Positions 1 to 64,000 of a DNA stretch of 64,000 nucleotides are shown here, piece after piece. Each line of letters opens with the position of its first letter. Position 1 is the first letter of the stretch. Location: positions 2,624,001 to 2,688,000 of the forward strand of contig CP084167.1 in NCBI GenBank assembly GCA_021513715.1, written 5' to 3'. The stretch comes from Candidatus Heimdallarchaeum endolithica (GTDB lineage Archaea; Asgardarchaeota; Heimdallarchaeia; Heimdallarchaeales; Heimdallarchaeaceae). The translations under genes and the position numbers were made by a program. The notes beneath the pieces are model-generated. The model did no database searches and was not told the DNA's origin. It saw nothing but the letters and a program-made list of their open reading frames with translations.

Positions 1-289
1 AGTACCTTCTCCCGTTGGTGTCAAACAGAAGGAATAAAACACATCAGAGCTAGAGTTTTTCACCCCGAAACATGTGGAAAAGTAGAAAGACTACATGGGA
101 CAATCATCCGTGAGATGGAAAGATTAGGTCTAAAATACTGCAACGCAGATCTCTCCTACTACCGCTCTTACTACAATTTTAGTCGTCCTCACCAATCTCT
201 TAACTTCCTCACCCCAGGAGAAAGATTTATGAATCACCCCTATGTTTCTCTAGTACCCAAAAGTGTAACCCAAGTCTATTGAGTAAACA
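1..289 (+). mobile_element. IS481-type insertion sequence, copy A (3' part only; transposase C-terminus 1..282, right end ...GAGTAAACA at 289)
   Basis: Frame 1 reads STFSRWCQTEGIKHIRARVFHPETCGKVERLHG...VTQVY*. This appears identical to the C-terminus of the 6067..7005 transposase, and the copy ends with the same terminal repeat. Confidence 0.95.
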
Positions 290-450
290 CCTTTTTTTAC
301 TTGGAAAATATTCTTTTTAGATTCCTTGGTTGGGAAAACAAATCTAAAATTGATAAACTATTGTTATAAGTATTTAATTATATATAACGATTGATAGTTA
401 TCTAAAATTTAATATATTTACTTAAAATCCAAAGAGATAGGGGATTAACG

Positions 451-2223
451 ATGAAATTACGAGTACCAGCTATAAATTTTAAGTTACCAAGTTATACAAA
501 AAAATGGTTATTATTGGATGGATTAGGAATAGTTATAGGTATTATTGGAGGATTAGGAGCAGTATTCTTTCGTTTTATCTTAAAATATATTAAAATTCTT
601 TTTTTTGATATTCTACTTCCATTAATTACGATAAATGTTGGTGGATTTAATATAGGTTATATGTTTCTTCCAATAATTGGAGCTTTAATTGTAGGGCCTG
701 TTGTTATGTTTTTTGCTCCTGAAACTAAAGGGCATGGTGTCCCTGAAGTTATGGAATCTGTAGCATTAAAAGGAGGAGAAATAAGAAAAAGAGTGGCTTT
801 TTTAAAAGTAGCTGTATCTTCAATAACTATTGGATCTGGAGGCAGTGCAGGAAGAGAAGGACCAATAGCACAAATTGGTGCAACACTTGGTTCATTTTTC
901 GGAGGACTATTCAAACTTGACCCTCAACATAAAAAGCTAATGGTTGTATGCGGTCTGTCTGCAGGTATAGCTGGGACATTTAATGCACCACTTGGAGGAG
1001 CATTATTTGGAATGGAGGTGTTGCTAAGAGGAATAGGATTATTCAACGCAATGCCTGTTATTTTATCTTCAGTAGTTTCTGTAGGAGTAGCATCAGTACT
1101 AATTCCGATAGCTTTGGGAGAAGAAGTAGGCCCTGCTTTTATTATTGATGTGGCAACATCATGGAATCCTGCAGAACTACCTTTGTATATTATTCTAGGG
1201 GTAGTATTTGGATTATTGTCAATATTATGGGTAAAAGGATTTTATCTAATAGAAGATGTTTTTGATAAACTAAAAATTTATCCCCATCTTAAACCTGCAA
1301 TTGGAGCCTTTTTTACAGGGTTAGCAATAGTTTTCTTTCCAACTTATGGTATTGCTGGGGTTGGCTATGAAGGAATAGAACTCGCTCTTGTTGGAGAGAT
1401 AACTTTGGGTTTATTAATAGCTCTAGGCTTTCTTAAAATTCTGGCAACTGGTTTCTCTATTGGGTCAGGAGGAAGTGGAGGTATTTTTGCTCCTAGCTTG
1501 TATATAGGCGCAATGTTTGGGACTGCAATAGGTATGATTTTTAAAATAGTTTTTCCAGGAACTGTTTCTAATTGGACAACTTATTCATTGGCAGGTATGG
1601 GTGCTTTATTTGCAGGAGCAGCGCAAGCTCCAATAAATGTAATAATAATGATTCCAGAAATGACCAATGATTATTTATTGATCCCGCCCATAGCCATTGC
1701 TTCCTTCATTAGTTTTTTCATAAATTGGATATTTATGAAAGGAACTTCAATTTATACAATAAAACTAGAAAGAAGAGGCGTTAAAATAAGAATGGGAACC
1801 CCATTCATTTTGGAATTGGTGAAAAACGAAGAAATAATGACAAAAGACGTGGTTACTCTCCAAGAGAAATTCCCTGTTTCAATCCTAGAATTGTATTTTG
1901 AAGAGCATCAACATCATGGCTATCCAGTGTTAAATGAAGAAAAGAAACTTGTAGGAATTGTGACTTTAGGAGATTTGCAAAAGATAGATGAGGACGAAAG
2001 AAAAAACAAAATCATTGGAGATATCTGTTCAAGAGAACTTGTGACTGTTAAGGCAGAAGAAACAGTCTCTGAAGCTTTGAAAAAGATGAATGAGTTTGAT
2101 ATTGGGCGGGTAATTGTTGTGGATAGTGAAGACCCCAATAAAATAAAGGGAATAGTTACAAGAACAGATATTATAAATGCTTATCGTATCGCTTCACAAA
2201 ATCCAGCATTATCTACACTTTAG
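451..2223 (+). CDS. ClC-family chloride channel/H+ antiporter with C-terminal CBS pair
   Basis: ClC motifs GHGVPE, GSAGREGP, FNAPLGG and GGIFAP; many TM helices; two CBS domains at the C-terminus. Confidence 0.93.
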   Translation: MKLRVPAINFKLPSYTKKWLLLDGLGIVIGIIGGLGAVFFRFILKYIKILFFDILLPLITINVGGFNIGYMFLPIIGALIVGPVVMFFAPETKGHGVPEVMESVALKGGEIRKRVAFLKVAVSSITIGSGGSAGREGPIAQIGATLGSFFGGLFKLDPQHKKLMVVCGLSAGIAGTFNAPLGGALFGMEVLLRGIGLFNAMPVILSSVVSVGVASVLIPIALGEEVGPAFIIDVATSWNPAELPLYIILGVVFGLLSILWVKGFYLIEDVFDKLKIYPHLKPAIGAFFTGLAIVFFPTYGIAGVGYEGIELALVGEITLGLLIALGFLKILATGFSIGSGGSGGIFAPSLYIGAMFGTAIGMIFKIVFPGTVSNWTTYSLAGMGALFAGAAQAPINVIIMIPEMTNDYLLIPPIAIASFISFFINWIFMKGTSIYTIKLERRGVKIRMGTPFILELVKNEEIMTKDVVTLQEKFPVSILELYFEEHQHHGYPVLNEEKKLVGIVTLGDLQKIDEDERKNKIIGDICSRELVTVKAEETVSEALKKMNEFDIGRVIVVDSEDPNKIKGIVTRTDIINAYRIASQNPALSTL

Positions 2224-2297
2224 TATCTTTTTTTCTTTTTTTTCTCCTTGAAAAAACATAATCTTGAAAAGGTAAGAAAAGAAAAGAATAATAAACA

Positions 2298-4457
2298 ATG
2301 CAGAATAAGAAAAAAACTTTCTATAGTTTAGTGTTTGTTGGAATTATATATACAACTATGTTCTTACATTTATTTGTTATTAACTCTCCAAAAGTTGTTG
2401 CAAATAATCCCATAAATATAGGTGAAGATCATATTAAACTAATAAAACAAGGTTACACAGAGGATTTTGATAGAGAAATAAGTTTGTCAGATTTTCTTAC
2501 CTATTCAATCGAACCTTTTGTTCTTGATTTTGACAAGGATCAATCTTTTGAAATTTTCATTGTTTCAAATCGTTATAATGAAACAGAAGGAAATAAACTA
2601 TTTTTACTAAAGGATTCTAGTATCATGCCAAACTGGCCAATACAGCTAGAGGTGGATATTGAGGATATAGTATGTCAAGAAAGTTATAACGATGAACAAA
2701 TTGTAATAGTGAGGGCTAAAAACAAAAATAGTGCCAACCAAACCTTCTTCTATGGAATTAATAAAAATGGAGAAGTTATTAGTTCTTTTACCAAAGTAGT
2801 AGAAGAAACATTTAGTGGCGATACTTTATTTGGGGATGTTGATGAAGATGGTCAAAATGAATTTATAATACATAATAAGAATCAAGTTTTTATTTATGAA
2901 AATGATTTCACATTAAAGGAAAATTGGCCAAAGGAAACAAATGAAACAATTTTTTCCGAAATTGTTGTAGATGATGTAAATTTAGATGGAAGAAAAGATA
3001 TTTTAGCCTTAACAGAGCAAGGCTTAATTTTTGTGTGGGATTGGAATGGAACATTACTACGTAATTTTCCTAAAAAGATTGATATTCTATATTATAAAAG
3101 TGGTGAAGGATTTAGGGTTATGCCGGTAGTAACAGATAGTAACAATGATGGAATTGTGGAGATTTTCGCTTCATCAACCTTTGGTTATCTCTACTGTCTA
3201 GAACTATCTGAAGGAAAAACAAGTACATATTATCAAAAATTACCAAATGCTATCTATAGCTTAAATCAGGCTACTGCCAGTGATATTAACAAAGATGGGT
3301 TATTAGATATTATACAACCTTTCTCTGATGGTTTCTCTATTTTTAACTTTGATGGAATTTTGGAAGTCAAAGCAAAAGTAGAAGGTTCATATTCTTTTAC
3401 AGGAGCTCCAGTGCTAGCTGATATAAATCAAGATAATATTTTGGAGTTAATTTTTGTTTCTGACTATCGTTTACTAGTTTTCAATTACACAGGTTTTGAA
3501 ATTCAAAATTATGAAAAAACAATTCCCTATGCTTATAACAATGGAATTTCTCCTATTGTATTTGATAGTGATAGTGATAGTGAGATAGAGATAGTCTATT
3601 TAAATAATTACGGAAAAATAAAAATTTTTGAGACAAATGATTTTGGGTTATTCCCTTGGTTGTTTAAGTATTCTTCTCCTCTACATTCAGTTAATAATGA
3701 CTATGATGGCGATGGATTGTTGGATCGTGAAGAAAAAGTAGTAGGTAGTGACCTCTTAAACTTTGATAGTGATTCTGATACAGTTTGTGATGGGGACGAA
3801 GTTAATCAGTACGTAATGAATCCTGTTATTGTTGATTTATCTTTAGATACTGATGAGGACAATTTGACAAATATAGAAGAGGTAGATATTTACTTAACAA
3901 ATCCATTAAATCCTGACAGTGATTTTGACTCATTAACAGATGGAGAAGAAGTACTCATTCACTTTACAAATCCACTATCTGCTGATTCCGATGAAGATGG
4001 CTTACCTGATTCTTTTGAGGTAGAATATACTTTTTTGGATCCAAATAATGATGATGACTCCAAATTAGATTATGATGAAGATGGTTTATCAAATTTAGAA
4101 GAATATCTTTATGGAACAGATCCAAGTAACCCTGATACAGATTCCGATAGTCTTCTTGATGGAGATGAAATTTATAGGTACTTTACGAATCCTATCGTTT
4201 CTGATGCTGATGCAGACTATGATGGAGATGGTTTGACAAATGTTGAAGAAGTGGATATCTATCATACTGATCCATCTTCAACAGATAGTGATGGTGATGG
4301 ATTCAGTGACGGAGAAGAAGTTGAAAAAGGTTCAGATCCTAATAATTCGCAAAGTATTCCTAAAACATCAAAGATCAGTTTTGCATTGTTTTCTGCATTA
4401 ATTTCACTATTTTCTATTGTTTTTTTGTTTACTTTAACAAAAAGGCTAAAGATTTAG
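2298..4457 (+). CDS. Cell-surface protein with FG-GAP/VCBS-like repeats, thrombospondin-type-3-like Ca-binding repeats and a C-terminal TM anchor
   Basis: N-terminal signal/TM segment; DVDEDGQNE, DVNLDGRKD and DINKDGLLD motifs; nine D-x-D-x-D-x-L-x-[DN]-x-x-E repeats; hydrophobic C-terminus. Confidence 0.8.
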   Translation: MQNKKKTFYSLVFVGIIYTTMFLHLFVINSPKVVANNPINIGEDHIKLIKQGYTEDFDREISLSDFLTYSIEPFVLDFDKDQSFEIFIVSNRYNETEGNKLFLLKDSSIMPNWPIQLEVDIEDIVCQESYNDEQIVIVRAKNKNSANQTFFYGINKNGEVISSFTKVVEETFSGDTLFGDVDEDGQNEFIIHNKNQVFIYENDFTLKENWPKETNETIFSEIVVDDVNLDGRKDILALTEQGLIFVWDWNGTLLRNFPKKIDILYYKSGEGFRVMPVVTDSNNDGIVEIFASSTFGYLYCLELSEGKTSTYYQKLPNAIYSLNQATASDINKDGLLDIIQPFSDGFSIFNFDGILEVKAKVEGSYSFTGAPVLADINQDNILELIFVSDYRLLVFNYTGFEIQNYEKTIPYAYNNGISPIVFDSDSDSEIEIVYLNNYGKIKIFETNDFGLFPWLFKYSSPLHSVNNDYDGDGLLDREEKVVGSDLLNFDSDSDTVCDGDEVNQYVMNPVIVDLSLDTDEDNLTNIEEVDIYLTNPLNPDSDFDSLTDGEEVLIHFTNPLSADSDEDGLPDSFEVEYTFLDPNNDDDSKLDYDEDGLSNLEEYLYGTDPSNPDTDSDSLLDGDEIYRYFTNPIVSDADADYDGDGLTNVEEVDIYHTDPSSTDSDGDGFSDGEEVEKGSDPNNSQSIPKTSKISFALFSALISLFSIVFLFTLTKRLKI

Positions 4458-4467
4458 AAAAACACGC

Positions 4468-4950
4468 TTAAAATTTCCAACTATAGGTAGCTCCTTGTCT
4501 ATCATCTTCACAAACTGAAACTTTCAAACTCTTGATATGTTCTTCGTTGAATTTTTGTTCTTTTTTCAATATTTCTGTGAAGTATCTGCTAAGTTCTTCA
4601 ACAGTAGTATTCTCAATAGGTAAAATTTTAACATCTTCTTTTGGCATTTCGTATTCTTTGTTTAATCTAGGAATTTTAACAATAACTTGTTTATCTGTTT
4701 CAGTAATTTCTAGATGCTTATTATACTTTGGTAAAATAAGATGATGATCAAGTGAATCAACAAGAGGTTGAACTATTTTTTTAATATCGTAAAAATTTAC
4801 CACCATATTGTCTTTAGATTGTTGTCCTACAACATTTACTTGGACAGTATAATTGTGACCATGCAATTTTTCAAAAAAGCTTTCTCCAATAACAATATGA
4901 GAGCAAGAAAATATGAAATACTCTTTGGATAAGAACAAATCATAGCTCAT
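4468..4950 (-). CDS. queD: 6-pyruvoyl-tetrahydropterin synthase / QueD family protein
   Basis: FSCSH...LHGHNY motif, LDH and ENTTVEEL motifs. Confidence 0.8.
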   Translation of the reverse strand: MSYDLFLSKEYFIFSCSHIVIGESFFEKLHGHNYTVQVNVVGQQSKDNMVVNFYDIKKIVQPLVDSLDHHLILPKYNKHLEITETDKQVIVKIPRLNKEYEMPKEDVKILPIENTTVEELSRYFTEILKKEQKFNEEHIKSLKVSVCEDDRQGATYSWKF

Positions 4951-5031
4951 TTTGATGAAAATATCTTCCTATTAATTGAATTTTGCTATTGAATACTTTA
5001 TTACCTTTTTGAATAGAAATTTTGTTGTTTT

Positions 5032-5973
5032 TTATATTTCTGCGGAAGATAATATTATATTTTCAAGTTCTTGAATTTCTAAGTCTATGTCAACTAAAAA
5101 AACTAAAAATTCAGACATTATTGATGCTAGTTCATTTCTTAATTCTTTTCCAAGTTTAATTAGTTCTTCAACAGAAGAAACATCATCCAAACCCCAAGAA
5201 AGAACATCACACAACCTTCCAAGTTGTTCGTCAGGTATTCTTTCTTCATCTTTCGCTTTGTTATTTGTGTTGATTTGAGAAAGAATTTTTTCTGCAGTGT
5301 TAATCTCATCTTCAAAAACCGTGGATAAGGGATTAATGCTCATATCTAACAGCTCACGTAAAATCATTTGAGCTTTATCTCCAAGTTCTGCGGCTTGGAA
5401 AGAAAGATCTGTTATTTCTTCAACTTGCTCTTTTTGAAGTTGTACAATTTCATCTGGTTCTGTAAAAAACTTCTGAATATATTCTCTGTTTTTTTCGTTA
5501 ACTAAAGATATTTGCTGCCTAAAACTAGCTGATTCTTCAGTCTCTGATGAGAGGAGATAATATATTTCTTGCCATTTATTGTTTAATTTTTCTTTAATTA
5601 AAAACAAGTCTTTTGCTTTTTCCAAAACGTTAATAATTTTCTCAACAATTGCCTCTTTTTCAATCAATCCTTTTGTGCGAGCTCGAGAAACTTCTTCATC
5701 AAATTCTCTAGAAACACTTTCATTTACTCTGAGATTATCTATAAGAGAACTTTGATAATATGTTCGCGCTAGAGAAGCCATGAGTGAAAGTAGTGAAGAA
5801 CGCAAAGAGAAAAGTGATCCTTCATCTGAACTCAAAAAAATATCTATGTACTCAAACAAAGAACCCATTTTTTTGTAAAGCTTACGAATAGGTCTATAGT
5901 TTAAATTATCTAGAAATTTACCTAATAAGGTCTGTCTCTCCAGAACGGTATCAGTATAATTATGCATTGTCAT
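5032..5973 (-). CDS. Hypothetical helical protein
   Basis: 313-aa ORF with host-like composition; no recognisable motif. Confidence 0.6.
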   Translation of the reverse strand: MTMHNYTDTVLERQTLLGKFLDNLNYRPIRKLYKKMGSLFEYIDIFLSSDEGSLFSLRSSLLSLMASLARTYYQSSLIDNLRVNESVSREFDEEVSRARTKGLIEKEAIVEKIINVLEKAKDLFLIKEKLNNKWQEIYYLLSSETEESASFRQQISLVNEKNREYIQKFFTEPDEIVQLQKEQVEEITDLSFQAAELGDKAQMILRELLDMSINPLSTVFEDEINTAEKILSQINTNNKAKDEERIPDEQLGRLCDVLSWGLDDVSSVEELIKLGKELRNELASIMSEFLVFLVDIDLEIQELENIILSSAEI

Positions 5974-6059
5974 GAGTCCCCAGAAACAATTTTCTCCAGT
6001 AGAAGATAATACCTAAGTAGTCTAATATATTATTTTCCTTATTGCAAGTCACTTGATTG

Positions 6060-7069
6060 TGTTTACTCAATAGACTTGGGTTACACTTTTGGGTACTAGA
6101 GAAACATAGGGGTGATTCATAAATCTTTCTCCTGGGGTGAGGAAGTTAAGAGATTGGTGAGGACGACTAAAATTGTAGTAAGAGCGGTAGTAGGAGAGAT
6201 CTGCGTTGCAGTATTTTAGACCTAATCTTTCCATCTCACGGATGATTGTCCCATGTAGTCTTTCTACTTTTCCACATGTTTCGGGGTGAAAAACTCTAGC
6301 TCTGATGTGTTTTATTCCTTCTGTTTGACACCAACGGGAGAAGGTACTTGTTCCTCCTCTAACGGAAGAGAAGAGTGCTCCATTGTCCGTGAGGATAGAC
6401 TCGGGGTAACCGTACTCTTTTATTGCTTCCTCTAGCAAACTTATTATCTGCTCTTTTTTTGGTGCAAAAGGGTGGAATTCAGCTCCCAGACAGAATCGTG
6501 AGTGGTCGTCTATCAAGGTTATGAGATGGAGATGTTGTCCCTGTTCTTCTACCCAGAATGGTCCTTTCACATCTATTTGCCAGAGTTCGTTAGGTTTTTG
6601 ACGTTCAAAACTCTTGTATCGAGGTCTTTTCCTCTTTTTTCTATTAACCCATAAAGGAAGACCTAACTCTTTTATTACTTTCGTCACTGTCGTCTGAGAG
6701 AGTGCTTTTCCTTCTCTCTTCAACAAATAAGCTATCTTCTCCACATTCATTCCTTGTTTTATTCTTAACTCCCTTATCCTCTCTTTTAACTCCTCATCTA
6801 CTTTCCTGTGTATAGTTTTTGGTCTGGAAGATCTATCTTTCCACCATACTCCTTCAGGGTTCTCTCTGAACCTCTTCAACCACTTATACACAAACTTCCT
6901 ACTCACCATATACTTGTGAGCTACCTCTTTTATCTTCTCTCCTTCCAAAGCTTTTTTAACCACAATCTTTCTTAGTTTCTCCAGGTTACGTTCGGGTTTG
7001 TTCATAATATATCACTTACCCACGTAACCCACTTCTATTTATTTGTTACCAATGTGAGTTGAGTATACA
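6060..7069 (-). mobile_element. IS481-type insertion sequence, copy B (complete, 1010 bp, TGT...ACA ends, 16-bp TSD)
   Basis: Imperfect 26-bp TIRs at 6060-6085 and 7044-7069 (19/26 match); direct repeat GCAAGTCACTTGATTG at 6044-6059 and 7070-7085. Confidence 0.96.
6067..7005 (-). CDS. IS481-family DDE transposase (HTH + rve integrase core)
   Basis: N-terminal HTH (VSRKFVYKWLKRF); WQID, IDDHSR, LTDNG and GKVER motifs; the stop codon lies inside the terminal repeat. Confidence 0.95.
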   Translation of the reverse strand: MNKPERNLEKLRKIVVKKALEGEKIKEVAHKYMVSRKFVYKWLKRFRENPEGVWWKDRSSRPKTIHRKVDEELKERIRELRIKQGMNVEKIAYLLKREGKALSQTTVTKVIKELGLPLWVNRKKRKRPRYKSFERQKPNELWQIDVKGPFWVEEQGQHLHLITLIDDHSRFCLGAEFHPFAPKKEQIISLLEEAIKEYGYPESILTDNGALFSSVRGGTSTFSRWCQTEGIKHIRARVFHPETCGKVERLHGTIIREMERLGLKYCNADLSYYRSYYNFSRPHQSLNFLTPGERFMNHPYVSLVPKSVTQVY

Positions 7070-7134
7070 GCAAGTCACTTGATTGTAAAAAGTTTATATA
7101 CCTTAAAGAGAAAAAAAACTTTTAAAAAAATAAA

Positions 7135-7671
7135 CTAAAGTAGTTTTTTTGATTTTGCTACATACCAACCTAAAATCGTAGCTCCGTGAATAATCTTGTT
7201 ATTCTGTATTAATTCTTCAACTTCCGTTTTTGAAAATTCTAAAACATCTATAAATTCATCTTCGTCTAGATTTTGTTTACCCTCTTTTTCTACAATAGCA
7301 AAATAAAGATGTCCCCAACTACTACTGAAAGCAACAGGATGCCAAGTTAGTAAAGATTCAATAGAAACTACTTTGTAACCAGTTTCTTCCCTTACTTCTC
7401 TTTTTGCAGAGCGAATTGGGTCTTCTTCTGGCTCTATAAGCCCTGCAGGAATCTCAATACTCATACTAGTCCAAGGGTATCTGTACTGTTTTATCATAAT
7501 TAAGTTTTTATCCTTCGTCATGCATACAGTGGCAGTGAAGTTTTTACTTTCAACAACAGAAAATTCTACTTCTTTGCCTTTTGGATTCTGTACTTTATCA
7601 TTTCTTACCTTGAGATAATTATTCGAATAAACTTCATTTTTATTTATGCATATCCAGTTGCTTATGTCCAT
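7135..7671 (-). CDS. Nudix hydrolase (ADP-ribose pyrophosphatase-like)
   Basis: Nudix box GLIEPEEDPIRSAKREVREETG and QYRYP motif. Confidence 0.92.
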   Translation of the reverse strand: MDISNWICINKNEVYSNNYLKVRNDKVQNPKGKEVEFSVVESKNFTATVCMTKDKNLIMIKQYRYPWTSMSIEIPAGLIEPEEDPIRSAKREVREETGYKVVSIESLLTWHPVAFSSSWGHLYFAIVEKEGKQNLDEDEFIDVLEFSKTEVEELIQNNKIIHGATILGWYVAKSKKLL

Positions 7672-7799
7672 GAGATACTTTTTTACTTAAAAAATTAAAT
7701 TTTTAGTTTGTGGAGTTATTAGACCAATAACAACCTGAAACACATTTGCATAAATAAAGAATACAAGATATTGGGGAGTGTAACAACTTTTCCGCTGTC

Positions 7800-7807
7800 T
7801 TTATATA
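7800..7807 (+). promoter_or_regulatory. Putative TATA box for the element-3 RNA
   Basis: TTTATATA about 25 nt upstream of the first hairpin (G7829). Confidence 0.55.
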
Positions 7808-7828
7808 TTTAATTCTCATTTATCTAAT

Positions 7829-8046
7829 GTCTTGAGCTATATGCTTAAAGACGTAGGTTTCATTTCTACGACACCCGGTCTTTCCTTTGGGGGTTATGAG
7901 TGCCCGGGATCAGGAGATGAACCCCTTAGAGAACTTAATTAAGACTGTGTCTTTCATGTTCTCTTAAGCAAGTCTTCACAACATTTGCTATGTTTATTGA
8001 CTGGTTGGGTAGAGTCCTGAAGAAATTAAGTAAAATTTCAACTCAT
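7829..8046 (+). ncRNA. Structured RNA, candidate omegaRNA-like scaffold
   Basis: GC-enriched. Stems 7829-7837/7843-7852, 7852-7857/7865-7870, 7874-7878/7904-7908 and 7928-7934/7958-7964; crossing pairings 7890-7895/7920-7925 and 7910-7915/8015-8020. G-U pairs favour the + strand. Confidence 0.65.
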
Positions 8047-8084
8047 TAGTATCACAAATCCTTAAAAAGAAGAAGAAAAGAAAA

Positions 8085-9308
8085 CTAAATTTCTTCACTC
8101 TCTTTTTTTGTATTGTACTCTCTAACTAATTTTGTTAATTCTGGAATGATTTTCAATATGTCTCCAATAACAGATAGGTTAGCGACTTTAAATATTGGTG
8201 CTTCAGGGTCATTGTTTACAGCAACAATAACATCAGAGCTTTTCATACCCACTAGATGTTGTACCGCTCCAGAAATGCCAAAAGCTAAGTAGAGATTAGG
8301 TGAAACAGTTTTTCCTGACTGACCAACTTGTCTAGCATGAGGTAACCATCCAATATCTACTAAAGCTCTTGACCCTGATAATGTTGCTCCCATTGCTTCA
8401 GCTAGCTCTTGAGCGATTTTTATGTTTTCTTTGCTTTCTATTCCTCTACCAACTGAAACAAGTTTATCTGCTTCTTCTATATTTACAACTTCATCCAAAA
8501 CGTGAATTTCTTCAAGTATTTTTGTTCTGATGGAAGAACGTTTAAGTTTCACTTCAAAAATTTCTGTTTTTCCTTCTTTTGTTTTATCTTCTTTAGGTTT
8601 CTTAAATACGTTTGGTCTTACAGTAGACATCTGAGGACGGGTGTATGGAGATAAGATCGAAGCCATGATATTTCCACCAAAAGCTGGTCTTGTTTGAACT
8701 AGTTGGTTCTCTTTATCAATATCTAATCCTGTACAATCCGCTGTTAGACCTAGACCTAGCCTTGCAGCTACTCTAGGGGCAAGATCTCTCCCATTAGGGG
8801 TAGCTCCATAAAGAACGATTGAAGGTTTTTTTGCAGCAATTATACTTGAAATCACTGTAGCATAACCATCAGTAGTATATGCTTCTAATAATTCATGCTC
8901 TGCTAAAATAACTTTGTCTGCTCCATGATGGAACAATGTAGAAACCAGTTGTTCAACATTGTATCCTGCTAAGACAACAGTTAACTCTTCATTTACTCTA
9001 TCTGCAAGTTCTCTCCCTTTTCCTAATAGTTCCAAAACAACATTCTTGATATGCGGAATGTTTTCTCTTTTCTCCCACTCTCCCCATATAAAAACGCCAG
9101 TGTATTGAGATAATTGTTCCTTTGAAACTGTTTTCCTTTCAATAGTAAGTGCTCCATAAGGGCAAGCATTAACACATGTTCCACATAGAGTGCAATTTTC
9201 TAAAACTTTTGCTTTTTTTGTGTCAGTTGGGACAATTATTGCTCCAAAAGGACAAACTTTTTCGCAAATTCCACAGCCAATACATTTTTCCATATCAACG
9301 ATTAACAT
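8085..9308 (-). CDS. etfA: Electron transfer flavoprotein alpha subunit with N-terminal 2x[4Fe-4S] ferredoxin domain
   Basis: CIGCGICEKVCP and CTLCGTCVNACP; GLTADCT; QVGQSGKTV; GISGAVQHLVGM. Likely start is ATG 9308 after GGAGGAG. Confidence 0.93.
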   Translation of the reverse strand: MLIVDMEKCIGCGICEKVCPFGAIIVPTDTKKAKVLENCTLCGTCVNACPYGALTIERKTVSKEQLSQYTGVFIWGEWEKRENIPHIKNVVLELLGKGRELADRVNEELTVVLAGYNVEQLVSTLFHHGADKVILAEHELLEAYTTDGYATVISSIIAAKKPSIVLYGATPNGRDLAPRVAARLGLGLTADCTGLDIDKENQLVQTRPAFGGNIMASILSPYTRPQMSTVRPNVFKKPKEDKTKEGKTEIFEVKLKRSSIRTKILEEIHVLDEVVNIEEADKLVSVGRGIESKENIKIAQELAEAMGATLSGSRALVDIGWLPHARQVGQSGKTVSPNLYLAFGISGAVQHLVGMKSSDVIVAVNNDPEAPIFKVANLSVIGDILKIIPELTKLVREYNTKKESEEI

Positions 9309-9321
9309 TTTTTCTCCTCCT

Positions 9322-18944: not shown

Positions 18945-19682
18945 TCAAAATCCTTTGTTAGGACATTCTGATGGTCCTAGAAGTAAAGGTAAAAGTTCAG
19001 TTACTGAATTTAAAGTAGCATCAGGTTCTAGCTTTCTTATCTCTTCTTCAGTATACTTCTTATTCTCTCCTAAAATTGCTATAGTTTTTGTTCCTGCTAT
19101 TTTTCCTGCTTTAATATCTTGGGGAAAATCTCCTATCATTACGCATTGGTTAGGTTTCTTCTTTAATTTCTTTAAAGCGTATAGAAGCCCGTCTGCATGT
19201 GGTTTTATTCGTTTTACTGTATTTCTAGTCACAATTACTTTGAACGATTCTAGAATTTTTAGTTTTTCTTTCGCCTTTTCTACAGTTTTATCTCCCGCAC
19301 TAGTAACTAAAGCTAAATTATACCCTCGTGAACGAAGAGTTTCCAATAATTTTCCCACTCCGTTTATAGGTACTATTTCTCTAAAAGCCATAGTATCTGA
19401 AATTAGCTGTTTTGTAATTCTGAAAGTATCTTTCCAAGATATTCCAAGTTCTTTTCTTGATTTTAAGAAGATCCTAGCTTTTAGTACTTTAGATCTACCT
19501 TCTGATGTTGTTAATGTCTCCATTAGCATTCTTTCAAATACGTTAAATAGTTTCTTTTTATCTAAATTTGGACAAACAGCAAATATTGCTCTAAAGAAAG
19601 GAGCTCTATATCTTGTCCAAAGATCAGTTAAAGTTCCATCCATATCAAACAATAAGGTATCTACTTCATTAAAGGCATTCAT
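18945..19682 (-). CDS. HAD-superfamily phosphatase (Gph-like)
   Basis: FDMDGTL, VTS, KPH and IGD motifs. Confidence 0.9.
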   Translation of the reverse strand: MNAFNEVDTLLFDMDGTLTDLWTRYRAPFFRAIFAVCPNLDKKKLFNVFERMLMETLTTSEGRSKVLKARIFLKSRKELGISWKDTFRITKQLISDTMAFREIVPINGVGKLLETLRSRGYNLALVTSAGDKTVEKAKEKLKILESFKVIVTRNTVKRIKPHADGLLYALKKLKKKPNQCVMIGDFPQDIKAGKIAGTKTIAILGENKKYTEEEIRKLEPDATLNSVTELLPLLLGPSECPNKGF

Positions 19683-19798
19683 ATTGTTTTTTTTTGTGAG
19701 TCATTTAAATTTTTATCTACACTGGTAAAAAAGAAAATTAAATCTGTGCAAGATTATTAAAAAAAGAAATTTTATAAAAAAGAAAAAATGTATTTAGA

Positions 19799-21318
19799 TT
19801 AAATTATTCTTTTTTTGCGAACAGAAATAAGTGTCATTAAGATCATAATAGCTGCTAAGGAGTAACTTAGTGAATAATCTAAAGAAAATGTGTTTAATAA
19901 ATCTGTGTTTGTATCTGTGTTTGTATCTGTGTTTGTATTATTTTCAGTTGGTTCTTCTCCTTCTTCTAAAATTCTTAATTCGTGAATAGATAGTGCTGGT
20001 ATACTTTCGTTGTCATATGTCGCATCAAAATAATTGGGTTCTTCTGATTCATATTGAGCTATATTTGTGAAATATATACTTTCTCCTAGATTGGTTTGGA
20101 AATCTCCTCCTTTAGTATCGCCTGAACTTAAAGGCTTTGAAAACTCTATTTGTCTCATACTCTGGTTATAAATGAAGGTAGCTCGTCCATCAATTGTTCC
20201 TCCAACATCAATGTCGCTAATGGGTCCTCCTTTACTTTGATCAAAGACCATATCTTCATATGATTCTGGTGTTATTACAGCAACATCTGCCCCTTTGTCA
20301 ATTTCAAACATATCTGCTGTTTGACCAAACACAAAAATATTCACATCGCCTTCATCATATTTTTCGTCATATATTTCCAAATAGATATATAGTGTAAATC
20401 CATCAGTAACAAATCGAATTTCTCCATCAAAACGATTATCGTCTTGGATATAGTGGTTTTCCCAATCTACGAAATAAATAGTCACGTGATAATTTATTGC
20501 ACTATTCCAAAAATCTTCGTTTGCAAAACCATCATAAGTAATTTCTACTGAAGAAAGATAAACACACTCATAAACCTGGTCAGAAAGTAACCAATTGATT
20601 TTTCCTCCCATTTCTGGTGTGTGTATAATATCTCCGTTATCAGTACCAAGTGAAAGGCGAATATATTTGAACGTAGAACCATCAGCAATAGACCAGTTGG
20701 GGCCACCAGGAGTAGTTTTGTCAATCCAAGCTATAATAAAAACACCAATTGAGTTTCCATAAGCTAGATTAAAATCAAAACCATTGTTATCATTAGACTG
20801 TAGTTCTTTTTGAAATTCAAAATAAGAACCATCACTAGTCATTTTCATAAATGCATTAACATTATTCTGCCCTCCTCTCTCTACATCATTAAAAGGTTCT
20901 ACGAAAAAAGAATCAAAACCATGATCTTCGACTCTATTATCTGAAGTGTTCATAAAAATTGAATCAATTGTTTCTCCTTGTTCTTCTCTCCCAAAGAACA
21001 TTATCTCTGTTGCATAAACTTGTCCTTCTAGATTAGGAATATAAACAAAACCATAAAGAAATGAGTTGTCATATGCAAAATTTACTTTTGCAGAAACAAC
21101 TATAGGGGGATCGTGGGGTTCTATTGGAAACAAATTTATCTCCACAAGGGAACTATTATCCCATTCTTGAAAGATTCCATCTAACACAATAGTGTCGTTA
21201 TAAGAAGCAATTATTGAGGGGTTATCTATTGTTTTACCATAGAGTAAATTGATTTTTGTAGTTAATCCAATTAGAAGGCAAGGAAAAAAATTATTGAAAA
21301 AATTTTTCTATGCCTCAT
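19799..21318 (-). CDS. Surface protein with two DOMON/CBM9-like domains and C-terminal TM; one-base frameshift in the signal-peptide T7 run
   Basis: Internal duplication (EFQKELQSNDNNGFDF / EFSKPLSSGDTKGGDF). ATG 21318 with a GGTGA SD joins the main ORF (506 aa) if the run at 21284-21290 has one more base. Confidence 0.65.
19901..19936. repeat. 3 x 12-bp tandem repeat (ATCTGTGTTTGT) encoding a TNTD linker
   Basis: Three exact copies, located just before the TM anchor. Confidence 0.9.
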
Positions 21319-21445
21319 TTTATCACCAACTATATTTGCTTAGACAATGTTTTGATAATATGTATTTTTTTTCAAAAAGGTAATTTGTAAAAAGAAAAAA
21401 ACATTCGTTTTTTTGCAATATGGTTGTGTGAAATTGCTATCTAAA

Positions 21446-22603
21446 TTAGTTTTTCTTTTTTTGAGTAATAAGGGTTATGACAACTGTTGCTACGATTAGA
21501 CTTATTCCACCTATAATAAAAGCTGGATATATAGGTTTAGACGGAATTGGTATTTGTTCATCTTCAATTCCCATTAATTTGTTAAGTGCTGCAGTAGCAT
21601 TTACCAGACCATAACCAAAGTATTTATCTTTTCCTTCATCTCCAAGATCAGTTGCTGTTTCACGTAAAATTTTCCTTATTTCTTCGACAGAGATAGTGTT
21701 ATTTAGTGATTTCATTAAAGCTATTATCCCCGCAATTTGAGGTGCAGCAAAAGAAGTCCCCCACCCAAAAACATAACCTTCTGGAGGATAAGTCCCTTTT
21801 ATTCCTGTCCCTTCATCTCCTACAGGAGCTACTAATTCAGTCCACTCTCCATAATTACTATAATCAGCTTTTTCTCGATCATAATTTGTTGCTCCTACTG
21901 CAATTACTTCATCATAAGCTCCAGGATAAGACATTATCTCTTTTCCTCCCCCATATGAAAGCCAAGAGTTGCCAGTTATTGAGACTACTGCAACATTATT
22001 TTCTATAGCATAAACTATATCGTCGTGATAATCTTCACTTTCAGAATAGTATTGTAAGCTTAAATTAATTACATCTGCTCCATTATCTACAGCATATCTT
22101 ATTGCATCACCTAATCCTTCTAACGTAGTTCCTTGATAATTATCTGACTTTAGTACTCGAATATCCATAATAGTTACGTTGGGTGCTACTCCTGCGGTTC
22201 CCTCACCATTGGTTGGAGCTGCAATAATTCCAGCAATAAATGTAGCATGCCAATGAATAGGGTCATCTTCTTCTGGGCCAGGGATGCTGTCATTAGAAAC
22301 AAAATCCCAACCATGTATATCATCAATATAACCATTATTATCATCGTCAATGGAATTGTTCGCTATTTCATCTTCATTAATCCAAGCTACATTCTGTAAC
22401 TCTGGATGAGAAAAATCTATTCCACTATCAATAACGGCAATAGTAATATCTCTCGAACCATTAGTCAGTTTCCAAGCTCCATAAATATTAATTTGATCGA
22501 AATACCAAGGATTTTCACTGGAAATAGCAAAAGTGTCAAAATAATAGCTAAACTGATTTAAAAGGAATAATAGAACAATTCCAATTATAACTTGTCTTTT
22601 CAT
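21446..22603 (-). CDS. Secreted, membrane-anchored subtilisin-family (S8) peptidase
   Basis: AVIDSG, HATFIAG and GTSFAAP catalytic motifs; signal peptide; C-terminal TM. Confidence 0.93.
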   Translation of the reverse strand: MKRQVIIGIVLLFLLNQFSYYFDTFAISSENPWYFDQINIYGAWKLTNGSRDITIAVIDSGIDFSHPELQNVAWINEDEIANNSIDDDNNGYIDDIHGWDFVSNDSIPGPEEDDPIHWHATFIAGIIAAPTNGEGTAGVAPNVTIMDIRVLKSDNYQGTTLEGLGDAIRYAVDNGADVINLSLQYYSESEDYHDDIVYAIENNVAVVSITGNSWLSYGGGKEIMSYPGAYDEVIAVGATNYDREKADYSNYGEWTELVAPVGDEGTGIKGTYPPEGYVFGWGTSFAAPQIAGIIALMKSLNNTISVEEIRKILRETATDLGDEGKDKYFGYGLVNATAALNKLMGIEDEQIPIPSKPIYPAFIIGGISLIVATVVITLITQKKKN

Positions 22604-22694
22604 AATTTATAACTAGATTATGGAAATATATAAGACTATAGTAATAATGAAGGATAAACACTAAAAAACGTTCGTTGAAATAATTTAAGAATAA

Positions 22695-25829
<3,135 letters not shown>

Positions 25830-25865
25830 GATAAATAATAAAAATAACAACAAAATTTTTGTTCT

Positions 25866-26687
25866 ATGAAAGGAAAGAGAGGAAAAAACTTTCGTGTAGT
25901 CCCATTTGAGAAAAATCGGAAAATTATTCTAGATTTACTTGAGCAAGGAAAGAAAAGAAATCATGTGAAAGCTTTAGTTGAAGTTGATGTAACTGATGCT
26001 AGAGAGTTTTTTAAAAAATACAAAGAAATTAAAGGAGAAAAACTTTCTTTTACTGCATGGATTATATATTGTGTAGCTAAAGCAATAGATGAAAATATAG
26101 CAGTAAATGCATATAGAAAGGGAAGAAAAAAAATAGTTATTTTTGATGAAGTTGATGTAGGAACAATTATTGAAAGAGAAATTGATGGAAAAAAAATACC
26201 TAGAAAATATATAATTAGAGAAGCAAATAGAAAGAGTTTGATAGATATTCATAATGAAATAAGGGATGTTCAAAGAAAAGAGATTAGTGGGCCTATACTA
26301 GGAAGTAAAAAGGAAACAAAATTTGTTAACTTTTTTGCTTCTTTGCCTAAGTTTATACGAAAAATTTTCTGGTGGTGGACAAAACAAAAACCTGAATTTA
26401 GAAAGAAAATGTTAGGGACGATTACAGTTTCATCAGTTGGTATGTTTGGAAGAACAGGAGGGTGGGGAATAGTTATCTCTTCTGAAACTATTCATGTTCT
26501 GATAGGCGGAATAGCTAGAAAACTTGGTGTGGTGGGTAATGAAATCTTGATTAGAGAGTACTTAGATCTTACATTAATGGCTGACCACTCAATTATTGAC
26601 GGGGGGCCTATAGCCAAACTTCTTCAACGACTCATTGATTTGATAGAAAACTCATATGGATTAGATGACAATCTGATAAAATCATAA
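25866..26687 (+). CDS. Stand-alone 2-oxoacid dehydrogenase acyltransferase (E2) catalytic-domain protein
   Basis: EVDVT, GTITVSSVG and DHSIIDG motifs; no lipoyl domain. Confidence 0.82.
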   Translation: MKGKRGKNFRVVPFEKNRKIILDLLEQGKKRNHVKALVEVDVTDAREFFKKYKEIKGEKLSFTAWIIYCVAKAIDENIAVNAYRKGRKKIVIFDEVDVGTIIEREIDGKKIPRKYIIREANRKSLIDIHNEIRDVQRKEISGPILGSKKETKFVNFFASLPKFIRKIFWWWTKQKPEFRKKMLGTITVSSVGMFGRTGGWGIVISSETIHVLIGGIARKLGVVGNEILIREYLDLTLMADHSIIDGGPIAKLLQRLIDLIENSYGLDDNLIKS

Positions 26688-26722
26688 ACAAAAACAAAAA
26701 ATGAAAAAGAGAAAAAGAAGAT

Positions 26723-27265
26723 TTATACTTTATCTGTTATGTGGTCAACAATCCTGAAAAGCATTGCAATAGGTGTTAAAGCTCCAAGTATGTAAACAAA
26801 GAAGTTGATAATTATAACAACTATTGGTACAGGGATATATAGGGAACCAATTGATAGACCTATTAAGATAACTAAGAATATGATAAATCCTAAAAGTATT
26901 TTCAAGGATCCACCAAAAGCACCAATGAAACTTACTTTTTTAGAGAATTTTGGTCCTCTTGTGGCAGTGAAAATAAAAGCTGCAAAACCACCAATCATTA
27001 TAAACAAGAATCCTAAGATTATTAGCACAAAACCAATAATACTTGCTACATTTCCAAAAAACGCCGTGGGGTCAAGTAGTACGCTGAAGTCGCCTCCAAA
27101 CAAAGCTAAAAGTGCAGTAAAGTCAAATAAGAAAAATCCTCCTACAACTAAACCAAAACCAATTATATTGTAAACTATTGCTACCAGTATGTAGATAATC
27201 GCTCTTCCATACGATTCAAAAAAATTCGAGATTCCCGACTGTTCTTTATAAACCATTTTTTTCAC
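26723..27265 (-). CDS. Hypothetical multi-pass membrane protein
   Basis: About four hydrophobic helices. Confidence 0.7.
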   Translation of the reverse strand: MKKMVYKEQSGISNFFESYGRAIIYILVAIVYNIIGFGLVVGGFFLFDFTALLALFGGDFSVLLDPTAFFGNVASIIGFVLIILGFLFIMIGGFAAFIFTATRGPKFSKKVSFIGAFGGSLKILLGFIIFLVILIGLSIGSLYIPVPIVVIIINFFVYILGALTPIAMLFRIVDHITDKV

Positions 27266-27338
27266 CTAATATTTTATTTTATGAAGATTTAGTAGAGGAG
27301 ACATATAAATCTTTGCTATCTCGGTGGTAAAAAATCTT

Positions 27339-27770
27339 TTACTGCTTGAAAATAATTGGTGTAATATAGAGCTTTCCTCCGATAACAGCTTTAAAGGAGA
27401 GAATGTCCTCGGAAAAATCTTTTATTTGCCTTGCTTTTCCTTTAAGAAAAATCGTTTCCAAACACAATTCGTGAGTAATATGAGCATGCATAGTTGATAC
27501 GATTATTTCGTCGTTATCATGTTGTATTTGAGTTAGTTTCTCTGAGCTATTAAAAGAATGGTGGTCATATAAATAAGTTAAACTTCCAACAACTTGAACA
27601 TTAGGGTCAACGTTAAGTTCAGATTTAGCTAAATGCTCCCTTACTATAAATCTAATAGCTTCAGACCTATTAGGAAATTTTTTTTCTTTTATCCATTCAT
27701 CAAGATTTGAAAGTAACTCAGGTTCGAAAGACACTCCTGTTCTAGTGACATAGGTCTTTTTTTCTTTCAT
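27339..27770 (-). CDS. nikR: Nickel-responsive regulator NikR
   Basis: RHH motif NRSEAIR; YDHH; HAHITHELCLE. Confidence 0.92.
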   Translation of the reverse strand: MKEKKTYVTRTGVSFEPELLSNLDEWIKEKKFPNRSEAIRFIVREHLAKSELNVDPNVQVVGSLTYLYDHHSFNSSEKLTQIQHDNDEIIVSTMHAHITHELCLETIFLKGKARQIKDFSEDILSFKAVIGGKLYITPIIFKQ

Positions 27771-27894
27771 AATTTTCTAATAGCTTTCAAGATTAAAGAA
27801 TATTTCCTAAATGAACTTTATTTTTTAATTATAAGAGAATAACTTAATTAGAAAATAAAATTCAATTTTTTTGTTATTCTATAAAGATGGTACT

Positions 27895-28913
27895 TGTTTA
27901 CTCAATAGACTTGGGTTACACTTTTGGGTACTAGAGAAACATAGGGGTGATTCATAAATCTTTCTCCTGGGGTGAGGAAGTTAAGAGATTGGTGAGGACG
28001 ACTAAAATTGTAGTAAGAGCGGTAGTAGGAGAGATCTACGTTGCAGTATTTTAGACCTAATCTTTCCATCTCACGGATGATTGTTGGGTCCCATGTAGTC
28101 TTTCTACTTTTCCACATGTTTCGGGGTGAAAAACTCTAGCTCTGATGTGTTTTATTCCTTCTGTTTGACACCAACGGGAGAAGGTACTTGTTCCTCCTCT
28201 AACGGAAGAGAAGAGTGCTCCATTGTCCGTGAGGATAGACTCGGGGTGACCATATTTTTCTATTGCTTCTTCTAGCAAGCTTATTATTTGCTCTTTTTTT
28301 GGTGCAAAAGGGTGGAATTTAGCTCCCAGACAGAATCGTGAGTGGTCGTCTATCAAGGTTATGAGGTGAAGATGTTGTCCCTGTTCTTCTACCCAGAATG
28401 GCCCTTTCACATCTATTTGCCAGAGTTCGTTAGGTTTTTGACGTTCAAAACTCTTGTATCGAGGTCTCTTCCTCTTTTTTCTATTAACCCATAAAGAAAG
28501 ACCTAACTCTTTTATTACTTTCGTCACTGTCGTCTGAGAGAGTGCTTTTCCTTCTCTCTTCAACAAATAAGCTATCTTCTCCACATTCATTCCTTGTTTT
28601 ATTCTTAACTCCCTTATCCTCTCTTTTAACGCCTCATCTACTTTTTTGTGTATAGTTTTTGGTCTGGAAGATCTATCTTTCCACCAACCATTCTCCTTCA
28701 GGGTTCTCTCTGAACCTCTTCAACCACTTATACACAAACTTCCTACTCACCATATACTTGTGAGCTATCTCTTTTATCTTCTCTCCTTCCAAAGCTTTTT
28801 TAACCACAATCTTTCTTAGTTTCTCCAGGTTACGTTCGTTTTTATTCATAATATATCACTTACCCACGTAACCCACTTCTATTTATTTGTTACCAATGTG
28901 AGTTGAGTATACA
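27895..28913 (-). mobile_element. IS481-type insertion sequence, copy C (1019 bp; transposase frameshifted; 16-bp TSD)
   Basis: Same ends as copy B; direct repeat CTATAAAGATGGTACT at 27879-27894 and 28914-28929; a +4 insertion near 28687 and a +5 insertion near 28085 break the ORF. Confidence 0.95.
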
Positions 28914-29101
28914 CTATAAAGATGGTACTGATAAATAATTAATTTTGCTAAATTTTTTTTAAATATAAAAACTTATCTTTTTTAACTATTGTGTGTCCCA
29001 AACTTAATTTTTTTAATAACTTTATTACCTACCACTACTCTTTTATTTTAGTTAAAATGTTTAAAGAAAACTTAATTTAAAATTAATTGGAGGCTTAGAA
29101 A

Positions 29102-29488
29102 ATGGAGCCTGGTGAATACATGATGGATTGGTGGGGTATTCCCTTTGTGGGGTATATGATGATTGGAGTAGTACTTGTGATTGTATTAATTGCGTTTCTG
29201 AAATATTTAGATGCAGAAAAACGTGGGCTGAATGGTTTATTGTGGCTTTTCTTGGTTATTGTACCAATGATAAGTGTAGTATCTATTATAGTCTATCTCA
29301 TAATAAGAATTGATTATCCTGTACAGCAACCAGTTGAACAAAGTTTGTTACACAAAGCACAAGTCTATCACAAAAACCCAACATCAATGCTTACTGCTTT
29401 AGCAAATCTTGATGAACATTATGCTAATAGTGAAATAACTCGTGAAGATTACTATCAGATGAAAAGGGACATTGAGTTATCTCAATAA
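29102..29488 (+). CDS. Small membrane protein with PLDc_N-like TM pair and C-terminal SHOCT-like motif
   Basis: DAEKRGLNGLLW TM motif; LDEHYANSEITREDYYQMK. Confidence 0.7.
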   Translation: MEPGEYMMDWWGIPFVGYMMIGVVLVIVLIAFLKYLDAEKRGLNGLLWLFLVIVPMISVVSIIVYLIIRIDYPVQQPVEQSLLHKAQVYHKNPTSMLTALANLDEHYANSEITREDYYQMKRDIELSQ

Positions 29489-29618
29489 AAATAACATACT
29501 CTTTTTTATTTTTCATTTATAGGAAATATTAATAAGATCAATAAAAAACACAAATTTTTAATGTAAAGTAAAAAATTTTCTGCTTATCATTTCTGTTATT
29601 CTCATTTTTCTGATATTT

Positions 29619-30308
29619 TTAATTTCTTTTTGTTTCTCTTTCAATTATTCCATCTCTCATGTGAATAGTCCGTTTTGCTACTTTTGCAGCAGATAAGTCA
29701 TGAGTAACCATCAAAATAGTTGTACTCTTTTTCTCATTTAATTCCTTTAAAAGTTCTAAAATTTTTTGTCCAGTTTGTGAATCTAGGTTTCCTGTAGCTT
29801 CGTCACACAATAATATTAATGGATCGTTTACTATGCTTCTCATTATTGCTACTCTTTGTCGTTCTCCCGAACTTAATTCTTCAGGAAACTTGTGTTTTAA
29901 GTTGTTTAAATCAAAATCATCAAACAGTTTGTTTACTTTTTTTCTTCTCTCAGAGTAATCTTGATAATCAAAGATAAGTGGGAGTTCTACATTTTCGTAG
30001 GCAGTCAAACCATCAATTAAGTTGAAAAATTGAAAAACAAACCCTATTTTTCTTCTTCTAAACTGTGCTAGCTCATTTGGAGAGAATTTAGTAACATCTT
30101 CTCCGTCAATTATGATAGTTCCTTTGGTTGGGTGTTCTATTGTTCCAAGTAAGTTTAATAATGTCGTTTTTCCACTTCCTGAAGGGCCTACACAAGAAAC
30201 GAACTCCCCTTTATTTATTGAGAAACTTATATCCTTAACTGCAATAACTTCATTTTCTCCAACAATAAATGACTTTTTTAAATGTTCTACTTTTACAATA
30301 GGATTCAT
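29619..30308 (-). CDS. ABC ATP-binding protein, LolD/MacB type (no intact permease adjacent)
   Basis: GPSGSGKT, IGFVFQ, LSSGERQR and CDEATGNLD motifs. Confidence 0.9.
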   Translation of the reverse strand: MNPIVKVEHLKKSFIVGENEVIAVKDISFSINKGEFVSCVGPSGSGKTTLLNLLGTIEHPTKGTIIIDGEDVTKFSPNELAQFRRRKIGFVFQFFNLIDGLTAYENVELPLIFDYQDYSERRKKVNKLFDDFDLNNLKHKFPEELSSGERQRVAIMRSIVNDPLILLCDEATGNLDSQTGQKILELLKELNEKKSTTILMVTHDLSAAKVAKRTIHMRDGIIERETKRN

Positions 30309-30491
30309 TCTTGAGAACTATCTTTAACATACACTAATAAAGTTGTTTAAAACACATTAAAACTGTTTTTCTTGAGAAATTTAACGTTTCTTTAATTTTC
30401 TTCAAACTTTCATTTATTTTATGAGCAAAAGTTAAAAAGCATAGTCTTTTTTCCACTCAGTAAAACAAAAATTATGGAGTGAATAAATAAA

Positions 30492-31094
30492 ATGGCAGAA
30501 TTTCATTTAACAACACCGATTCCTCCAGAAAAACTGGAAGAAATAAAGGTTGGGGATATTGTATATATCACGGGTATTGTTATTACTGCTCGTGATGAAG
30601 CACATCTTAAAGCCTTAGAATTGCATGAAGAAGGTAAAAAACCTCCTGTGGACTTTAAGGGAAATGGACTTTTCCATTGTGGTCCAGTTATGAAGAAGAA
30701 TGAAGATGGCTCATGGACTGTTGTTGCAGCTGGACCTACTACTTCTGCAAGAATGGAGATTTTTCAAGACAAGTTTATTAAGGCTTTTCATCCTGGAATT
30801 ATTATTGGCAAGGGAGGAATGATGGAAAGAACAGCAAAAGCATGCCAAGAAGAAAAATGCATCTACGGTTATTTTACTGGTGGAGCAGCTCTTTTAGCTG
30901 CAGATAGAATAAAAGAAGTTAAAGATGTCTTTTGGCTGGAAGAGTTAGGTATGCCTGAATGTTTATGGGTTTATCAAGTAGAAAACTTTGGCCCCTTAAC
31001 TGTTACAATTGATGTTCATGGTGGAAATCTTACAGAAGATAGCAAGAAAAATATCATGAAAAATAAAGAAAAAATTTTGGAGGAGATGAAATAA
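30492..31094 (+). CDS. Class I fumarate hydratase / tartrate dehydratase beta subunit
   Basis: TARDEAH, AGPTTSARM, GKGGM and LGMPE motifs. Confidence 0.92.
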   Translation: MAEFHLTTPIPPEKLEEIKVGDIVYITGIVITARDEAHLKALELHEEGKKPPVDFKGNGLFHCGPVMKKNEDGSWTVVAAGPTTSARMEIFQDKFIKAFHPGIIIGKGGMMERTAKACQEEKCIYGYFTGGAALLAADRIKEVKDVFWLEELGMPECLWVYQVENFGPLTVTIDVHGGNLTEDSKKNIMKNKEKILEEMK

Positions 31095-31972
31095 TGAAAG
31101 ATATTGCCCAAGTTGTTGAAGATACATCTTTTGAATTACTCAAAGTTGCAGCAACTAAATTACCGAGTGAAGTTAAAGAAACTCTTGTAAAAGGAAAAAA
31201 TGAGACTAAAGGAAGCCTAGGCAAGGCACAAATGAGTGCAATAGTAGAAAATGTTGAACTTGCTGAAACAAATATCAAACCAATGTGCCAAGATACAGGT
31301 CTGGTTGCTTTTTTTGTTAAAATAGGTGATAAATTTCCATTAAGATCAGAAGTTAAAGAGATTCTAAAGAAAGCAACTGAAAGAGCAACAAAAAACGTTC
31401 CCCTTAGACCTAATGCTGTAGATATGTTTGAAGGAAACACAAAAACAAATATAGGGTTAAGAGGATATGTTCCTTGGTTTTATTTTGATCTAGTTGAAGG
31501 TGATAAGCTTGAAATTATAGCTATGCCTAAAGGTGGAGGCAGTAGTAATGTTGGTAAAATGAAGATGATTCCTCCAGGAAAGGGAATAAAAGGAGTAAAA
31601 GAATTTGTTGTAGAAGCTTTAGCTGCTGCAGGACCTCTCGCTTGTCCTCCTTATACAGTGGGAGTAGGTGTAGGTGGAGGAGAAGATATGTGTATGAATC
31701 TAGCGAAAAAAGCTCTTCTTCGTCCTCTTTATCATTATCATGAAGATGAGCGAATTGCAGCTATCGAAAAAGAATTACTTCAAACTCTTAACCAACTAGA
31801 AATTGGTGCTATGGGACTAGGTGAAGGACCATCTGTTCTAGATGTTCATATGGAATTTGCAGCACGTCATCCAGCTAGTTTACCTGTTGGAGTCGTTATT
31901 TCTTGTTGGGCTCTAAGACATGCTGGAGCAACAATTGACAAAGATGGAAATGTTGAGTATCACCCTCATTAG
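31094..31972 (+). CDS. Class I fumarate hydratase / tartrate dehydratase alpha subunit
   Basis: PMCQDTG, PKGGGS, ACPP and SCWALR motifs. Confidence 0.92.
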   Translation: MKDIAQVVEDTSFELLKVAATKLPSEVKETLVKGKNETKGSLGKAQMSAIVENVELAETNIKPMCQDTGLVAFFVKIGDKFPLRSEVKEILKKATERATKNVPLRPNAVDMFEGNTKTNIGLRGYVPWFYFDLVEGDKLEIIAMPKGGGSSNVGKMKMIPPGKGIKGVKEFVVEALAAAGPLACPPYTVGVGVGGGEDMCMNLAKKALLRPLYHYHEDERIAAIEKELLQTLNQLEIGAMGLGEGPSVLDVHMEFAARHPASLPVGVVISCWALRHAGATIDKDGNVEYHPH

Positions 31973-31997
31973 AATATCTTCTTCTTTTTTCTATTTT

Positions 31998-32506
31998 TTA
32001 ATTTGCACAGCAAGACAATTTTTCAACATCTTTATCAAGAGCTAATATTGCCAATTTTATTGCTTCAACCTGCACTAGATAGGGAAAAAACTCTGTTGAA
32101 ATATCTATTAAAGATACTCCATATTTTTTTCCGAAACTAATAATTAATGAGGCTGTTTGAATAATTTCTCCTGCATTAAAACCAATAATATGCGCACCGA
32201 TTAAGTAATCTGTTTCCTTATCTGCTACTAGTTTTACAAATCCTTGAGTATTAAAAGAAGTAAGCGCTTGTGGAACATATTTCATAGGTAAAAGGCTAGT
32301 TTTTACTTTGTATCTATGTTTTCAAATGTTGCTCTTATTGTTTCATCATTAATGATTTTTGAAGTAATAATTTCGGCTTTACCTTCTTCCCATTTGGAAA
32401 CATAAACGTTATTTATACCTTTCAATTTAGATAAAGCCTTTTTTATATGTAATTCGCAAGATTTACAAGACATTCCTTGTATTTCTAATTTGATTTTTTC
32501 TTCCAT
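31998..32506 (-). pseudogene. merA: Internally deleted mercuric reductase: HMA (NmerA) domain plus C-terminal dimerisation domain
   Basis: GMSCKSC HMA domain (32303-32506) is followed directly by the MerA C-terminus ending LSCCAN (31998-32285); FAD/NADPH domains are absent. Confidence 0.78.
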
Positions 32507-32635
32507 TTAATTCGATTGTACAGAGGATTCTTTGTTAATAATAGCAATGGTTTAAATTTTTATGTTTGAGAAGGAGTTGTTTTTTATTTCAGATGAATTA
32601 GAAACGTTTATATCATAATAATCCAAATTTAGCTT

Positions 32636-33562
32636 ATGAATAGTGAAGAAATTCGAGAAATTACTCCTGAAGATATTGACGAAGGAAGAGAACAAAGTGT
32701 TAGAGAAAAAAGAAAAAGAGAAAAAAATCAGAGTAGAATTGAAACTGAAGAAGACAAAGAAGCACAAAAATTAATCGAAGAAAAAAAACTTAGAAAAACT
32801 GTTTACAAGAAAATCATCGTCGATTTAAGGGGAACAAAATTTCATACTGATGAATGGGGAATAAAACTTGACCAACAAAGGCAATCTAAATCAAGACAAT
32901 GGACAAAAGATATGGATACAATTGGTGACGTTAAAATTAACAACAAAGCTTGGGGAAAATTGGGTATAAGAGAAGAAAAATGGAAAAAAGTTGATCCACT
33001 TAAAAAACGTTTTGTGATGAAACTCTTTACTAATAGTTTTTACTGGAGGGGAACAATAGAGTTTCTTCAAGGAGAAAGTGTATTATTATCCTATGTCACA
33101 AATGAAAACTGCCCAGTATACATGTGTAACATCAGTACTAGTTTAAATTTGGTACGTATTAGGCGTCTTCCTCATAAGCCTAGGTTTAGAGGAGAAGTAT
33201 TCGGTTTTGAACTTGTAGATGATAATGGTATACATAATGTATTTATGATTGATGATAAAAGGTTTACACTAGGTTCTGATTGGTATGTTAAAGATGTTCA
33301 CAAGAATATTGTGGCCATTATCAATGGAAAATTCTTCAATGTAGGTGGACGATACGATATTGAAATATATGACAAAAAACTTGCCTCAAATAAAGAATTC
33401 TTCTCTACATTGATTCTATTTGCTTCTACATTACGTTGGCATAAAGACATAAAAAAACTCCTGAAGAAAGTAATGTACGAAATAAGGAGAAAGAATCAAA
33501 CCTTAAAGTTACAAGAAAGTGAAGCAGATTTATACCTTAATCCTCGGAAAATGAACTATTAA
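32636..33562 (+). CDS. Protein with LURP-one/scramblase (Tubby-C-like) domain
   Basis: IDDKRFTLGSDWYV...VAIINGKFFNVGGRYDIEI followed by a hydrophobic helix. Confidence 0.55.
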   Translation: MNSEEIREITPEDIDEGREQSVREKRKREKNQSRIETEEDKEAQKLIEEKKLRKTVYKKIIVDLRGTKFHTDEWGIKLDQQRQSKSRQWTKDMDTIGDVKINNKAWGKLGIREEKWKKVDPLKKRFVMKLFTNSFYWRGTIEFLQGESVLLSYVTNENCPVYMCNISTSLNLVRIRRLPHKPRFRGEVFGFELVDDNGIHNVFMIDDKRFTLGSDWYVKDVHKNIVAIINGKFFNVGGRYDIEIYDKKLASNKEFFSTLILFASTLRWHKDIKKLLKKVMYEIRRKNQTLKLQESEADLYLNPRKMNY

Positions 33563-33960
33563 TATAATCTTTATTATATTATTTTTTTAAGCTCTTTTTC
33601 TAATTCAGGAAGGGTATATTGAACATTTCCTTGAACAAAATATTGTATTTTGTTCATATTAGATGTAGAAGTATAGTTAAATAAGACACGGGTAGTTTTT
33701 CTATTTTCAAAGAAAAGATATGAAGCAGGGTAAACCTCTAGACTTGTTCCTACTGCAATAAGCAGATCGCACTGTCTAGAAGTCTCAAAGGCAGCAGTAT
33801 AAACTTCTTGAGGTAGAAATTCCCCAAAGAGAATAACTTTTGGTTTTAATGGGTTGTTACATTTAGGACATTGAGGAAAAGGTTTCTCGCTAAGATGCTT
33901 TTTTTCATCAACTACTTCTTCATATTGGCACCAAAGACAATGTAACTTACTTGTTGTACC

Positions 33961-34243
33961 ATCAACTTAATTTTTGTACAATATTTTTGTACGCCAATCT
34001 TGCTCTCGGAAAGATCTGTCTAGGAGGGAGATCTAAACACTCATTGAGCCAGAGGAGAAGGTTGAGCACTCTTCCACCGTGGAAACTGGATGAATAAATC
34101 CTCTCACACGGGAAAGTTAAGTCGTATTCAACTTTTCTTTGATTTCTTTCTTTATGCGAATGTTTTTTTTTATCCTGACACGCCGTGCCAGCTTAGAGAG
34201 TAAGTATTTTTCTTAACATCTATCTTTTTTTTTCACTCTCTAC
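33961..34243 (-). ncRNA. Structured RNA inside element 2, candidate omegaRNA-like scaffold
   Basis: Stems 34233-34242/34194-34203 and 34185-34191/34175-34181, plus AAAGUUGA/UUAACUUU, UUCCAC/GUGGAA and AGAUCU/AGAUCU. G-U pairs favour the - strand; starts about 24 nt after a TATA box. Confidence 0.62.
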
Positions 34244-34262
34244 ATTAATAATGTCTTTTCAC

Positions 34263-34270
34263 TATTTAAA
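34263..34270 (-). promoter_or_regulatory. Putative TATA box for the element-2 RNA
   Basis: TTTAAATA on the - strand, at the expected distance from the first hairpin. Confidence 0.55.
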
Positions 34271-34788
34271 CACCAATTTTTTAATTTGACAAAAATGTAC
34301 AAAAAAGCTCTTCATGAATCTCAAAAACATTTTTTGTGTTTGCTTTCTGATGTAAGGCATCTATATTTTGTGTGGCTACAAAAACCTTCTCTTCTCCTAA
34401 CATTTTTGTATGTTTGATATTGCATAATGAGCTTCGTTTGGTTCTGCAGATTTAATAATGGAAAAAGCTTCTAAAAAAAATTCCCAAACCCTTTCCGGAT
34501 TCTTTCTAAAAGCACTTATAGTGCCATATTTATTAGGGTCAAATTTTTGCCATATTCCATTCGGCGAACGAAAATCTGGAATCCCGCTAGGTGTACTAAT
34601 ACCTGCGCCAGTAAAGAAAAGAATCTTTTCAGCATTTTTTGCTAATGTAGCTATATTGCTAATTTCACTTTTACTATTCATTAAATTACATTTAATTCTT
34701 GAGGTAAAAAATATTCTTGCTCTACCTTCTAACTAAATATTCTGAGGTAAAAAACAATATAATAATCTCTTTTTCTATATATTTCAAT

Positions 34789-35049
34789 CTATTTTTTTGT
34801 AGGGGCTGTAAGTAGTTTCTTATAGAGTTTTCTGTCTAATAATTCTCCTCCGACACTTAAGTAGTTTGAAATGAGCTTATCGCTTGTTTTTCTACTTATA
34901 CATGCTTCTTCTGTAAACTTTTTGGATAAAAACTTTGTAACATGTCTTTTTCTTCTATCCATTGATCTGAAATACCAGAATAATTTGATTTTGACAATAA
35001 TAAAGAAAAAAAAAGCCAAAGGTGCATCTAATATTACTCTTAGCTTCAT
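34789..35049 (-). CDS. Small hypothetical basic membrane protein
   Basis: Abuts the upstream ORF; has a GGTGA SD. Confidence 0.55.
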   Translation of the reverse strand: MKLRVILDAPLAFFFFIIVKIKLFWYFRSMDRRKRHVTKFLSKKFTEEACISRKTSDKLISNYLSVGGELLDRKLYKKLLTAPTKK

Positions 35050-35382
35050 TTATTCACCTTTGCCATTCTTTAGGAAAGCAATCATTTTGTTCAAATTTCC
35101 TGAGAATTCTAAAACTATTTTTTCTACAGTTTCTTTGGAAATTCCTTCATTTAGTAGTTTTTGATAAACTCTTATTACTGCATCAGCATAATTTTCTGCT
35201 ACATCTACATTGTATATTGAACCTAATAACTGTTCTACTATTGTTCCTATTTCACCTGAAAGAACTTTCAAGAACTCTTTTGTTTGGGTTTTGTCGTCAA
35301 TGCTTTTTTTTTCTTTATCTAGCGCATAATCATTGATATGATTCTTTCCATTCGTCGAAGAGTTTCGTTCTTTCGCCATCAA
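35050..35382 (-). CDS. Hypothetical protein
   Basis: 110-aa ORF, translationally coupled to the next gene. Confidence 0.6.
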   Translation of the reverse strand: MMAKERNSSTNGKNHINDYALDKEKKSIDDKTQTKEFLKVLSGEIGTIVEQLLGSIYNVDVAENYADAVIRVYQKLLNEGISKETVEKIVLEFSGNLNKMIAFLKNGKGE

Positions 35383-35580
35383 ATCACACTCTACGATTAC
35401 ATCGAGTTTTCATTTAAAACCTTTTCCTAAGTCCTTTATCTCTGTAAAAACATTGTTCAACAAATAAAGTCTAATAAAATCATATGATTCTTCAATTAAA
35501 ACAATCAATTTTTAAATGAACTTTTTGAGACTCAGAAAAGTATAAAATAGAAAGAAATAGAAGAAAAATCAATTTTACAT

Positions 35581-36252
35581 TTACTGAGCTTCTTGTGGAA
35601 CAACTTGTTTTTCAGATTTAGATAATTGTATTGTTCCATAAATAAAGCGTTGGATAACTGTTATTACACATAATCCTGTTAATATCATGTATCCAATATA
35701 GAAGTAAGTCCCATGAGAAAATTCACCTATTGTGAAGAATGGGTTGTCCTTAAAGCTTGGGATAAACAAGGAAATTACCATCAGAAAGAACAAAAATAGT
35801 AATCTTTCACTTCTTTCCATTAAGCCTACAGCCATTTTTTCTATACCAATACTTTCTCCTTTTGCACGAATATAGCTTATAAGTAAGGTGGAGGTAACCA
35901 TTATTATTCCTGTTACTAGATCTACATGAATACTAAGTGCAACCCCTCCAAAGATAGCTAAATCGCTTATTCTATCAACAATACTATCCAGAAAACCACC
36001 TTTTCTAGTTGCAAGTCCCCTATATCTGGCCACTCCTCCATCCAAAAAGTCCATAGCTGCGCCAACCATTAGCAAAATTACAGCAGTAAGAAAATTGTCT
36101 AAATAAATGAACACCCCTGCAGCAATAGACAATAATACTCCTAAATAAGTGAAGACATTAGGGTGAATCCCTAGTTTTCCAAAAAAGACAACAATTGGCA
36201 TTAGTATTTTAGTGACAGGTTCTCGTATTTGACTTGATACCATAATCTTCAT
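35581..36252 (-). CDS. pgsA: CDP-alcohol phosphatidyltransferase (archaetidylinositol-phosphate synthase-like)
   Basis: DFLDGGVAR...GGFLDSIVDRISD signature; SYIRAKGE; GLMERSER. Confidence 0.9.
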   Translation of the reverse strand: MKIMVSSQIREPVTKILMPIVVFFGKLGIHPNVFTYLGVLLSIAAGVFIYLDNFLTAVILLMVGAAMDFLDGGVARYRGLATRKGGFLDSIVDRISDLAIFGGVALSIHVDLVTGIIMVTSTLLISYIRAKGESIGIEKMAVGLMERSERLLFLFFLMVISLFIPSFKDNPFFTIGEFSHGTYFYIGYMILTGLCVITVIQRFIYGTIQLSKSEKQVVPQEAQ

Positions 36253-36380
36253 ATTTCGTTAGGGAGAGTGTCAATTTAAACTTATCGCAATAATACATCA
36301 TCCTTTTTTTTTCTCTCTGTAATACACAATATTACATAACTACTAATATCTGCCGACAAAAAATATGTTCGGGGAAAAAG

Positions 36381-36746
36381 ATGAGAGAAGAGTTAACCGA
36401 TTCAGAAATTAGTAATTTTTTACAGAGATATGGAAAAGTCCGTCCCTTATTGTTGCCTAAGCAGAAACTTAGTAGTAGTATTTTACCTTATGAGGTAGAA
36501 AATGAAAATCAAAAATTTGCAGTTTTTGTGTATAATTGGAAAAAAAGTATAGGTACGGATGTGCTTATTAGACTAGAAGACAAAGTTTCTGATTTGGAAA
36601 AAAAATATGATGGAATCATAGTTATCGGAAAGAAATTTAGCGTAAATGCACGAGATATTGTGAATGATATAAACAGGAGAGGAAAAAAACCTTTAATCTT
36701 GATTAAACGTTCAGAAATATCTATGATTTTGGAATCAGTAAGATAA
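36381..36746 (+). CDS. Small degenerate Mrr/restriction-endonuclease-fold protein
   Basis: NWKKSIGTDVL...GIIVIGKKFSVNAR resembles Mrr_cat, but the catalytic D/QxK residues are not evident. Confidence 0.5.
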   Translation: MREELTDSEISNFLQRYGKVRPLLLPKQKLSSSILPYEVENENQKFAVFVYNWKKSIGTDVLIRLEDKVSDLEKKYDGIIVIGKKFSVNARDIVNDINRRGKKPLILIKRSEISMILESVR

Positions 36747-36786
36747 AAAAAAAACAAGTATTTTCTAAAAAAGAAAGAAAGGCCTA

Positions 36787-37077
36787 TTATTGCCTTTTTC
36801 TGAGTTCTAATTTATCTTTGTCTCCTTTTTCCTCTTTTTCGTCTGAAGAATACTTTGTCTGAGTATATACTGATTTTTGTACAATGAGCATTATTCCTAA
36901 TCCTAAAACTCCTAGTGAAATAAAGAATAAAATGTCTATAGATGTTGCTTGAGAAATAATAAGTAGAACAACACCCAATAGTGCAATTGAATAAGATACT
37001 ATGTTATAAATCAAATTTTTCCTTTTCTTCTTTTCTTGTTCCTCTGAAATATTATTCTGTTCTTTAGACTTCATCAA
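36787..37077 (-). CDS. Small two-TM membrane protein
   Basis: Two hydrophobic helices with charged termini. Confidence 0.65.
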   Translation of the reverse strand: MMKSKEQNNISEEQEKKKRKNLIYNIVSYSIALLGVVLLIISQATSIDILFFISLGVLGLGIMLIVQKSVYTQTKYSSDEKEEKGDKDKLELRKRQ

Positions 37078-37215
37078 CTTTTACCATTATTCTAATTTTA
37101 AAAGTATTTCTTAATATATTCAAAAATAAAAATTTAATAAGATTCAGTTTCTAAGTTGGTTTATGTTTGTTTTTTAAGAAAAATATAATTGATAAATATA
37201 AGAAAAAAAATGTAT

Positions 37216-37599
37216 CTATCCAAAATCATAAACCCAGTTCGTTTCAGGAATGTAAAGCATGTTTAAGATAAGTGTCCACACAGCTATAGTAACAATAAAG
37301 AACTGAAAGATTGCAGAAGTATAAAACGATCTGGCTTTAAGTCCAGTATTTTTATTTCTATAGATTAAAAACCAAACTGATGATAGTAACAGAAATACTC
37401 CAAGTAATGTAAGTCCTGCTGGCCAGTTTCTAAAATTAGTTACACCGAAAATTATTCCAGTAACTATCCCTACTAACACTTTAGAATAGTACATTTTGTT
37501 CGTTAAAGGCATTTCTTTAATTTTTTCTAACCAGTTGACGGGATTCAAATTATTTTTAACTTTATCCTTAATTTTGTTCATATCAATATTCAAACTCAT
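37216..37599 (-). CDS. Rab5ip/EMC6-like three-TM membrane protein
   Basis: YYSKVLVGIVTGIIFG...FYTSAIFQFFIVTIAVWTLILN fits the EMC6/RAB5IF pattern. Confidence 0.65.
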   Translation of the reverse strand: MSLNIDMNKIKDKVKNNLNPVNWLEKIKEMPLTNKMYYSKVLVGIVTGIIFGVTNFRNWPAGLTLLGVFLLLSSVWFLIYRNKNTGLKARSFYTSAIFQFFIVTIAVWTLILNMLYIPETNWVYDFG

Positions 37600-37615
37600 T
37601 CACCCAGGTGTTAAT

Positions 37616-39631
37616 ATGAAATCATCATTAACTTCATTAGATATTAATTGTCTTGTTGAGGAACTGAGGCCCGAAATTATCGGTAGTTGGCTCAATAACG
37701 TCTATAACATTGGAGAGAAATTACTTATTTTAAAGTTTCGAAAGTCAAGCAAAATTAATTTTGAGCTAGTTATTGAGTTGGGGAAGAGGTTTCATATAAC
37801 AAAATATGCTAGAAGTAAACCTCCTGCACCTAACAACAAAGTAGCAATGATGCGAAAACACATAAAAGGACTGCCAGTTGATGACTTTTATCAAGTAGGT
37901 TTAGATAGAATTGTAGTATTTGAAATAGCTTACAAAGATTCGCACTATAAGCTAGTAATTGAGCTATTTGGAGAAGGAAATTATATTTTGGTTGATCCCA
38001 ATAATAGAATACTTCTTGCACAAACACATAGGAAAATGAGAGATAGAGATATTCATCCAGGAAAAGAGTTTCTCTTACCCCCTCAAAGAGAAAAGGATAT
38101 CACTTCACTTACTAAAGAAGATATATTAGAAGCTATTTCTAGTGAAGAGGAAAAGATTATTCCCATCCTCAATAAACTTCTAGGATTAGGACCAAAATAT
38201 TCAAAGAATATTCTGGAGAAAGCAGAAATTAATAGCACAACTACAACAAAGTTAAGTTCTAATGAAAAAGAGGCCCTTATAAGAGAAATACTAGAATTGA
38301 AGAAAATAATAGAAGAAAAGAGATATTCGCCCGTTGAATATTTTGATGGTGAAGAAGTAGTTGATATATCGCCTATTCCATTAGTGAAATATAACGATTT
38401 AGAAGAGAAAAAATTGGATTCATTCAATGATGCGCTCGATGACTTTTTTACAGAAAATGAAGAAACACCAGAATTCGAAAAAACTGAAGGAAAGATAAGA
38501 ACCACTCAATCAAAACATGAAAAAATTCTACAAAATCAAATTGAGCATAAGAAAAAACTCGAATTACAAGAAGAGCTAGAAAAGAAAAAAGGAGATTTGT
38601 TATATTCTCACTTTGCACTAGTGGATGAATTGCTAAATACCATTATTAATGCGAGGAAAAACAATATTCCTTGGTCCGAGATAGAGAAAAAAATGGAAGA
38701 AGCTAAAAATAAGAAAATTCCTGCAGCGTTAATCTTACATAAAATTAACCCAAAAACAAAGGAAGTATGGGTGAATTTAGAAGATCTGGAAACTGGAGAA
38801 AAAGAGATTATTGTTCTAGATTTTACTCTCTCTGTGGCTGATAATGCTAATAAGTTTTATGAAAAAAGTAAAAAAGCAAGGAGAAAAATACCAGGAGCTA
38901 TTCAAGCAATAGAACGAACAAAACAACAGATTGAAAAAATGAAAGAAAAAGGAGAGCAACTTCTTACTGAAAAAGAAACTAGAAAAAAGGTTGAAAAACG
39001 ACCAAAACGATGGTACGAGAAGTTTCACTGGTTTTTATGTGATGGTACTGTAGTCGTTGGAGGAAAAGATGCTAAATCCAACGAAAGATTACTAAAAACT
39101 TATCTAGACGATGATGACCTTTTTTTCCATGCAGATGTGCATGGAGCCCCTTATGTAATAGCAAAGGAAGGTAAAAAGAAACTCTCTGATGAATGCGTTA
39201 AAGAAATAGCCTCCTTTGCTTTATCGTTCTCAAGTTTGTGGAAGGCAAAAAAACTAGTGGGCGATGTATATTACGTAGATCCTGAACAAGTGAGCTTAAG
39301 TGCTCCTTCTGGACAATACTTGGCAAAAGGGAGTGTAATGATATATGGAGAAAAGAATTATGTTAAGAATGTAGAAATCAATCATGTTTTGGGATTAATC
39401 ATTCATGAAAATTACGCTCAAGTAATTGGAGGACCTATGAAAAGTGTTGAAAATAAAACGAACTTAATAATAAGATTAAAACCTGGTGAAATAAGTAAAG
39501 GAAAGATAGCAAAAATAATAAAACAGAAGTTTATTAAGATGTGCCCAGAAGAAGATAAATACAAAATTGAAGCTCTTGATATTAATGAAGTAATGGACTT
39601 CATTCCTGGAGATTCAGAGATAATAGAATAA
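37616..39631 (+). CDS. rqcH: Ribosome quality-control factor Rqc2/NEMF (NFACT family)
   Basis: MKSSLTSLDI start, LDRIV, ELFGEGN, WYEKFHWF, GGKDAKSNE and FHADVHGAP motifs. Start ATG 37616 after AGGTG. Confidence 0.92.
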   Translation: MKSSLTSLDINCLVEELRPEIIGSWLNNVYNIGEKLLILKFRKSSKINFELVIELGKRFHITKYARSKPPAPNNKVAMMRKHIKGLPVDDFYQVGLDRIVVFEIAYKDSHYKLVIELFGEGNYILVDPNNRILLAQTHRKMRDRDIHPGKEFLLPPQREKDITSLTKEDILEAISSEEEKIIPILNKLLGLGPKYSKNILEKAEINSTTTTKLSSNEKEALIREILELKKIIEEKRYSPVEYFDGEEVVDISPIPLVKYNDLEEKKLDSFNDALDDFFTENEETPEFEKTEGKIRTTQSKHEKILQNQIEHKKKLELQEELEKKKGDLLYSHFALVDELLNTIINARKNNIPWSEIEKKMEEAKNKKIPAALILHKINPKTKEVWVNLEDLETGEKEIIVLDFTLSVADNANKFYEKSKKARRKIPGAIQAIERTKQQIEKMKEKGEQLLTEKETRKKVEKRPKRWYEKFHWFLCDGTVVVGGKDAKSNERLLKTYLDDDDLFFHADVHGAPYVIAKEGKKKLSDECVKEIASFALSFSSLWKAKKLVGDVYYVDPEQVSLSAPSGQYLAKGSVMIYGEKNYVKNVEINHVLGLIIHENYAQVIGGPMKSVENKTNLIIRLKPGEISKGKIAKIIKQKFIKMCPEEDKYKIEALDINEVMDFIPGDSEIIE

Positions 39632-39853
39632 TAATTGTTTAGAACAGAAGACGTGTTAAGAAAATTAGATTAGAATATATCTATTTCCTATCAAATTTCA
39701 TCTCTTTTTTTGTAAAACTTTTTAGATTTAATTGAGATTTTATGTATTAAATCCAAAAACAAGTATAAAATATTGCTAAATATGTTTTAACTAAAAAACA
39801 GACAATATGTTGTAGATATTACATGAGATTAAAATTATTATTCGAATAATTAG

Positions 39854-41137
39854 TTGGTGAGTCCAATCACTCAAAAGAAGAAATGCCCTGTATGTGGATA
39901 TGTGACAAAAGATAATCGTTTAATGAATTGTCCTAATTGTGGTACAGAACTTATTCTAGACGTTGTTCTTCCAAACTTGAATGTTCAGGATTCTTTTTTT
40001 GATACTCAAATAAATGAGTTAAAGGAAGAGCAGTTAGGTCTCAGTGCAAGTAACAAAAAAATAGATCAACAAGCTTGGCAAATAATGGATCAAGAGGGAG
40101 GAATAACACAGTATCCTCTATTTGTGAAAAAAGAAGTAAATTTGTACCCAACAATCCAAATACCTAGAATTTCATTTAACTTTTTTAGACAATATAGAGT
40201 CGTCAACATAGTTTTGATTTCTATACTTTCATTGTTACAATCAGGTTCTTTTCTTTTTTTAATATCAAGTCTGCATGCTCTTTTGTATCAAATTAATTCA
40301 ACAAAGGTTGTTTCTGTTGTTCCATTATTAATAACTGGACTAGTTTTTTATTTTCTAGTTTCTTATTTACAATTGAGATTTATCCTATATCTAAAACAGA
40401 AAAACTTTCCAGAAAGGAAATTAAAGCAAAATTTTTCTTTTGTTAGTTTTGCCTTGATTAATGCTATTCAATTATTCTTTTCCATTATGGTGTTAGGAGT
40501 AGTTTTTATAATAATGAGGAATTCTGAAGTAAATATTGAAAGATCAATTGTTTCACAACTTATACTTGGATTGGGACTTTTAATATTAGCACCATTTTTA
40601 TTAGTCTTTAGAATAGCTAAAATGTTAAGTTTAATGAGAAAGACTGGTCTCTTTCAAAACATATATGATTCATTTCAATTTTCAAAATTCTCATTAAGGA
40701 GAGGGTATGGAATTCTCTTTTTAAGTATATTATTACCTACTTTCATAGTTACTCTTGCAATAGAATCTGTGACTAGATGTTTATCTTTTCTTTTCAGTAT
40801 ATCTGATCACACAGGAACGACCTTAAATGTAGTCATTAGTATATTTTTGCTTTTGTCAATATCTGTATTATTTACTATTTCAAATAGTGAAGACCTTGAT
40901 ATTTTATCTATTTATGAATCATTTCTATTTTCCTTTTCTGTTCCACCTATAATAACTTGGATAAATAAGGAAGCTAAAATGGAAAGTTTGAAAGAGGAAA
41001 AACCAGAGTTTGAAGATTTATTTAATCTAGACAATGTTGACGCTTTAACCGAAGTAAGATACTGCCCTGTCTGTTCCACTAAATTACCAGAAGATGTTGA
41101 TTATTGTGTAAATTGTGGTCATCCTTTGAGAGAATGA
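39854..41137 (+). CDS. Multi-TM protein with zinc ribbons at both termini
   Basis: CPVCG...CPNCG at the N-terminus; CPVC...CVNCG at the C-terminus; about six TM helices. Confidence 0.7.
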   Translation: MVSPITQKKKCPVCGYVTKDNRLMNCPNCGTELILDVVLPNLNVQDSFFDTQINELKEEQLGLSASNKKIDQQAWQIMDQEGGITQYPLFVKKEVNLYPTIQIPRISFNFFRQYRVVNIVLISILSLLQSGSFLFLISSLHALLYQINSTKVVSVVPLLITGLVFYFLVSYLQLRFILYLKQKNFPERKLKQNFSFVSFALINAIQLFFSIMVLGVVFIIMRNSEVNIERSIVSQLILGLGLLILAPFLLVFRIAKMLSLMRKTGLFQNIYDSFQFSKFSLRRGYGILFLSILLPTFIVTLAIESVTRCLSFLFSISDHTGTTLNVVISIFLLLSISVLFTISNSEDLDILSIYESFLFSFSVPPIITWINKEAKMESLKEEKPEFEDLFNLDNVDALTEVRYCPVCSTKLPEDVDYCVNCGHPLRE

Positions 41138-41166
41138 GAAAAGGATAGAATAAAATGAAATTCTCT

Positions 41167-41904
41167 TTACTTGACTTTTTGTACAAGCTGTTTTAGAATG
41201 GCTTGTATTGTTTCTATTTTTCCTTCTAGTTTCTCTACTTTTTTAACAAGTTTCTTGAATTCTTCCGCTGATACTGCTACTTCTCCAGAAGATGGTTCCA
41301 TCATCGATTCTTTTATATCTATAATTCCTGGTGTAAGGTCTTTTTTCTTTGTTATTTTGACGTTATTTGCTTCAAGGAGTGTATAAGCTAAGAAATCAAA
41401 CGTTTCTTGTATATTTTGTCCTGTTAATGCAGATGTTTCACTATAATAGAAGTTTATTCCAGTTTCTGTCATTAACCTTTGACAAAACTCTAAAGCCATT
41501 TTTTGTGATACTCTTCTGTTTTCTGAAGGAAGATCGATTTTGTTAGCTATTACAAAATAAACTAAGATACCAGAGTTTGATCCTTCAATACTTTCTTCCA
41601 GCCATGTTCGTAGATTAGTCATTGTTTGTTGATCCTGGATATCAAATACTAACAAAGCAGCTATAGCTCCTTTATAGAAAGTTGATCTAACTGCTGAATA
41701 ACTATCTTGTCCTGCAAGATCCCATATTTGAAAAGTGATTTCATTGTCTTCTAGTTTTACTTTTTTTGAAGCGAAGTCTGCTCCAATTGTTTTAAGATAA
41801 TCTCCAGAAAATCCTTTTCCCATGTATCTTTCTCTAATAGATGTTTTTCCTACTGCCCCATCTCCAGCCAACACAATTTTAAAATTCCATTTTTTTCCTG
41901 TCAA
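41167..41904 (-). CDS. Rab-like small GTPase with C-terminal coiled coil
   Basis: GDGAVGKT, TIGADF, WDLAGQ, NKID and ETSA motifs; no C-terminal Cys. Confidence 0.92.
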   Translation of the reverse strand: MTGKKWNFKIVLAGDGAVGKTSIRERYMGKGFSGDYLKTIGADFASKKVKLEDNEITFQIWDLAGQDSYSAVRSTFYKGAIAALLVFDIQDQQTMTNLRTWLEESIEGSNSGILVYFVIANKIDLPSENRRVSQKMALEFCQRLMTETGINFYYSETSALTGQNIQETFDFLAYTLLEANNVKITKKKDLTPGIIDIKESMMEPSSGEVAVSAEEFKKLVKKVEKLEGKIETIQAILKQLVQKVK

Positions 41905-41914
41905 GATTTCACCT

Positions 41915-42595
41915 TTATTGTTTATATTTAGCTAGTTCTTCTTCTAGCTCTTCTATCCTTCTTTGAGCTTCTAATAATCTCTTTTGGAATGTTTCGCCTA
42001 CTTCCTGCTGTGTTTTTTCAAAGTGTGCTTTTGCTTCTTCTAGTTCTTTCCTCATTTTATCTCTTTCTTCTCTAGCTTTCTTTATTTCTTCACTCTCACG
42101 AACTGTTTGAACAGCTTTTTTGAGCAAAGTTTCCAGATCATCTTTTGAAACATCGAAATTTGAAGAGGTGAGCATTTTTAGGGCATTAAACTCATCAGCA
42201 GAGATTGTAGGTCTACTTTTCATTAAGTCCTCTACCTTTTCTTGTAAAGCTTTTTTCTCTATGAGTAAATCAGAAACTTGTGCTTTCAGTTCTCTATTTT
42301 CTTCACTTAATTGAGTAGAATTTTGTGTTTCTATATCGAGTGATCTTCGAAGATGTTCAATTTCATCTGAACCTTCTCCTAATTGTTTAATATATCGTGC
42401 TAACATAACTATATATTCACGTAGAAGGGGGTGAATTATATTCCAATATTGATGAATTTCTCGTTCAATGTCTGTTAGCCTTGGGTCTTTCATATCTGGT
42501 GGAAGTTTTACAAAAACTGGGCTTTCAACATTAACTTGGGGCTGATACTCAGGAATGTAATTGTAGATTGTTTCTCCTTTATATTTTTTAAACAT
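41915..42595 (-). CDS. Coiled-coil hypothetical protein
   Basis: Heptad E/K/L-rich pattern; ends 10 nt upstream of the GTPase. Confidence 0.7.
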   Translation of the reverse strand: MFKKYKGETIYNYIPEYQPQVNVESPVFVKLPPDMKDPRLTDIEREIHQYWNIIHPLLREYIVMLARYIKQLGEGSDEIEHLRRSLDIETQNSTQLSEENRELKAQVSDLLIEKKALQEKVEDLMKSRPTISADEFNALKMLTSSNFDVSKDDLETLLKKAVQTVRESEEIKKAREERDKMRKELEEAKAHFEKTQQEVGETFQKRLLEAQRRIEELEEELAKYKQ

Positions 42596-42751
42596 AGTTT
42601 AACCTCACTTTTTTAATCAATTATATGTATCACTTCCATTTAATAAAAGTTTTATGTCAAAGGAAATAATTAATGAACGTTAGATTAAGAATGTTTTTTA
42701 AAGTTAGTTAGTAATTCTAAGTAGGCCTAAATAATTTACAAATCTACGATT

Positions 42752-44188
42752 GTGAAAGAAATGAGCGAAGAAAGTGATCAACAGTTTTTTGAATTAGTGA
42801 AAGAGATAGATGAGATTGTTTTCCGACCTATGAGAGAAAAAATTACATCAATAGAGTATAAACAAGTTTTAATAAAAGAAAAAGATGATGTTAAACCAGT
42901 TAGTACGCTTCTTGATGAGGAAAAAGATGAAATTACAGAGATATCATCTATTATGGATAAAATAGGCATTAATTCAAAAGAAGCTAACATTCTGGAAGAA
43001 GAACAATTGTTGTTAGATGAAGCAGAAGAAAGTACTAAATTCTTGCAATTAAAAGATAATTATCCTGAATATAACATTTATATTAAACAGATTTATTGTT
43101 CAAGTAGTTATCAAGAGGATAAAGTAATTACACTTTTACAAAGAAATTTGAACTCTCTCAAAGATATAAAAATTAAAAAAAGTGAGAACAAACTTTTTCC
43201 ATTTTTATTGCATAATGTTAAGTATGTAGTAGAAGAACCATACTTTATTAATTTTCATGAATATAAAATCCCTATTTATAGAACTTTACAGGAAGAAAAA
43301 TTACGTTTTTATCCAGTAGGAGAGTATCCCTTTAATGAAAAAGACAAAATCTTTGAAAATAAGTGGGTCACATTAATAAGTAGCTTACAGCACGCATTAA
43401 TAAAGTCAATTAATGAGGGAAAGTTAGCAGAAAAGAAAGTGGAAACAATAGATAAAATAGAGATTTCTCATGTTGATTTTAATAAGTTAAAAGAATCAAT
43501 TGATGCTTCTGTAGATAATTTAAAGAAAGTAATATCAAATCTTTCTAAAGAAAATGTTTTGTATAACTTTGAAAGATTTTGGCGTAATGAAAAGCAGTTT
43601 AACCATGCTTTATCTAAATTAAAAAAGCAGTTAAAAGATATTGAACAAGAATTGAAGGAAGAAGATGATAAAATAAAGAAAGAATATCTAGAATTAAAAA
43701 CAAAACAAGTACAGTTGAATAAAGAAACAAAAATGTATAAACAACTTGAAAATCAGGGAATAAAAATAGAGCGAGAAAAAAAGGAAAAAGTAGCAAAATT
43801 ATTATCAGAGTTTCAAAGAAAGAAAGAATTGGTTCAACAAAAACTCTCTGAATTTAAGAAAAAAAAGCATGTGTTAGAGCAGTTAATTGAGCTCATTGAT
43901 AATAATGAGAATATTGAGGAATTTGAAAAAAACTTTAGGGAACTTTTTAAAAAAGACATTGATAATGCTTTAGAATCAATCAAAAAAGCTATGGCTGAAA
44001 AAGAATCTAATGCTATTAATTTTGAAAAAAATGAAGAAATTGATAAAAGTATTAGGTTACATGTTGTTTGGGTTCCAATATACTTAATTTACTTTAAAGC
44101 ATTCCAAGAAGGAAAAAAAATCGATGGTAAAGCATTTTATTCTGATTTTGAAAATAAAGTCTTTATTATTACTCCTGCAACAAGTTAA
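42752..44188 (+). CDS. Long coiled-coil hypothetical protein
   Basis: E/K-rich helical insert; C-terminal VVWVPIY beta motif. Confidence 0.65.
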   Translation: MKEMSEESDQQFFELVKEIDEIVFRPMREKITSIEYKQVLIKEKDDVKPVSTLLDEEKDEITEISSIMDKIGINSKEANILEEEQLLLDEAEESTKFLQLKDNYPEYNIYIKQIYCSSSYQEDKVITLLQRNLNSLKDIKIKKSENKLFPFLLHNVKYVVEEPYFINFHEYKIPIYRTLQEEKLRFYPVGEYPFNEKDKIFENKWVTLISSLQHALIKSINEGKLAEKKVETIDKIEISHVDFNKLKESIDASVDNLKKVISNLSKENVLYNFERFWRNEKQFNHALSKLKKQLKDIEQELKEEDDKIKKEYLELKTKQVQLNKETKMYKQLENQGIKIEREKKEKVAKLLSEFQRKKELVQQKLSEFKKKKHVLEQLIELIDNNENIEEFEKNFRELFKKDIDNALESIKKAMAEKESNAINFEKNEEIDKSIRLHVVWVPIYLIYFKAFQEGKKIDGKAFYSDFENKVFIITPATS

Positions 44189-44412
44189 ATATCAATGTTT
44201 AGTTATCATTTTCTCTTTTTATACTCAAAAAAGTTAGAAGGAAAAAGGAAAATAATGGCTAATTTCACATTTAATTAAGCATTCTTCCGTCCTATTAAAA
44301 TAATAACAAACTCTTGTGTAAATTAACTATGTATATATATAATTCGACGTTTATATTTGAATCTAAAAGTTTAAGAGTTTCTACACTAAATATTTTCGTA
44401 GACAAAGTGAAA

Positions 44413-45015
44413 ATGATGAAAACGCTTTTCGATAAATCAAAGTTCGATATGAAGATTGAAGAAATTATGACAAAGGGGGTTATTTCTGTAGCCCCTAAAG
44501 CAACTGCAGAAATATGTGCTAAACTAATGATTGATAATAAAATTGGTTCTGTGGTAGTAATTGATAGTAGTAAAAAAATTCTAGGAATCATTACCAAAGA
44601 GAATCTAATTAAACATGTCATTGCGCAAAATGCGAGTCCAGAGGCAGTAAAAGCTTTTGAGATAATGTCTGCTCCTGTAATTACAGTTAGAGAAACTATA
44701 ACTATTTCAGAAGCTATGCATAAGATGTTTAAAGAAAACATCAGACACTTAGTAATAACTGATTCACAAGGTTTTGTAATAGGAATATGTACAGATACAG
44801 ATCTGTTTAAAGTAGTTCCTACTTTGATTCTAATAGAAAAAGAATATATTCAGATGTTGAAAAATGAAGAAGAAGATGAGAAAAATGAAGAACTGGTATC
44901 TGGATACTGCGATGACTGTGGTGAATATTCTGATTCATTAAAGGAACTTGATGGCCAATTTAAGTGTCCAAGATGTGTTCCAGAGGATTTAAATATTATA
45001 CCTCCTGAAATATAG
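44413..45015 (+). CDS. CBS-pair protein with C-terminal zinc ribbon
   Basis: Two CBS domains; GYCDDCG...CPRC. Confidence 0.85.
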   Translation: MMKTLFDKSKFDMKIEEIMTKGVISVAPKATAEICAKLMIDNKIGSVVVIDSSKKILGIITKENLIKHVIAQNASPEAVKAFEIMSAPVITVRETITISEAMHKMFKENIRHLVITDSQGFVIGICTDTDLFKVVPTLILIEKEYIQMLKNEEEDEKNEELVSGYCDDCGEYSDSLKELDGQFKCPRCVPEDLNIIPPEI

Positions 45016-45032
45016 CTAAAAATGAACTCATA

Positions 45033-45524
45033 ATGAGTAAAATGAAATTCTATGTCGATGCAATGTTTGGAAACCTTTCCAGATTTTTAAGGGTTTTAGG
45101 TTATGATTGTTTACTACGTCCTAATACTCAAAATACAAGCGATTTTTTCTACAAAGCAAAAGAAGAAAATAGGATAATTATTACTCGCTCTAGGGTTCTT
45201 TATTATCAGGCTTGTAAGAGAGAAATTAGTTCTATTTTCATAAATAAAGAAGGAATTGTCAATATCTTATGTGATCTTAGAAGAAAGATAAAAATTAAAC
45301 TTATATGCGATCCTAATAATTCTCGTTGTTCAGAGTGCAATGGTTTATTAGTTAAAATTGAAAAAAAACTTATACGAAACGAAGTTAATAATGGAACATT
45401 TGAACATTTTGAAGAATTCTGGAAATGTAAAAGTTGTGGGAAAATTTATTGGGAAGGATCTCATTGGATTGATATAAGAAGAAAAGTAAAAGAAGTAGAA
45501 GAGTGTGTGAAAAATGAAAATTGA
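45033..45524 (+). CDS. Mut7-C RNase domain protein
   Basis: FYVDAMFGNLSRFLRVLGYD, SRCSECNG and CKSCGKIYWEGSH motifs. Confidence 0.88.
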   Translation: MSKMKFYVDAMFGNLSRFLRVLGYDCLLRPNTQNTSDFFYKAKEENRIIITRSRVLYYQACKREISSIFINKEGIVNILCDLRRKIKIKLICDPNNSRCSECNGLLVKIEKKLIRNEVNNGTFEHFEEFWKCKSCGKIYWEGSHWIDIRRKVKEVEECVKNEN

Positions 45525-46128
45525 ATTTAAGACAGGAGAATACCTTGTAAAACTTGCTAGAAAAGCAGGAGAAAGCTGGGTGAAATATAACAAAGCCATT
45601 GACCCTATTGACCCTATTCCAGAGCAAGCAAAAATGAAAACTGGAGCTTTTGTAACAGTGAAAAAACATAAATTCACTTTAGAAAGTTTAAGAGGCTGTA
45701 TCGGTTACGTGGAAGGTATTGCTCCATTGTATGAAGAAGTGATACTGCTTGCAAAATCTGCAACTCAAGAAGACCCTCGATTCCCTCCAGTAAAACCTGA
45801 TGAATTGTCAAATTTACTTTTTGAAGTAACTATAATGACTGTACCAGAAATAATTTATTATAATACAATTGAAGAATTAGTAAGCCAGATAAAGATAGGC
45901 AGGGATGGATTAATAGTAGAAAAAGGTTTTAACAGAGGGTTACTTTTACCTCAAGTTCCAGTAGAGCAAAATTGGACTATTGAGGAATTCCTGTCTTATA
46001 CATGTAGAAAAGCTTATCTTCCGGTTGATACTTGGAAAAAAACAAATCTAACAATTAAAAAATTTCAAGGGATTATCTTTAAAGAAAAAGTTCCTGGCGG
46101 AGAAGTTGAACAAGAAGTTATTCAATAG
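45514..46128 (+). CDS. AMMECR1-domain protein
   Basis: GAFVT, LRGCIG, DPRFPP and GLLLPQVPVE motifs. Confidence 0.92.
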   Translation: MKIEFKTGEYLVKLARKAGESWVKYNKAIDPIDPIPEQAKMKTGAFVTVKKHKFTLESLRGCIGYVEGIAPLYEEVILLAKSATQEDPRFPPVKPDELSNLLFEVTIMTVPEIIYYNTIEELVSQIKIGRDGLIVEKGFNRGLLLPQVPVEQNWTIEEFLSYTCRKAYLPVDTWKKTNLTIKKFQGIIFKEKVPGGEVEQEVIQ

Positions 46129-47053
46129 TTTTAAGAATTTTATTAACATTTTCGAAATCTGGTTTTTCAGCTAGATCAGGGACAAAAATGGGGATAGTTA
46201 CAGGAAATCTTTTTTCTATTCGATAAAATAGGTCTCTTGACATTACTATAGCCTGTGAGTTAGTAAGTAAATAGTAAGAATGTATTTCTTCTATCAAATT
46301 CTTTTGATTTTCAAGGACTATTAAGTGTTGTTCCTTCAACATTTTAGGTTGGAGGTTCAATATTAGCTCAATAAAGTTAAGATATGTTTTATCAAAATTT
46401 TTGAGAGGTTTGAGTGAACACACAACTGTATTTGTTCCTCGTTGATACATCTTTATGGTATTTGTTAGATCTTCCTTTTTTCCTTCAACTAGAACTAACA
46501 CTTTTCCTTGACAACCTACAGGTAATCCTCCTAGGCCTTCTTCTTTTCTATGATATAAATATGCATCTTTCTCTCTAACCTCGATGAATAGTGTGTATTC
46601 TGGTGAAGTTAAATCTACTTTTAGTTTATTATTAGAACATTTTTCTAATATAAATGACCCAATTTCAGCAGCAAGTTCCATACTATTGAAAGAATGAGTC
46701 CCTACTCTTTTTACTCTAACAGCAAAAGAAGAGTTAGATTGAATTGCATTAAGAAATTGTTTTTCGATAGTAGTTTTGATTTCTTTTAATTTTGAAGGGC
46801 ATTTTGTTGTTTTACTTGTGCTTTTAACCCCTGGAACAAAAGAAGTAACAATTTTTTCAGCTTTTTCTAGTTCATTTGTTAATATGTAAATTCTACTATA
46901 TTGATTTAAAACACTGAAATCTTGAATATTAAAATAATTTAAACAATATTTGATATGATTTACTAAGATAGAAGTAAACCAATGTCTAGTTTTTTTGCTT
47001 TTAATTCCAATTTCTGAAAAACGTACTAGAAGCAAATGCTGATTATTTTTCAT
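46118..47053 (-). CDS. THUMP-domain ThiI-like protein with degenerate PP-loop
   Basis: VRFSEIGIKS, FAVRVKRVG, VDLTSPE and GLGGLPVG motifs; SGGIDS is replaced by EGKKED. Confidence 0.78.
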   Translation of the reverse strand: MKNNQHLLLVRFSEIGIKSKKTRHWFTSILVNHIKYCLNYFNIQDFSVLNQYSRIYILTNELEKAEKIVTSFVPGVKSTSKTTKCPSKLKEIKTTIEKQFLNAIQSNSSFAVRVKRVGTHSFNSMELAAEIGSFILEKCSNNKLKVDLTSPEYTLFIEVREKDAYLYHRKEEGLGGLPVGCQGKVLVLVEGKKEDLTNTIKMYQRGTNTVVCSLKPLKNFDKTYLNFIELILNLQPKMLKEQHLIVLENQKNLIEEIHSYYLLTNSQAIVMSRDLFYRIEKRFPVTIPIFVPDLAEKPDFENVNKILKTIE

Positions 47054-47101
47054 TAGTTTTACCTATGATGGAAGGAAAAATAAAGATTATAAGAATAACT
47101 A

Positions 47102-47359
47102 TTATTCATTAAAGAAATCTATTCCTTCGATGAATCTTTCTCTCCTCTCTTCCTTCTCGGCTTCACTAACTTCTATTTCTTCTTCCTCTATTATAATATC
47201 TCCTAGTTCACTAGATTTATGTTCAACTTCTTCTTGTATTTCATATTTTGAAGTATCATCGATGTCTTTTTCAAATTTGCATTTAGGGCAAATAAGAATG
47301 CGTTTTTTACCTTTTTTTGCTGGGATTAGCATTTTTCCGCAATTTTTACAGAATTCCAC
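47102..47359 (-). CDS. TFS/RNA polymerase subunit M-like protein, N-terminal zinc ribbon only
   Basis: MEFCKNCGKMLIP...CPKC followed by an acidic tail; no second ribbon. Confidence 0.7.
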   Translation of the reverse strand: MEFCKNCGKMLIPAKKGKKRILICPKCKFEKDIDDTSKYEIQEEVEHKSSELGDIIIEEEEIEVSEAEKEERRERFIEGIDFFNE

Positions 47360-47539
47360 GTCTCACTCACTTTTTTATCTTGTGATTTTTGGTATGTCGC
47401 TTTTCACTTTTTAACTTTTCTCTTCAAAACTTTTTTACTGATCATCTATGTTTTTTTGTAATTTTTTTTATATTCCGTGAAATAACTTTTCTAACAACTT
47501 AGAAGAGATAAACTTTTGAATTGTTTTTTTTTAAGTCAT

Positions 47540-48604
47540 ATGAAAAGAATGCACAATAAAACTTCTCCTAGAAAAGATGAGCATTTGAAAATATGCAATG
47601 AACTAGATGTAAATTATGATTTGATCTCTCCTGGTTTTGAGAAAATAAGTATCACAGAAGAACTTTCTAATTTCTCAGATGTTACACCAGACATAGTTAA
47701 TCTCGAAACTTCATTATTTGGAAAAAAAATAGACTTTCCTCTAATTATTTCTGGAATAACAGGAGGATCAGAGGAAGGGAAAAAAATTAACAAATCTATA
47801 GCTAAAGTTTGTGATAAATTTAATATAGCGATGGGGGTTGGTAGTCAGAGAGCTGCTATCGAAGAACCACAACTAGCTTCTACTTATCAAGTAAGGGAGT
47901 ATGCTCCAAATATCCCTTTGATTGGAAACCTAGGTGTAGCTCAACTTTTAGATAAAACAAATGGAGAAAAAGTTAAACTTGCTGTAGAAATGATCGACGC
48001 AGATGCTCTTGCTTTACATATAAACCCTCTACAAGAATATGTACAATATGAAGGCGACAAACAGCTAAGTAACATAATTTCACCTTTAGAAAGTATAATA
48101 CAGGAAAGCAATTATCCAATAATAATAAAAGGTGTTGGTTTTGGTTTTAGTTTAAATGATATGAAAATAATAGGTAAACTAGGTGCCAAATATGTAGACA
48201 TTGCTGGAGCAGGTGGTACGAATTGGACAAAAATCGAACTTTATAGACATAAAAAAGAATTTAGTTTTTCTAATGAGTTTGTAAATCTTGGTATTTCAAC
48301 AGTAGAATCACTGAAAAATGCTGTTTTTGTACAACAATCTTTTCCCTATAAAATTATTGCATCAGGTGGTATATGGTCTGGCATAAACGCTGTAAAAGCC
48401 TTGCTTTTAGGTGCTGATTATGTAGGTTTTGCTCTACCTATTGTAAAAGCGTACTATAATAAGGGAGAAGAAGGAATAGAATCCTTTCTTTCAGTTTTTC
48501 TAATAGAAATGAAAATAGTTTTAGCTATGATGGGTATTAAGAATATAAAACAACTAAATGAAAGGAAAAAGAAGTCTTGTTTTCATAATAAAAAAAGGCT
48601 TTAA
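47540..48604 (+). CDS. fni: Type 2 isopentenyl-diphosphate isomerase
   Basis: RKDEH, GITGG, GVGSQRA, HINPLQE and AGAGGTNW motifs. Confidence 0.93.
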   Translation: MKRMHNKTSPRKDEHLKICNELDVNYDLISPGFEKISITEELSNFSDVTPDIVNLETSLFGKKIDFPLIISGITGGSEEGKKINKSIAKVCDKFNIAMGVGSQRAAIEEPQLASTYQVREYAPNIPLIGNLGVAQLLDKTNGEKVKLAVEMIDADALALHINPLQEYVQYEGDKQLSNIISPLESIIQESNYPIIIKGVGFGFSLNDMKIIGKLGAKYVDIAGAGGTNWTKIELYRHKKEFSFSNEFVNLGISTVESLKNAVFVQQSFPYKIIASGGIWSGINAVKALLLGADYVGFALPIVKAYYNKGEEGIESFLSVFLIEMKIVLAMMGIKNIKQLNERKKKSCFHNKKRL

Positions 48605-48610
48605 AGTTAG

Positions 48611-48675
48611 GAATCAGCCTAACTATGATTCGTCATTGTCTTTTTTAGACTCAGCAATGCCTTGCTCATCATTAA
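48611..48675 (-). ncRNA. Box C/D guide sRNA (double guide, predicted 23S rRNA targets)
   Basis: C box AUGAUGA 48672-48666; guide GCAAGGCAUUG; D' CUGA 48654-48651; GUCU/AGAC stem; C' AUGACGA 48636-48630; guide AUCAUAGUUAGG; D CUGA 48617-48614. Confidence 0.88.
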
Positions 48676-48730
48676 TGTTAAATAATTTTTAGACTATTTC
48701 TTTTTTCCTATTTCGTCTTATTTTTAAAAA

Positions 48731-49663
48731 TTAGAATAGGTTAGTACTGAACATTAGTGGAGGAATAATGATTAGAACGTTGATGGCTAACAATGCTGCA
48801 TAAGCAAATTTATTCCAATTAAGAATTTTTTTTCCGTCCAACTGCCATAAAGGAATGCAATTAAAAAGCGCAATAAGACCGTTGAATAAGGTTATTTGAA
48901 GAAATATATTTTCAAATATTGGTGATAAAGTAAGAGGAAGAATTGCAAACTTGATAAGTAAGCCAATAATTAAACTAACTCCTCCAATAATTGCGTTTGT
49001 GGCTGGTCCAGCTAAAGCTACAAGTCCTCCTTCTTTTTTGGTCATTTTTCGTCTAGGGTCTAAAGGAACAATGGCTACAAATCCAGGGACAATTAAACCT
49101 ATTTGGAAAATTAATGTGAATAAAGTGAATAAAATCCCTTTTGTCCATAAAACATATCTAGCAAATTGCCCTTTTTTAATTGCTACAAATTTATGAGCCA
49201 GTTCATGAGGAAGGAAAGCTGTGCCAATGAGAATACCTGAAATAAGAAATCCCCAATAATTTCTCTCGAAAATAAATTCTGATAGTCCAAATACAAGAAT
49301 AATTAATCCAAAACCGAAAATTAAGTCTAAAACTTCTGAACCTAAAGAAAAAATATCAGGAGAAGCTAATAATCTTTTGTTTATTAATTCTTTTTTTGAT
49401 TTTTCATCTAAACGCGATAATTGATCATAATATGCTTGTTGAGCTTGTTTTTGTACATATTCTGCAGCTTTTTGGATTCCAGTAATTATAGAAGAAGTTG
49501 CTTGAGCTACTGTCTCTACTTGATCTGGAAAAGATTGGCTGAAAAAGACTGGACATTGATGATTTTGGGGATCACGATGTTCTTCACAGAAAGAGTGATG
49601 ACAATATCTACAATAGAAGAGAATATCTTCATCTCTATTACAGTTTGGGTATTCGCATTTCAT
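48731..49663 (-). CDS. AN1-type zinc finger fused to M50 (site-2) intramembrane metalloprotease
   Basis: CRYCHHSFCEEHRDPQNHQC; HELAH; LAGP; FNCIPLWQLDG. Confidence 0.88.
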   Translation of the reverse strand: MKCEYPNCNRDEDILFYCRYCHHSFCEEHRDPQNHQCPVFFSQSFPDQVETVAQATSSIITGIQKAAEYVQKQAQQAYYDQLSRLDEKSKKELINKRLLASPDIFSLGSEVLDLIFGFGLIILVFGLSEFIFERNYWGFLISGILIGTAFLPHELAHKFVAIKKGQFARYVLWTKGILFTLFTLIFQIGLIVPGFVAIVPLDPRRKMTKKEGGLVALAGPATNAIIGGVSLIIGLLIKFAILPLTLSPIFENIFLQITLFNGLIALFNCIPLWQLDGKKILNWNKFAYAALLAINVLIIIPPLMFSTNLF

Positions 49664-49839
49664 TAGTTATACTCAATTTAACATAGGTATTTTAGAACCT
49701 ATTCATTTAACAGAAAATTTTAGTGCTTAATGTCTCGAACTTTAGAATGAAAGATTAATTTTGAAAAAATATTACATTTTTATTCCAATAAAACTTTTAA
49801 GTTAGAATCATCTAACATTTTTTAACAACTCAATTAGGT

Positions 49840-51534
49840 GTGAAAATGAAACCCGATATTGAAATCTCACAAGAAAAAGCAAAAGACATGAAAGATATTA
49901 GAGAAATAGTAAAAAAAGTAGGATTAACTGAAGATGATCTTCAGCTTTATGGTAAATATATAGCTAAATTAAACCAAGATACAATTGCACGTGTTCTTAA
50001 CTCTGACAAAGAAGAAGGAAAATTAATTTTCGTTACAGCTATGACTGCTTCAAAAGCAGGTGAAGGAAAAACTGTAACCAGTATAGGTTTGTCTCAAGCA
50101 TTCGCTAAACTAGGAAAAAGCGTAATGTTTGCTATCAGAGAACCATCTATGGGACCAACTTTTGGAATAAAAGGAGGAGCTACTGGGGGAGGATATTCAC
50201 AGGTCTATCCAATGGTTGACATTGATTTACACTTTACTGGTGATCTCCATGCTATTACATCAGCTCATAATCTGCTCGCTGCACTGATTGATAATCACAT
50301 TACAAAAGGTAATAAACTGAATATCGATCCAACAAAAGTTACTTGGCCAAGAGCTTTGGATGTAAATGATAGAGCATTAAGGAATATTATTACTGGATTA
50401 GGCGGAAGAAGATTAGGAGGAGACATTCGTAATACTGGTTTTGTAATTACAGCAGCTAGCGAAATAATGGCAATTTTAGCACTTTCAATGGATATGAAAG
50501 AATTAAAAGAACGATTAGGTAATATCCTAATAGGTTATACATATGATGACAAACCTGTATATGCAAAAGATCTAAATGCTGTTGGCGCAATGGCTTTAAT
50601 ATTAAAAGATGCAATTAAACCCAATATTGTCCAGAATTTTGAGGGTGTTCCTGGTTTCATTCACTGTGGGCCATTTGCAAATATTGCACATGGAAATAGT
50701 TCAATACTTGCTACTAAGTTAGCACTTAAACTCGCTGATTATGTTATCACTGAAGGAGGTTTTGCTGCTGATTTAGGTTTTGAAAAATTCTGTGATATAG
50801 TTGCTAGGAAATATAATACAATTCCTTCTGCAGTAGTACTTGTAGCTTCAATTAGAGCATTGCACATCCACGGTGGAGCTCCATTTGAAAAAGGATTTGA
50901 AAAGAACATAGATGCTTTAGCTAAAGGAGCAGAAAATCTAGCTAAGCACATAGACAACATGAAGACTAAGTTCAAAGTTCCTCCTGTGGTTGCAATTAAT
51001 CGATTCCCACAAGATGATGATGAGGAAATAGAATGGTTACGAAATTGGTGTATCGAACAAGGAGCAGAATTCGCAGTCTCTGAAGTATTCTCAAAAGGAG
51101 GAGAAGGTGGAATTGATCTCGCTAAAGCAGTACTTGCAGCAATTGAAAAAGGAGAAAAACAATTGAACTATATTTATGAATTAGATGACCCTGTGAAAGT
51201 AAAAATAGAAAAACTTGCAAAACAAGTTTATGGTGCAGATGGAGTAGAATATTCGCCAAAAGCTCTAGATGATATAAAACTCATAGAAAAACTAGGCTAT
51301 GCTAATTTCCCGATTTGTATGGCAAAAACACAATTGAGTATTACTGATAAAGTTGGGCTTTTAGGTGCACCTACAGGTTGGAAATTAAATGTAGATGAAG
51401 TTAGATTGTACACAGGTGCCCAATTCATTGTTCCTGTTGCAGGAAGAATGTTCTTGATGCCTGGATTACCTCCAGTACCAGCTGCAGAGCGTATGGATAT
51501 TGATGAAAACGGTTATGTAGTTGGATTAGAGTAG
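49840..51534 (+). CDS. fhs: Formate--tetrahydrofolate ligase
   Basis: GEGKT, GIKGGATGGGYSQV, HCGPFANIAHG, CMAKTQ and MPGLP motifs. Confidence 0.97.
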   Translation: MKMKPDIEISQEKAKDMKDIREIVKKVGLTEDDLQLYGKYIAKLNQDTIARVLNSDKEEGKLIFVTAMTASKAGEGKTVTSIGLSQAFAKLGKSVMFAIREPSMGPTFGIKGGATGGGYSQVYPMVDIDLHFTGDLHAITSAHNLLAALIDNHITKGNKLNIDPTKVTWPRALDVNDRALRNIITGLGGRRLGGDIRNTGFVITAASEIMAILALSMDMKELKERLGNILIGYTYDDKPVYAKDLNAVGAMALILKDAIKPNIVQNFEGVPGFIHCGPFANIAHGNSSILATKLALKLADYVITEGGFAADLGFEKFCDIVARKYNTIPSAVVLVASIRALHIHGGAPFEKGFEKNIDALAKGAENLAKHIDNMKTKFKVPPVVAINRFPQDDDEEIEWLRNWCIEQGAEFAVSEVFSKGGEGGIDLAKAVLAAIEKGEKQLNYIYELDDPVKVKIEKLAKQVYGADGVEYSPKALDDIKLIEKLGYANFPICMAKTQLSITDKVGLLGAPTGWKLNVDEVRLYTGAQFIVPVAGRMFLMPGLPPVPAAERMDIDENGYVVGLE

Positions 51535-51569
51535 TTTTGATATTTTTTATTTCTTTCTTTTATTAAAAG

Positions 51570-52580
51570 TTAAATATAAAGCACGTTGTTCAGAATAATG
51601 TAAACAAAGTAAATAACTATATTTGAAATCCATAGGGCCCATGCAAGATTCTTTTTCCATTCAAAGATATAATTTCCATCAGATAATGGAAATAAAGGCA
51701 TAGAATGAAAAACGAGAAAACCAAAAATAAATACAACTAAAGCGCTTGAAAATGAATATAAAGCAATGATAAAACTAGACGCAGGATAAAAGACTCGTAA
51801 CAAAGTAAAAATAGCTGCTATAATTTCCCACCCAAGTAACCATGTAACACCCGCTAAAGCTGTTATTCCATATTCCCTTCTTACAGGGTTGATATCATTT
51901 AAATGAATGATGTTTCCTTGTGTTCTTCTAAATAATCTTTTTTTGAGGATAAGTATTGATGGAGGTAATATGAGAACAGGAAAAACAATTGAAAGTAATG
52001 ATATCAAGAATGCTTGTAACCACATAGCGTTTTTCACACTTACTCCAACTCTTTTACCTACAACATAGTGTATCAGTTCATGAAGTGAGTAAGTTACACC
52101 AATTCCAATGAAAATTATAGGTAAAATAATGAGAATTGTATTCCTGTAGAATCTGAGGTTAACTGTGAAATATAATGAAAGAATAAGTGAAATGAAAATT
52201 GTGGGAATTAGAACGTTAAAGAAATTTTTTTCGAATGCATAAAGAGTGAAAAAAGCAGATCTTGCTAGAAATCTATCCTTTTTTTCAAAGTAAGAAGATG
52301 TACGTTTAACTCTTTTGCTTGAAGTATCGATAGGAAATATTTTCTCTTTTTTTTCTTCTGTTATAGTCTTTACTGGAGTAGAAGCTCTGCTAATCTTTGA
52401 CTTTTTGTATTCATCAGATTGAAAATAGTTTAATTTTACACAATTATGCTGTTCTGGAAGTCGGTGTTTTGAGCAATAGTAATTACCACAAAGTTTGCAC
52501 TTAAAAGGCAACATTTCTTCTTCATTATTACAGTTTGGATATGAGCACCTGGTTTTTGTTATTTTAGTCACCCTCTTCAT
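51570..52580 (-). CDS. Second AN1 zinc finger + M50-like membrane protein (divergent)
   Basis: CKLCGNYYCSKHRLPEQHNC; HELIH; HSMPLFPLSDG in place of NxxPxxxxDG. Confidence 0.78.
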   Translation of the reverse strand: MKRVTKITKTRCSYPNCNNEEEMLPFKCKLCGNYYCSKHRLPEQHNCVKLNYFQSDEYKKSKISRASTPVKTITEEKKEKIFPIDTSSKRVKRTSSYFEKKDRFLARSAFFTLYAFEKNFFNVLIPTIFISLILSLYFTVNLRFYRNTILIILPIIFIGIGVTYSLHELIHYVVGKRVGVSVKNAMWLQAFLISLLSIVFPVLILPPSILILKKRLFRRTQGNIIHLNDINPVRREYGITALAGVTWLLGWEIIAAIFTLLRVFYPASSFIIALYSFSSALVVFIFGFLVFHSMPLFPLSDGNYIFEWKKNLAWALWISNIVIYFVYIILNNVLYI

Positions 52581-53808
52581 CGTCGTTTTTTAGAGTGATT
52601 TCGCAAATGCGATGCTCTGTTTTTTCTAAAGAAATATCTGTTTTACATGTTTCAGTTATCCATTTCTCACAATCATTACACATTATATTGTCAGGATGTT
52701 TCCAGAACCCACAAACAAGTAAAAACTTTTCCTCGTCAAAATAGAAGTCATTTATAAAACTACACTTGTTAAAAAGTTGAATTAGTCTTATCATTGGGTC
52801 AAGTTCGTAGTATATATCTCTTCCAATTTCTTGATTAATTAATTCAATTGTTTTTTCTCTTTCTTTCAATCCCATTTCTCTTATTGCTTGAGTACTTGCG
52901 TGAACAGCTTGTTCTCTTCCTGCTCCTTCTCTGCTAATCTGGAAAAGACATTCTTGAATATAACTATATTCTGAAGCACAGCGTGTTTCTTCACAGAAAA
53001 TTTTATCTTCAAATATGCGTGAAAAAATTGTTTCTAACATCCCTTCTATAAACGAACAAGTTTTTGTAGCAATAACTCCTAAAGAATCTGTCCAAATAGA
53101 ATTTCTAACAGCTATTGAGGCTACTTTCTCTTCTGGGTCAAAATGCATAAGTGAAAATTTGCCCCATCTAGCAACGATAGGTGATTTTAAAATATCTGTA
53201 ATTTTATCTCTGGGTTTTTTAGCACTGTTAATATTGATAGTCTGGATGATTCTTTTTCCTACTTCCTTACCGATTTTATCTAGAACTTGTGATATAGGAT
53301 CTTCCTCACCTTCAAATTGTCCATAAAATATCATTTGTAAAAGGGTAGTAACCTTATCTCTGAGATCTCTTAAAGTTGTAGCCAAAAAAGGAAATTCTTC
53401 AAGAGTGGGGGAAGTAAAATTAACAACGTTCAACAATTCAGGAGATTCTTTTAATTTTGTTATAGATTTTTCCATCTCATCTTCAGTTGAAGAAATCATC
53501 AAATATTCTGTAATTGTTGGGTCGAATATAACAACTGAGAGCATAAATTCTTCTTTTCCACCTCTCGCAAGAGGGTTGGGGACAGAGAAAAACATACTTG
53601 AGTAAACTACATTTACCATTGCGTTGACAAAGGCTTTCATCTCTTGTAAAAAATTAAAATCCATCAGTCTAGTAAGACTAGCAGTAATTCTGTCGTCTTT
53701 AATTTCTGCTATGTGAAAAAGAAGACGAGGACCTAATCGTTGGTCAAAGTGAAAAAGCATCACGTTTATTCTGTCTAAAAGATCTTTAGGTTCACTCATA
53801 TTCTCCAA
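52564..53808 (-). CDS. Longin/uDENN-like domain fused to V4R (Bet3/TRAPP-related) domain
   Basis: FHFDQRLGP...PNPLARGG N-terminus; IGKEVG, WGKF, TCSFIEGML, EETRC and CLFQI V4R pattern. Confidence 0.68.
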   Translation of the reverse strand: MENMSEPKDLLDRINVMLFHFDQRLGPRLLFHIAEIKDDRITASLTRLMDFNFLQEMKAFVNAMVNVVYSSMFFSVPNPLARGGKEEFMLSVVIFDPTITEYLMISSTEDEMEKSITKLKESPELLNVVNFTSPTLEEFPFLATTLRDLRDKVTTLLQMIFYGQFEGEEDPISQVLDKIGKEVGKRIIQTININSAKKPRDKITDILKSPIVARWGKFSLMHFDPEEKVASIAVRNSIWTDSLGVIATKTCSFIEGMLETIFSRIFEDKIFCEETRCASEYSYIQECLFQISREGAGREQAVHASTQAIREMGLKEREKTIELINQEIGRDIYYELDPMIRLIQLFNKCSFINDFYFDEEKFLLVCGFWKHPDNIMCNDCEKWITETCKTDISLEKTEHRICEITLKNDDEEGD

Positions 53809-53843
53809 CTTTCAAATGATTAATATCATACTTCTTTTGCTGT

Positions 53844-54884
53844 TTATAGTTTTTTTGTATAGAGATATCCTATTGCAAATGCAGGGCTAAACTCAACTGA
53901 AATAAAATCACTACCTTTTCCTATTTTAATATTTGTAAATTCCTCATCTTGAGATAGATAATCAAATAATAAGTCTGCGCCTATTCCGAAAAGGACTATT
54001 TTATCAAGTTCATAAGCTTTAAGTTTTTGTATGATCGAGTTTTTAATTATTGCTAATATTTTTTGAATAAGAGCACTAGTTATTTTTTGTAAAAATTCCA
54101 TGTTGTTCTTATAATCAGAAATACAGAACATTCTACTTACGTTCCGATAAGCATTTTCTTTAATTTGATCTAAGGTTAGGTTTGAATCAGTTTGAGAAGT
54201 ATGCAAATCATTTGAAATAAAGAAGAGATCAGTTGTCTTAGCATGAGGAAAAGAAGGAAGGTAAAACTGTTTATCATCAAAAACAAAAGGATTTTCAATA
54301 TTGGCTAAATTAGTTTCTAGAGTTCCAATAAACAACAGTTCATCATTTAGCATTCTGTCGTAGTTGTTTTTTGAATTAGAAGCGTATTTTCCCTCTTTTA
54401 TTGGTGTTAATGAAAAAGTCCTAGTTGAGAATTCAATCGCTAAAAAATCTTCTTTGACAAAGTCAAAAGCTGCTTCAGCTAAAGCTTTCCAACCTGCAGA
54501 TACAACCTTAGAAGGTGTTTTTACTGCTTCAGAGGGAGAAAGAAATGAATTATCCAAGGAGTAGTAACTTACATTCTGTACATATTTATTAACAATTTTA
54601 CCAATAAATTCTACAGCTTCTTGATCAGAATCAAAAACTTGCTCTGCAGTAGTTGTTACTATGAAATCCCTAATTCCAAAGTCACTGTACGAACGCAGAA
54701 GAGATTTAATAAAGGTTTCAAATTCATCTCTTTTATCATATAGTGAAAAAAGAATTCTCTGATAACTTAAAGGTGAATCAGGTTGAGAAGGATCTATCAC
54801 ACAAATTTTCTGTGTTGTGATCCCAATATCTAAGACGGCAATAGCTTTTTTTGAGGTAAAAAAAGCAGAATTTGTAGTGTTCAT
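53844..54884 (-). CDS. Divergent MfnF / hydantoinase-A-like ASKHA protein
   Basis: LDIG, VTTTAE, SAGW and RMLNDELLFIG align with MfnF-family motifs, but several are degenerate. Confidence 0.55.
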   Translation of the reverse strand: MNTTNSAFFTSKKAIAVLDIGITTQKICVIDPSQPDSPLSYQRILFSLYDKRDEFETFIKSLLRSYSDFGIRDFIVTTTAEQVFDSDQEAVEFIGKIVNKYVQNVSYYSLDNSFLSPSEAVKTPSKVVSAGWKALAEAAFDFVKEDFLAIEFSTRTFSLTPIKEGKYASNSKNNYDRMLNDELLFIGTLETNLANIENPFVFDDKQFYLPSFPHAKTTDLFFISNDLHTSQTDSNLTLDQIKENAYRNVSRMFCISDYKNNMEFLQKITSALIQKILAIIKNSIIQKLKAYELDKIVLFGIGADLLFDYLSQDEEFTNIKIGKGSDFISVEFSPAFAIGYLYTKKL

Positions 54885-54962
54885 TTATATTTCTCCTTAA
54901 CTTTATTTTAAAATGATATACACATTACTTAAAATAAGTTTTTGTTTAGTCTTTTTATTTTT

Positions 54963-55607
54963 TCATCTATTTCTAAAGAAGACTCCTTCTGGCTCCTCCT
55001 CCTCTTGTTCTATTTTTGCCTTTTTCAGTTTTTTTTCATTAACTTTAATATTCTTTAAGTAGGTTTTATCTCCAACTAATTTTGCCTTAGGATATATGTT
55101 AGAAATTACTTGACAAACTTCAGCTAGTTTTGCATCTTCTATATATTCTCCTAAGAAAAACTCTTTTCCTTCTCTGGAATAAATGAGAATCATACCTTTG
55201 TTTTTATATTTTCGAAGATCCAGTGATAATTTTCTAGGTATTTTTGACATCCCATATCTTCTTATCTCAACGAGAGGTAAATCATTCTTTCTTATTTTGA
55301 ACCCTGTTACAAGCATTGGTGTGGATCTATATATTAAATGTTTATCTTTTGTTATTTGAATAAAATCACGAGGATAAGATATTTCTTTAAACAAACGATT
55401 AATAAAAATGATTGAAGGTATGGTAATTACAACGATAGCTATTACCCAATCGCCTATATTTTCAGATTTAAAATAAATAATTGTTGCAATAAATGCTCCT
55501 ATCATTATTAATGTTGAAACAAGGTTAAGAACAAAATCTTTCCAACCAAATCTCTTCGCTTGAACTTTAAGTAGTACTTCATCTTCTTTTTTTACCATTT
55601 TAATCAC
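54963..55607 (-). CDS. Two-TM membrane protein with soluble C-terminal domain
   Basis: Two hydrophobic helices; operonic with the upstream genes. Confidence 0.65.
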   Translation of the reverse strand: MIKMVKKEDEVLLKVQAKRFGWKDFVLNLVSTLIMIGAFIATIIYFKSENIGDWVIAIVVITIPSIIFINRLFKEISYPRDFIQITKDKHLIYRSTPMLVTGFKIRKNDLPLVEIRRYGMSKIPRKLSLDLRKYKNKGMILIYSREGKEFFLGEYIEDAKLAEVCQVISNIYPKAKLVGDKTYLKNIKVNEKKLKKAKIEQEEEEPEGVFFRNR

Positions 55608-56596
55608 AATTTCCTGTTAAAATCATTAATCAATTTCACAATAAGGTCTAAACTTTCATCTTCTACCCCAAGAGGAATTACACAACCTGGAGCTAAAATG
55701 TTCCTTTTAATTTGTTTGGTTACCTCTAAACTTTCTCTGATATTGCTAATTATTGCTTCCTTATCTCCCTCGACAAGCTTTTCCTCATTAATTCCAGAAA
55801 GGAAACCCTTTTTTGTAATTTTACTTGCTTCTAAAAGAGAAGGCCATGTAAGTTGATCATGCCAATTATATGCATGGGTTATTATCCTTTCTGTTGCTTT
55901 TTTGAAGAGAATATCTTCTCCATGTATGTGCAATACAGTTAAAGGAGTGTTTTTTCTCACCCTTTTTATCAACTTTTCAATAAAATATAACTCAAATTTG
56001 TTTATTTCCTTAGCTGTTAATGAGATGGTTCTTAAATGCTGGGATGCAATAAACAATCCATCAGCTCCAAAATCAAGAGATGCCATAGAAAACTCTGAAA
56101 TAACCTTATAAAGAATGTTCAACACTTCAAAAATAGTTTTTGGTTCTTTCTTTATGTGCTCTTCTATATTCCTATCTAGCTTTGAAGCAACCATTAATGG
56201 GCTAAAAATTGTATTAATTTTGGGTAAAAATTCCAGTTTTCTATTTATTAATTCAACTGCGCGAAGTTGTTTGCCAAATTCTCCATCATTTACATCAACT
56301 TGTTCAATATTTTCCCAATCTTCGATTTTTGTTATTACAGGATTAGCACATCTTGTTGAACCACTTATAGGATCATATTCATCAGCTATTTTACATCCAA
56401 AATCGATGCAAGGATAACGTCCATGAAGAGAAATTTTCATTAAATCGAAGTTGAAACGATTGTAATAGTTAATATGGGCTTTAGCCAATTTTTCTGGATC
56501 AAGATCGAGTAAAGGAAAATGGCGCCAAAAAGAAAAAAGAATTTTTTCATCATTTAGTCCAGAAAATGTGTCAAGAACGAGTTGTAATTTGTCCAT
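55604..56596 (-). CDS. Uroporphyrinogen decarboxylase-family protein
   Basis: SFWRHF, TIFSP, LHIHG and ILAPGCVI motifs. Confidence 0.82.
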   Translation of the reverse strand: MDKLQLVLDTFSGLNDEKILFSFWRHFPLLDLDPEKLAKAHINYYNRFNFDLMKISLHGRYPCIDFGCKIADEYDPISGSTRCANPVITKIEDWENIEQVDVNDGEFGKQLRAVELINRKLEFLPKINTIFSPLMVASKLDRNIEEHIKKEPKTIFEVLNILYKVISEFSMASLDFGADGLFIASQHLRTISLTAKEINKFELYFIEKLIKRVRKNTPLTVLHIHGEDILFKKATERIITHAYNWHDQLTWPSLLEASKITKKGFLSGINEEKLVEGDKEAIISNIRESLEVTKQIKRNILAPGCVIPLGVEDESLDLIVKLINDFNRKL

Positions 56597-57148
56597 CTAG
56601 AAATCCCTCGGCTTACATAATAGTTCTCTCATCTGTAGTTCGAAGAATGTATTTGTATGAGCAGGTTTAACTACCCATGCAGTATCTGCACCACTTCCTG
56701 TTCCACCAACAGAAATTACGTCCTCCATTTTAATTAGTCCGGCATCAGCAGCCATTAGAACTATTTCTGCTACAACCTTTGTTCCTTGACCAAAAATACG
56801 AAGGGTTTCAGCTATTAACTCTGAAATTTGCCAAGTACCATGTTTTTTTCGAATTGCTCTGTCAACTCCAGCTAAAGCATGAGTTGCAGTTAAAACTTCA
56901 ACACCTTTTTCTTTTAATGATTCAATTACTTCTTTAGAAATCTCCATCTCTCCTGGATTGCGAAAGCCTGCTTGATGTGTAACTGCAATAATTCTAGCAT
57001 TTTTAACGTTTTCTGCAGCATACAACGCTGTTTGACCCCTTGTGGTTGCCACAATAACTGTGTCAATTGAGCTCTCTTTTAGTTTTTGATTAACGAGTTC
57101 AAATACTTGCTCTGAATAATCTCCTGGTGTTTCAAAATACACTGTCAT
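56597..57148 (-). CDS. Pyruvate kinase C-terminal-like domain protein (MTH1675 family)
   Basis: VATTRGQTA, VTHQAGF, FGQGTKV, MAADAG and GGTGSGADTA motifs. Confidence 0.88.
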   Translation of the reverse strand: MTVYFETPGDYSEQVFELVNQKLKESSIDTVIVATTRGQTALYAAENVKNARIIAVTHQAGFRNPGEMEISKEVIESLKEKGVEVLTATHALAGVDRAIRKKHGTWQISELIAETLRIFGQGTKVVAEIVLMAADAGLIKMEDVISVGGTGSGADTAWVVKPAHTNTFFELQMRELLCKPRDF

Positions 57149-57241
57149 TAAATAAAATAAAAAAAATTGTTTTATAAAGTTTTTATAAAAATATCTTTGT
57201 TTCTGAGAAGATATATAAATAACTATTTTATTAGTTAAATT

Positions 57242-57658
57242 GTGGTAAATGTGTCGATGACATTCGAAATTAATGAAGCAAAGTATAATCCTTTGAAATT
57301 ATCAGTCAAAAAAATAATCATACCTAAAGGGCAAGAAGAAATTATTGATAGGTTAAAGGGTTGTATTTCTGCAGCATTAATAGGTTTATCAAAAGAAGTA
57401 ATTTACACACTTTTAGTATTAGCAAAACGTGAGTGGGAGAAAGCAAATATGAAACCATTGAATGATTTCAGATTTATGCATGTCAATGAAAGAATCAAAG
57501 CATTTGATAGTATGATAAAAACTTTCATAGTCCATTTAAACTCCGTTTTAATATCTCCATTAGATGAGAGTCAACAAGCATTTCTCAGAAAAAATGCTCT
57601 TACAAACTATAAAGATATTCTGGAAACAGAAGGTTATGTTGTCACGTATGAAATTTGA
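57242..57658 (+). CDS. Hypothetical protein
   Basis: 138-aa ORF filling the gap between genes; no motif. Confidence 0.55.
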   Translation: MVNVSMTFEINEAKYNPLKLSVKKIIIPKGQEEIIDRLKGCISAALIGLSKEVIYTLLVLAKREWEKANMKPLNDFRFMHVNERIKAFDSMIKTFIVHLNSVLISPLDESQQAFLRKNALTNYKDILETEGYVVTYEI

Positions 57659-57755
57659 TTTAAAAAAACTTTGAGCTATTTGTTGCTCAAATCTATTAAA
57701 AGATAAATACTAGAATTTGGGAAAAGCATAAATAATAAATTTCTTTCAAAATTGT

Positions 57756-60374
57756 ATGAAAGTAAAGAAATTTATGTTATTTTTAGTTATCCTATCTATT
57801 CTAACGCTAAATTTCGCAGTTTTACAAAGTAAAGCTGATTCTCCGCAAAATATTCTAATCTTATCAGAAATAATAGATGATTCTATTAAGGATAGATTTC
57901 AACTTGATCCTTCATTTTCTATAACTATTCAGTCTCAACTCCCAAGTTCTCTTGATAATTATGCTGGGATAATTTTGTATGACTATGCACCTAAAAGTTC
58001 TGAATATGAACAAATTCTAACTTTTTCTGGTGGTATCGCTAGTTTCGTTGGTACCTCATTATTGTCTAATAGTTCAATTTTACTTGCTCTAAATATGATA
58101 TCTGACTCTGTAGGAGAATTGATAAATTCTACAGCTCTTCCAGAACCATTAGATTCAAAATCTGAACATCAACTAATAGCTAACATTAGATGGAATTCAG
58201 TTGTTCAAATTAGGAATTTTACAAATTTAGCTTTAGCAAATACAATTCTTATAGAGACCTCTTCTGAAAGTGAAACACCGAATGTTCCATTGGTCAGCGT
58301 TAATAATGATGATTCGCGTATTGCTATTAATTTTCTTCCTAGTGAGGAGTCTAATAGCGAATTTATTCAATGGCCTTATTTTAATTACTTCCTAAACATA
58401 ATACTTAATCTAATCTCATTTCAAGAACCACAATCTTACGCAGATTGGCCTTACTCTCCTGTTCCTCATAAATCATCAACAATAGGTTTAGGTTTAATGG
58501 TTTTGCTTACATCAGCTATTACTATTGCTGTTTTTATAATTGTAAAAAAATATTCTAATAGGAACCCTATCAAAAAAGAAGATCTAGAGGAAATAAGCAA
58601 AGAAATCAAAGAAGAAAAAGACTGGGAAGATATTGGAATGCATAGACAGCTTGCAGGTTTCTTTGTTCAATTGTTTATTGGTTTACTTATTATTCTCCCC
58701 AATGTAGTCATGTCTTCTCTTATTTTTCCACTTTATATACTTCCAAGTCCTCAAGCTGCAGGTTTTTATGATTTTACAATAAGATTTTTTGAAGTTTTAT
58801 GGTTAATGTTCGATATTGGTACCTCTGTTGTACTTGTAAAGTTCTTTAGTCAACATAGAGTTAAAAATCCACAACAAGCAGTAAAATATATTCAAATTTT
58901 CATCTATTATCAGATGATCAGTGGAGTTCTCCAACTCTTTTTGGTTTCATTTCTAGGGTCGATCTTCTTCCCTCGTTCTTTTTTGGCTCATCTAAGTTGG
59001 CTTTTTGTAACTCACGCTTTCTTCCAATGGCCAGCGTTTTTTGTTGTTTTCATGCTAATTTTTCAAGCAATGAACAGACATGACTTGTACCAGATTCTAA
59101 ATATTCTCTTATACGGGGTTTTTAATATAACCATTCAGTATTGTGTTATTGTGATTTTTAGATTTACTTTAGGAAAAAATCCAATTTTTGGCGATGGTTT
59201 GGCAGGAGCTATTGGATATAGTGTTGGAAACTATGTAATACAAGTAGTCACATTTCTATTAGGTTTATGGATGTTTAAACGTCAAAAATTCTCTATAAAA
59301 AGCATATTTCGAATAGATTTTTCTATGGCTGAAGTTAAAGAGTCTCTAAGTTTCGGTTTTAAGTGGATGATAGGAAATATTCTTCCTCCGTTAGGTTGGT
59401 TTGCACAAATGTTTCTTCTTTCAACTTTTCTTCCTAACTACACAGAACAACAAGGTTATTTCTCTCTAGCATGGAATTTTGCGTTAATAGTTATGATAGC
59501 TGGACTCTTTGCACAATCAATTTTACCAGGCGTTTCCGAGTCGTACCATGGCAAGAAAAAGATTCTAACAAGATACTACACAGTAAATTCTTTGAAGTGG
59601 GGCGCATATTTTGATTGGTTCTTTGTTTCAGCACTGTTGGCTATTGGACCTCGTTTTATCATTGGAGGAGCAGGGGAAGAATGGGCTTCTGCAGCAGTTA
59701 TTATACGATGGATACTCTTATTCCATTTCTTCGGTTATTTATCGTGGCTTGGTGATTGGATGTTTGCAGGTTCAGATCGTCCTGGATGGGCTGCAATAAG
59801 CTGGGTAATAGAACAAGTAATAAGAACAGGATTGCTGGTTGCGTTCATTCCAGCATATAAATTCTTTACGATTCACTTCAATTCGCCTATGGTTGGAGTA
59901 CTTTTTGCATATATTCCTGCTCTAATTATAAAGAATGCATTTATGTGGTGGGGGATACGTAGAGATGACTTTTTCAAGTTCAGATGGAAAGACCTATGGT
60001 ATCAAGGGGTAGTAACTCCTCTACTTTCTGCTCTAGCATTGTTTGGTGTACTTGAACTACTATTTTCGTTAATTTGGAAAGGTGAAATAATTACATCAGT
60101 CGTAATTCTGTTAATTGGTATAATACCTGGACTTTACCTTTTTGCATTCTTTATGGGACTATTTGGTGGATTCGATGATAACACTTTAGCAGAATTCAAG
60201 AGAAGTACAGATATGGTAAAGGGAGTAGGATTTATGGCTAGACCTCTTTACAAACTTACAGAATGGGGAGCTAAGATTTCTCCCCTTCACAACAGATTCC
60301 CTATTTCTATATATAATAATGCAATTAAAGAAGCAGAAGAATTAACAAAAGAAAAAGCTAAACTTGTAATCTAA
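57756..60374 (+). CDS. Large membrane protein: extracellular N-domain plus MOP/flippase-like multi-TM domain
   Basis: Signal peptide, ~220-aa soluble domain, then 12-14 TM helices (FDIGTSVVLVKF motif). Confidence 0.65.
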   Translation: MKVKKFMLFLVILSILTLNFAVLQSKADSPQNILILSEIIDDSIKDRFQLDPSFSITIQSQLPSSLDNYAGIILYDYAPKSSEYEQILTFSGGIASFVGTSLLSNSSILLALNMISDSVGELINSTALPEPLDSKSEHQLIANIRWNSVVQIRNFTNLALANTILIETSSESETPNVPLVSVNNDDSRIAINFLPSEESNSEFIQWPYFNYFLNIILNLISFQEPQSYADWPYSPVPHKSSTIGLGLMVLLTSAITIAVFIIVKKYSNRNPIKKEDLEEISKEIKEEKDWEDIGMHRQLAGFFVQLFIGLLIILPNVVMSSLIFPLYILPSPQAAGFYDFTIRFFEVLWLMFDIGTSVVLVKFFSQHRVKNPQQAVKYIQIFIYYQMISGVLQLFLVSFLGSIFFPRSFLAHLSWLFVTHAFFQWPAFFVVFMLIFQAMNRHDLYQILNILLYGVFNITIQYCVIVIFRFTLGKNPIFGDGLAGAIGYSVGNYVIQVVTFLLGLWMFKRQKFSIKSIFRIDFSMAEVKESLSFGFKWMIGNILPPLGWFAQMFLLSTFLPNYTEQQGYFSLAWNFALIVMIAGLFAQSILPGVSESYHGKKKILTRYYTVNSLKWGAYFDWFFVSALLAIGPRFIIGGAGEEWASAAVIIRWILLFHFFGYLSWLGDWMFAGSDRPGWAAISWVIEQVIRTGLLVAFIPAYKFFTIHFNSPMVGVLFAYIPALIIKNAFMWWGIRRDDFFKFRWKDLWYQGVVTPLLSALALFGVLELLFSLIWKGEIITSVVILLIGIIPGLYLFAFFMGLFGGFDDNTLAEFKRSTDMVKGVGFMARPLYKLTEWGAKISPLHNRFPISIYNNAIKEAEELTKEKAKLVI

Positions 60375-60379
60375 ATCTA

Positions 60380-60853
60380 TTATATCCATTTATTTTTATT
60401 TTTTTTATGTTTCATAATTGTATGTTTTACCCAATTTTCAACTTCTTGGTCTTTCAATAATTCTTCACAATATTCCCAATATTCTCCGGCTAGGAGCCCC
60501 ATAAGAGCTATTTTTTTGAATTTACTAGGCTTTTTAGGTGTTAATACAAACAAAAAAAGATATTTTGCAGCCTTATCTTTTATTTTTTTGATATCAACAT
60601 TATCTGAAAATACTATTTCATCATCACGAATAGTTACAGCTACATCAGAACTCATAGTAGTTAAATTAGCTATCTTAACTAAAGCAAGTAAAGCATAATT
60701 TCGTATCCAATCTATACGAGAAAAAGTTAATGCATGGTGATAAAGAGAAGAAATACAACCATTTTTTATTAGTTCTCGCATGGCCTGTTTTCTCGTTTTG
60801 TCTCCAGATGAGGGTCTTACAATTAACTCATCAAACTCTTTACAATTGTTCAT
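60380..60853 (-). CDS. Hypothetical helical protein
   Basis: 157-aa ORF. Confidence 0.55.
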   Translation of the reverse strand: MNNCKEFDELIVRPSSGDKTRKQAMRELIKNGCISSLYHHALTFSRIDWIRNYALLALVKIANLTTMSSDVAVTIRDDEIVFSDNVDIKKIKDKAAKYLFLFVLTPKKPSKFKKIALMGLLAGEYWEYCEELLKDQEVENWVKHTIMKHKKNKNKWI

Positions 60854-60904
60854 TATTATTAGTTGGTTATTTAAAAAGATAAAAGTTGCTGTGGAATAGC
60901 ATAA

Positions 60905-63082
60905 CTATTCTTTATATTCAAATCTTTCTGAAACTCTAATGTCTCTAGATGAAAAACCTATAAGCAGCTCAAATGTTCCTTCTTCTACTTTCCATTGATG
61001 TAGCTGTGGATCATAGTATTGTAAATGTTCTTTGTTGAAATTAAATTGAATTTCCTTCTCCTCTCTACTTCTAAGTGTTATCTTAACAAAACCTTTCAGC
61101 TCCTTAAAGGGTCGAATTAATGAACTATCGATATCTCGAATATAAGCTTGAACCACAACTTTTCCTTCTCTGTTTCCTGTATTTTTTACCTTAAATTTTA
61201 CTTCTATGGTTTCATTACCCTTGAAAGTTTTCTTGTTCAAAGTAAGTTTTTCACAATTGAAAGAAGTATATGATAAACCATGACCAAATGGAAATTGAGG
61301 TTCTATTTCATGAGTGTCAAAATGCCTGTATCCTATCATTATTCCTTCCTTATAACGCATTGTTGTTGAAACAAAAAAGCGTTTTTTTTCTTTTGTATTT
61401 TGCTTTAAGTGTTTGATTTTTTGATTAAGGAAGTCTTTCGAATAATTTGCTACAGTAGAAAAATCATTCCATCTTTTGGCCATTGTGAAAGGAAGTTTAC
61501 CTGAAGGGTTAACTTTTCCTAAAATGACTTCTGCAACAGGAATAGCAGCATTCTGACCAAGGTAAAAACTGTGAATAATAGCTTCAGCTGAGTTTATCCA
61601 ACTTTCTGTTTCAAACCCTCCTCCTGCATTAACTACTACGATTATTTTTTTGTTTAGTTCAGCAACTTTGTTGATAAGTTTAGATTGATTTTGAACAAAT
61701 TCCCAAGGTCTATCAAATGTTTCTGATTCTTCCCATTCAGTGAAACCCGTGCAAATAATGACTTTATCTGCAGTTTTTATTTGTTGTTGATATTTATTAG
61801 CTATTTTATCTTTACTAGTTTTAATTGGGATGAAATTAATATTTGGTGCTAATTCAACTAAAGCTTCGAAGATACTTTTAGGATTAGATACATGAACATA
61901 GCATGATCCTCCTCCACTTGTAGGTGTCTTAAATGCATTTCTCCCCAAAACAGCTATATTTTGTTTTTTCATCATGTTGATTGGTAAGCAATTTCCATCA
62001 TTTTTTAACAGAACAATACTCTCTCTAGCTATTTCAAGAGCAATATCATTATTTATTTTTAAGATGCTTTTAAAATTTCTTTTTTCTTTTTTTCTTCCAT
62101 ATATACCCATCGCAAAAAATACTTTAAGGATATTTCTAACTTTAGAGTCAATCTCAATAAAAGAAGAAGCATTGTTATCCTTGTGTTTTTTTTGTAAATA
62201 ATTAAGAATTCTTTTTGTTGTGTAGAATTTTGCTTCAGGCATTTCAATATCTAATCCAGCTTCTAATGGCCCTTCAGTACTATAAACTGAATCCCAATCA
62301 GATATTATAATCCCATCAAATTTCCACTTATTTCGCAAAACTTCAGTAAGTAGTTCTCTGTTTTCGCTACAGTGAACTCCATTTACTAAATTGTAAGCAG
62401 ACATTACAGCTTTTGCTTTTCCTTTTTGTACAGCAGCCTTGAAAGCAGGGAAATATATTTCATGGAGAGTTCTTTCATCCACAATTACATTAGTAGAGTG
62501 CCTTTTGTATTCTGAATTGTTTGCTACAAAGTGTTTAACAGTTGCTATAATACCAGTTTTTTGTAAACCTTGGATATAAGATACAACAAGCTCTGAAGCT
62601 AAAAAGGGATCTTCTCCCATATACTCAAAATTTCTTCCGTTGGTGGGAACACGATAAATATTTACTCCTGGACCAAGTAAAACAGATATGCCTTTAGATA
62701 AACACTCCTCTCCTATTGCTTCACCAACTTTTAAAATTAAATCTTTATTCCAACTAGCTGTCATAGCTAACAGAACTGGAAAAGCTGTAGATTTTCCATA
62801 CGTTCTGATTCCAGAAGATGCGTCTGTAGTCCATACTCGTGGAAGTTTAAAGCGATCCACACCTGAAATAGCAAACATTTCTTCTCCTGAAAGAAGACTT
62901 ATTTTTTCGTTAATTGTTAATTTGCTTAGAAGGTATTCAACCTTTTTTTCTGTTGTTTCAAGTGAAAAAAAATCTTGTTTTCTGATTTCCTCATTAAGTT
63001 TAATATCAACATTAAGTTTTTCACTGAAATCACGGGGAGTAGTAAAAATATGGTGAAGCACAAATTTTAACAAATTATTCAT
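60905..63082 (-). CDS. GH3 beta-glucosidase
   Basis: GRNFEYMGEDP, KHFVAN, ISDW, ESIVLLKN, PSGKLP and FGHGLSYT motifs; Fn3-like C-terminus. Confidence 0.95.
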   Translation of the reverse strand: MNNLLKFVLHHIFTTPRDFSEKLNVDIKLNEEIRKQDFFSLETTEKKVEYLLSKLTINEKISLLSGEEMFAISGVDRFKLPRVWTTDASSGIRTYGKSTAFPVLLAMTASWNKDLILKVGEAIGEECLSKGISVLLGPGVNIYRVPTNGRNFEYMGEDPFLASELVVSYIQGLQKTGIIATVKHFVANNSEYKRHSTNVIVDERTLHEIYFPAFKAAVQKGKAKAVMSAYNLVNGVHCSENRELLTEVLRNKWKFDGIIISDWDSVYSTEGPLEAGLDIEMPEAKFYTTKRILNYLQKKHKDNNASSFIEIDSKVRNILKVFFAMGIYGRKKEKRNFKSILKINNDIALEIARESIVLLKNDGNCLPINMMKKQNIAVLGRNAFKTPTSGGGSCYVHVSNPKSIFEALVELAPNINFIPIKTSKDKIANKYQQQIKTADKVIICTGFTEWEESETFDRPWEFVQNQSKLINKVAELNKKIIVVVNAGGGFETESWINSAEAIIHSFYLGQNAAIPVAEVILGKVNPSGKLPFTMAKRWNDFSTVANYSKDFLNQKIKHLKQNTKEKKRFFVSTTMRYKEGIMIGYRHFDTHEIEPQFPFGHGLSYTSFNCEKLTLNKKTFKGNETIEVKFKVKNTGNREGKVVVQAYIRDIDSSLIRPFKELKGFVKITLRSREEKEIQFNFNKEHLQYYDPQLHQWKVEEGTFELLIGFSSRDIRVSERFEYKE

Positions 63083-63154
63083 TTATATTATAAAAACTAA
63101 ATGAATAGTTAAGTGTTATTATTAGAATACGTTAATTCTTCATAAAAAAGGCAA

Positions 63155-64000
63155 ATGTTTTTAATCAAAAAAGCAAATTTAATGACGATGTCAATTCCTT
63201 CAATCTTTGCATTTGCTTTTATAATAGAATCAACCTTATTACTTGGTTTTACAACTTTTATTTTTATGAAAACATATTTGCAAATCAGACACATTTCTAA
63301 TTTTCTAATGAGTATAGGAACAGGACTAGTAATGATTTCATACTTCGTATCTTTTGGAATGGCTTTTATTGATCAAACAGATGTGGATTCAGCAAAGATA
63401 ATTTTGTCAATTACAAACATGGTAATTACATTAGGTTTATTTCTTATTGCCTTATCTTTATTTTATATAAAATCAAAATATTTTAACATTGCAGCAATTG
63501 TAGGTTCTTTTCTTATTGGAATTGCATTTATCACAGTTTCAAATACAGAGAATCTAAAAATGCACTACGATGAAAATGTTAGATTCTGGATTAATGATTA
63601 TACTAAATATGCTAATATCTTAATGAGTTTGATTTTTCTCATTATTGTTATTTTAATTACTTTATATGTTAATGAAAAAATACGTTATATAATAAGAAAG
63701 AAGAAACTTTTTTCTTTCACAGTTCTCGGAATTTTCTTTGCTTTTGCATGGTTAGCTATAATTTCTATCCCTGGAGTATATGTTTTCAGAGTGTTTCTTT
63801 TACCTATATCGCTGTTTTTTTTAGGTTTAGATAATTTGTTCAATCCTTTAAGTTTAATAGTTTCTCATAATAAACCAACAGAAATTTTTCTTCTTTCAAA
63901 GACCAATGTTCCTCTTGTTGGCTTTAATTATAGTAAAGGAGAAAAAATAGAAGATTTAAGTGATATTAGAATACTCAGAGTTAGTCAATTGCTTATAGAA
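63155..64000 (+). CDS. Multi-pass membrane protein, runs off the window end
   Basis: Frame from ATG 63155 (MFLIKKANLMTMSIPSIFAF...) with several hydrophobic segments; not in the ORF track, presumably because it has no stop in the window. Confidence 0.6.
   Translation, partial: MFLIKKANLMTMSIPSIFAFAFIIESTLLLGFTTFIFMKTYLQIRHISNFLMSIGTGLVMISYFVSFGMAFIDQTDVDSAKIILSITNMVITLGLFLIALSLFYIKSKYFNIAAIVGSFLIGIAFITVSNTENLKMHYDENVRFWINDYTKYANILMSLIFLIIVILITLYVNEKIRYIIRKKKLFSFTVLGIFFAFAWLAIISIPGVYVFRVFLLPISLFFLGLDNLFNPLSLIVSHNKPTEIFLLSKTNVPLVGFNYSKGEKIEDLSDIRILRVSQLLIE

Follow-up and report, generated by a model that had tools for sequence, protein, structure and literature searches.

Evidence for a multicopy mobile family of solo-TnpB elements and protein-free cassettes at CAT/AT sites in Candidatus Heimdallarchaeum endolithica

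Introduction

IS607 elements, including the CboIStron, carry a 2-bp sequence that is common to both ends and to the target (PMC6188088; 10.1101/2023.11.20.567912; PMC10711439). Their core, usually GG, lies inside the RNA scaffold, short directly repeated motifs are found near the ends, and inverted motifs lie at unequal distances. Their tnpA encodes a serine transposase with an N-terminal HTH, and they pass through a circular double-stranded intermediate. The nuclease motif is one base off the right end, and for an IS607 IStron this self/non-self logic was demonstrated by experiment (TGGG versus TCGG; 10.1101/2023.11.20.567912). Solo-tnpB elements of the IS1341 type and PATEs are non-autonomous members of IS200/IS605 that include protein-free derivatives, and PATEs with omega-RNAs have already been proposed as RNA-only derivatives served in trans (PMC10055086). 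IS200/IS605 elements have asymmetric ends with subterminal hairpins, and their 3′ flank is free. Cas1H-Asgard TnpB loci, in which an aCas1 gene adjoins tnpB, use an internal variable region as guide (PMC10691335). Fanzor elements and DDE-linked TnpB elements have a short flanking repeat within the scaffold and inverted ends (PMC10711439, PMC10691335), the latter in all DDE-linked cases (PMC10691335).

The elements described here were found in a window of 64,000 nucleotides from the Ca. Heimdallarchaeum endolithica genome (contig CP084167.1, positions 2,624,001 to 2,688,000); coordinates below are positions in this window. They resemble IS607 in a 2-bp sequence common to ends and target, in short repeated motifs near the ends, in a core that lies inside the predicted scaffold and in a predicted nuclease motif one base off the right end, but the 2-bp core is AT in 43 of 43 copies, the inverted motifs are equally far from it at both ends, no copy has tnpA, and two distant TnpB lineages are represented. 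Like IS1341-type elements and PATEs they include tnpB elements and protein-free forms, but their ends are symmetric, inverted and free of strong hairpins, the 3′ flank is constrained, and there is no matching Y1 transposase. One of their nucleases belongs to the TnpB clade of the Cas1H-Asgard loci, and an ACTCA scaffold end is common to both; unlike those loci, aCas1 was not found in or near the elements or in the 31 family genomes searched, and the guide is predicted to be host flank. They have the inverted ends and the flanking repeat within the scaffold of Fanzor and DDE-linked elements, without the DPG motif of Fanzor and pro-Fanzor proteins and with no DDE gene inside. The original prediction for this DNA called it a candidate new system, which was overstated in view of the proposal for PATEs. 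No published description of this CAT/AT family was found in a search of papers that covered few subscription journals.

Results

Element 1 (15487–17321, minus strand, 1835 bp) is a solo-TnpB element of lineage A that lies between two ATs and splits an ABC-transporter gene. Element 2 (33963–34313, minus strand, 351 bp) is a protein-free B-type cassette in a sirtuin gene, at the histidine codon of the EIHG motif, and element 3 (7672–8044, plus strand, 373 bp) is a protein-free A-type cassette that directly abuts a NUDIX start codon. These assignments were made from copies and empty alleles, and for element 2 also from the reading frame. All left ends were located where originally predicted, each element has AT on either side, and the predicted spacing of inverted motifs from AT (7/7, 8/8 and 9/9 nt) holds. 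At all three loci the sister species H. aukensis has an empty site with a single AT. Deleting an element plus one AT in silico gave a junction that aligned without gaps to the H. aukensis empty allele in each case, bringing back the ABC frame (element 1) and the sirtuin motif (element 2), as predicted. One AT was thus gained per insertion at these orthologous sites. Note that a 2-bp core and a 2-bp duplication look alike in such comparisons.

The genome contains 43 complete elements, every one with CAT on the 5′ side and AT on the 3′ side, which is far beyond chance. They include 12 complete lineage A solo-TnpB elements with 2 more of a subfamily designated A3, 18 complete copies of the element 3 family, and an element 2 family of six copies that are 98–99% alike and one at 79%. 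The flank is instead GAT, AAT or CAC in about five related copies. At each point where the original prediction could be contradicted by sequence it stood: elements 2 and 3 are multicopy, both have empty alleles in H. aukensis, and the other complete copies lie at CAT/AT. The predicted coexistence of several subfamilies is likewise supported. These data support the view that solo-TnpB elements and protein-free cassettes make up one multicopy mobile family that gains one AT per insertion. No joined right end–left end copy was found in the assembly, and no second target for any element's guide was found in the genome. The elements break genes, and they seem to coincide with points at which the two Heimdallarchaeum species are rearranged relative to each other.

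Insertion occurs at CAT, mostly at CATG: G directly follows the core at 33 of 43 sites, compared with a background of 12% (P = 4e-22), and the target is therefore near-palindromic. This palindrome would suit a DDE transposase supplied in trans, recognising terminal inverted repeats and duplicating AT, with the guide-RNA part of the system unchanged. So would the paired flanking ATs, of which the empty site has a single one, and so would element 1: its left end (17294–17321, minus strand), with two TTTTGCG-type units, agrees at 23 of 28 positions with its reverse-complemented right end (15487–15514, minus strand), so that the two are true inverted repeats. End comparison also marks the right end as the predicted 3′ end of the guide-RNA scaffold. 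DDE ends usually conserve their termini, however, and here the left end is freely variable over its first 6–7 nt among close copies, and B-type ends differ in their terminal base. In addition, the four multicopy DDE families of the genome differ in their ends and make longer duplications where these were measured, and TnpB-driven retention requires scarless excision. We consider the DDE explanation unlikely. An IS200/IS605-type Y1 (HUH) transposase, with CAT as its target motif and a closing AT that simply belongs to the right end, would fit the empty sites equally well, and the genome has one Y1 tnpA. That reading is very improbable given the strong G bias in the 3′ flank, the inverted and symmetric ends, and end hairpins of only −0.6 to −5.2 kcal/mol; the resident IS605 ends in hairpins of its own, and a copy of element 3 interrupts its tnpA region.

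The tnpB-A gene of element 1 (15723–17180, minus strand) encodes 485 amino acids and was identified by Pfam, NCBIfam, alignment and a fold like that of Cas12f/TnpB. A TATA-like box upstream (17243–17252, minus strand) is conserved in A copies and relatives and is a putative promoter. TnpB proteins of OMEGA systems are RuvC nucleases with a D-E-D triad and a zinc finger. TnpB-A has RuvC-I D241, RuvC-III D435 and a C4 zinc finger; the RuvC-II glutamate is replaced by G346, and E401 is an alternative that, like D241 and D435, is invariant in the alignment. The protein had been called Fanzor-like, which is apt for the shifted RuvC-II glutamate, a trait of Fanzor also, and does not extend to the RuvC-I motif, which is DLG and not the DPG of Fanzor, or to its grouping with aCas1-linked Asgard TnpBs. 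Structurally it is matched best by Cas12f and TnpB, and Fanzor2 comes at rank 20. Its NCBIfam guided_TnpB score is 84.5 against a cut-off of 100, whereas TnpB-B, which is 27% identical to TnpB-A, scores above the cut-off. The closest relatives of TnpB-A are the aCas1-linked proteins (30–35% identity), forming one clade in a quick tree that carried long-branch warnings and from which the direction of transfer was not read.

Because these relatives adjoin aCas1, the Asgard Cas1 integrase was considered as mobiliser. Among about 107 related loci, 33 have a giant divergent gene with an N-terminal domain that folds like Cas1 (Z 8–12). A profile of this domain had no match in H. endolithica or 30 other genomes of the family, and the aCas1-linked loci end in a GTTCACTCA motif, not AT-type ends, so that we regard this integrase as an exceedingly improbable candidate.

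Predicted omega-RNA scaffolds were located at the right ends of all three elements. In both lineages the RNA has a terminal pseudoknot that covaries (ATGAGT/ACTCAT and ATGATT/AATCAT in A-type; TCAAC/GTTGA, TCGAC/GTCGA, ATAGTC/GACTAT and ATCGGT/ACCGAT in B-type), and sequence conservation stops at AT, with variable flank beyond. The element 1 scaffold (15485–15752, minus strand), supported by fold, pairing and an RNA-model match, begins in the last tnpB codons, a 5′ limit set by alignment to the cassettes; region 15485–15725 folds with z = −4.6, loop ATGATT at 15628–15633 pairing with the terminal AATCAT. By analogy with TnpB biology, its guide would be host flank in the ABC gene (15465–15484, minus strand; length assumed). 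The element 3 scaffold (7828–8046, plus strand) was predicted from its fold (z = −2.7), model matches and alignment to the RNA that follows relatives of tnpB-A, and loop ATGAGT at 7896–7901 pairs with ACTCAT. Over its last 154 nt, element 2 shares 76–80% identity with three TnpB-B right ends from other parts of the genome; identity and covariation define a homologous scaffold core (33961–34116, minus strand) of modest fold (z = −1.8), in which loop TCAAC at 34061–34065 pairs with GTTGA. A search of Rfam gave no match.

The interiors had been described as unrelated. The element 3 RNA model matches the element 1 right end (15485–15677, E = 0.0055), and the end of element 2 is homologous to TnpB-B right ends; as A-type and B-type RNA-only cassettes, elements 3 and 2 are therefore not unrelated to the rest. 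Similar cassettes also occur in other genera. The prediction that cassettes are built to express guide RNA is supported. In element 3 a TATA-like box (7800–7807, plus strand) lies 28 nt before the scaffold, about the spacing seen in A cassettes of three genera, and the box of element 2 (TTTAAATA, 34263–34270, minus strand) recurs in B cassettes of another genus. A sigma-70 promoter scan was set aside as uninformative for archaea.

Alternatively, elements 2 and 3 may be MITE-like deletion derivatives in which the RNA is a passive relic unused by TnpB. Element 2 retains a remnant that resembles the start of tnpB; a second remnant, 11 nt of coding sequence, forms the centre of its hairpin at 34175–34191 (minus strand), recurring within tnpB-B coding DNA. 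The element 3 model scores 28–48 bits against the RNAs of a TnpB subclade of other genera versus 15 bits against element 1; that subclade is absent from the H. endolithica genome, and element 3 may therefore lack a fitting nuclease there. Covariation among element 3 copies is weak (2/59 pairs). Against this reading, cassettes keep a constant spacing between TATA box and scaffold, B cassettes from two genera have this hairpin in common, one of its pairs being compensatory, and cassettes obey the target rule below; we hold the relic explanation to be rather unlikely.

Beyond the original prediction, we found the second TnpB lineage and a lineage-specific target rule. Base −4 of the target is T at 1/32 A-type and 10/11 B-type sites in the H. 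endolithica genome (Fisher P = 6e-8), and at 0/36 and 17/17 sites, respectively, in other genomes, counted by hand with one site per set common to two species. Cassettes alone give 1/18 for the element 3 family (P = 0.003) and 6/7 for the element 2 family (P = 0.013). Subfamily A3, which combines an A nuclease with a B-like end motif, lies at CCAT in 3/3 sites, so the rule follows the nuclease. Since base −4 tracks nuclease lineage, each lineage's target motif excludes its own right end. The rule gives indirect evidence for use of cassette RNAs in trans; it could instead reflect two different transposases.

Mobilisation in trans had been predicted and is supported. No transposase was found inside any copy examined, including about 107 TnpB-A and 18 TnpB-B loci in a neighbour survey and elements recovered in 31 genomes by pattern searches with two end motifs. 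End-profile scans showed no element with these ends carrying another gene, and the serine, DDE or IS110 recombinase gene bounded by the same ends that was originally suggested as a target of search was not found. In both Heimdallarchaeum genomes the search for IS607 TnpA gave nothing above the NF033518 cut-off, so the description IS607-like denotes only resemblance; true IS607 elements of relatives also have different left ends. Searches of the H. endolithica genome gave two host serine recombinase genes (PF00239; genome positions 316731–317582 and 405351–406154), the single Y1 tnpA, an IS605 (PF01797), CRISPR Cas1 only (PF01867), one tyrosine recombinase (PF00589) and no PF02371 (IS110/IS1111 DEDD recombinase) match. 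The multicopy IS5-like, IS481-like, IS6 and ISH3-like families were rejected as mobilisers because their ends differ, and a PD-(D/E)xK gene present in 4–5 copies because it is not bounded by element ends. Small serine recombinases occur in 28/30 other family genomes and 0/16 genomes of sister families; their genes have no element ends around them and never adjoin tnpB. The elements may be moved by a new type of transposase or by a host recombinase.

Discussion

We think it somewhat probable that these elements are non-autonomous OMEGA-type transposons of Heimdallarchaeaceae, mobilised in trans and retained by TnpB, with cassettes that borrow the nuclease. Elements would be excised precisely and re-inserted by a transposase from another locus, most probably a serine recombinase with AT as its 2-bp crossover; this chemistry is a guess from the junctions, since no transposase was identified. 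The right end would be transcribed as a pseudoknot-closed scaffold reading on into the flank as guide. TnpB would then cut an empty site that carries the motif and matches the guide, after which repair templated by a filled chromosome would bring the element back. TnpB-A is proposed to read (A/C/G)CAT, while A right ends finish in TCAT, and TnpB-B to read TCAT, while B right ends finish in TGAT, CGAT or CTAT; neither lineage would thus cut itself. The ∼350-bp cassettes would have lost tnpB while keeping promoter and scaffold.

A more specific reading holds that there is no autonomous member and that a host small serine recombinase, implicated by its co-distribution with the family, moves all elements, so that two captured TnpB lineages and stand-alone guide cassettes form a genome-wide trans-acting retention network. 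We judge this to be quite unlikely.

The family offers two nucleases, compact and predicted to be RNA-guided, whose motifs could be deduced in advance from >90 natural insertion sites; natural stand-alone guide cassettes accompany both. The proposed use in trans of PATE-like guide RNAs becomes directly testable. In this Asgard archaeon TnpB travels on elements that are symmetric and bounded by inverted repeats; Fanzor elements are built in this way too, and the two seem to have arrived at it independently. If true, the serine-recombinase reading would mean that a close relative of eukaryotes has an RNA-guided retention network acting in trans.

Copies, ends and empty sites

All three elements of the original prediction were recovered at their positions and are multicopy in the genome: element 1 (a solo-TnpB element of nuclease lineage A, 15487-17321, minus strand, 1835 bp, in an ABC-transporter gene), element 2 (a protein-free B-type cassette, 33963-34313, minus strand, 351 bp, in a sirtuin gene) and element 3 (a protein-free A-type cassette, 7672-8044, plus strand, 373 bp, at a NUDIX start codon). 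The window occupies positions 2,624,001 to 2,688,000 on one contig of 3,326,783 bp. Pairing of ends gave 43 complete elements in the genome, with 12 complete copies of TnpB-A elements, 2 of subfamily A3, 3 of TnpB-B elements (plus one 252-bp B remnant), 7 of element 2-like cassettes and 18 of element 3-like cassettes. The predicted flanks, CAT 5′ and AT 3′, were present in 43 of 43, and G directly followed the 3′ AT at 33 of these sites (12% background). Empty alleles with a single AT, also anticipated, were found in the same-genus neighbor Ca. Heimdallarchaeum aukensis, in which all three window loci are empty. Judged by copies as much as 99.7% alike, movement is recent. The inverted motifs do lie equally far from the AT at both ends, and the ends of element 1 form an inverted repeat (23/28 identical).

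In the set of 43 elements, the identity of the left end's first base correlates with that of the base 3′ of the target AT (G/G in 30/35, P = 0.01), a hint that crossover pairing reaches one base further. At L181 (H. aukensis 2,602,745), a TnpB-B element lies inside the pseudoknot loop of an element 3 copy (TCAT, opposite strand). When L174 and L181 were compared with L186, and L290 with L291, one flank was common between genomes and the other differed, which suggests rearrangement via recombination between copies.

Nuclease lineages

Element 1 encodes a TnpB in which D241, D435, a zinc finger and an invariant alternative glutamate (E401) are present and glycine replaces the usual RuvC-II glutamate; the predicted structure of this protein gave matches to Cas12f and TnpB structures. 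TnpB-B (about 27% identical to TnpB-A) keeps this glutamate, and the end grammar of its elements is repeated in five genomes from two other genera. A quick tree placed A, A3, two other family subclades and proteins linked to Asgard Cas1 (aCas1) in one clade, with TnpB-B apart. Nearly all named relatives of TnpB-A are from Heimdallarchaeia and Thorarchaeota. Remoter relatives adjoin a giant gene with a Cas1-fold N-terminal domain and carry a GTTCACTCA motif, and therefore match the Cas1H-Asgard groups of PMC10691335.

At 33 loci, giant genes of 1600-1900 aa are divergent from Thorarchaeota-type tnpB (e.g. L162:4107-9740, L163:4935-9734 (minus strand)). Their Cas1-fold N-terminus is followed by PD-(D/E)xK-like and Walker-B-like motifs, and the order at these loci is GTTCACTCA, a variable 12-20 nt, then a conserved (A/G)GGTCA. 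Members of TnpB-A subclade g2 (L221-L233) have a long structured leader and are often directly 3′ of a ∼900-aa ATPase gene, in variable regions; by eye, this ATPase appears VirB4/TraD-like.

RNA scaffolds and cassettes

Sequence 3′ of tnpB in A relatives is alignable with element 3. An RNA model built from element 3 matches these regions, and also matches the right end of element 1, stopping exactly at the AT. Likewise, the last 154 nt of element 2 are common to TnpB-B elements. In A and B alike, the terminal bases of the element are complementary to a loop upstream of them, and loop and terminus covary (two variants in A, four in B); IS607 TnpB RNAs depend on a terminal pseudoknot (PMC10711439). 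Genomes of other genera also have protein-free cassettes, of the A type in G002, G016, G017 and G043 and of the B type in G002. A cassettes have a TATA box ∼28 nt upstream of the scaffold start. A hairpin is common to B cassettes from two genera, and only its 11-nt center was found in tnpB-B genes. The element 3 scaffold model scored 15 bits against the resident TnpB-A scaffold and 28-48 bits against that of a subclade absent from this genome. We estimate that element 2 RNA is probably used in trans by TnpB; for element 3, such use is only somewhat favored, given how far its scaffold is from the resident TnpB-A one.

Candidate mobilizers

None of the elements examined, whether from this genome, from relatives or from metagenome contigs, contained a transposase gene, and searches of this genome did not find IS607 TnpA, IS110 or aCas1. 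Because the core is a 2-bp palindrome, the terminal bases are loose and the internal motifs are repeated, serine chemistry would be the best fit, at roughly even confidence. Movement by a DDE transposase is unlikely, by a Y1 transposase very improbable, and by aCas1 slightly more improbable still. Resident DDE and Y1 elements have different ends of their own. Two host genes encode small serine recombinases that, among the genomes searched, occur only in Heimdallarchaeaceae; they are candidate mobilizers by co-distribution only.

These recombinases are at L001:1219-1941 and L002:1201-1950 (genome 317 kb and 405 kb). One is about 75% identical between genera, at a fixed locus. The paralog at the fixed locus has lost its catalytic motif in G003 and G005; no AT-type elements were detected in these two genomes. 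A copy of element 3 (L167, genome 925,511-925,881) lies at the start of the genome’s only Y1 tnpA. An IS481-like element (TGT..ACA ends, about 25 copies) occurs in the window at 6067-7005 and in the 28057-28590 region (genome 2,631,069 and 2,652,914), and its target duplications, at about 16 bp, are unusually long. A PD-(D/E)xK-like gene present in 4-5 copies (genome 2,102,687; 2,241,054; 2,352,446; 2,398,065) adjoins MinD/ParA-like genes in several places and probably belongs to the aloposons of PMC8813620.

Target rule and a proposed retention model

Both solo tnpB elements and RNA-only derivatives that are served in trans have already been put forward in publications (PMC10055086; PMC10691335). 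Transposase families were counted in PMC8813620, where AT-core elements are not described, and the papers searched contained no account of a family that has an AT core and equidistant inverted ends, carries two nuclease lineages and lacks a transposase. Judged from sequence, the family would work like an IS607-type retention system, but it differs from IS607 in having no tnpA and no GG core.

Right ends of A-type elements finish TCAT, and T precedes the target CAT in just 1/32; those of B-type elements finish TGAT, and T precedes the target CAT in 10/11 (P = 6e-8; background T 37%). A hand count in other genomes gave 0/36 for A-type and 17/17 for B-type. A3 elements combine a B-like end motif with an A nuclease, and have CCAT at three sites. 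Two transposases of differing preference would be an alternative account of this rule. The simplest reading is of predicted nuclease motifs, (A/C/G)CAT for A and TCAT for B. Under such nuclease motifs, each lineage would spare its own right end from cutting, the same logic as in the experimentally tested IStron, and copies, including cassettes, would survive at sites where the nuclease can guard them.

Follow-up and report, generated by a model that had tools for sequence, protein, structure and literature searches.

A gene-less mobile element with a TnpB-type RNA module at the nudix–etfA junction of Candidatus Heimdallarchaeum endolithica

Stand-alone omegaRNAs that act in trans with compatible effectors have been documented (Altae-Tran et al. 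2021, summarised in PMC10691335), and the IS200/IS605 PATEs of Geobacillus stearothermophilus bear omegaRNAs (Meers et al., 10.1101/2023.03.14.532601). Guide-only elements are already known as a kind, to which the Asgard archaeal family described here adds a new case. Like the stand-alone omegaRNAs (PMC10691335), its gene-less miniatures are mobilised omegaRNA loci without an effector or transposase, reside in a genome that also contains TnpB elements, and are predicted to take their guide from beyond the transposon end. They differ from these omegaRNAs in their Asgard host and in the lack of an effector of the same lineage in the genome (at most 45% identity); moreover, their RNA has an archaeal TATA box of its own, and their ends are inverted with an AT core and are not of the IS200/IS605 type. 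With the PATEs of G. stearothermophilus, the miniatures share the absence of protein genes, the retention of the ends, an omegaRNA (often present in PATEs) and the need for TnpB and a transposase in trans. However, the PATEs have asymmetric hairpin ends in common with a Y1 TnpA that has been identified, whereas the ends of the miniatures are symmetric and have no matching Y1 TnpA.

The miniatures resemble the TnpB-only (IS1341-type) elements found in their archaeal family: both have CAT to the left, start their inverted repeat with G and end in ..TCAT, and in the RNAs of both an AUGAnU segment about 145–150 nt from the end pairs with AnUCAU at the terminus. Unlike these elements, the miniature has no tnpB, and its RNA is nearer to those of elements from other genera. 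IS607 consists of a serine-recombinase TnpA and TnpB and has the core GG. The miniature and IS607 have in common a dinucleotide at both junctions, in the miniature a presumed core, no long target duplication and a TnpB passenger, but the resemblance is in logic only: no serine recombinase gene lies beside any copy of the miniature, the full-length relatives carry tnpB only, and the presumed core is AT.

Non-tandem repeats were described as abundant in the closed Heimdallarchaeum genomes (Wu et al. 2022, PMC8813620). The text of that paper contains none of the terms MITE, miniature, IS605, OrfB and insertion sequence, and a full-text literature search returned no paper naming both Heimdallarchaeum and TnpB. 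What is new here is the empty site of the copy under study, the link by covariance model, with covariation, to TnpB-adjacent RNAs, the corrected fold of the RNA module, and the apparently missing nuclease lineage. Guide-only derivatives show that in TnpB systems RNA and protein can come apart and be shared, the same modularity from which CRISPR arrays served by effectors in trans arose. To this, the archaeal case adds the apparent reuse of the tnpB promoter for the RNA, symmetric AT-core ends and the apparent absence of an own-lineage nuclease, and the family lends itself as a defined case to testing the use of omegaRNAs across lineages and to finding what moves archaeal TnpB-only elements.

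The element, its copies and its empty site

The window analysed here is a stretch of 64,000 nucleotides of the Ca. Heimdallarchaeum endolithica genome (contig CP084167.1, positions 2,624,001 to 2,688,000). It contains a Nudix hydrolase gene (7135–7671, minus strand; 178 aa; Pfam NUDIX, E = 7.4e-15) and an etfA-like gene for a protein with a ferredoxin domain and ETF alpha (8085–9371, minus strand; Pfam ETF, ETF_alpha and Fer4), the 3' end of which faces the element. The gap between the etfA stop codon and the Nudix ATG is 413 bp long, and the gene-less element, which is of the miniature TnpB type, occupies exactly its first 375 bp (7672–8046, plus strand). An earlier reading of the sequence alone (hereafter the sequence-only reading) had given both a length of 375 bp and an end at 8066; the length is correct for 7672–8046, and the end at 8066 includes the 20 nt of the predicted guide. 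The 375 bp contain no ORF of at least 40 aa, and hence no effector or transposase gene. CAT is present on both sides, as that reading had noted: at 7669–7671 in the left flank, where it is the start codon of the Nudix gene (ATG on the minus strand), and at 8044–8046, where it is the element's own end. The AT of the left CAT (7670–7671) is the presumed core dinucleotide and occurs again at 8045–8046.

In the same-genus sister genome, most likely that of Ca. Heimdallarchaeum aukensis, the orthologous nudix–etfA junction is a precise empty site with a single CAT (...ATCCAT/TAAAATCAC..., the slash marking the junction), and not a retained housekeeping RNA. Because this site is empty and copies of the element are found elsewhere in the sister genome, the element is mobile and entered the nudix–etfA junction after the split of the two Heimdallarchaeum species. 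The Nudix ORF is intact, and its DNA is 86% identical to that of the orthologue, which directly adjoins the etfA 3' flank. Compared with this direct abutment, the entire former upstream DNA of the Nudix ATG has been displaced by 375 bp in the window, which bears out the earlier claim that the element separates the start codon from what lay upstream of it; in an archaeon, however, a promoter is a likelier loss for the Nudix gene than the Shine-Dalgarno sequence that had been named. With regard to annotation, the element accounts for the 'intergenic' gap, and the Nudix gene has been deprived of its native upstream region.

In total, 16 full-length copies, including that in the window, were identified by BLAST and nhmmer in the genome, which is a single 3.33-Mb contig. 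Fourteen of the other 15 copies are 92–94% identical to the window copy and one is 86% identical. About nine additional fragments were found, nearly all of which retain the right end; the right terminal region is the best-conserved part of the family and the sole part left in most fragments. Subfamily variants of 353–358 bp exist, with differing left halves. Copies are also present in metagenome contigs, and a scan in which each species was represented by a single genome found them solely in Ca. Heimdallarchaeum aukensis PM71 (CP084166.1, 3.08 Mb). The element thus shows the features by which a MITE is recognised: it is short, encodes no protein, occurs in many copies, has terminal inverted repeats and is polymorphic in its insertion. 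About half of the family's copies interrupt genes. Targeting of start codons by the family was considered and rejected, as only 2 of the 16 copies lie at a start codon and 7–9 disrupt long ORFs.

The left terminal inverted repeat, GAGATAC TTTTTTACTTAA (7672–7690, plus strand), overlaps the palindrome TTTTTTACTTAAAAAA at 7679–7694, and the right terminal inverted repeat with the AT core, ...TTAAGTAAAATTTCAACTC AT, lies at 8026–8046 (plus strand); the right end of the miniature reads ...GAAATTACGTAAAATTTCAACTCAT. When the AT on both sides is included, the termini form a 21-nt inverted repeat with 76% complementarity (ATGAGATACTTTTTTACTTAA / TTAAGTAAAATTTCAACTCAT). The 10-bp perfect inverted repeat described in the sequence-only reading is real (TTTTACTTAA at 7681–7690 and TTAAGTAAAA at 8026–8035) and constitutes the inner part of this 21-nt repeat. 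Of 24 copies taken from both genomes and from metagenomes, 21 have CAT as their left flank and three have GAT. Every copy terminates in CTCAT, and the next base is G in 11 of 16. The flanking DNA is different at every copy; apart from a weak preference, all that the targets have in common is (C/G)AT. In this genome of about 65% A+T, only one of the 21 insertion sites flanked by CAT has a T before it, whereas the element's own end is TCAT. AT is found at both junctions of every copy; in sequence, a duplication of 2 bp, a core for recombination and CAT as a target would look alike. The left end is similar to that of the resident 1.8-kb TnpB-only element at 15484–17324 of the window, the ends of which read CAT/GCTTTACTTTTTGCG...AAAAAGTAAATCAT/. 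The full-length relatives in other genera have inverted ends of about 25 bp composed of tandem subrepeats and carry tnpB only, with no tnpA.

Promoter, homology and fold of the RNA module

A TATA box, TTTATATA (7800–7807, plus strand), is kept in all subfamilies, even in those with a differing left half, and precedes the RNA module by 28 nt. It is probably the promoter of this module, in which case transcription would start at about 7827–7832, some 25 nt past the box. The module itself is a 219-nt omegaRNA scaffold (7828–8046, plus strand), as indicated by the covariance-model matches and the covariation described below. Gene-less relatives in genus g2 (L058, L061 and L072) consist of a left end, the TATA box of tnpB and the RNA start UGUCUU, which follows the first T of the tnpB TATA box by 28 nt, a spacing identical to that in the window copy. 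It appears from these arrangements that deletion of the tnpB ORF places the omegaRNA under the tnpB promoter and that this occurred more than once. Downstream of the element, the first oligo-T run is at 8103–8109 (plus strand), within and antisense to the etfA 3' end, and may act as an archaeal terminator. Since it is the first T-run after the element, antisense transcription into the etfA 3' end, as the sequence-only reading had proposed, is plausible, with transcripts of the module running over the etfA stop codon as far as this run.

The RNA half of the element has fewer variable columns than the left half (18 vs 34%), and the same holds for columns with private changes only (8.6%, 19/222, vs 16.5%, 23/139); this better conservation, private changes included, weakly hints that the RNA still matters. 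The window copy differs from the RNA consensus by about 12 substitutions and has one broken pair. An Rfam scan of the element yielded no meaningful match, either at the gathering cut-off or at E values up to 10.

Within the family, double changes were seen at four pairs only, mostly from one divergent copy. Because this variation is too low to test the fold, a covariance model (R1) built from 26 distinct copies of the miniature was run over 83 genomes of the class. Full-length matches of 245–290 nt (E = 1e-14 to 1e-2) were obtained in 12 further genomes belonging to two other genera of the same family. Most of them are located immediately 3' of same-strand ORFs of 477–505 aa or overlap the ends of these ORFs, and all eight such ORFs tested contain the TnpB TNB domain (PF07282); the matches beside TnpB genes have E values of 1e-14 to 1e-4. 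R1 also matched the omegaRNA of the resident TnpB element of the window (element 1; RNA at 15485–15671, minus strand) as a distant homologue when run with filters off (22.1 bits, E = 7.7e-6); this global alignment runs up to AAAUCAU, the terminus of the element. Every R1 alignment stops at the last base of the respective element (..ACUCAU or ..AAUCAU). The RNA of the miniature is nearest to those of the elements in other genera (53 bits, vs 22 bits for resident ones).

Neither BLASTN (word size 7) nor the nhmmer profile of the family linked the miniature to a 3' flank of any tnpB of the genome, and the reverse search, with a profile of the resident TnpB RNA, found no match to the miniature family; the resident element RNA was detected by the covariance model alone, with filters off. 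The homology with the element-1 RNA, at which the sequence-only reading had hinted weakly, is nevertheless real by the R1 match, to which BLAST and nhmmer are blind in both directions. The RNA module is homologous to TnpB-adjacent RNAs. The proposal of a stand-alone omegaRNA cassette made in the same reading is supported by the relatives found directly downstream of TnpB genes, the tail of the element-1 RNA, the empty site and the lack of an Rfam family.

Thirteen miniatures and 16 distant matches were combined in one alignment; it was fitted to R1, which somewhat inflates pairing, although the compensatory changes are evident, and in it 92.9% of the cells form standard pairs and 41 of the 59 pairs have changed on both sides. 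None of 500 shuffles reached the observed values, and sliding the partners by 1–3 columns reduced pairing to 40–50%. The RNA module thus has a fold supported by covariation, for which a covariance model from homologous copies had been suggested as a check. Supported helices lie at 7829–7852, 7853–7869, 7880–7893 and 7968–8005 (all plus strand, as are those below). The hairpin AGAGAAC...GUUCUCU with the inner AGAC-UGU-GUCU (7928–7964) is about 98% paired, with changes on both sides at 7/7 outer and 4/5 inner pairs; its outer helix, which the earlier reading had drawn in the element-1 RNA, is compensatory at all seven pairs, e.g. in its replacement by CACCUCC/GGAGGUG. The right-end hairpin GAAAUU-AAGUAA-AAUUUC (helix 11, 8022–8039) is 89.8% paired with five covarying pairs. 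This hairpin doubles as the 3' region of the RNA and as the transposon end.

The closing helix AUGAGU/ACUCAU (7896–7901 and 8041–8046) is 97% paired and invariant in the RNA type of the miniature. In element-1-type RNAs, the corresponding segments are AUGAUU/AAUCAU, likewise about 145–150 nt from the end, which constitutes a compensatory change between lineages. Helix P1, CCCGG/CCGGG (7874–7878 and 7904–7908), is absent in one group of sequences (group Y) and is 74.6% paired in an alignment (A4) in which the register of one group is off by 1 nt; its equivalent in element-1-type RNAs is CGUGG/CCACG. P1 would cross the closing helix, and the two probably form a pseudoknot, for which the pairing data provide moderate support. 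In TnpB and Cas12f RNAs, a pseudoknot beside the guide is a familiar feature, as reportedly seen in the ISDra2 structures of 2023.

The crossing helices that had been proposed from the sequence alone fared differently. UCAGGA/UCCUGA (7910–7915 and 8015–8020) does form a helix, with 95.6% of cells paired and one covarying pair (C-G in 12 and G-C in five sequences), but it is nested around the two middle hairpins and does not cross another helix. RNAalifold's alternative, a UUGGG/CCUGA hairpin, was discarded as less well supported than UCAGGA/UCCUGA. The pairing GGGGUU/AACCCC found no support: the GGGGG of the window is a substitution specific to this copy, and the consensus GGGAG pairs with CUUCC in a hairpin with four covarying pairs. 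The fold contains more hairpins than the four described earlier. One helix is weakened in most copies of the genome, where UAAGGA replaces UCAGGA; nearly all copies have an intact TATA box and a full set of intact helices.

Predicted guide, nuclease partners and alternative explanations

The predicted guide, UAGUAUCACAAAUCCUUAAA (8047–8066, plus strand), is flanking DNA outside the element; R1 ends at 8046, and the role of the adjoining 20 nt is deduced from the family. The 14-mer of the guide is unique in the genome. One candidate off-target with three mismatches, preceded by CTCAT, was judged to be a chance match. The genome contains about 20 TnpB genes, among which types A and B are 80–88% identical to one another and both are 53% identical to type C. 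Resident types are represented by the gene at 15723–17180 of the window and by those at genome positions 2031900 and 710396. The TnpBs beside the nearest relatives of the RNA are only 36–44% identical to any TnpB of the genome and at most 45% identical to any of the sister genome. No tnpB with the ends or the RNA of the miniature was found in either closed Heimdallarchaeum genome, and a full-length parent was absent from a scan of the genome collection and from two scans of viral contigs, while one metagenome scan returned miniatures and fragments only. The RNA's own nuclease lineage thus seems to be absent from both closed genomes. Since the cognate lineage seems to be missing (at most 45% identity), present-day guide activity is uncertain.

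The explanation that accounts best for these data, and which we consider likely, is that the element is a non-autonomous miniature of a TnpB-only transposon of Heimdall-group Asgard archaea, with an omegaRNA that would act as follows. The miniature has kept its two imperfectly inverted ends with AT as the core at either junction, a putative TATA-box promoter and the complete omegaRNA scaffold, which its full-length relatives carry at the 3' end of tnpB. A transcript running through the right end would take up the first 16–20 nt of the flank (UAGUAUCACAAAUCC...) as its guide, and a TnpB acting in trans would cut the empty site, which reads ...CCAT and then the guide match TAGTATCACAAATCC. Recombination with an occupied copy of the chromosome would repair the break and bring the element back (retention or homing). 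The occupied site would be spared from cutting because the element ends in TCAT, while insertion sites almost never have T at this position. The TAM is predicted to be VCAT, with TCAT disfavoured. A retention/homing model has been published for IS605-family TnpB (10.1101/2023.03.14.532601). The parts of this explanation are held with different confidence: the identity and origin of the element as a TnpB-derived omegaRNA miniature are very probable, but guide activity at the present day is, on balance, doubtful.

A principal alternative is that the element is an orphan relic, i.e. a TnpB-derived miniature the nuclease lineage of which is gone from Heimdallarchaeum and the RNA of which the resident TnpBs cannot use, so that it would now be a passive MITE with an idle RNA, moved by a shared transposition enzyme. 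The absence of a cognate-lineage TnpB (the best being at most 45% identical), the failure of BLAST and nhmmer to detect the resident TnpB RNAs, the divergence of the copies by 6–8% with no sign of a very recent burst, and the UAAGGA variant in many copies would all be consistent with such a relic. The conservation of the RNA half, about twice that of the left half with private changes included, argues against it, as do the preservation of the TATA box and helices in nearly all copies and the architecture and key motifs that this RNA has in common with the element-1-type RNA of the resident TnpBs. We regard a relic as a serious possibility, somewhat short of an even chance. An RNA that is still in use might be served by resident TnpBs of other lineages, which would load the heterologous omegaRNA in trans despite being only 37–45% identical to the nucleases found with this RNA type elsewhere; the miniature would then parasitise foreign nucleases, and would have spread and persisted in two Heimdallarchaeum species with its own nuclease lost or never carried. 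Linked with this view is the possibility that the whole AT-core superfamily is moved by a chromosomal, vertically inherited recombinase. This proposal is rather unlikely.

The other readings are much less probable. Movement as an IS200/IS605 PATE, in single-stranded form and by a Y1 (HUH) TnpA with CAT as the left target and TCAT as the right cleavage site, would explain the strictly oriented insertion beside CAT, the lack of a long flank duplication and the subterminal palindromes at both ends. It is very improbable because the ends are mutually inverted with AT at both junctions, GAT replaces CAT on the left of some copies, the full-length relatives have inverted ends of about 25 bp without tnpA, and the only Y1 tnpA of the genome has unrelated ends and is itself disrupted by a copy of the miniature; ends of the IS200/IS605 type were accordingly ruled out by the imperfect inverted repeats with their AT core and by the tnpA locus. 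The intergenic site, the structured RNA and its own promoter-like box might also suggest a fixed host non-coding RNA or a cis-regulatory leader of nudix or etfA, but the sister species lacks the element at the orthologous junction, and the element occupies at least 16 unrelated sites (7–9 of them within long ORFs) and has no Rfam match. The empty site and the copy number refute this reading, which is left with a negligible probability. As for a miniature with an IS110/IS1111-type bridge RNA, it would share the lack of genes, the structured RNA, the short core at both junctions and the absence of a long target duplication. One bridge RNA would, however, set one target of 10–14 nt, whereas the targets share little past (C/G)AT, and the RNA is homologous to those at tnpB 3' ends; target diversity and the linkage to TnpB contradict this reading and leave it scarcely any probability.

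Candidate mobilising enzymes

If the element is a miniature of a TnpB-only transposon, as we prefer to think, its transposition enzyme would be supplied in trans. The sole Y1 tnpA of the genome resides in an IS605 element, the end hairpins of which are GC-rich and unrelated; the copy of the miniature that is 86% identical to that in the window interrupts this gene directly behind the second codon (ATGCCAT/). An IS630-type DDE_3 transposase is absent from the genome. The only two genes for Resolvase-domain proteins in the genome are single-copy and adjoin no copy of the miniature. Cas1 matches were also seen in the search for candidate mobilisers. The two Resolvase-domain genes are conserved at 70–91% identity in 29 of the 31 genomes of the family and, from this distribution, look like host genes.

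Insertion sites and effects on genes

Among the 16 full copies of the 375-bp gene-less mini-element in the Ca. H. endolithica genome, 7–9 insertion sites were found to lie within open frames of 190–590 aa when the element was removed in silico, so that roughly half of the family's copies disrupt a gene. One insertion lies outside the window, at positions 923860–925990 of the genome's single contig, where an IS605-type element with GC-rich end hairpins encodes TnpA and a 408-aa TnpB. Its Y1 tnpA, the sole instance in this genome of such a gene in an IS605-type element, is split directly after ATGCCAT by the most divergent full copy (86% identity); beyond the insert, the frame resumes without a start codon. 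In the window, the left end of the mini-element (7672–7700, minus strand) places the A/T-rich sequence TTTAATTTTTTAA at approximately −29 to −17 from the Nudix ATG, and the same-genus sister genome contains TTTTTATTTTTAA at a similar distance from this codon. It may be speculated from these sequences that the left end stands in for a lost Nudix promoter.

Older and rearranged copies, and mini-elements of probably independent origin

An older subfamily copy (75–77% identical) is present at the same site in the Ca. H. endolithica genome (contig positions 2809148–2809280) and the sister genome (locus L025, 1341–1767). The right flank (TAGTCCTCCTCC...) is identical in both, indicating that this insertion predates the split of the two species, and the left two thirds of the copy in Ca. 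H. endolithica is missing. In the metagenome contig Ga0164318_10030686 (L055, 1712–2152), two overlapping partial copies, corresponding to mini-element positions 224–375 (plus strand) and 1–230 (minus strand), are arranged head to head and represent a rearranged or nested insertion.

Gene-less mini-elements of a related TnpB element were also identified in two genomes of another genus (G002 and G017; loci L058, L061 and L072). All three loci show the omegaRNA start joined, with nothing in between, to the left end plus the tnpB TATA box; this fusion points to a repeated and independent origin of guide-only elements via tnpB deletion.

Serine recombinase genes elsewhere in the genome and further genes in the window

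Two genes for Resolvase-domain proteins (serine recombinases), L076 and L077, are located at contig positions 316731–317582 and 405384–406202, both in housekeeping gene surroundings. Both paralogues are kept in 29 of the 31 family genomes, with 70–91% and ~45% identity to the first paralogue. In this conservation the two resemble vertically inherited host genes; their products are candidate trans-acting mobilisers of the AT-core elements.

A 312-aa rve-type integrase gene (HTH and rve domains; window 6067–7005) is found immediately past the Nudix gene, and the 313-aa ORF adjoining it (5032–5973) has no Pfam match. This is a further mobile element. An operon for an FAD-linked oxidase, EtfB and EtfA is located at 8085–11762, and its EtfA carries a two-[4Fe-4S] ferredoxin domain at the N-terminus. 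The operon resembles electron-bifurcating lactate or glycolate dehydrogenase–Etf complexes, which is metabolically noteworthy in an Asgard archaeon.

What the first reader, a model, noticed from the sequence alone, without database searches (positions are those of the whole stretch)
33941..34316. 353-bp RNA-only element inserted at the catalytic His codon of a sirtuin
Seen: insertion between CAT (His) and GGT (Gly) of the EIHG motif; paired TTTTTGTACA motifs at both ends; a TATA box followed by two abutting hairpins, the same opening layout as elements 1 and 3, and further stems up to the right end. The host gene has a second lesion (A5 instead of A6), consistent with decay after knockout. Predicted guide GGUACAACAAGUAAGUUACA.
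Basis: partly seen in the sequence, partly recalled or inferred. Interest (0 to 1): 0.72.

Follow-up and report, generated by a model that had tools for sequence, protein, structure and literature searches.

The report
Gene-less transposon carrying TnpB guide RNA
This is a recently spreading, protein-free jumping element of an Asgard archaeon that carries only a promoter and the guide RNA for a TnpB nuclease encoded elsewhere; such guide-only elements are already known, but its ends fit none of the enzymes known to move them, and its mobiliser is still unidentified.

Summary
The insertion is real. Four metagenomes skip exactly these 353 bp, and the sister species has an intact sirtuin. The host is Ca. 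Heimdallarchaeum endolithica, which has six copies differing by 1-4 substitutions and up to 3 gap positions. The last ~155 nt are the omega-RNA scaffold of tnpB-only elements with the same ends, one starting 67 bp past the window. It has three stem-loops and a covarying pseudoknot ending at GUUGAU, so the proposed guide register is right and the likely TAM is TCAT. Hitting the catalytic His is incidental: it is the gene's only CATG. Omega-RNA-only elements are a known kind. Three things differ. (1) The ends are inverted TTTTTGTACA arms 8 bp from a 2-bp AT core, whereas related TnpBs have Y1 hairpin ends. (2) No IS607, IS110 or IS630 transposase was found, and the single Y1 element has other ends; two family-wide serine recombinases are only candidates. 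(3) A 5' two-hairpin leader, absent from tnpB parents, is shared by minis of three genera. Transcription and cleavage are untested. The scan noted other copies of this family before.

The parts
33963..34313 (-). Non-autonomous omega-RNA-only mobile element (351 bp between two AT cores; 353 bp inserted)
   Evidence: Empty site skips 353 bp in 4 metagenomes; six copies with 1-4 mismatches and up to 3 gap positions
34314..34317 (-). Left target half TCAT: His123 codon, left AT core and predicted TnpB TAM
   Evidence: T and C each in 21/22 left flanks; T in 24/25 sites of this family vs 2/27 of the other CATG families (counted)
33961..33962 (-). Right AT core (crossover dinucleotide or 2-bp duplication)
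   Evidence: Right junctions read GAT|G, GAT|A, GAT|T and GAT|C, so only AT is fixed
34286..34305 (-). Left-end arms TTTTTGTACA + TTTTTGTCAA, starting 8 bp from the AT core
   Evidence: Sequence; conserved in tnpB parents of 3 genera
33971..33992 (-). Right-end tandem GTACAAAAA arms; outer arm 8 bp from the AT core; also RNA hairpin SL3 (33992-33976)
   Evidence: helix 6, 94% paired
34263..34270 (-). Archaeal TATA-like box TTTAAATA; predicted transcription start near 34243
   Evidence: The same box lies 27 nt before the tnpB ATG in the parent; conserved in all minis. Function inferred
34175..34242 (-). Mini-specific 5' leader: hairpin H1 (variable sequence) followed by hairpin H2 (CUGGCAC-GGC-GUGUCAG)
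   Evidence: Found only in mini elements of 3 genera, not in tnpB parents
34119..34135 (-). Small variable hairpin H3 in the linker
   Evidence: Fold prediction; not conserved in sequence
33961..34111 (-). TnpB omega-RNA scaffold: P1/P1b (34111-34077), nexus stem-loop (34074-34057), SL2 (34050-33999), SL3 (33992-33976), pseudoknot UCAAC (34065-34061) with GUUGA (33966-33962)
   Evidence: 76-80% identical to parent 3' ends; 32 pairs, 97% paired, 15 with compensatory changes
33941..33960 (-). Predicted 20-nt guide GGUACAACAAGUAAGUUACA (host flank)
   Evidence: Follows the pseudoknot 3' strand; its only close TAM-flanked match would be the empty donor site
34314..34681 (-). 5' part of the disrupted Sir2-family sirtuin gene (codons 1-123)
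33574..33960 (-). 3' part of the disrupted sirtuin gene (Gly124 to stop)
34403..34407 (-). A5 run (A6 in relatives): -1 frameshift, stop after 94 codons
   Evidence: Extra base in all four metagenomes. May be an assembly error

Best explanation
A non-autonomous, omega-RNA-only member of a Heimdallarchaeaceae family of tnpB elements. Shown: it is mobile and recently amplified, inserts at TC-AT-GR with only AT duplicated, shares both ends and a structurally conserved omega-RNA scaffold with tnpB-only elements of the same genome, and has no ORF. Inferred: (1) the internal TATA box gives an RNA of about 300 nt (5' hairpins, scaffold, 20 nt of host flank); (2) TnpB made in trans binds it and cuts the empty donor site (TAM TCAT followed by the guide match) after excision or on a sister chromosome, so repair from the filled copy restores the element; the filled site is spared because its guide match follows TTGAT, not TCAT; (3) movement is by a double-stranded, trans-acting recombinase that binds the symmetric arms and exchanges at the AT dinucleotide, most likely a serine recombinase as in IS607. 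My odds for the mobiliser: serine recombinase 0.55, DDE transposase with 2-bp duplication 0.2, Y1 0.1, other 0.15. The enzyme itself is not identified.
For: Parents with the same ends and intact RuvC D199/E291/D383. Covariation, including three compensatory pairs in the pseudoknot and a further matched variant UCACC/GGUGA. The layout matches the published three stem-loops plus nexus pseudoknot (10.1101/2023.11.20.567912). The TnpB-tail reading frame is broken in the mini while pairing is kept. The scaffold model also finds the RNAs of IS605-type relatives. Left-flank T is specific to this TnpB lineage. Arms are symmetric about AT, the tips are not conserved, and both orientations are used. IS607 also uses a 2-bp core included in the TAM and short inverted binding motifs.
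Against: No transcript, cleavage or excision circle was observed. No transposase lies in any of about 50 tnpB loci with such ends. The genome lacks an IS607 TnpA, and IS607 elements of related genomes have other ends. The two chromosomal serine recombinases are not flanked by these ends. The single sequence folds no better than shuffles. The pair counts were made on the alignment from which the structure was derived, with related sequences.
Confidence: 0.8

Rival explanations
1. An ordinary MITE: a passive relic of a tnpB element whose RNA scaffold is no longer used.
For: Much of the measured covariation comes from tnpB parents. The six copies are too young to show selection. Expression is untested. 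An earlier follow-up on another copy reached this view (e1-1432759).
Against: It is not a simple internal deletion: the leader has no match in any tnpB element yet is conserved in minis of three genera. Each mini lineage keeps a self-matched pseudoknot (UCAAC/GUUGA, UAGUC/GACUA, UCACC/GGUGA) and the TATA spacing.
Confidence: 0.12
2. A standard IS200/IS605 PATE moved by a Y1 (HUH) TnpA, with TAM TCAT and right-end motif TGAT.
For: The closest outside TnpB relatives have Y1-type ends, and our right end keeps their CAAG and AAG-TGA positions. A weak right-end hairpin exists. The genome has one Y1 tnpA.
Against: There is no conserved left-end hairpin (-1.8 to -4.2 kcal/mol vs -11 to -14 in Y1-type relatives). 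The right flank is constrained (G in 19/23). Sister families have about 31-bp terminal inverted repeats with CATG on both sides. The resident Y1 element has a different GC-rich right end.
Confidence: 0.1
3. Same RNA function, but moved by a DDE cut-and-paste transposase that targets CATG and duplicates AT (analogous to IS630 at CTAG/TA); TnpB would then cut the footprinted or repaired donor.
For: Inverted ends and a 2-bp duplication are formally indistinguishable from a crossover core. DDE-associated TnpBs with inverted ends are known (PMC10691335). The genome is rich in DDE elements.
Against: The terminal bases are not conserved while arms 8 bp inside are. No IS630-type DDE_3 domain was found in five carrier genomes. 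The abundant DDE families seen in the self-comparison have their own different ends (read by eye).
Confidence: 0.2
4. A spliced element (IStron or archaeal bulge-helix-bulge intron) that leaves the sirtuin mRNA intact.
For: Many copies of this family lie in the sense orientation within genes.
Against: No group I intron or other Rfam match. The junctions cannot form a BHB central helix (AUUC against GUUG). Antisense insertions occur in this family and in the sister families. The host gene appears frameshifted upstream.
Confidence: 0.04

Closest known systems
Stand-alone omega-RNAs of OMEGA systems (PMC10691335) and omega-RNA-bearing PATEs of IS200/IS605 (10.1101/2023.03.14.532601)
   Same: Protein-free, mobile, carries transposon ends and an omega-RNA that must be used in trans by TnpB from another element; the guide comes from the flank.
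   Different: The ends are not HUH palindromes. It has its own promoter and a conserved two-hairpin leader absent from the parents. The mini lineage spans three genera.
IS607 family (serine recombinase TnpA plus TnpB, e.g. CboIStron; 10.1101/2023.11.20.567912)
   Same: 2-bp core included in the TAM, short inverted motifs near both ends, same omega-RNA layout.
   Different: The core is palindromic AT rather than GG, the ends are nearly symmetric inverted arms, and no HTH-resolvase TnpA is in the element or the genome; there is no intron.
IS1341-type solo-tnpB elements of the IS200/IS605 family
   Same: The parents are tnpB-only. The TnpB and scaffold are homologous to archaeal elements with Y1-type ends (about 35% protein identity for L101-L103).
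   Different: The GC-rich end hairpins are replaced by TTTTTGTACA arms, the TAM/right-end motifs appear shifted from TCAC/TGAC to TCAT/TGAT, and the target is constrained on both sides.
DDE-associated TnpB/Fanzor elements with inverted ends (PMC10691335, PMC3627910)
   Same: A TnpB cassette held between inverted ends with a short duplicated target.
   Different: No DDE partner was found; the conserved motif is subterminal; 'CATG' does not occur in the text of PMC3627910.

Membership tests
Stand-alone TnpB omega-RNA element | No protein-coding gene | tested here: met
   Longest ATG ORFs are 8 aa (sense) and 37 aa (antisense)
Stand-alone TnpB omega-RNA element | Mobile, with ends shared by TnpB-encoding elements in the same genome | tested here: met
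   Six near-identical copies, an empty site, and three parents
Stand-alone TnpB omega-RNA element | Scaffold of three stem-loops with a nexus pseudoknot ending at the right end | tested here: met
   literature layout
Stand-alone TnpB omega-RNA element | Cognate TnpB with intact RuvC triad | tested here: met
   D199, E291, D383 invariant in 9 homologues; NF040570 above its cut-off
Stand-alone TnpB omega-RNA element | RNA is expressed and guides TnpB in trans | not testable with these tools
   Needs RNA-seq or a cleavage assay
IS200/IS605 (Y1) PATE | Subterminal hairpins at both ends with adjacent guide tetranucleotides | tested here: not met
   No left-end hairpin; relatives show clear ones
IS200/IS605 (Y1) PATE | Target constraint only 5' of the insertion | tested here: not met
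   G at +1 in 19/23 sites and a purine at +2 in 21/23
IS200/IS605 (Y1) PATE | Y1 TnpA element with matching ends in the genome | tested here: not met
   The only Y1 element has a different GC-rich right end finishing TCAC
IS607 | 2-bp core dinucleotide at both junctions, part of the TAM | tested here: met
   AT core, TCAT left flank; known IS607 cores are GG
IS607 | HTH-resolvase TnpA in the element or genome, with matching ends | tested here: not met
   None above cut-off in G000 or G001; IS607 loci of relatives have other left ends
IS607 | Circular dsDNA intermediate and scarless excision | not testable with these tools
   Only assembled contigs of other samples were available
IS110/IS1111 bridge-RNA element | IS110 recombinase and a long programmable target | tested here: not met
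   No PF02371 in the genome; target information limited to TCATGR
IS630/Tc1-type DDE element | DDE_3 transposase, conserved tips, TA duplication | tested here: not met
   No PF13358 in five carrier genomes; the core is AT and the tips vary
IStron / self-splicing intron | Group I intron core | tested here: not met
   No Rfam match near a gathering score

The most novel reading that the evidence does not exclude
The element belongs to an undescribed class of TnpB transposons that never encode a transposase. Instead they exploit a vertically inherited, Heimdallarchaeaceae-specific host serine recombinase (catalytic domain plus a recombinase-like C-terminal domain; C1:316731-317474 or 405384-406091), much as IMEX elements exploit Xer. 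Within it, the mini is a dedicated, long-lived guide-expression cassette whose 5' leader is recombined onto the scaffold of different TnpB lineages.
Probability: 0.25. Interest if true: 0.8.

Novelty: new variant of a known kind. Interest (0 to 1): 0.52.

Why it matters
The biological role of stand-alone omega-RNAs is stated to be unknown (PMC10691335). Here a complete genome offers a directly testable set: intact TnpB, predicted TAM, several guides and known empty sites. The AT-core inverted ends are shared by about 20 tnpB elements of unrelated lineages and by a second mini family in this genome, none with a transposase. That points to an unidentified mobiliser, possibly a host enzyme, that captured TnpB cassettes from Y1-type elements. 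It resembles how Fanzors came to sit in diverse inverted-repeat transposons, and it occurs in an Asgard lineage close to eukaryotes. The sirtuin knockout itself is unremarkable: two paralogues remain.

Tried and rejected
Rfam found nothing for this element or for two relatives. Single-strand folding z-scores were not significant. The sigma-70 scan is not applicable to archaea. Mobiliser searches in G000: no IS607 TnpA; no IS110; no IS630 DDE_3; one tyrosine recombinase, presumed XerA, whose 6-bp-spacer dif-type sites do not fit; Cas1 genes are all CRISPR-associated; one Y1 with other ends. A weight-matrix scan for end pairs up to 15 kb apart gave no autonomous element in the candidate pairs inspected and no convincing chromosomal junction-like site. 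About 50 tnpB loci in related genomes and seven more distant homologues had no adjacent transposase. The pattern and covariance model of the 5' leader hit only minis in 83 genomes; many of these are incomplete MAGs. No RNA holder was listed, which says nothing about expression; no circle junction was seen in contigs, which drop rare forms. A 4-bp CATG or 3-bp ATG duplication was rejected, because right junctions read GAT followed by G, A, T or C. Targeting of the catalytic His was rejected. Splicing was judged unlikely (see rivals). No long-range helix between the tnpB coding region and the scaffold was found. The first protein-pattern scan of genome contigs found nothing. The aCas1 paper (PMC7307682) was not available.

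Full report
Host and site. The window lies in a 3.33-Mb single-contig genome. A primer published for Ca. Heimdallarchaeum endolithica (PMC8813620) matches it exactly. Its same-genus neighbour G001 corresponds to H. aukensis CP084166. On the minus strand a Sir2-family gene is interrupted after CAT (His123) by 353 bp and resumes at GGT. His123 aligns with H118 of Archaeoglobus Sir2-Af2 (1ma3), the catalytic His from my own knowledge. Contigs from four metagenomes join 33959 to 34313, skipping 353 bases, and all four carry one more T at 34402. The H. aukensis gene is intact, 251 aa. Without the element the local gene still stops after 94 codons; one more A gives 251 aa at 84.8% identity. The A5 may be decay or a Nanopore homopolymer error; the genome was assembled from Nanopore reads and mapped with Illumina reads. 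Two sirtuin paralogues (35% identity) remain.

It is a mobile element. The genome holds six copies that differ by 1-4 substitutions and up to 3 gap positions, one 79% copy and several decayed remnants. H. aukensis has a 97% copy at another site. Left flanks end in TC-AT and right flanks begin with G then a purine (T 21/22, C 21/22, G 19/23, purine 21/23). Right junctions also read GAT|A, GAT|T and GAT|C, so only AT is duplicated. The arms TTTTTGTACA lie exactly 8 bp from the AT at each end, each with a second copy inside. The sirtuin gene has a single CATG, at His123, and 2876 of 4970 CATG sites in long ORFs are His codons. Many other insertions also follow His codons. The catalytic hit is therefore incidental.

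Parent. Three tnpB-only elements in the genome share both ends: C1:2688067-2689555 (67 bp past the window), 3216735-3218224 and 2833124-2834727. Their last ~157 nt are 76-80% identical to the mini. The protein scores above the NF040570 cut-off, with D199, E291, D383 and the zinc finger invariant in nine homologues. Homologous elements with the same end grammar occur in three genera of the family.

RNA. In 18 aligned right ends, a 32-pair structure is 97.2% paired, with 15 pairs showing changes on both sides. None of 500 shuffles reached this, and slid controls gave 33-52% pairing. The structure was derived from this alignment and the sequences are related, so these figures overstate. The loop of the first of three terminal stem-loops pairs with the last bases before the core: UCAAC/GUUGA, UCGAC/GUCGA, UAGUC/GACUA, and UCACC/GGUGA in a further mini. 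This is the nexus-pseudoknot layout described for TnpB omega-RNAs. The mini keeps every helix but has lost the TnpB-tail reading frame. T before CAT occurs in 24 of 25 sites of this family but only 2 of 27 sites of the other CATG families (counted; Fisher p = 3.5e-11 for the near-identical table 23/24 vs 2/27; sites not fully independent). This suggests a TAM of TCAT. At the filled site the guide match follows TTGAT, which would prevent self-cleavage. No 16-mer match with 2 or fewer mismatches behind a CAT exists elsewhere in the genome for this guide.

5' leader. TTTAAATA lies 27 nt before the tnpB ATG in the parent and 28 nt before hairpin H1 in the mini. The H1-H2 leader has no match in any tnpB element. 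It recurs, with variable H1 and a conserved GCAC-GGY-GUGY hairpin, in minis of two other genera, and nowhere else in 83 genomes. The scaffolds of these minis do not form one clade (p-AU 0.017 on 162 columns; short alignment, long branches): one set groups with a tnpB parent carrying the same GACUA variant. The mini is thus not a simple deletion derivative. It looks like a persistent expression cassette whose 3' part has been exchanged with, or derived from, different TnpB lineages. A protective 5' structure is my guess for the leader; it is untested.

Mobiliser. More distant TnpB relatives (about 35% identity for L101-L103) have textbook Y1 ends: GAAG plus a GC-rich hairpin on the left, and CAAG plus a hairpin plus AAGCTGAC on the right. 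Their RNA is found by our model. In our family CAAG and AAG-TGA are kept, but the hairpin between them is replaced by the AT-rich arms, and no left hairpin remains. The same end grammar (AT core, about 8 bp, TTTTT plus a TT-N4-AA-like palindrome) is used by most of the genome's 23 tnpB loci of other lineages and by a second ~380-bp mini family. None of these carries a transposase. The genome has no IS607, IS110 or IS630 transposase, and its one Y1 element has other ends. Its only serine recombinases are two ~250-aa genes present in 23 of 25 family genomes and in none of the other genomes of the phylum sample. They have an intact catalytic motif and weak similarity to XisF/Ccr, but are not flanked by these ends. 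Symmetry about a dinucleotide, unconserved tips and the IS607 parallel favour serine-recombinase chemistry (about 0.55). The link to these two genes is circumstantial: the co-distribution is a single clade, not independent evidence.

Comparison and verdict. It works like the stand-alone omega-RNAs and PATEs described in PMC10691335 and 10.1101/2023.03.14.532601, and it meets the testable criteria for that kind. It fails membership tests for Y1 PATEs, IS607 proper, IS110, IS630 and IStrons. The genome paper does not mention TnpB or MITEs in its main text, and my literature searches found no description of CATG/AT-core TnpB elements, though the library is incomplete. Other notes of this scan saw the same family at other copies; one follow-up called it unstructured, which the covariation contradicts. 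Verdict: real, well defined, a new variant of a known kind, with one open and testable question about its mobiliser.

Noticed in passing
window 15484-17324 (and about 15 similar loci in G000): tnpB-only element of a second, 485-aa lineage with ~31-bp inverted ends and CATG on both sides; same end grammar but T is not preferred before CAT; no transposase in any of ~30 related loci.
   Followed up: partly
window about 7669-8046: Copy of a second non-coding mini family (~380 bp, at least 14 complete copies) with CATG-N7-TTTTTTACGTAA ends, a TATA box and hairpins, inserted in both orientations.
   Followed up: partly
G000 C1:925509-925800 (L003): A diverged copy of the ~380-bp mini family lies directly upstream of the genome's only Y1 tnpA-tnpB pair and may have replaced or disrupted its left end.
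   Followed up: no
G000 C1:316731-317474 and 405384-406091 (L001, L002): Two short serine recombinases (catalytic domain plus a recombinase-like C-terminal part, about 250 aa), present in 23 of 25 Heimdallarchaeaceae genomes and in none of the other Asgard genomes sampled; natural role unknown.
   Followed up: partly
L265, L266 (G032 contigs 565 and 389): TnpB-like genes related to the N-terminal half of the 485-aa lineage lie divergently next to >1500-aa ORFs, one with a weak Cas1 match (E = 0.002); probably the Asgard Cas1-TnpB loci of PMC10691335.
   Followed up: no
G000 C1:2688067-2689555 (L024): The parent element's left end supplies GAA TAA right after the host His codon, truncating the host gene by about 63 codons; the TnpB ORF runs about 45 codons through its own omega-RNA.
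   Followed up: partly
G000 C1:1097614-1097720: Decayed left end of the tnpB parent (arm, TATA box, lost start) next to a 3836-aa ORF in a probable aloposon.
   Followed up: no
window 6067-7005: IS481-family transposase above cut-off, one of about 27 copies in the genome.
   Followed up: partly
L184-L193: A separate IS607 family (HTH-resolvase tnpA followed by a ~480-aa ORF) with a conserved left end is common in other Heimdallarchaeaceae but absent from both Heimdallarchaeum genomes.
   Followed up: partly
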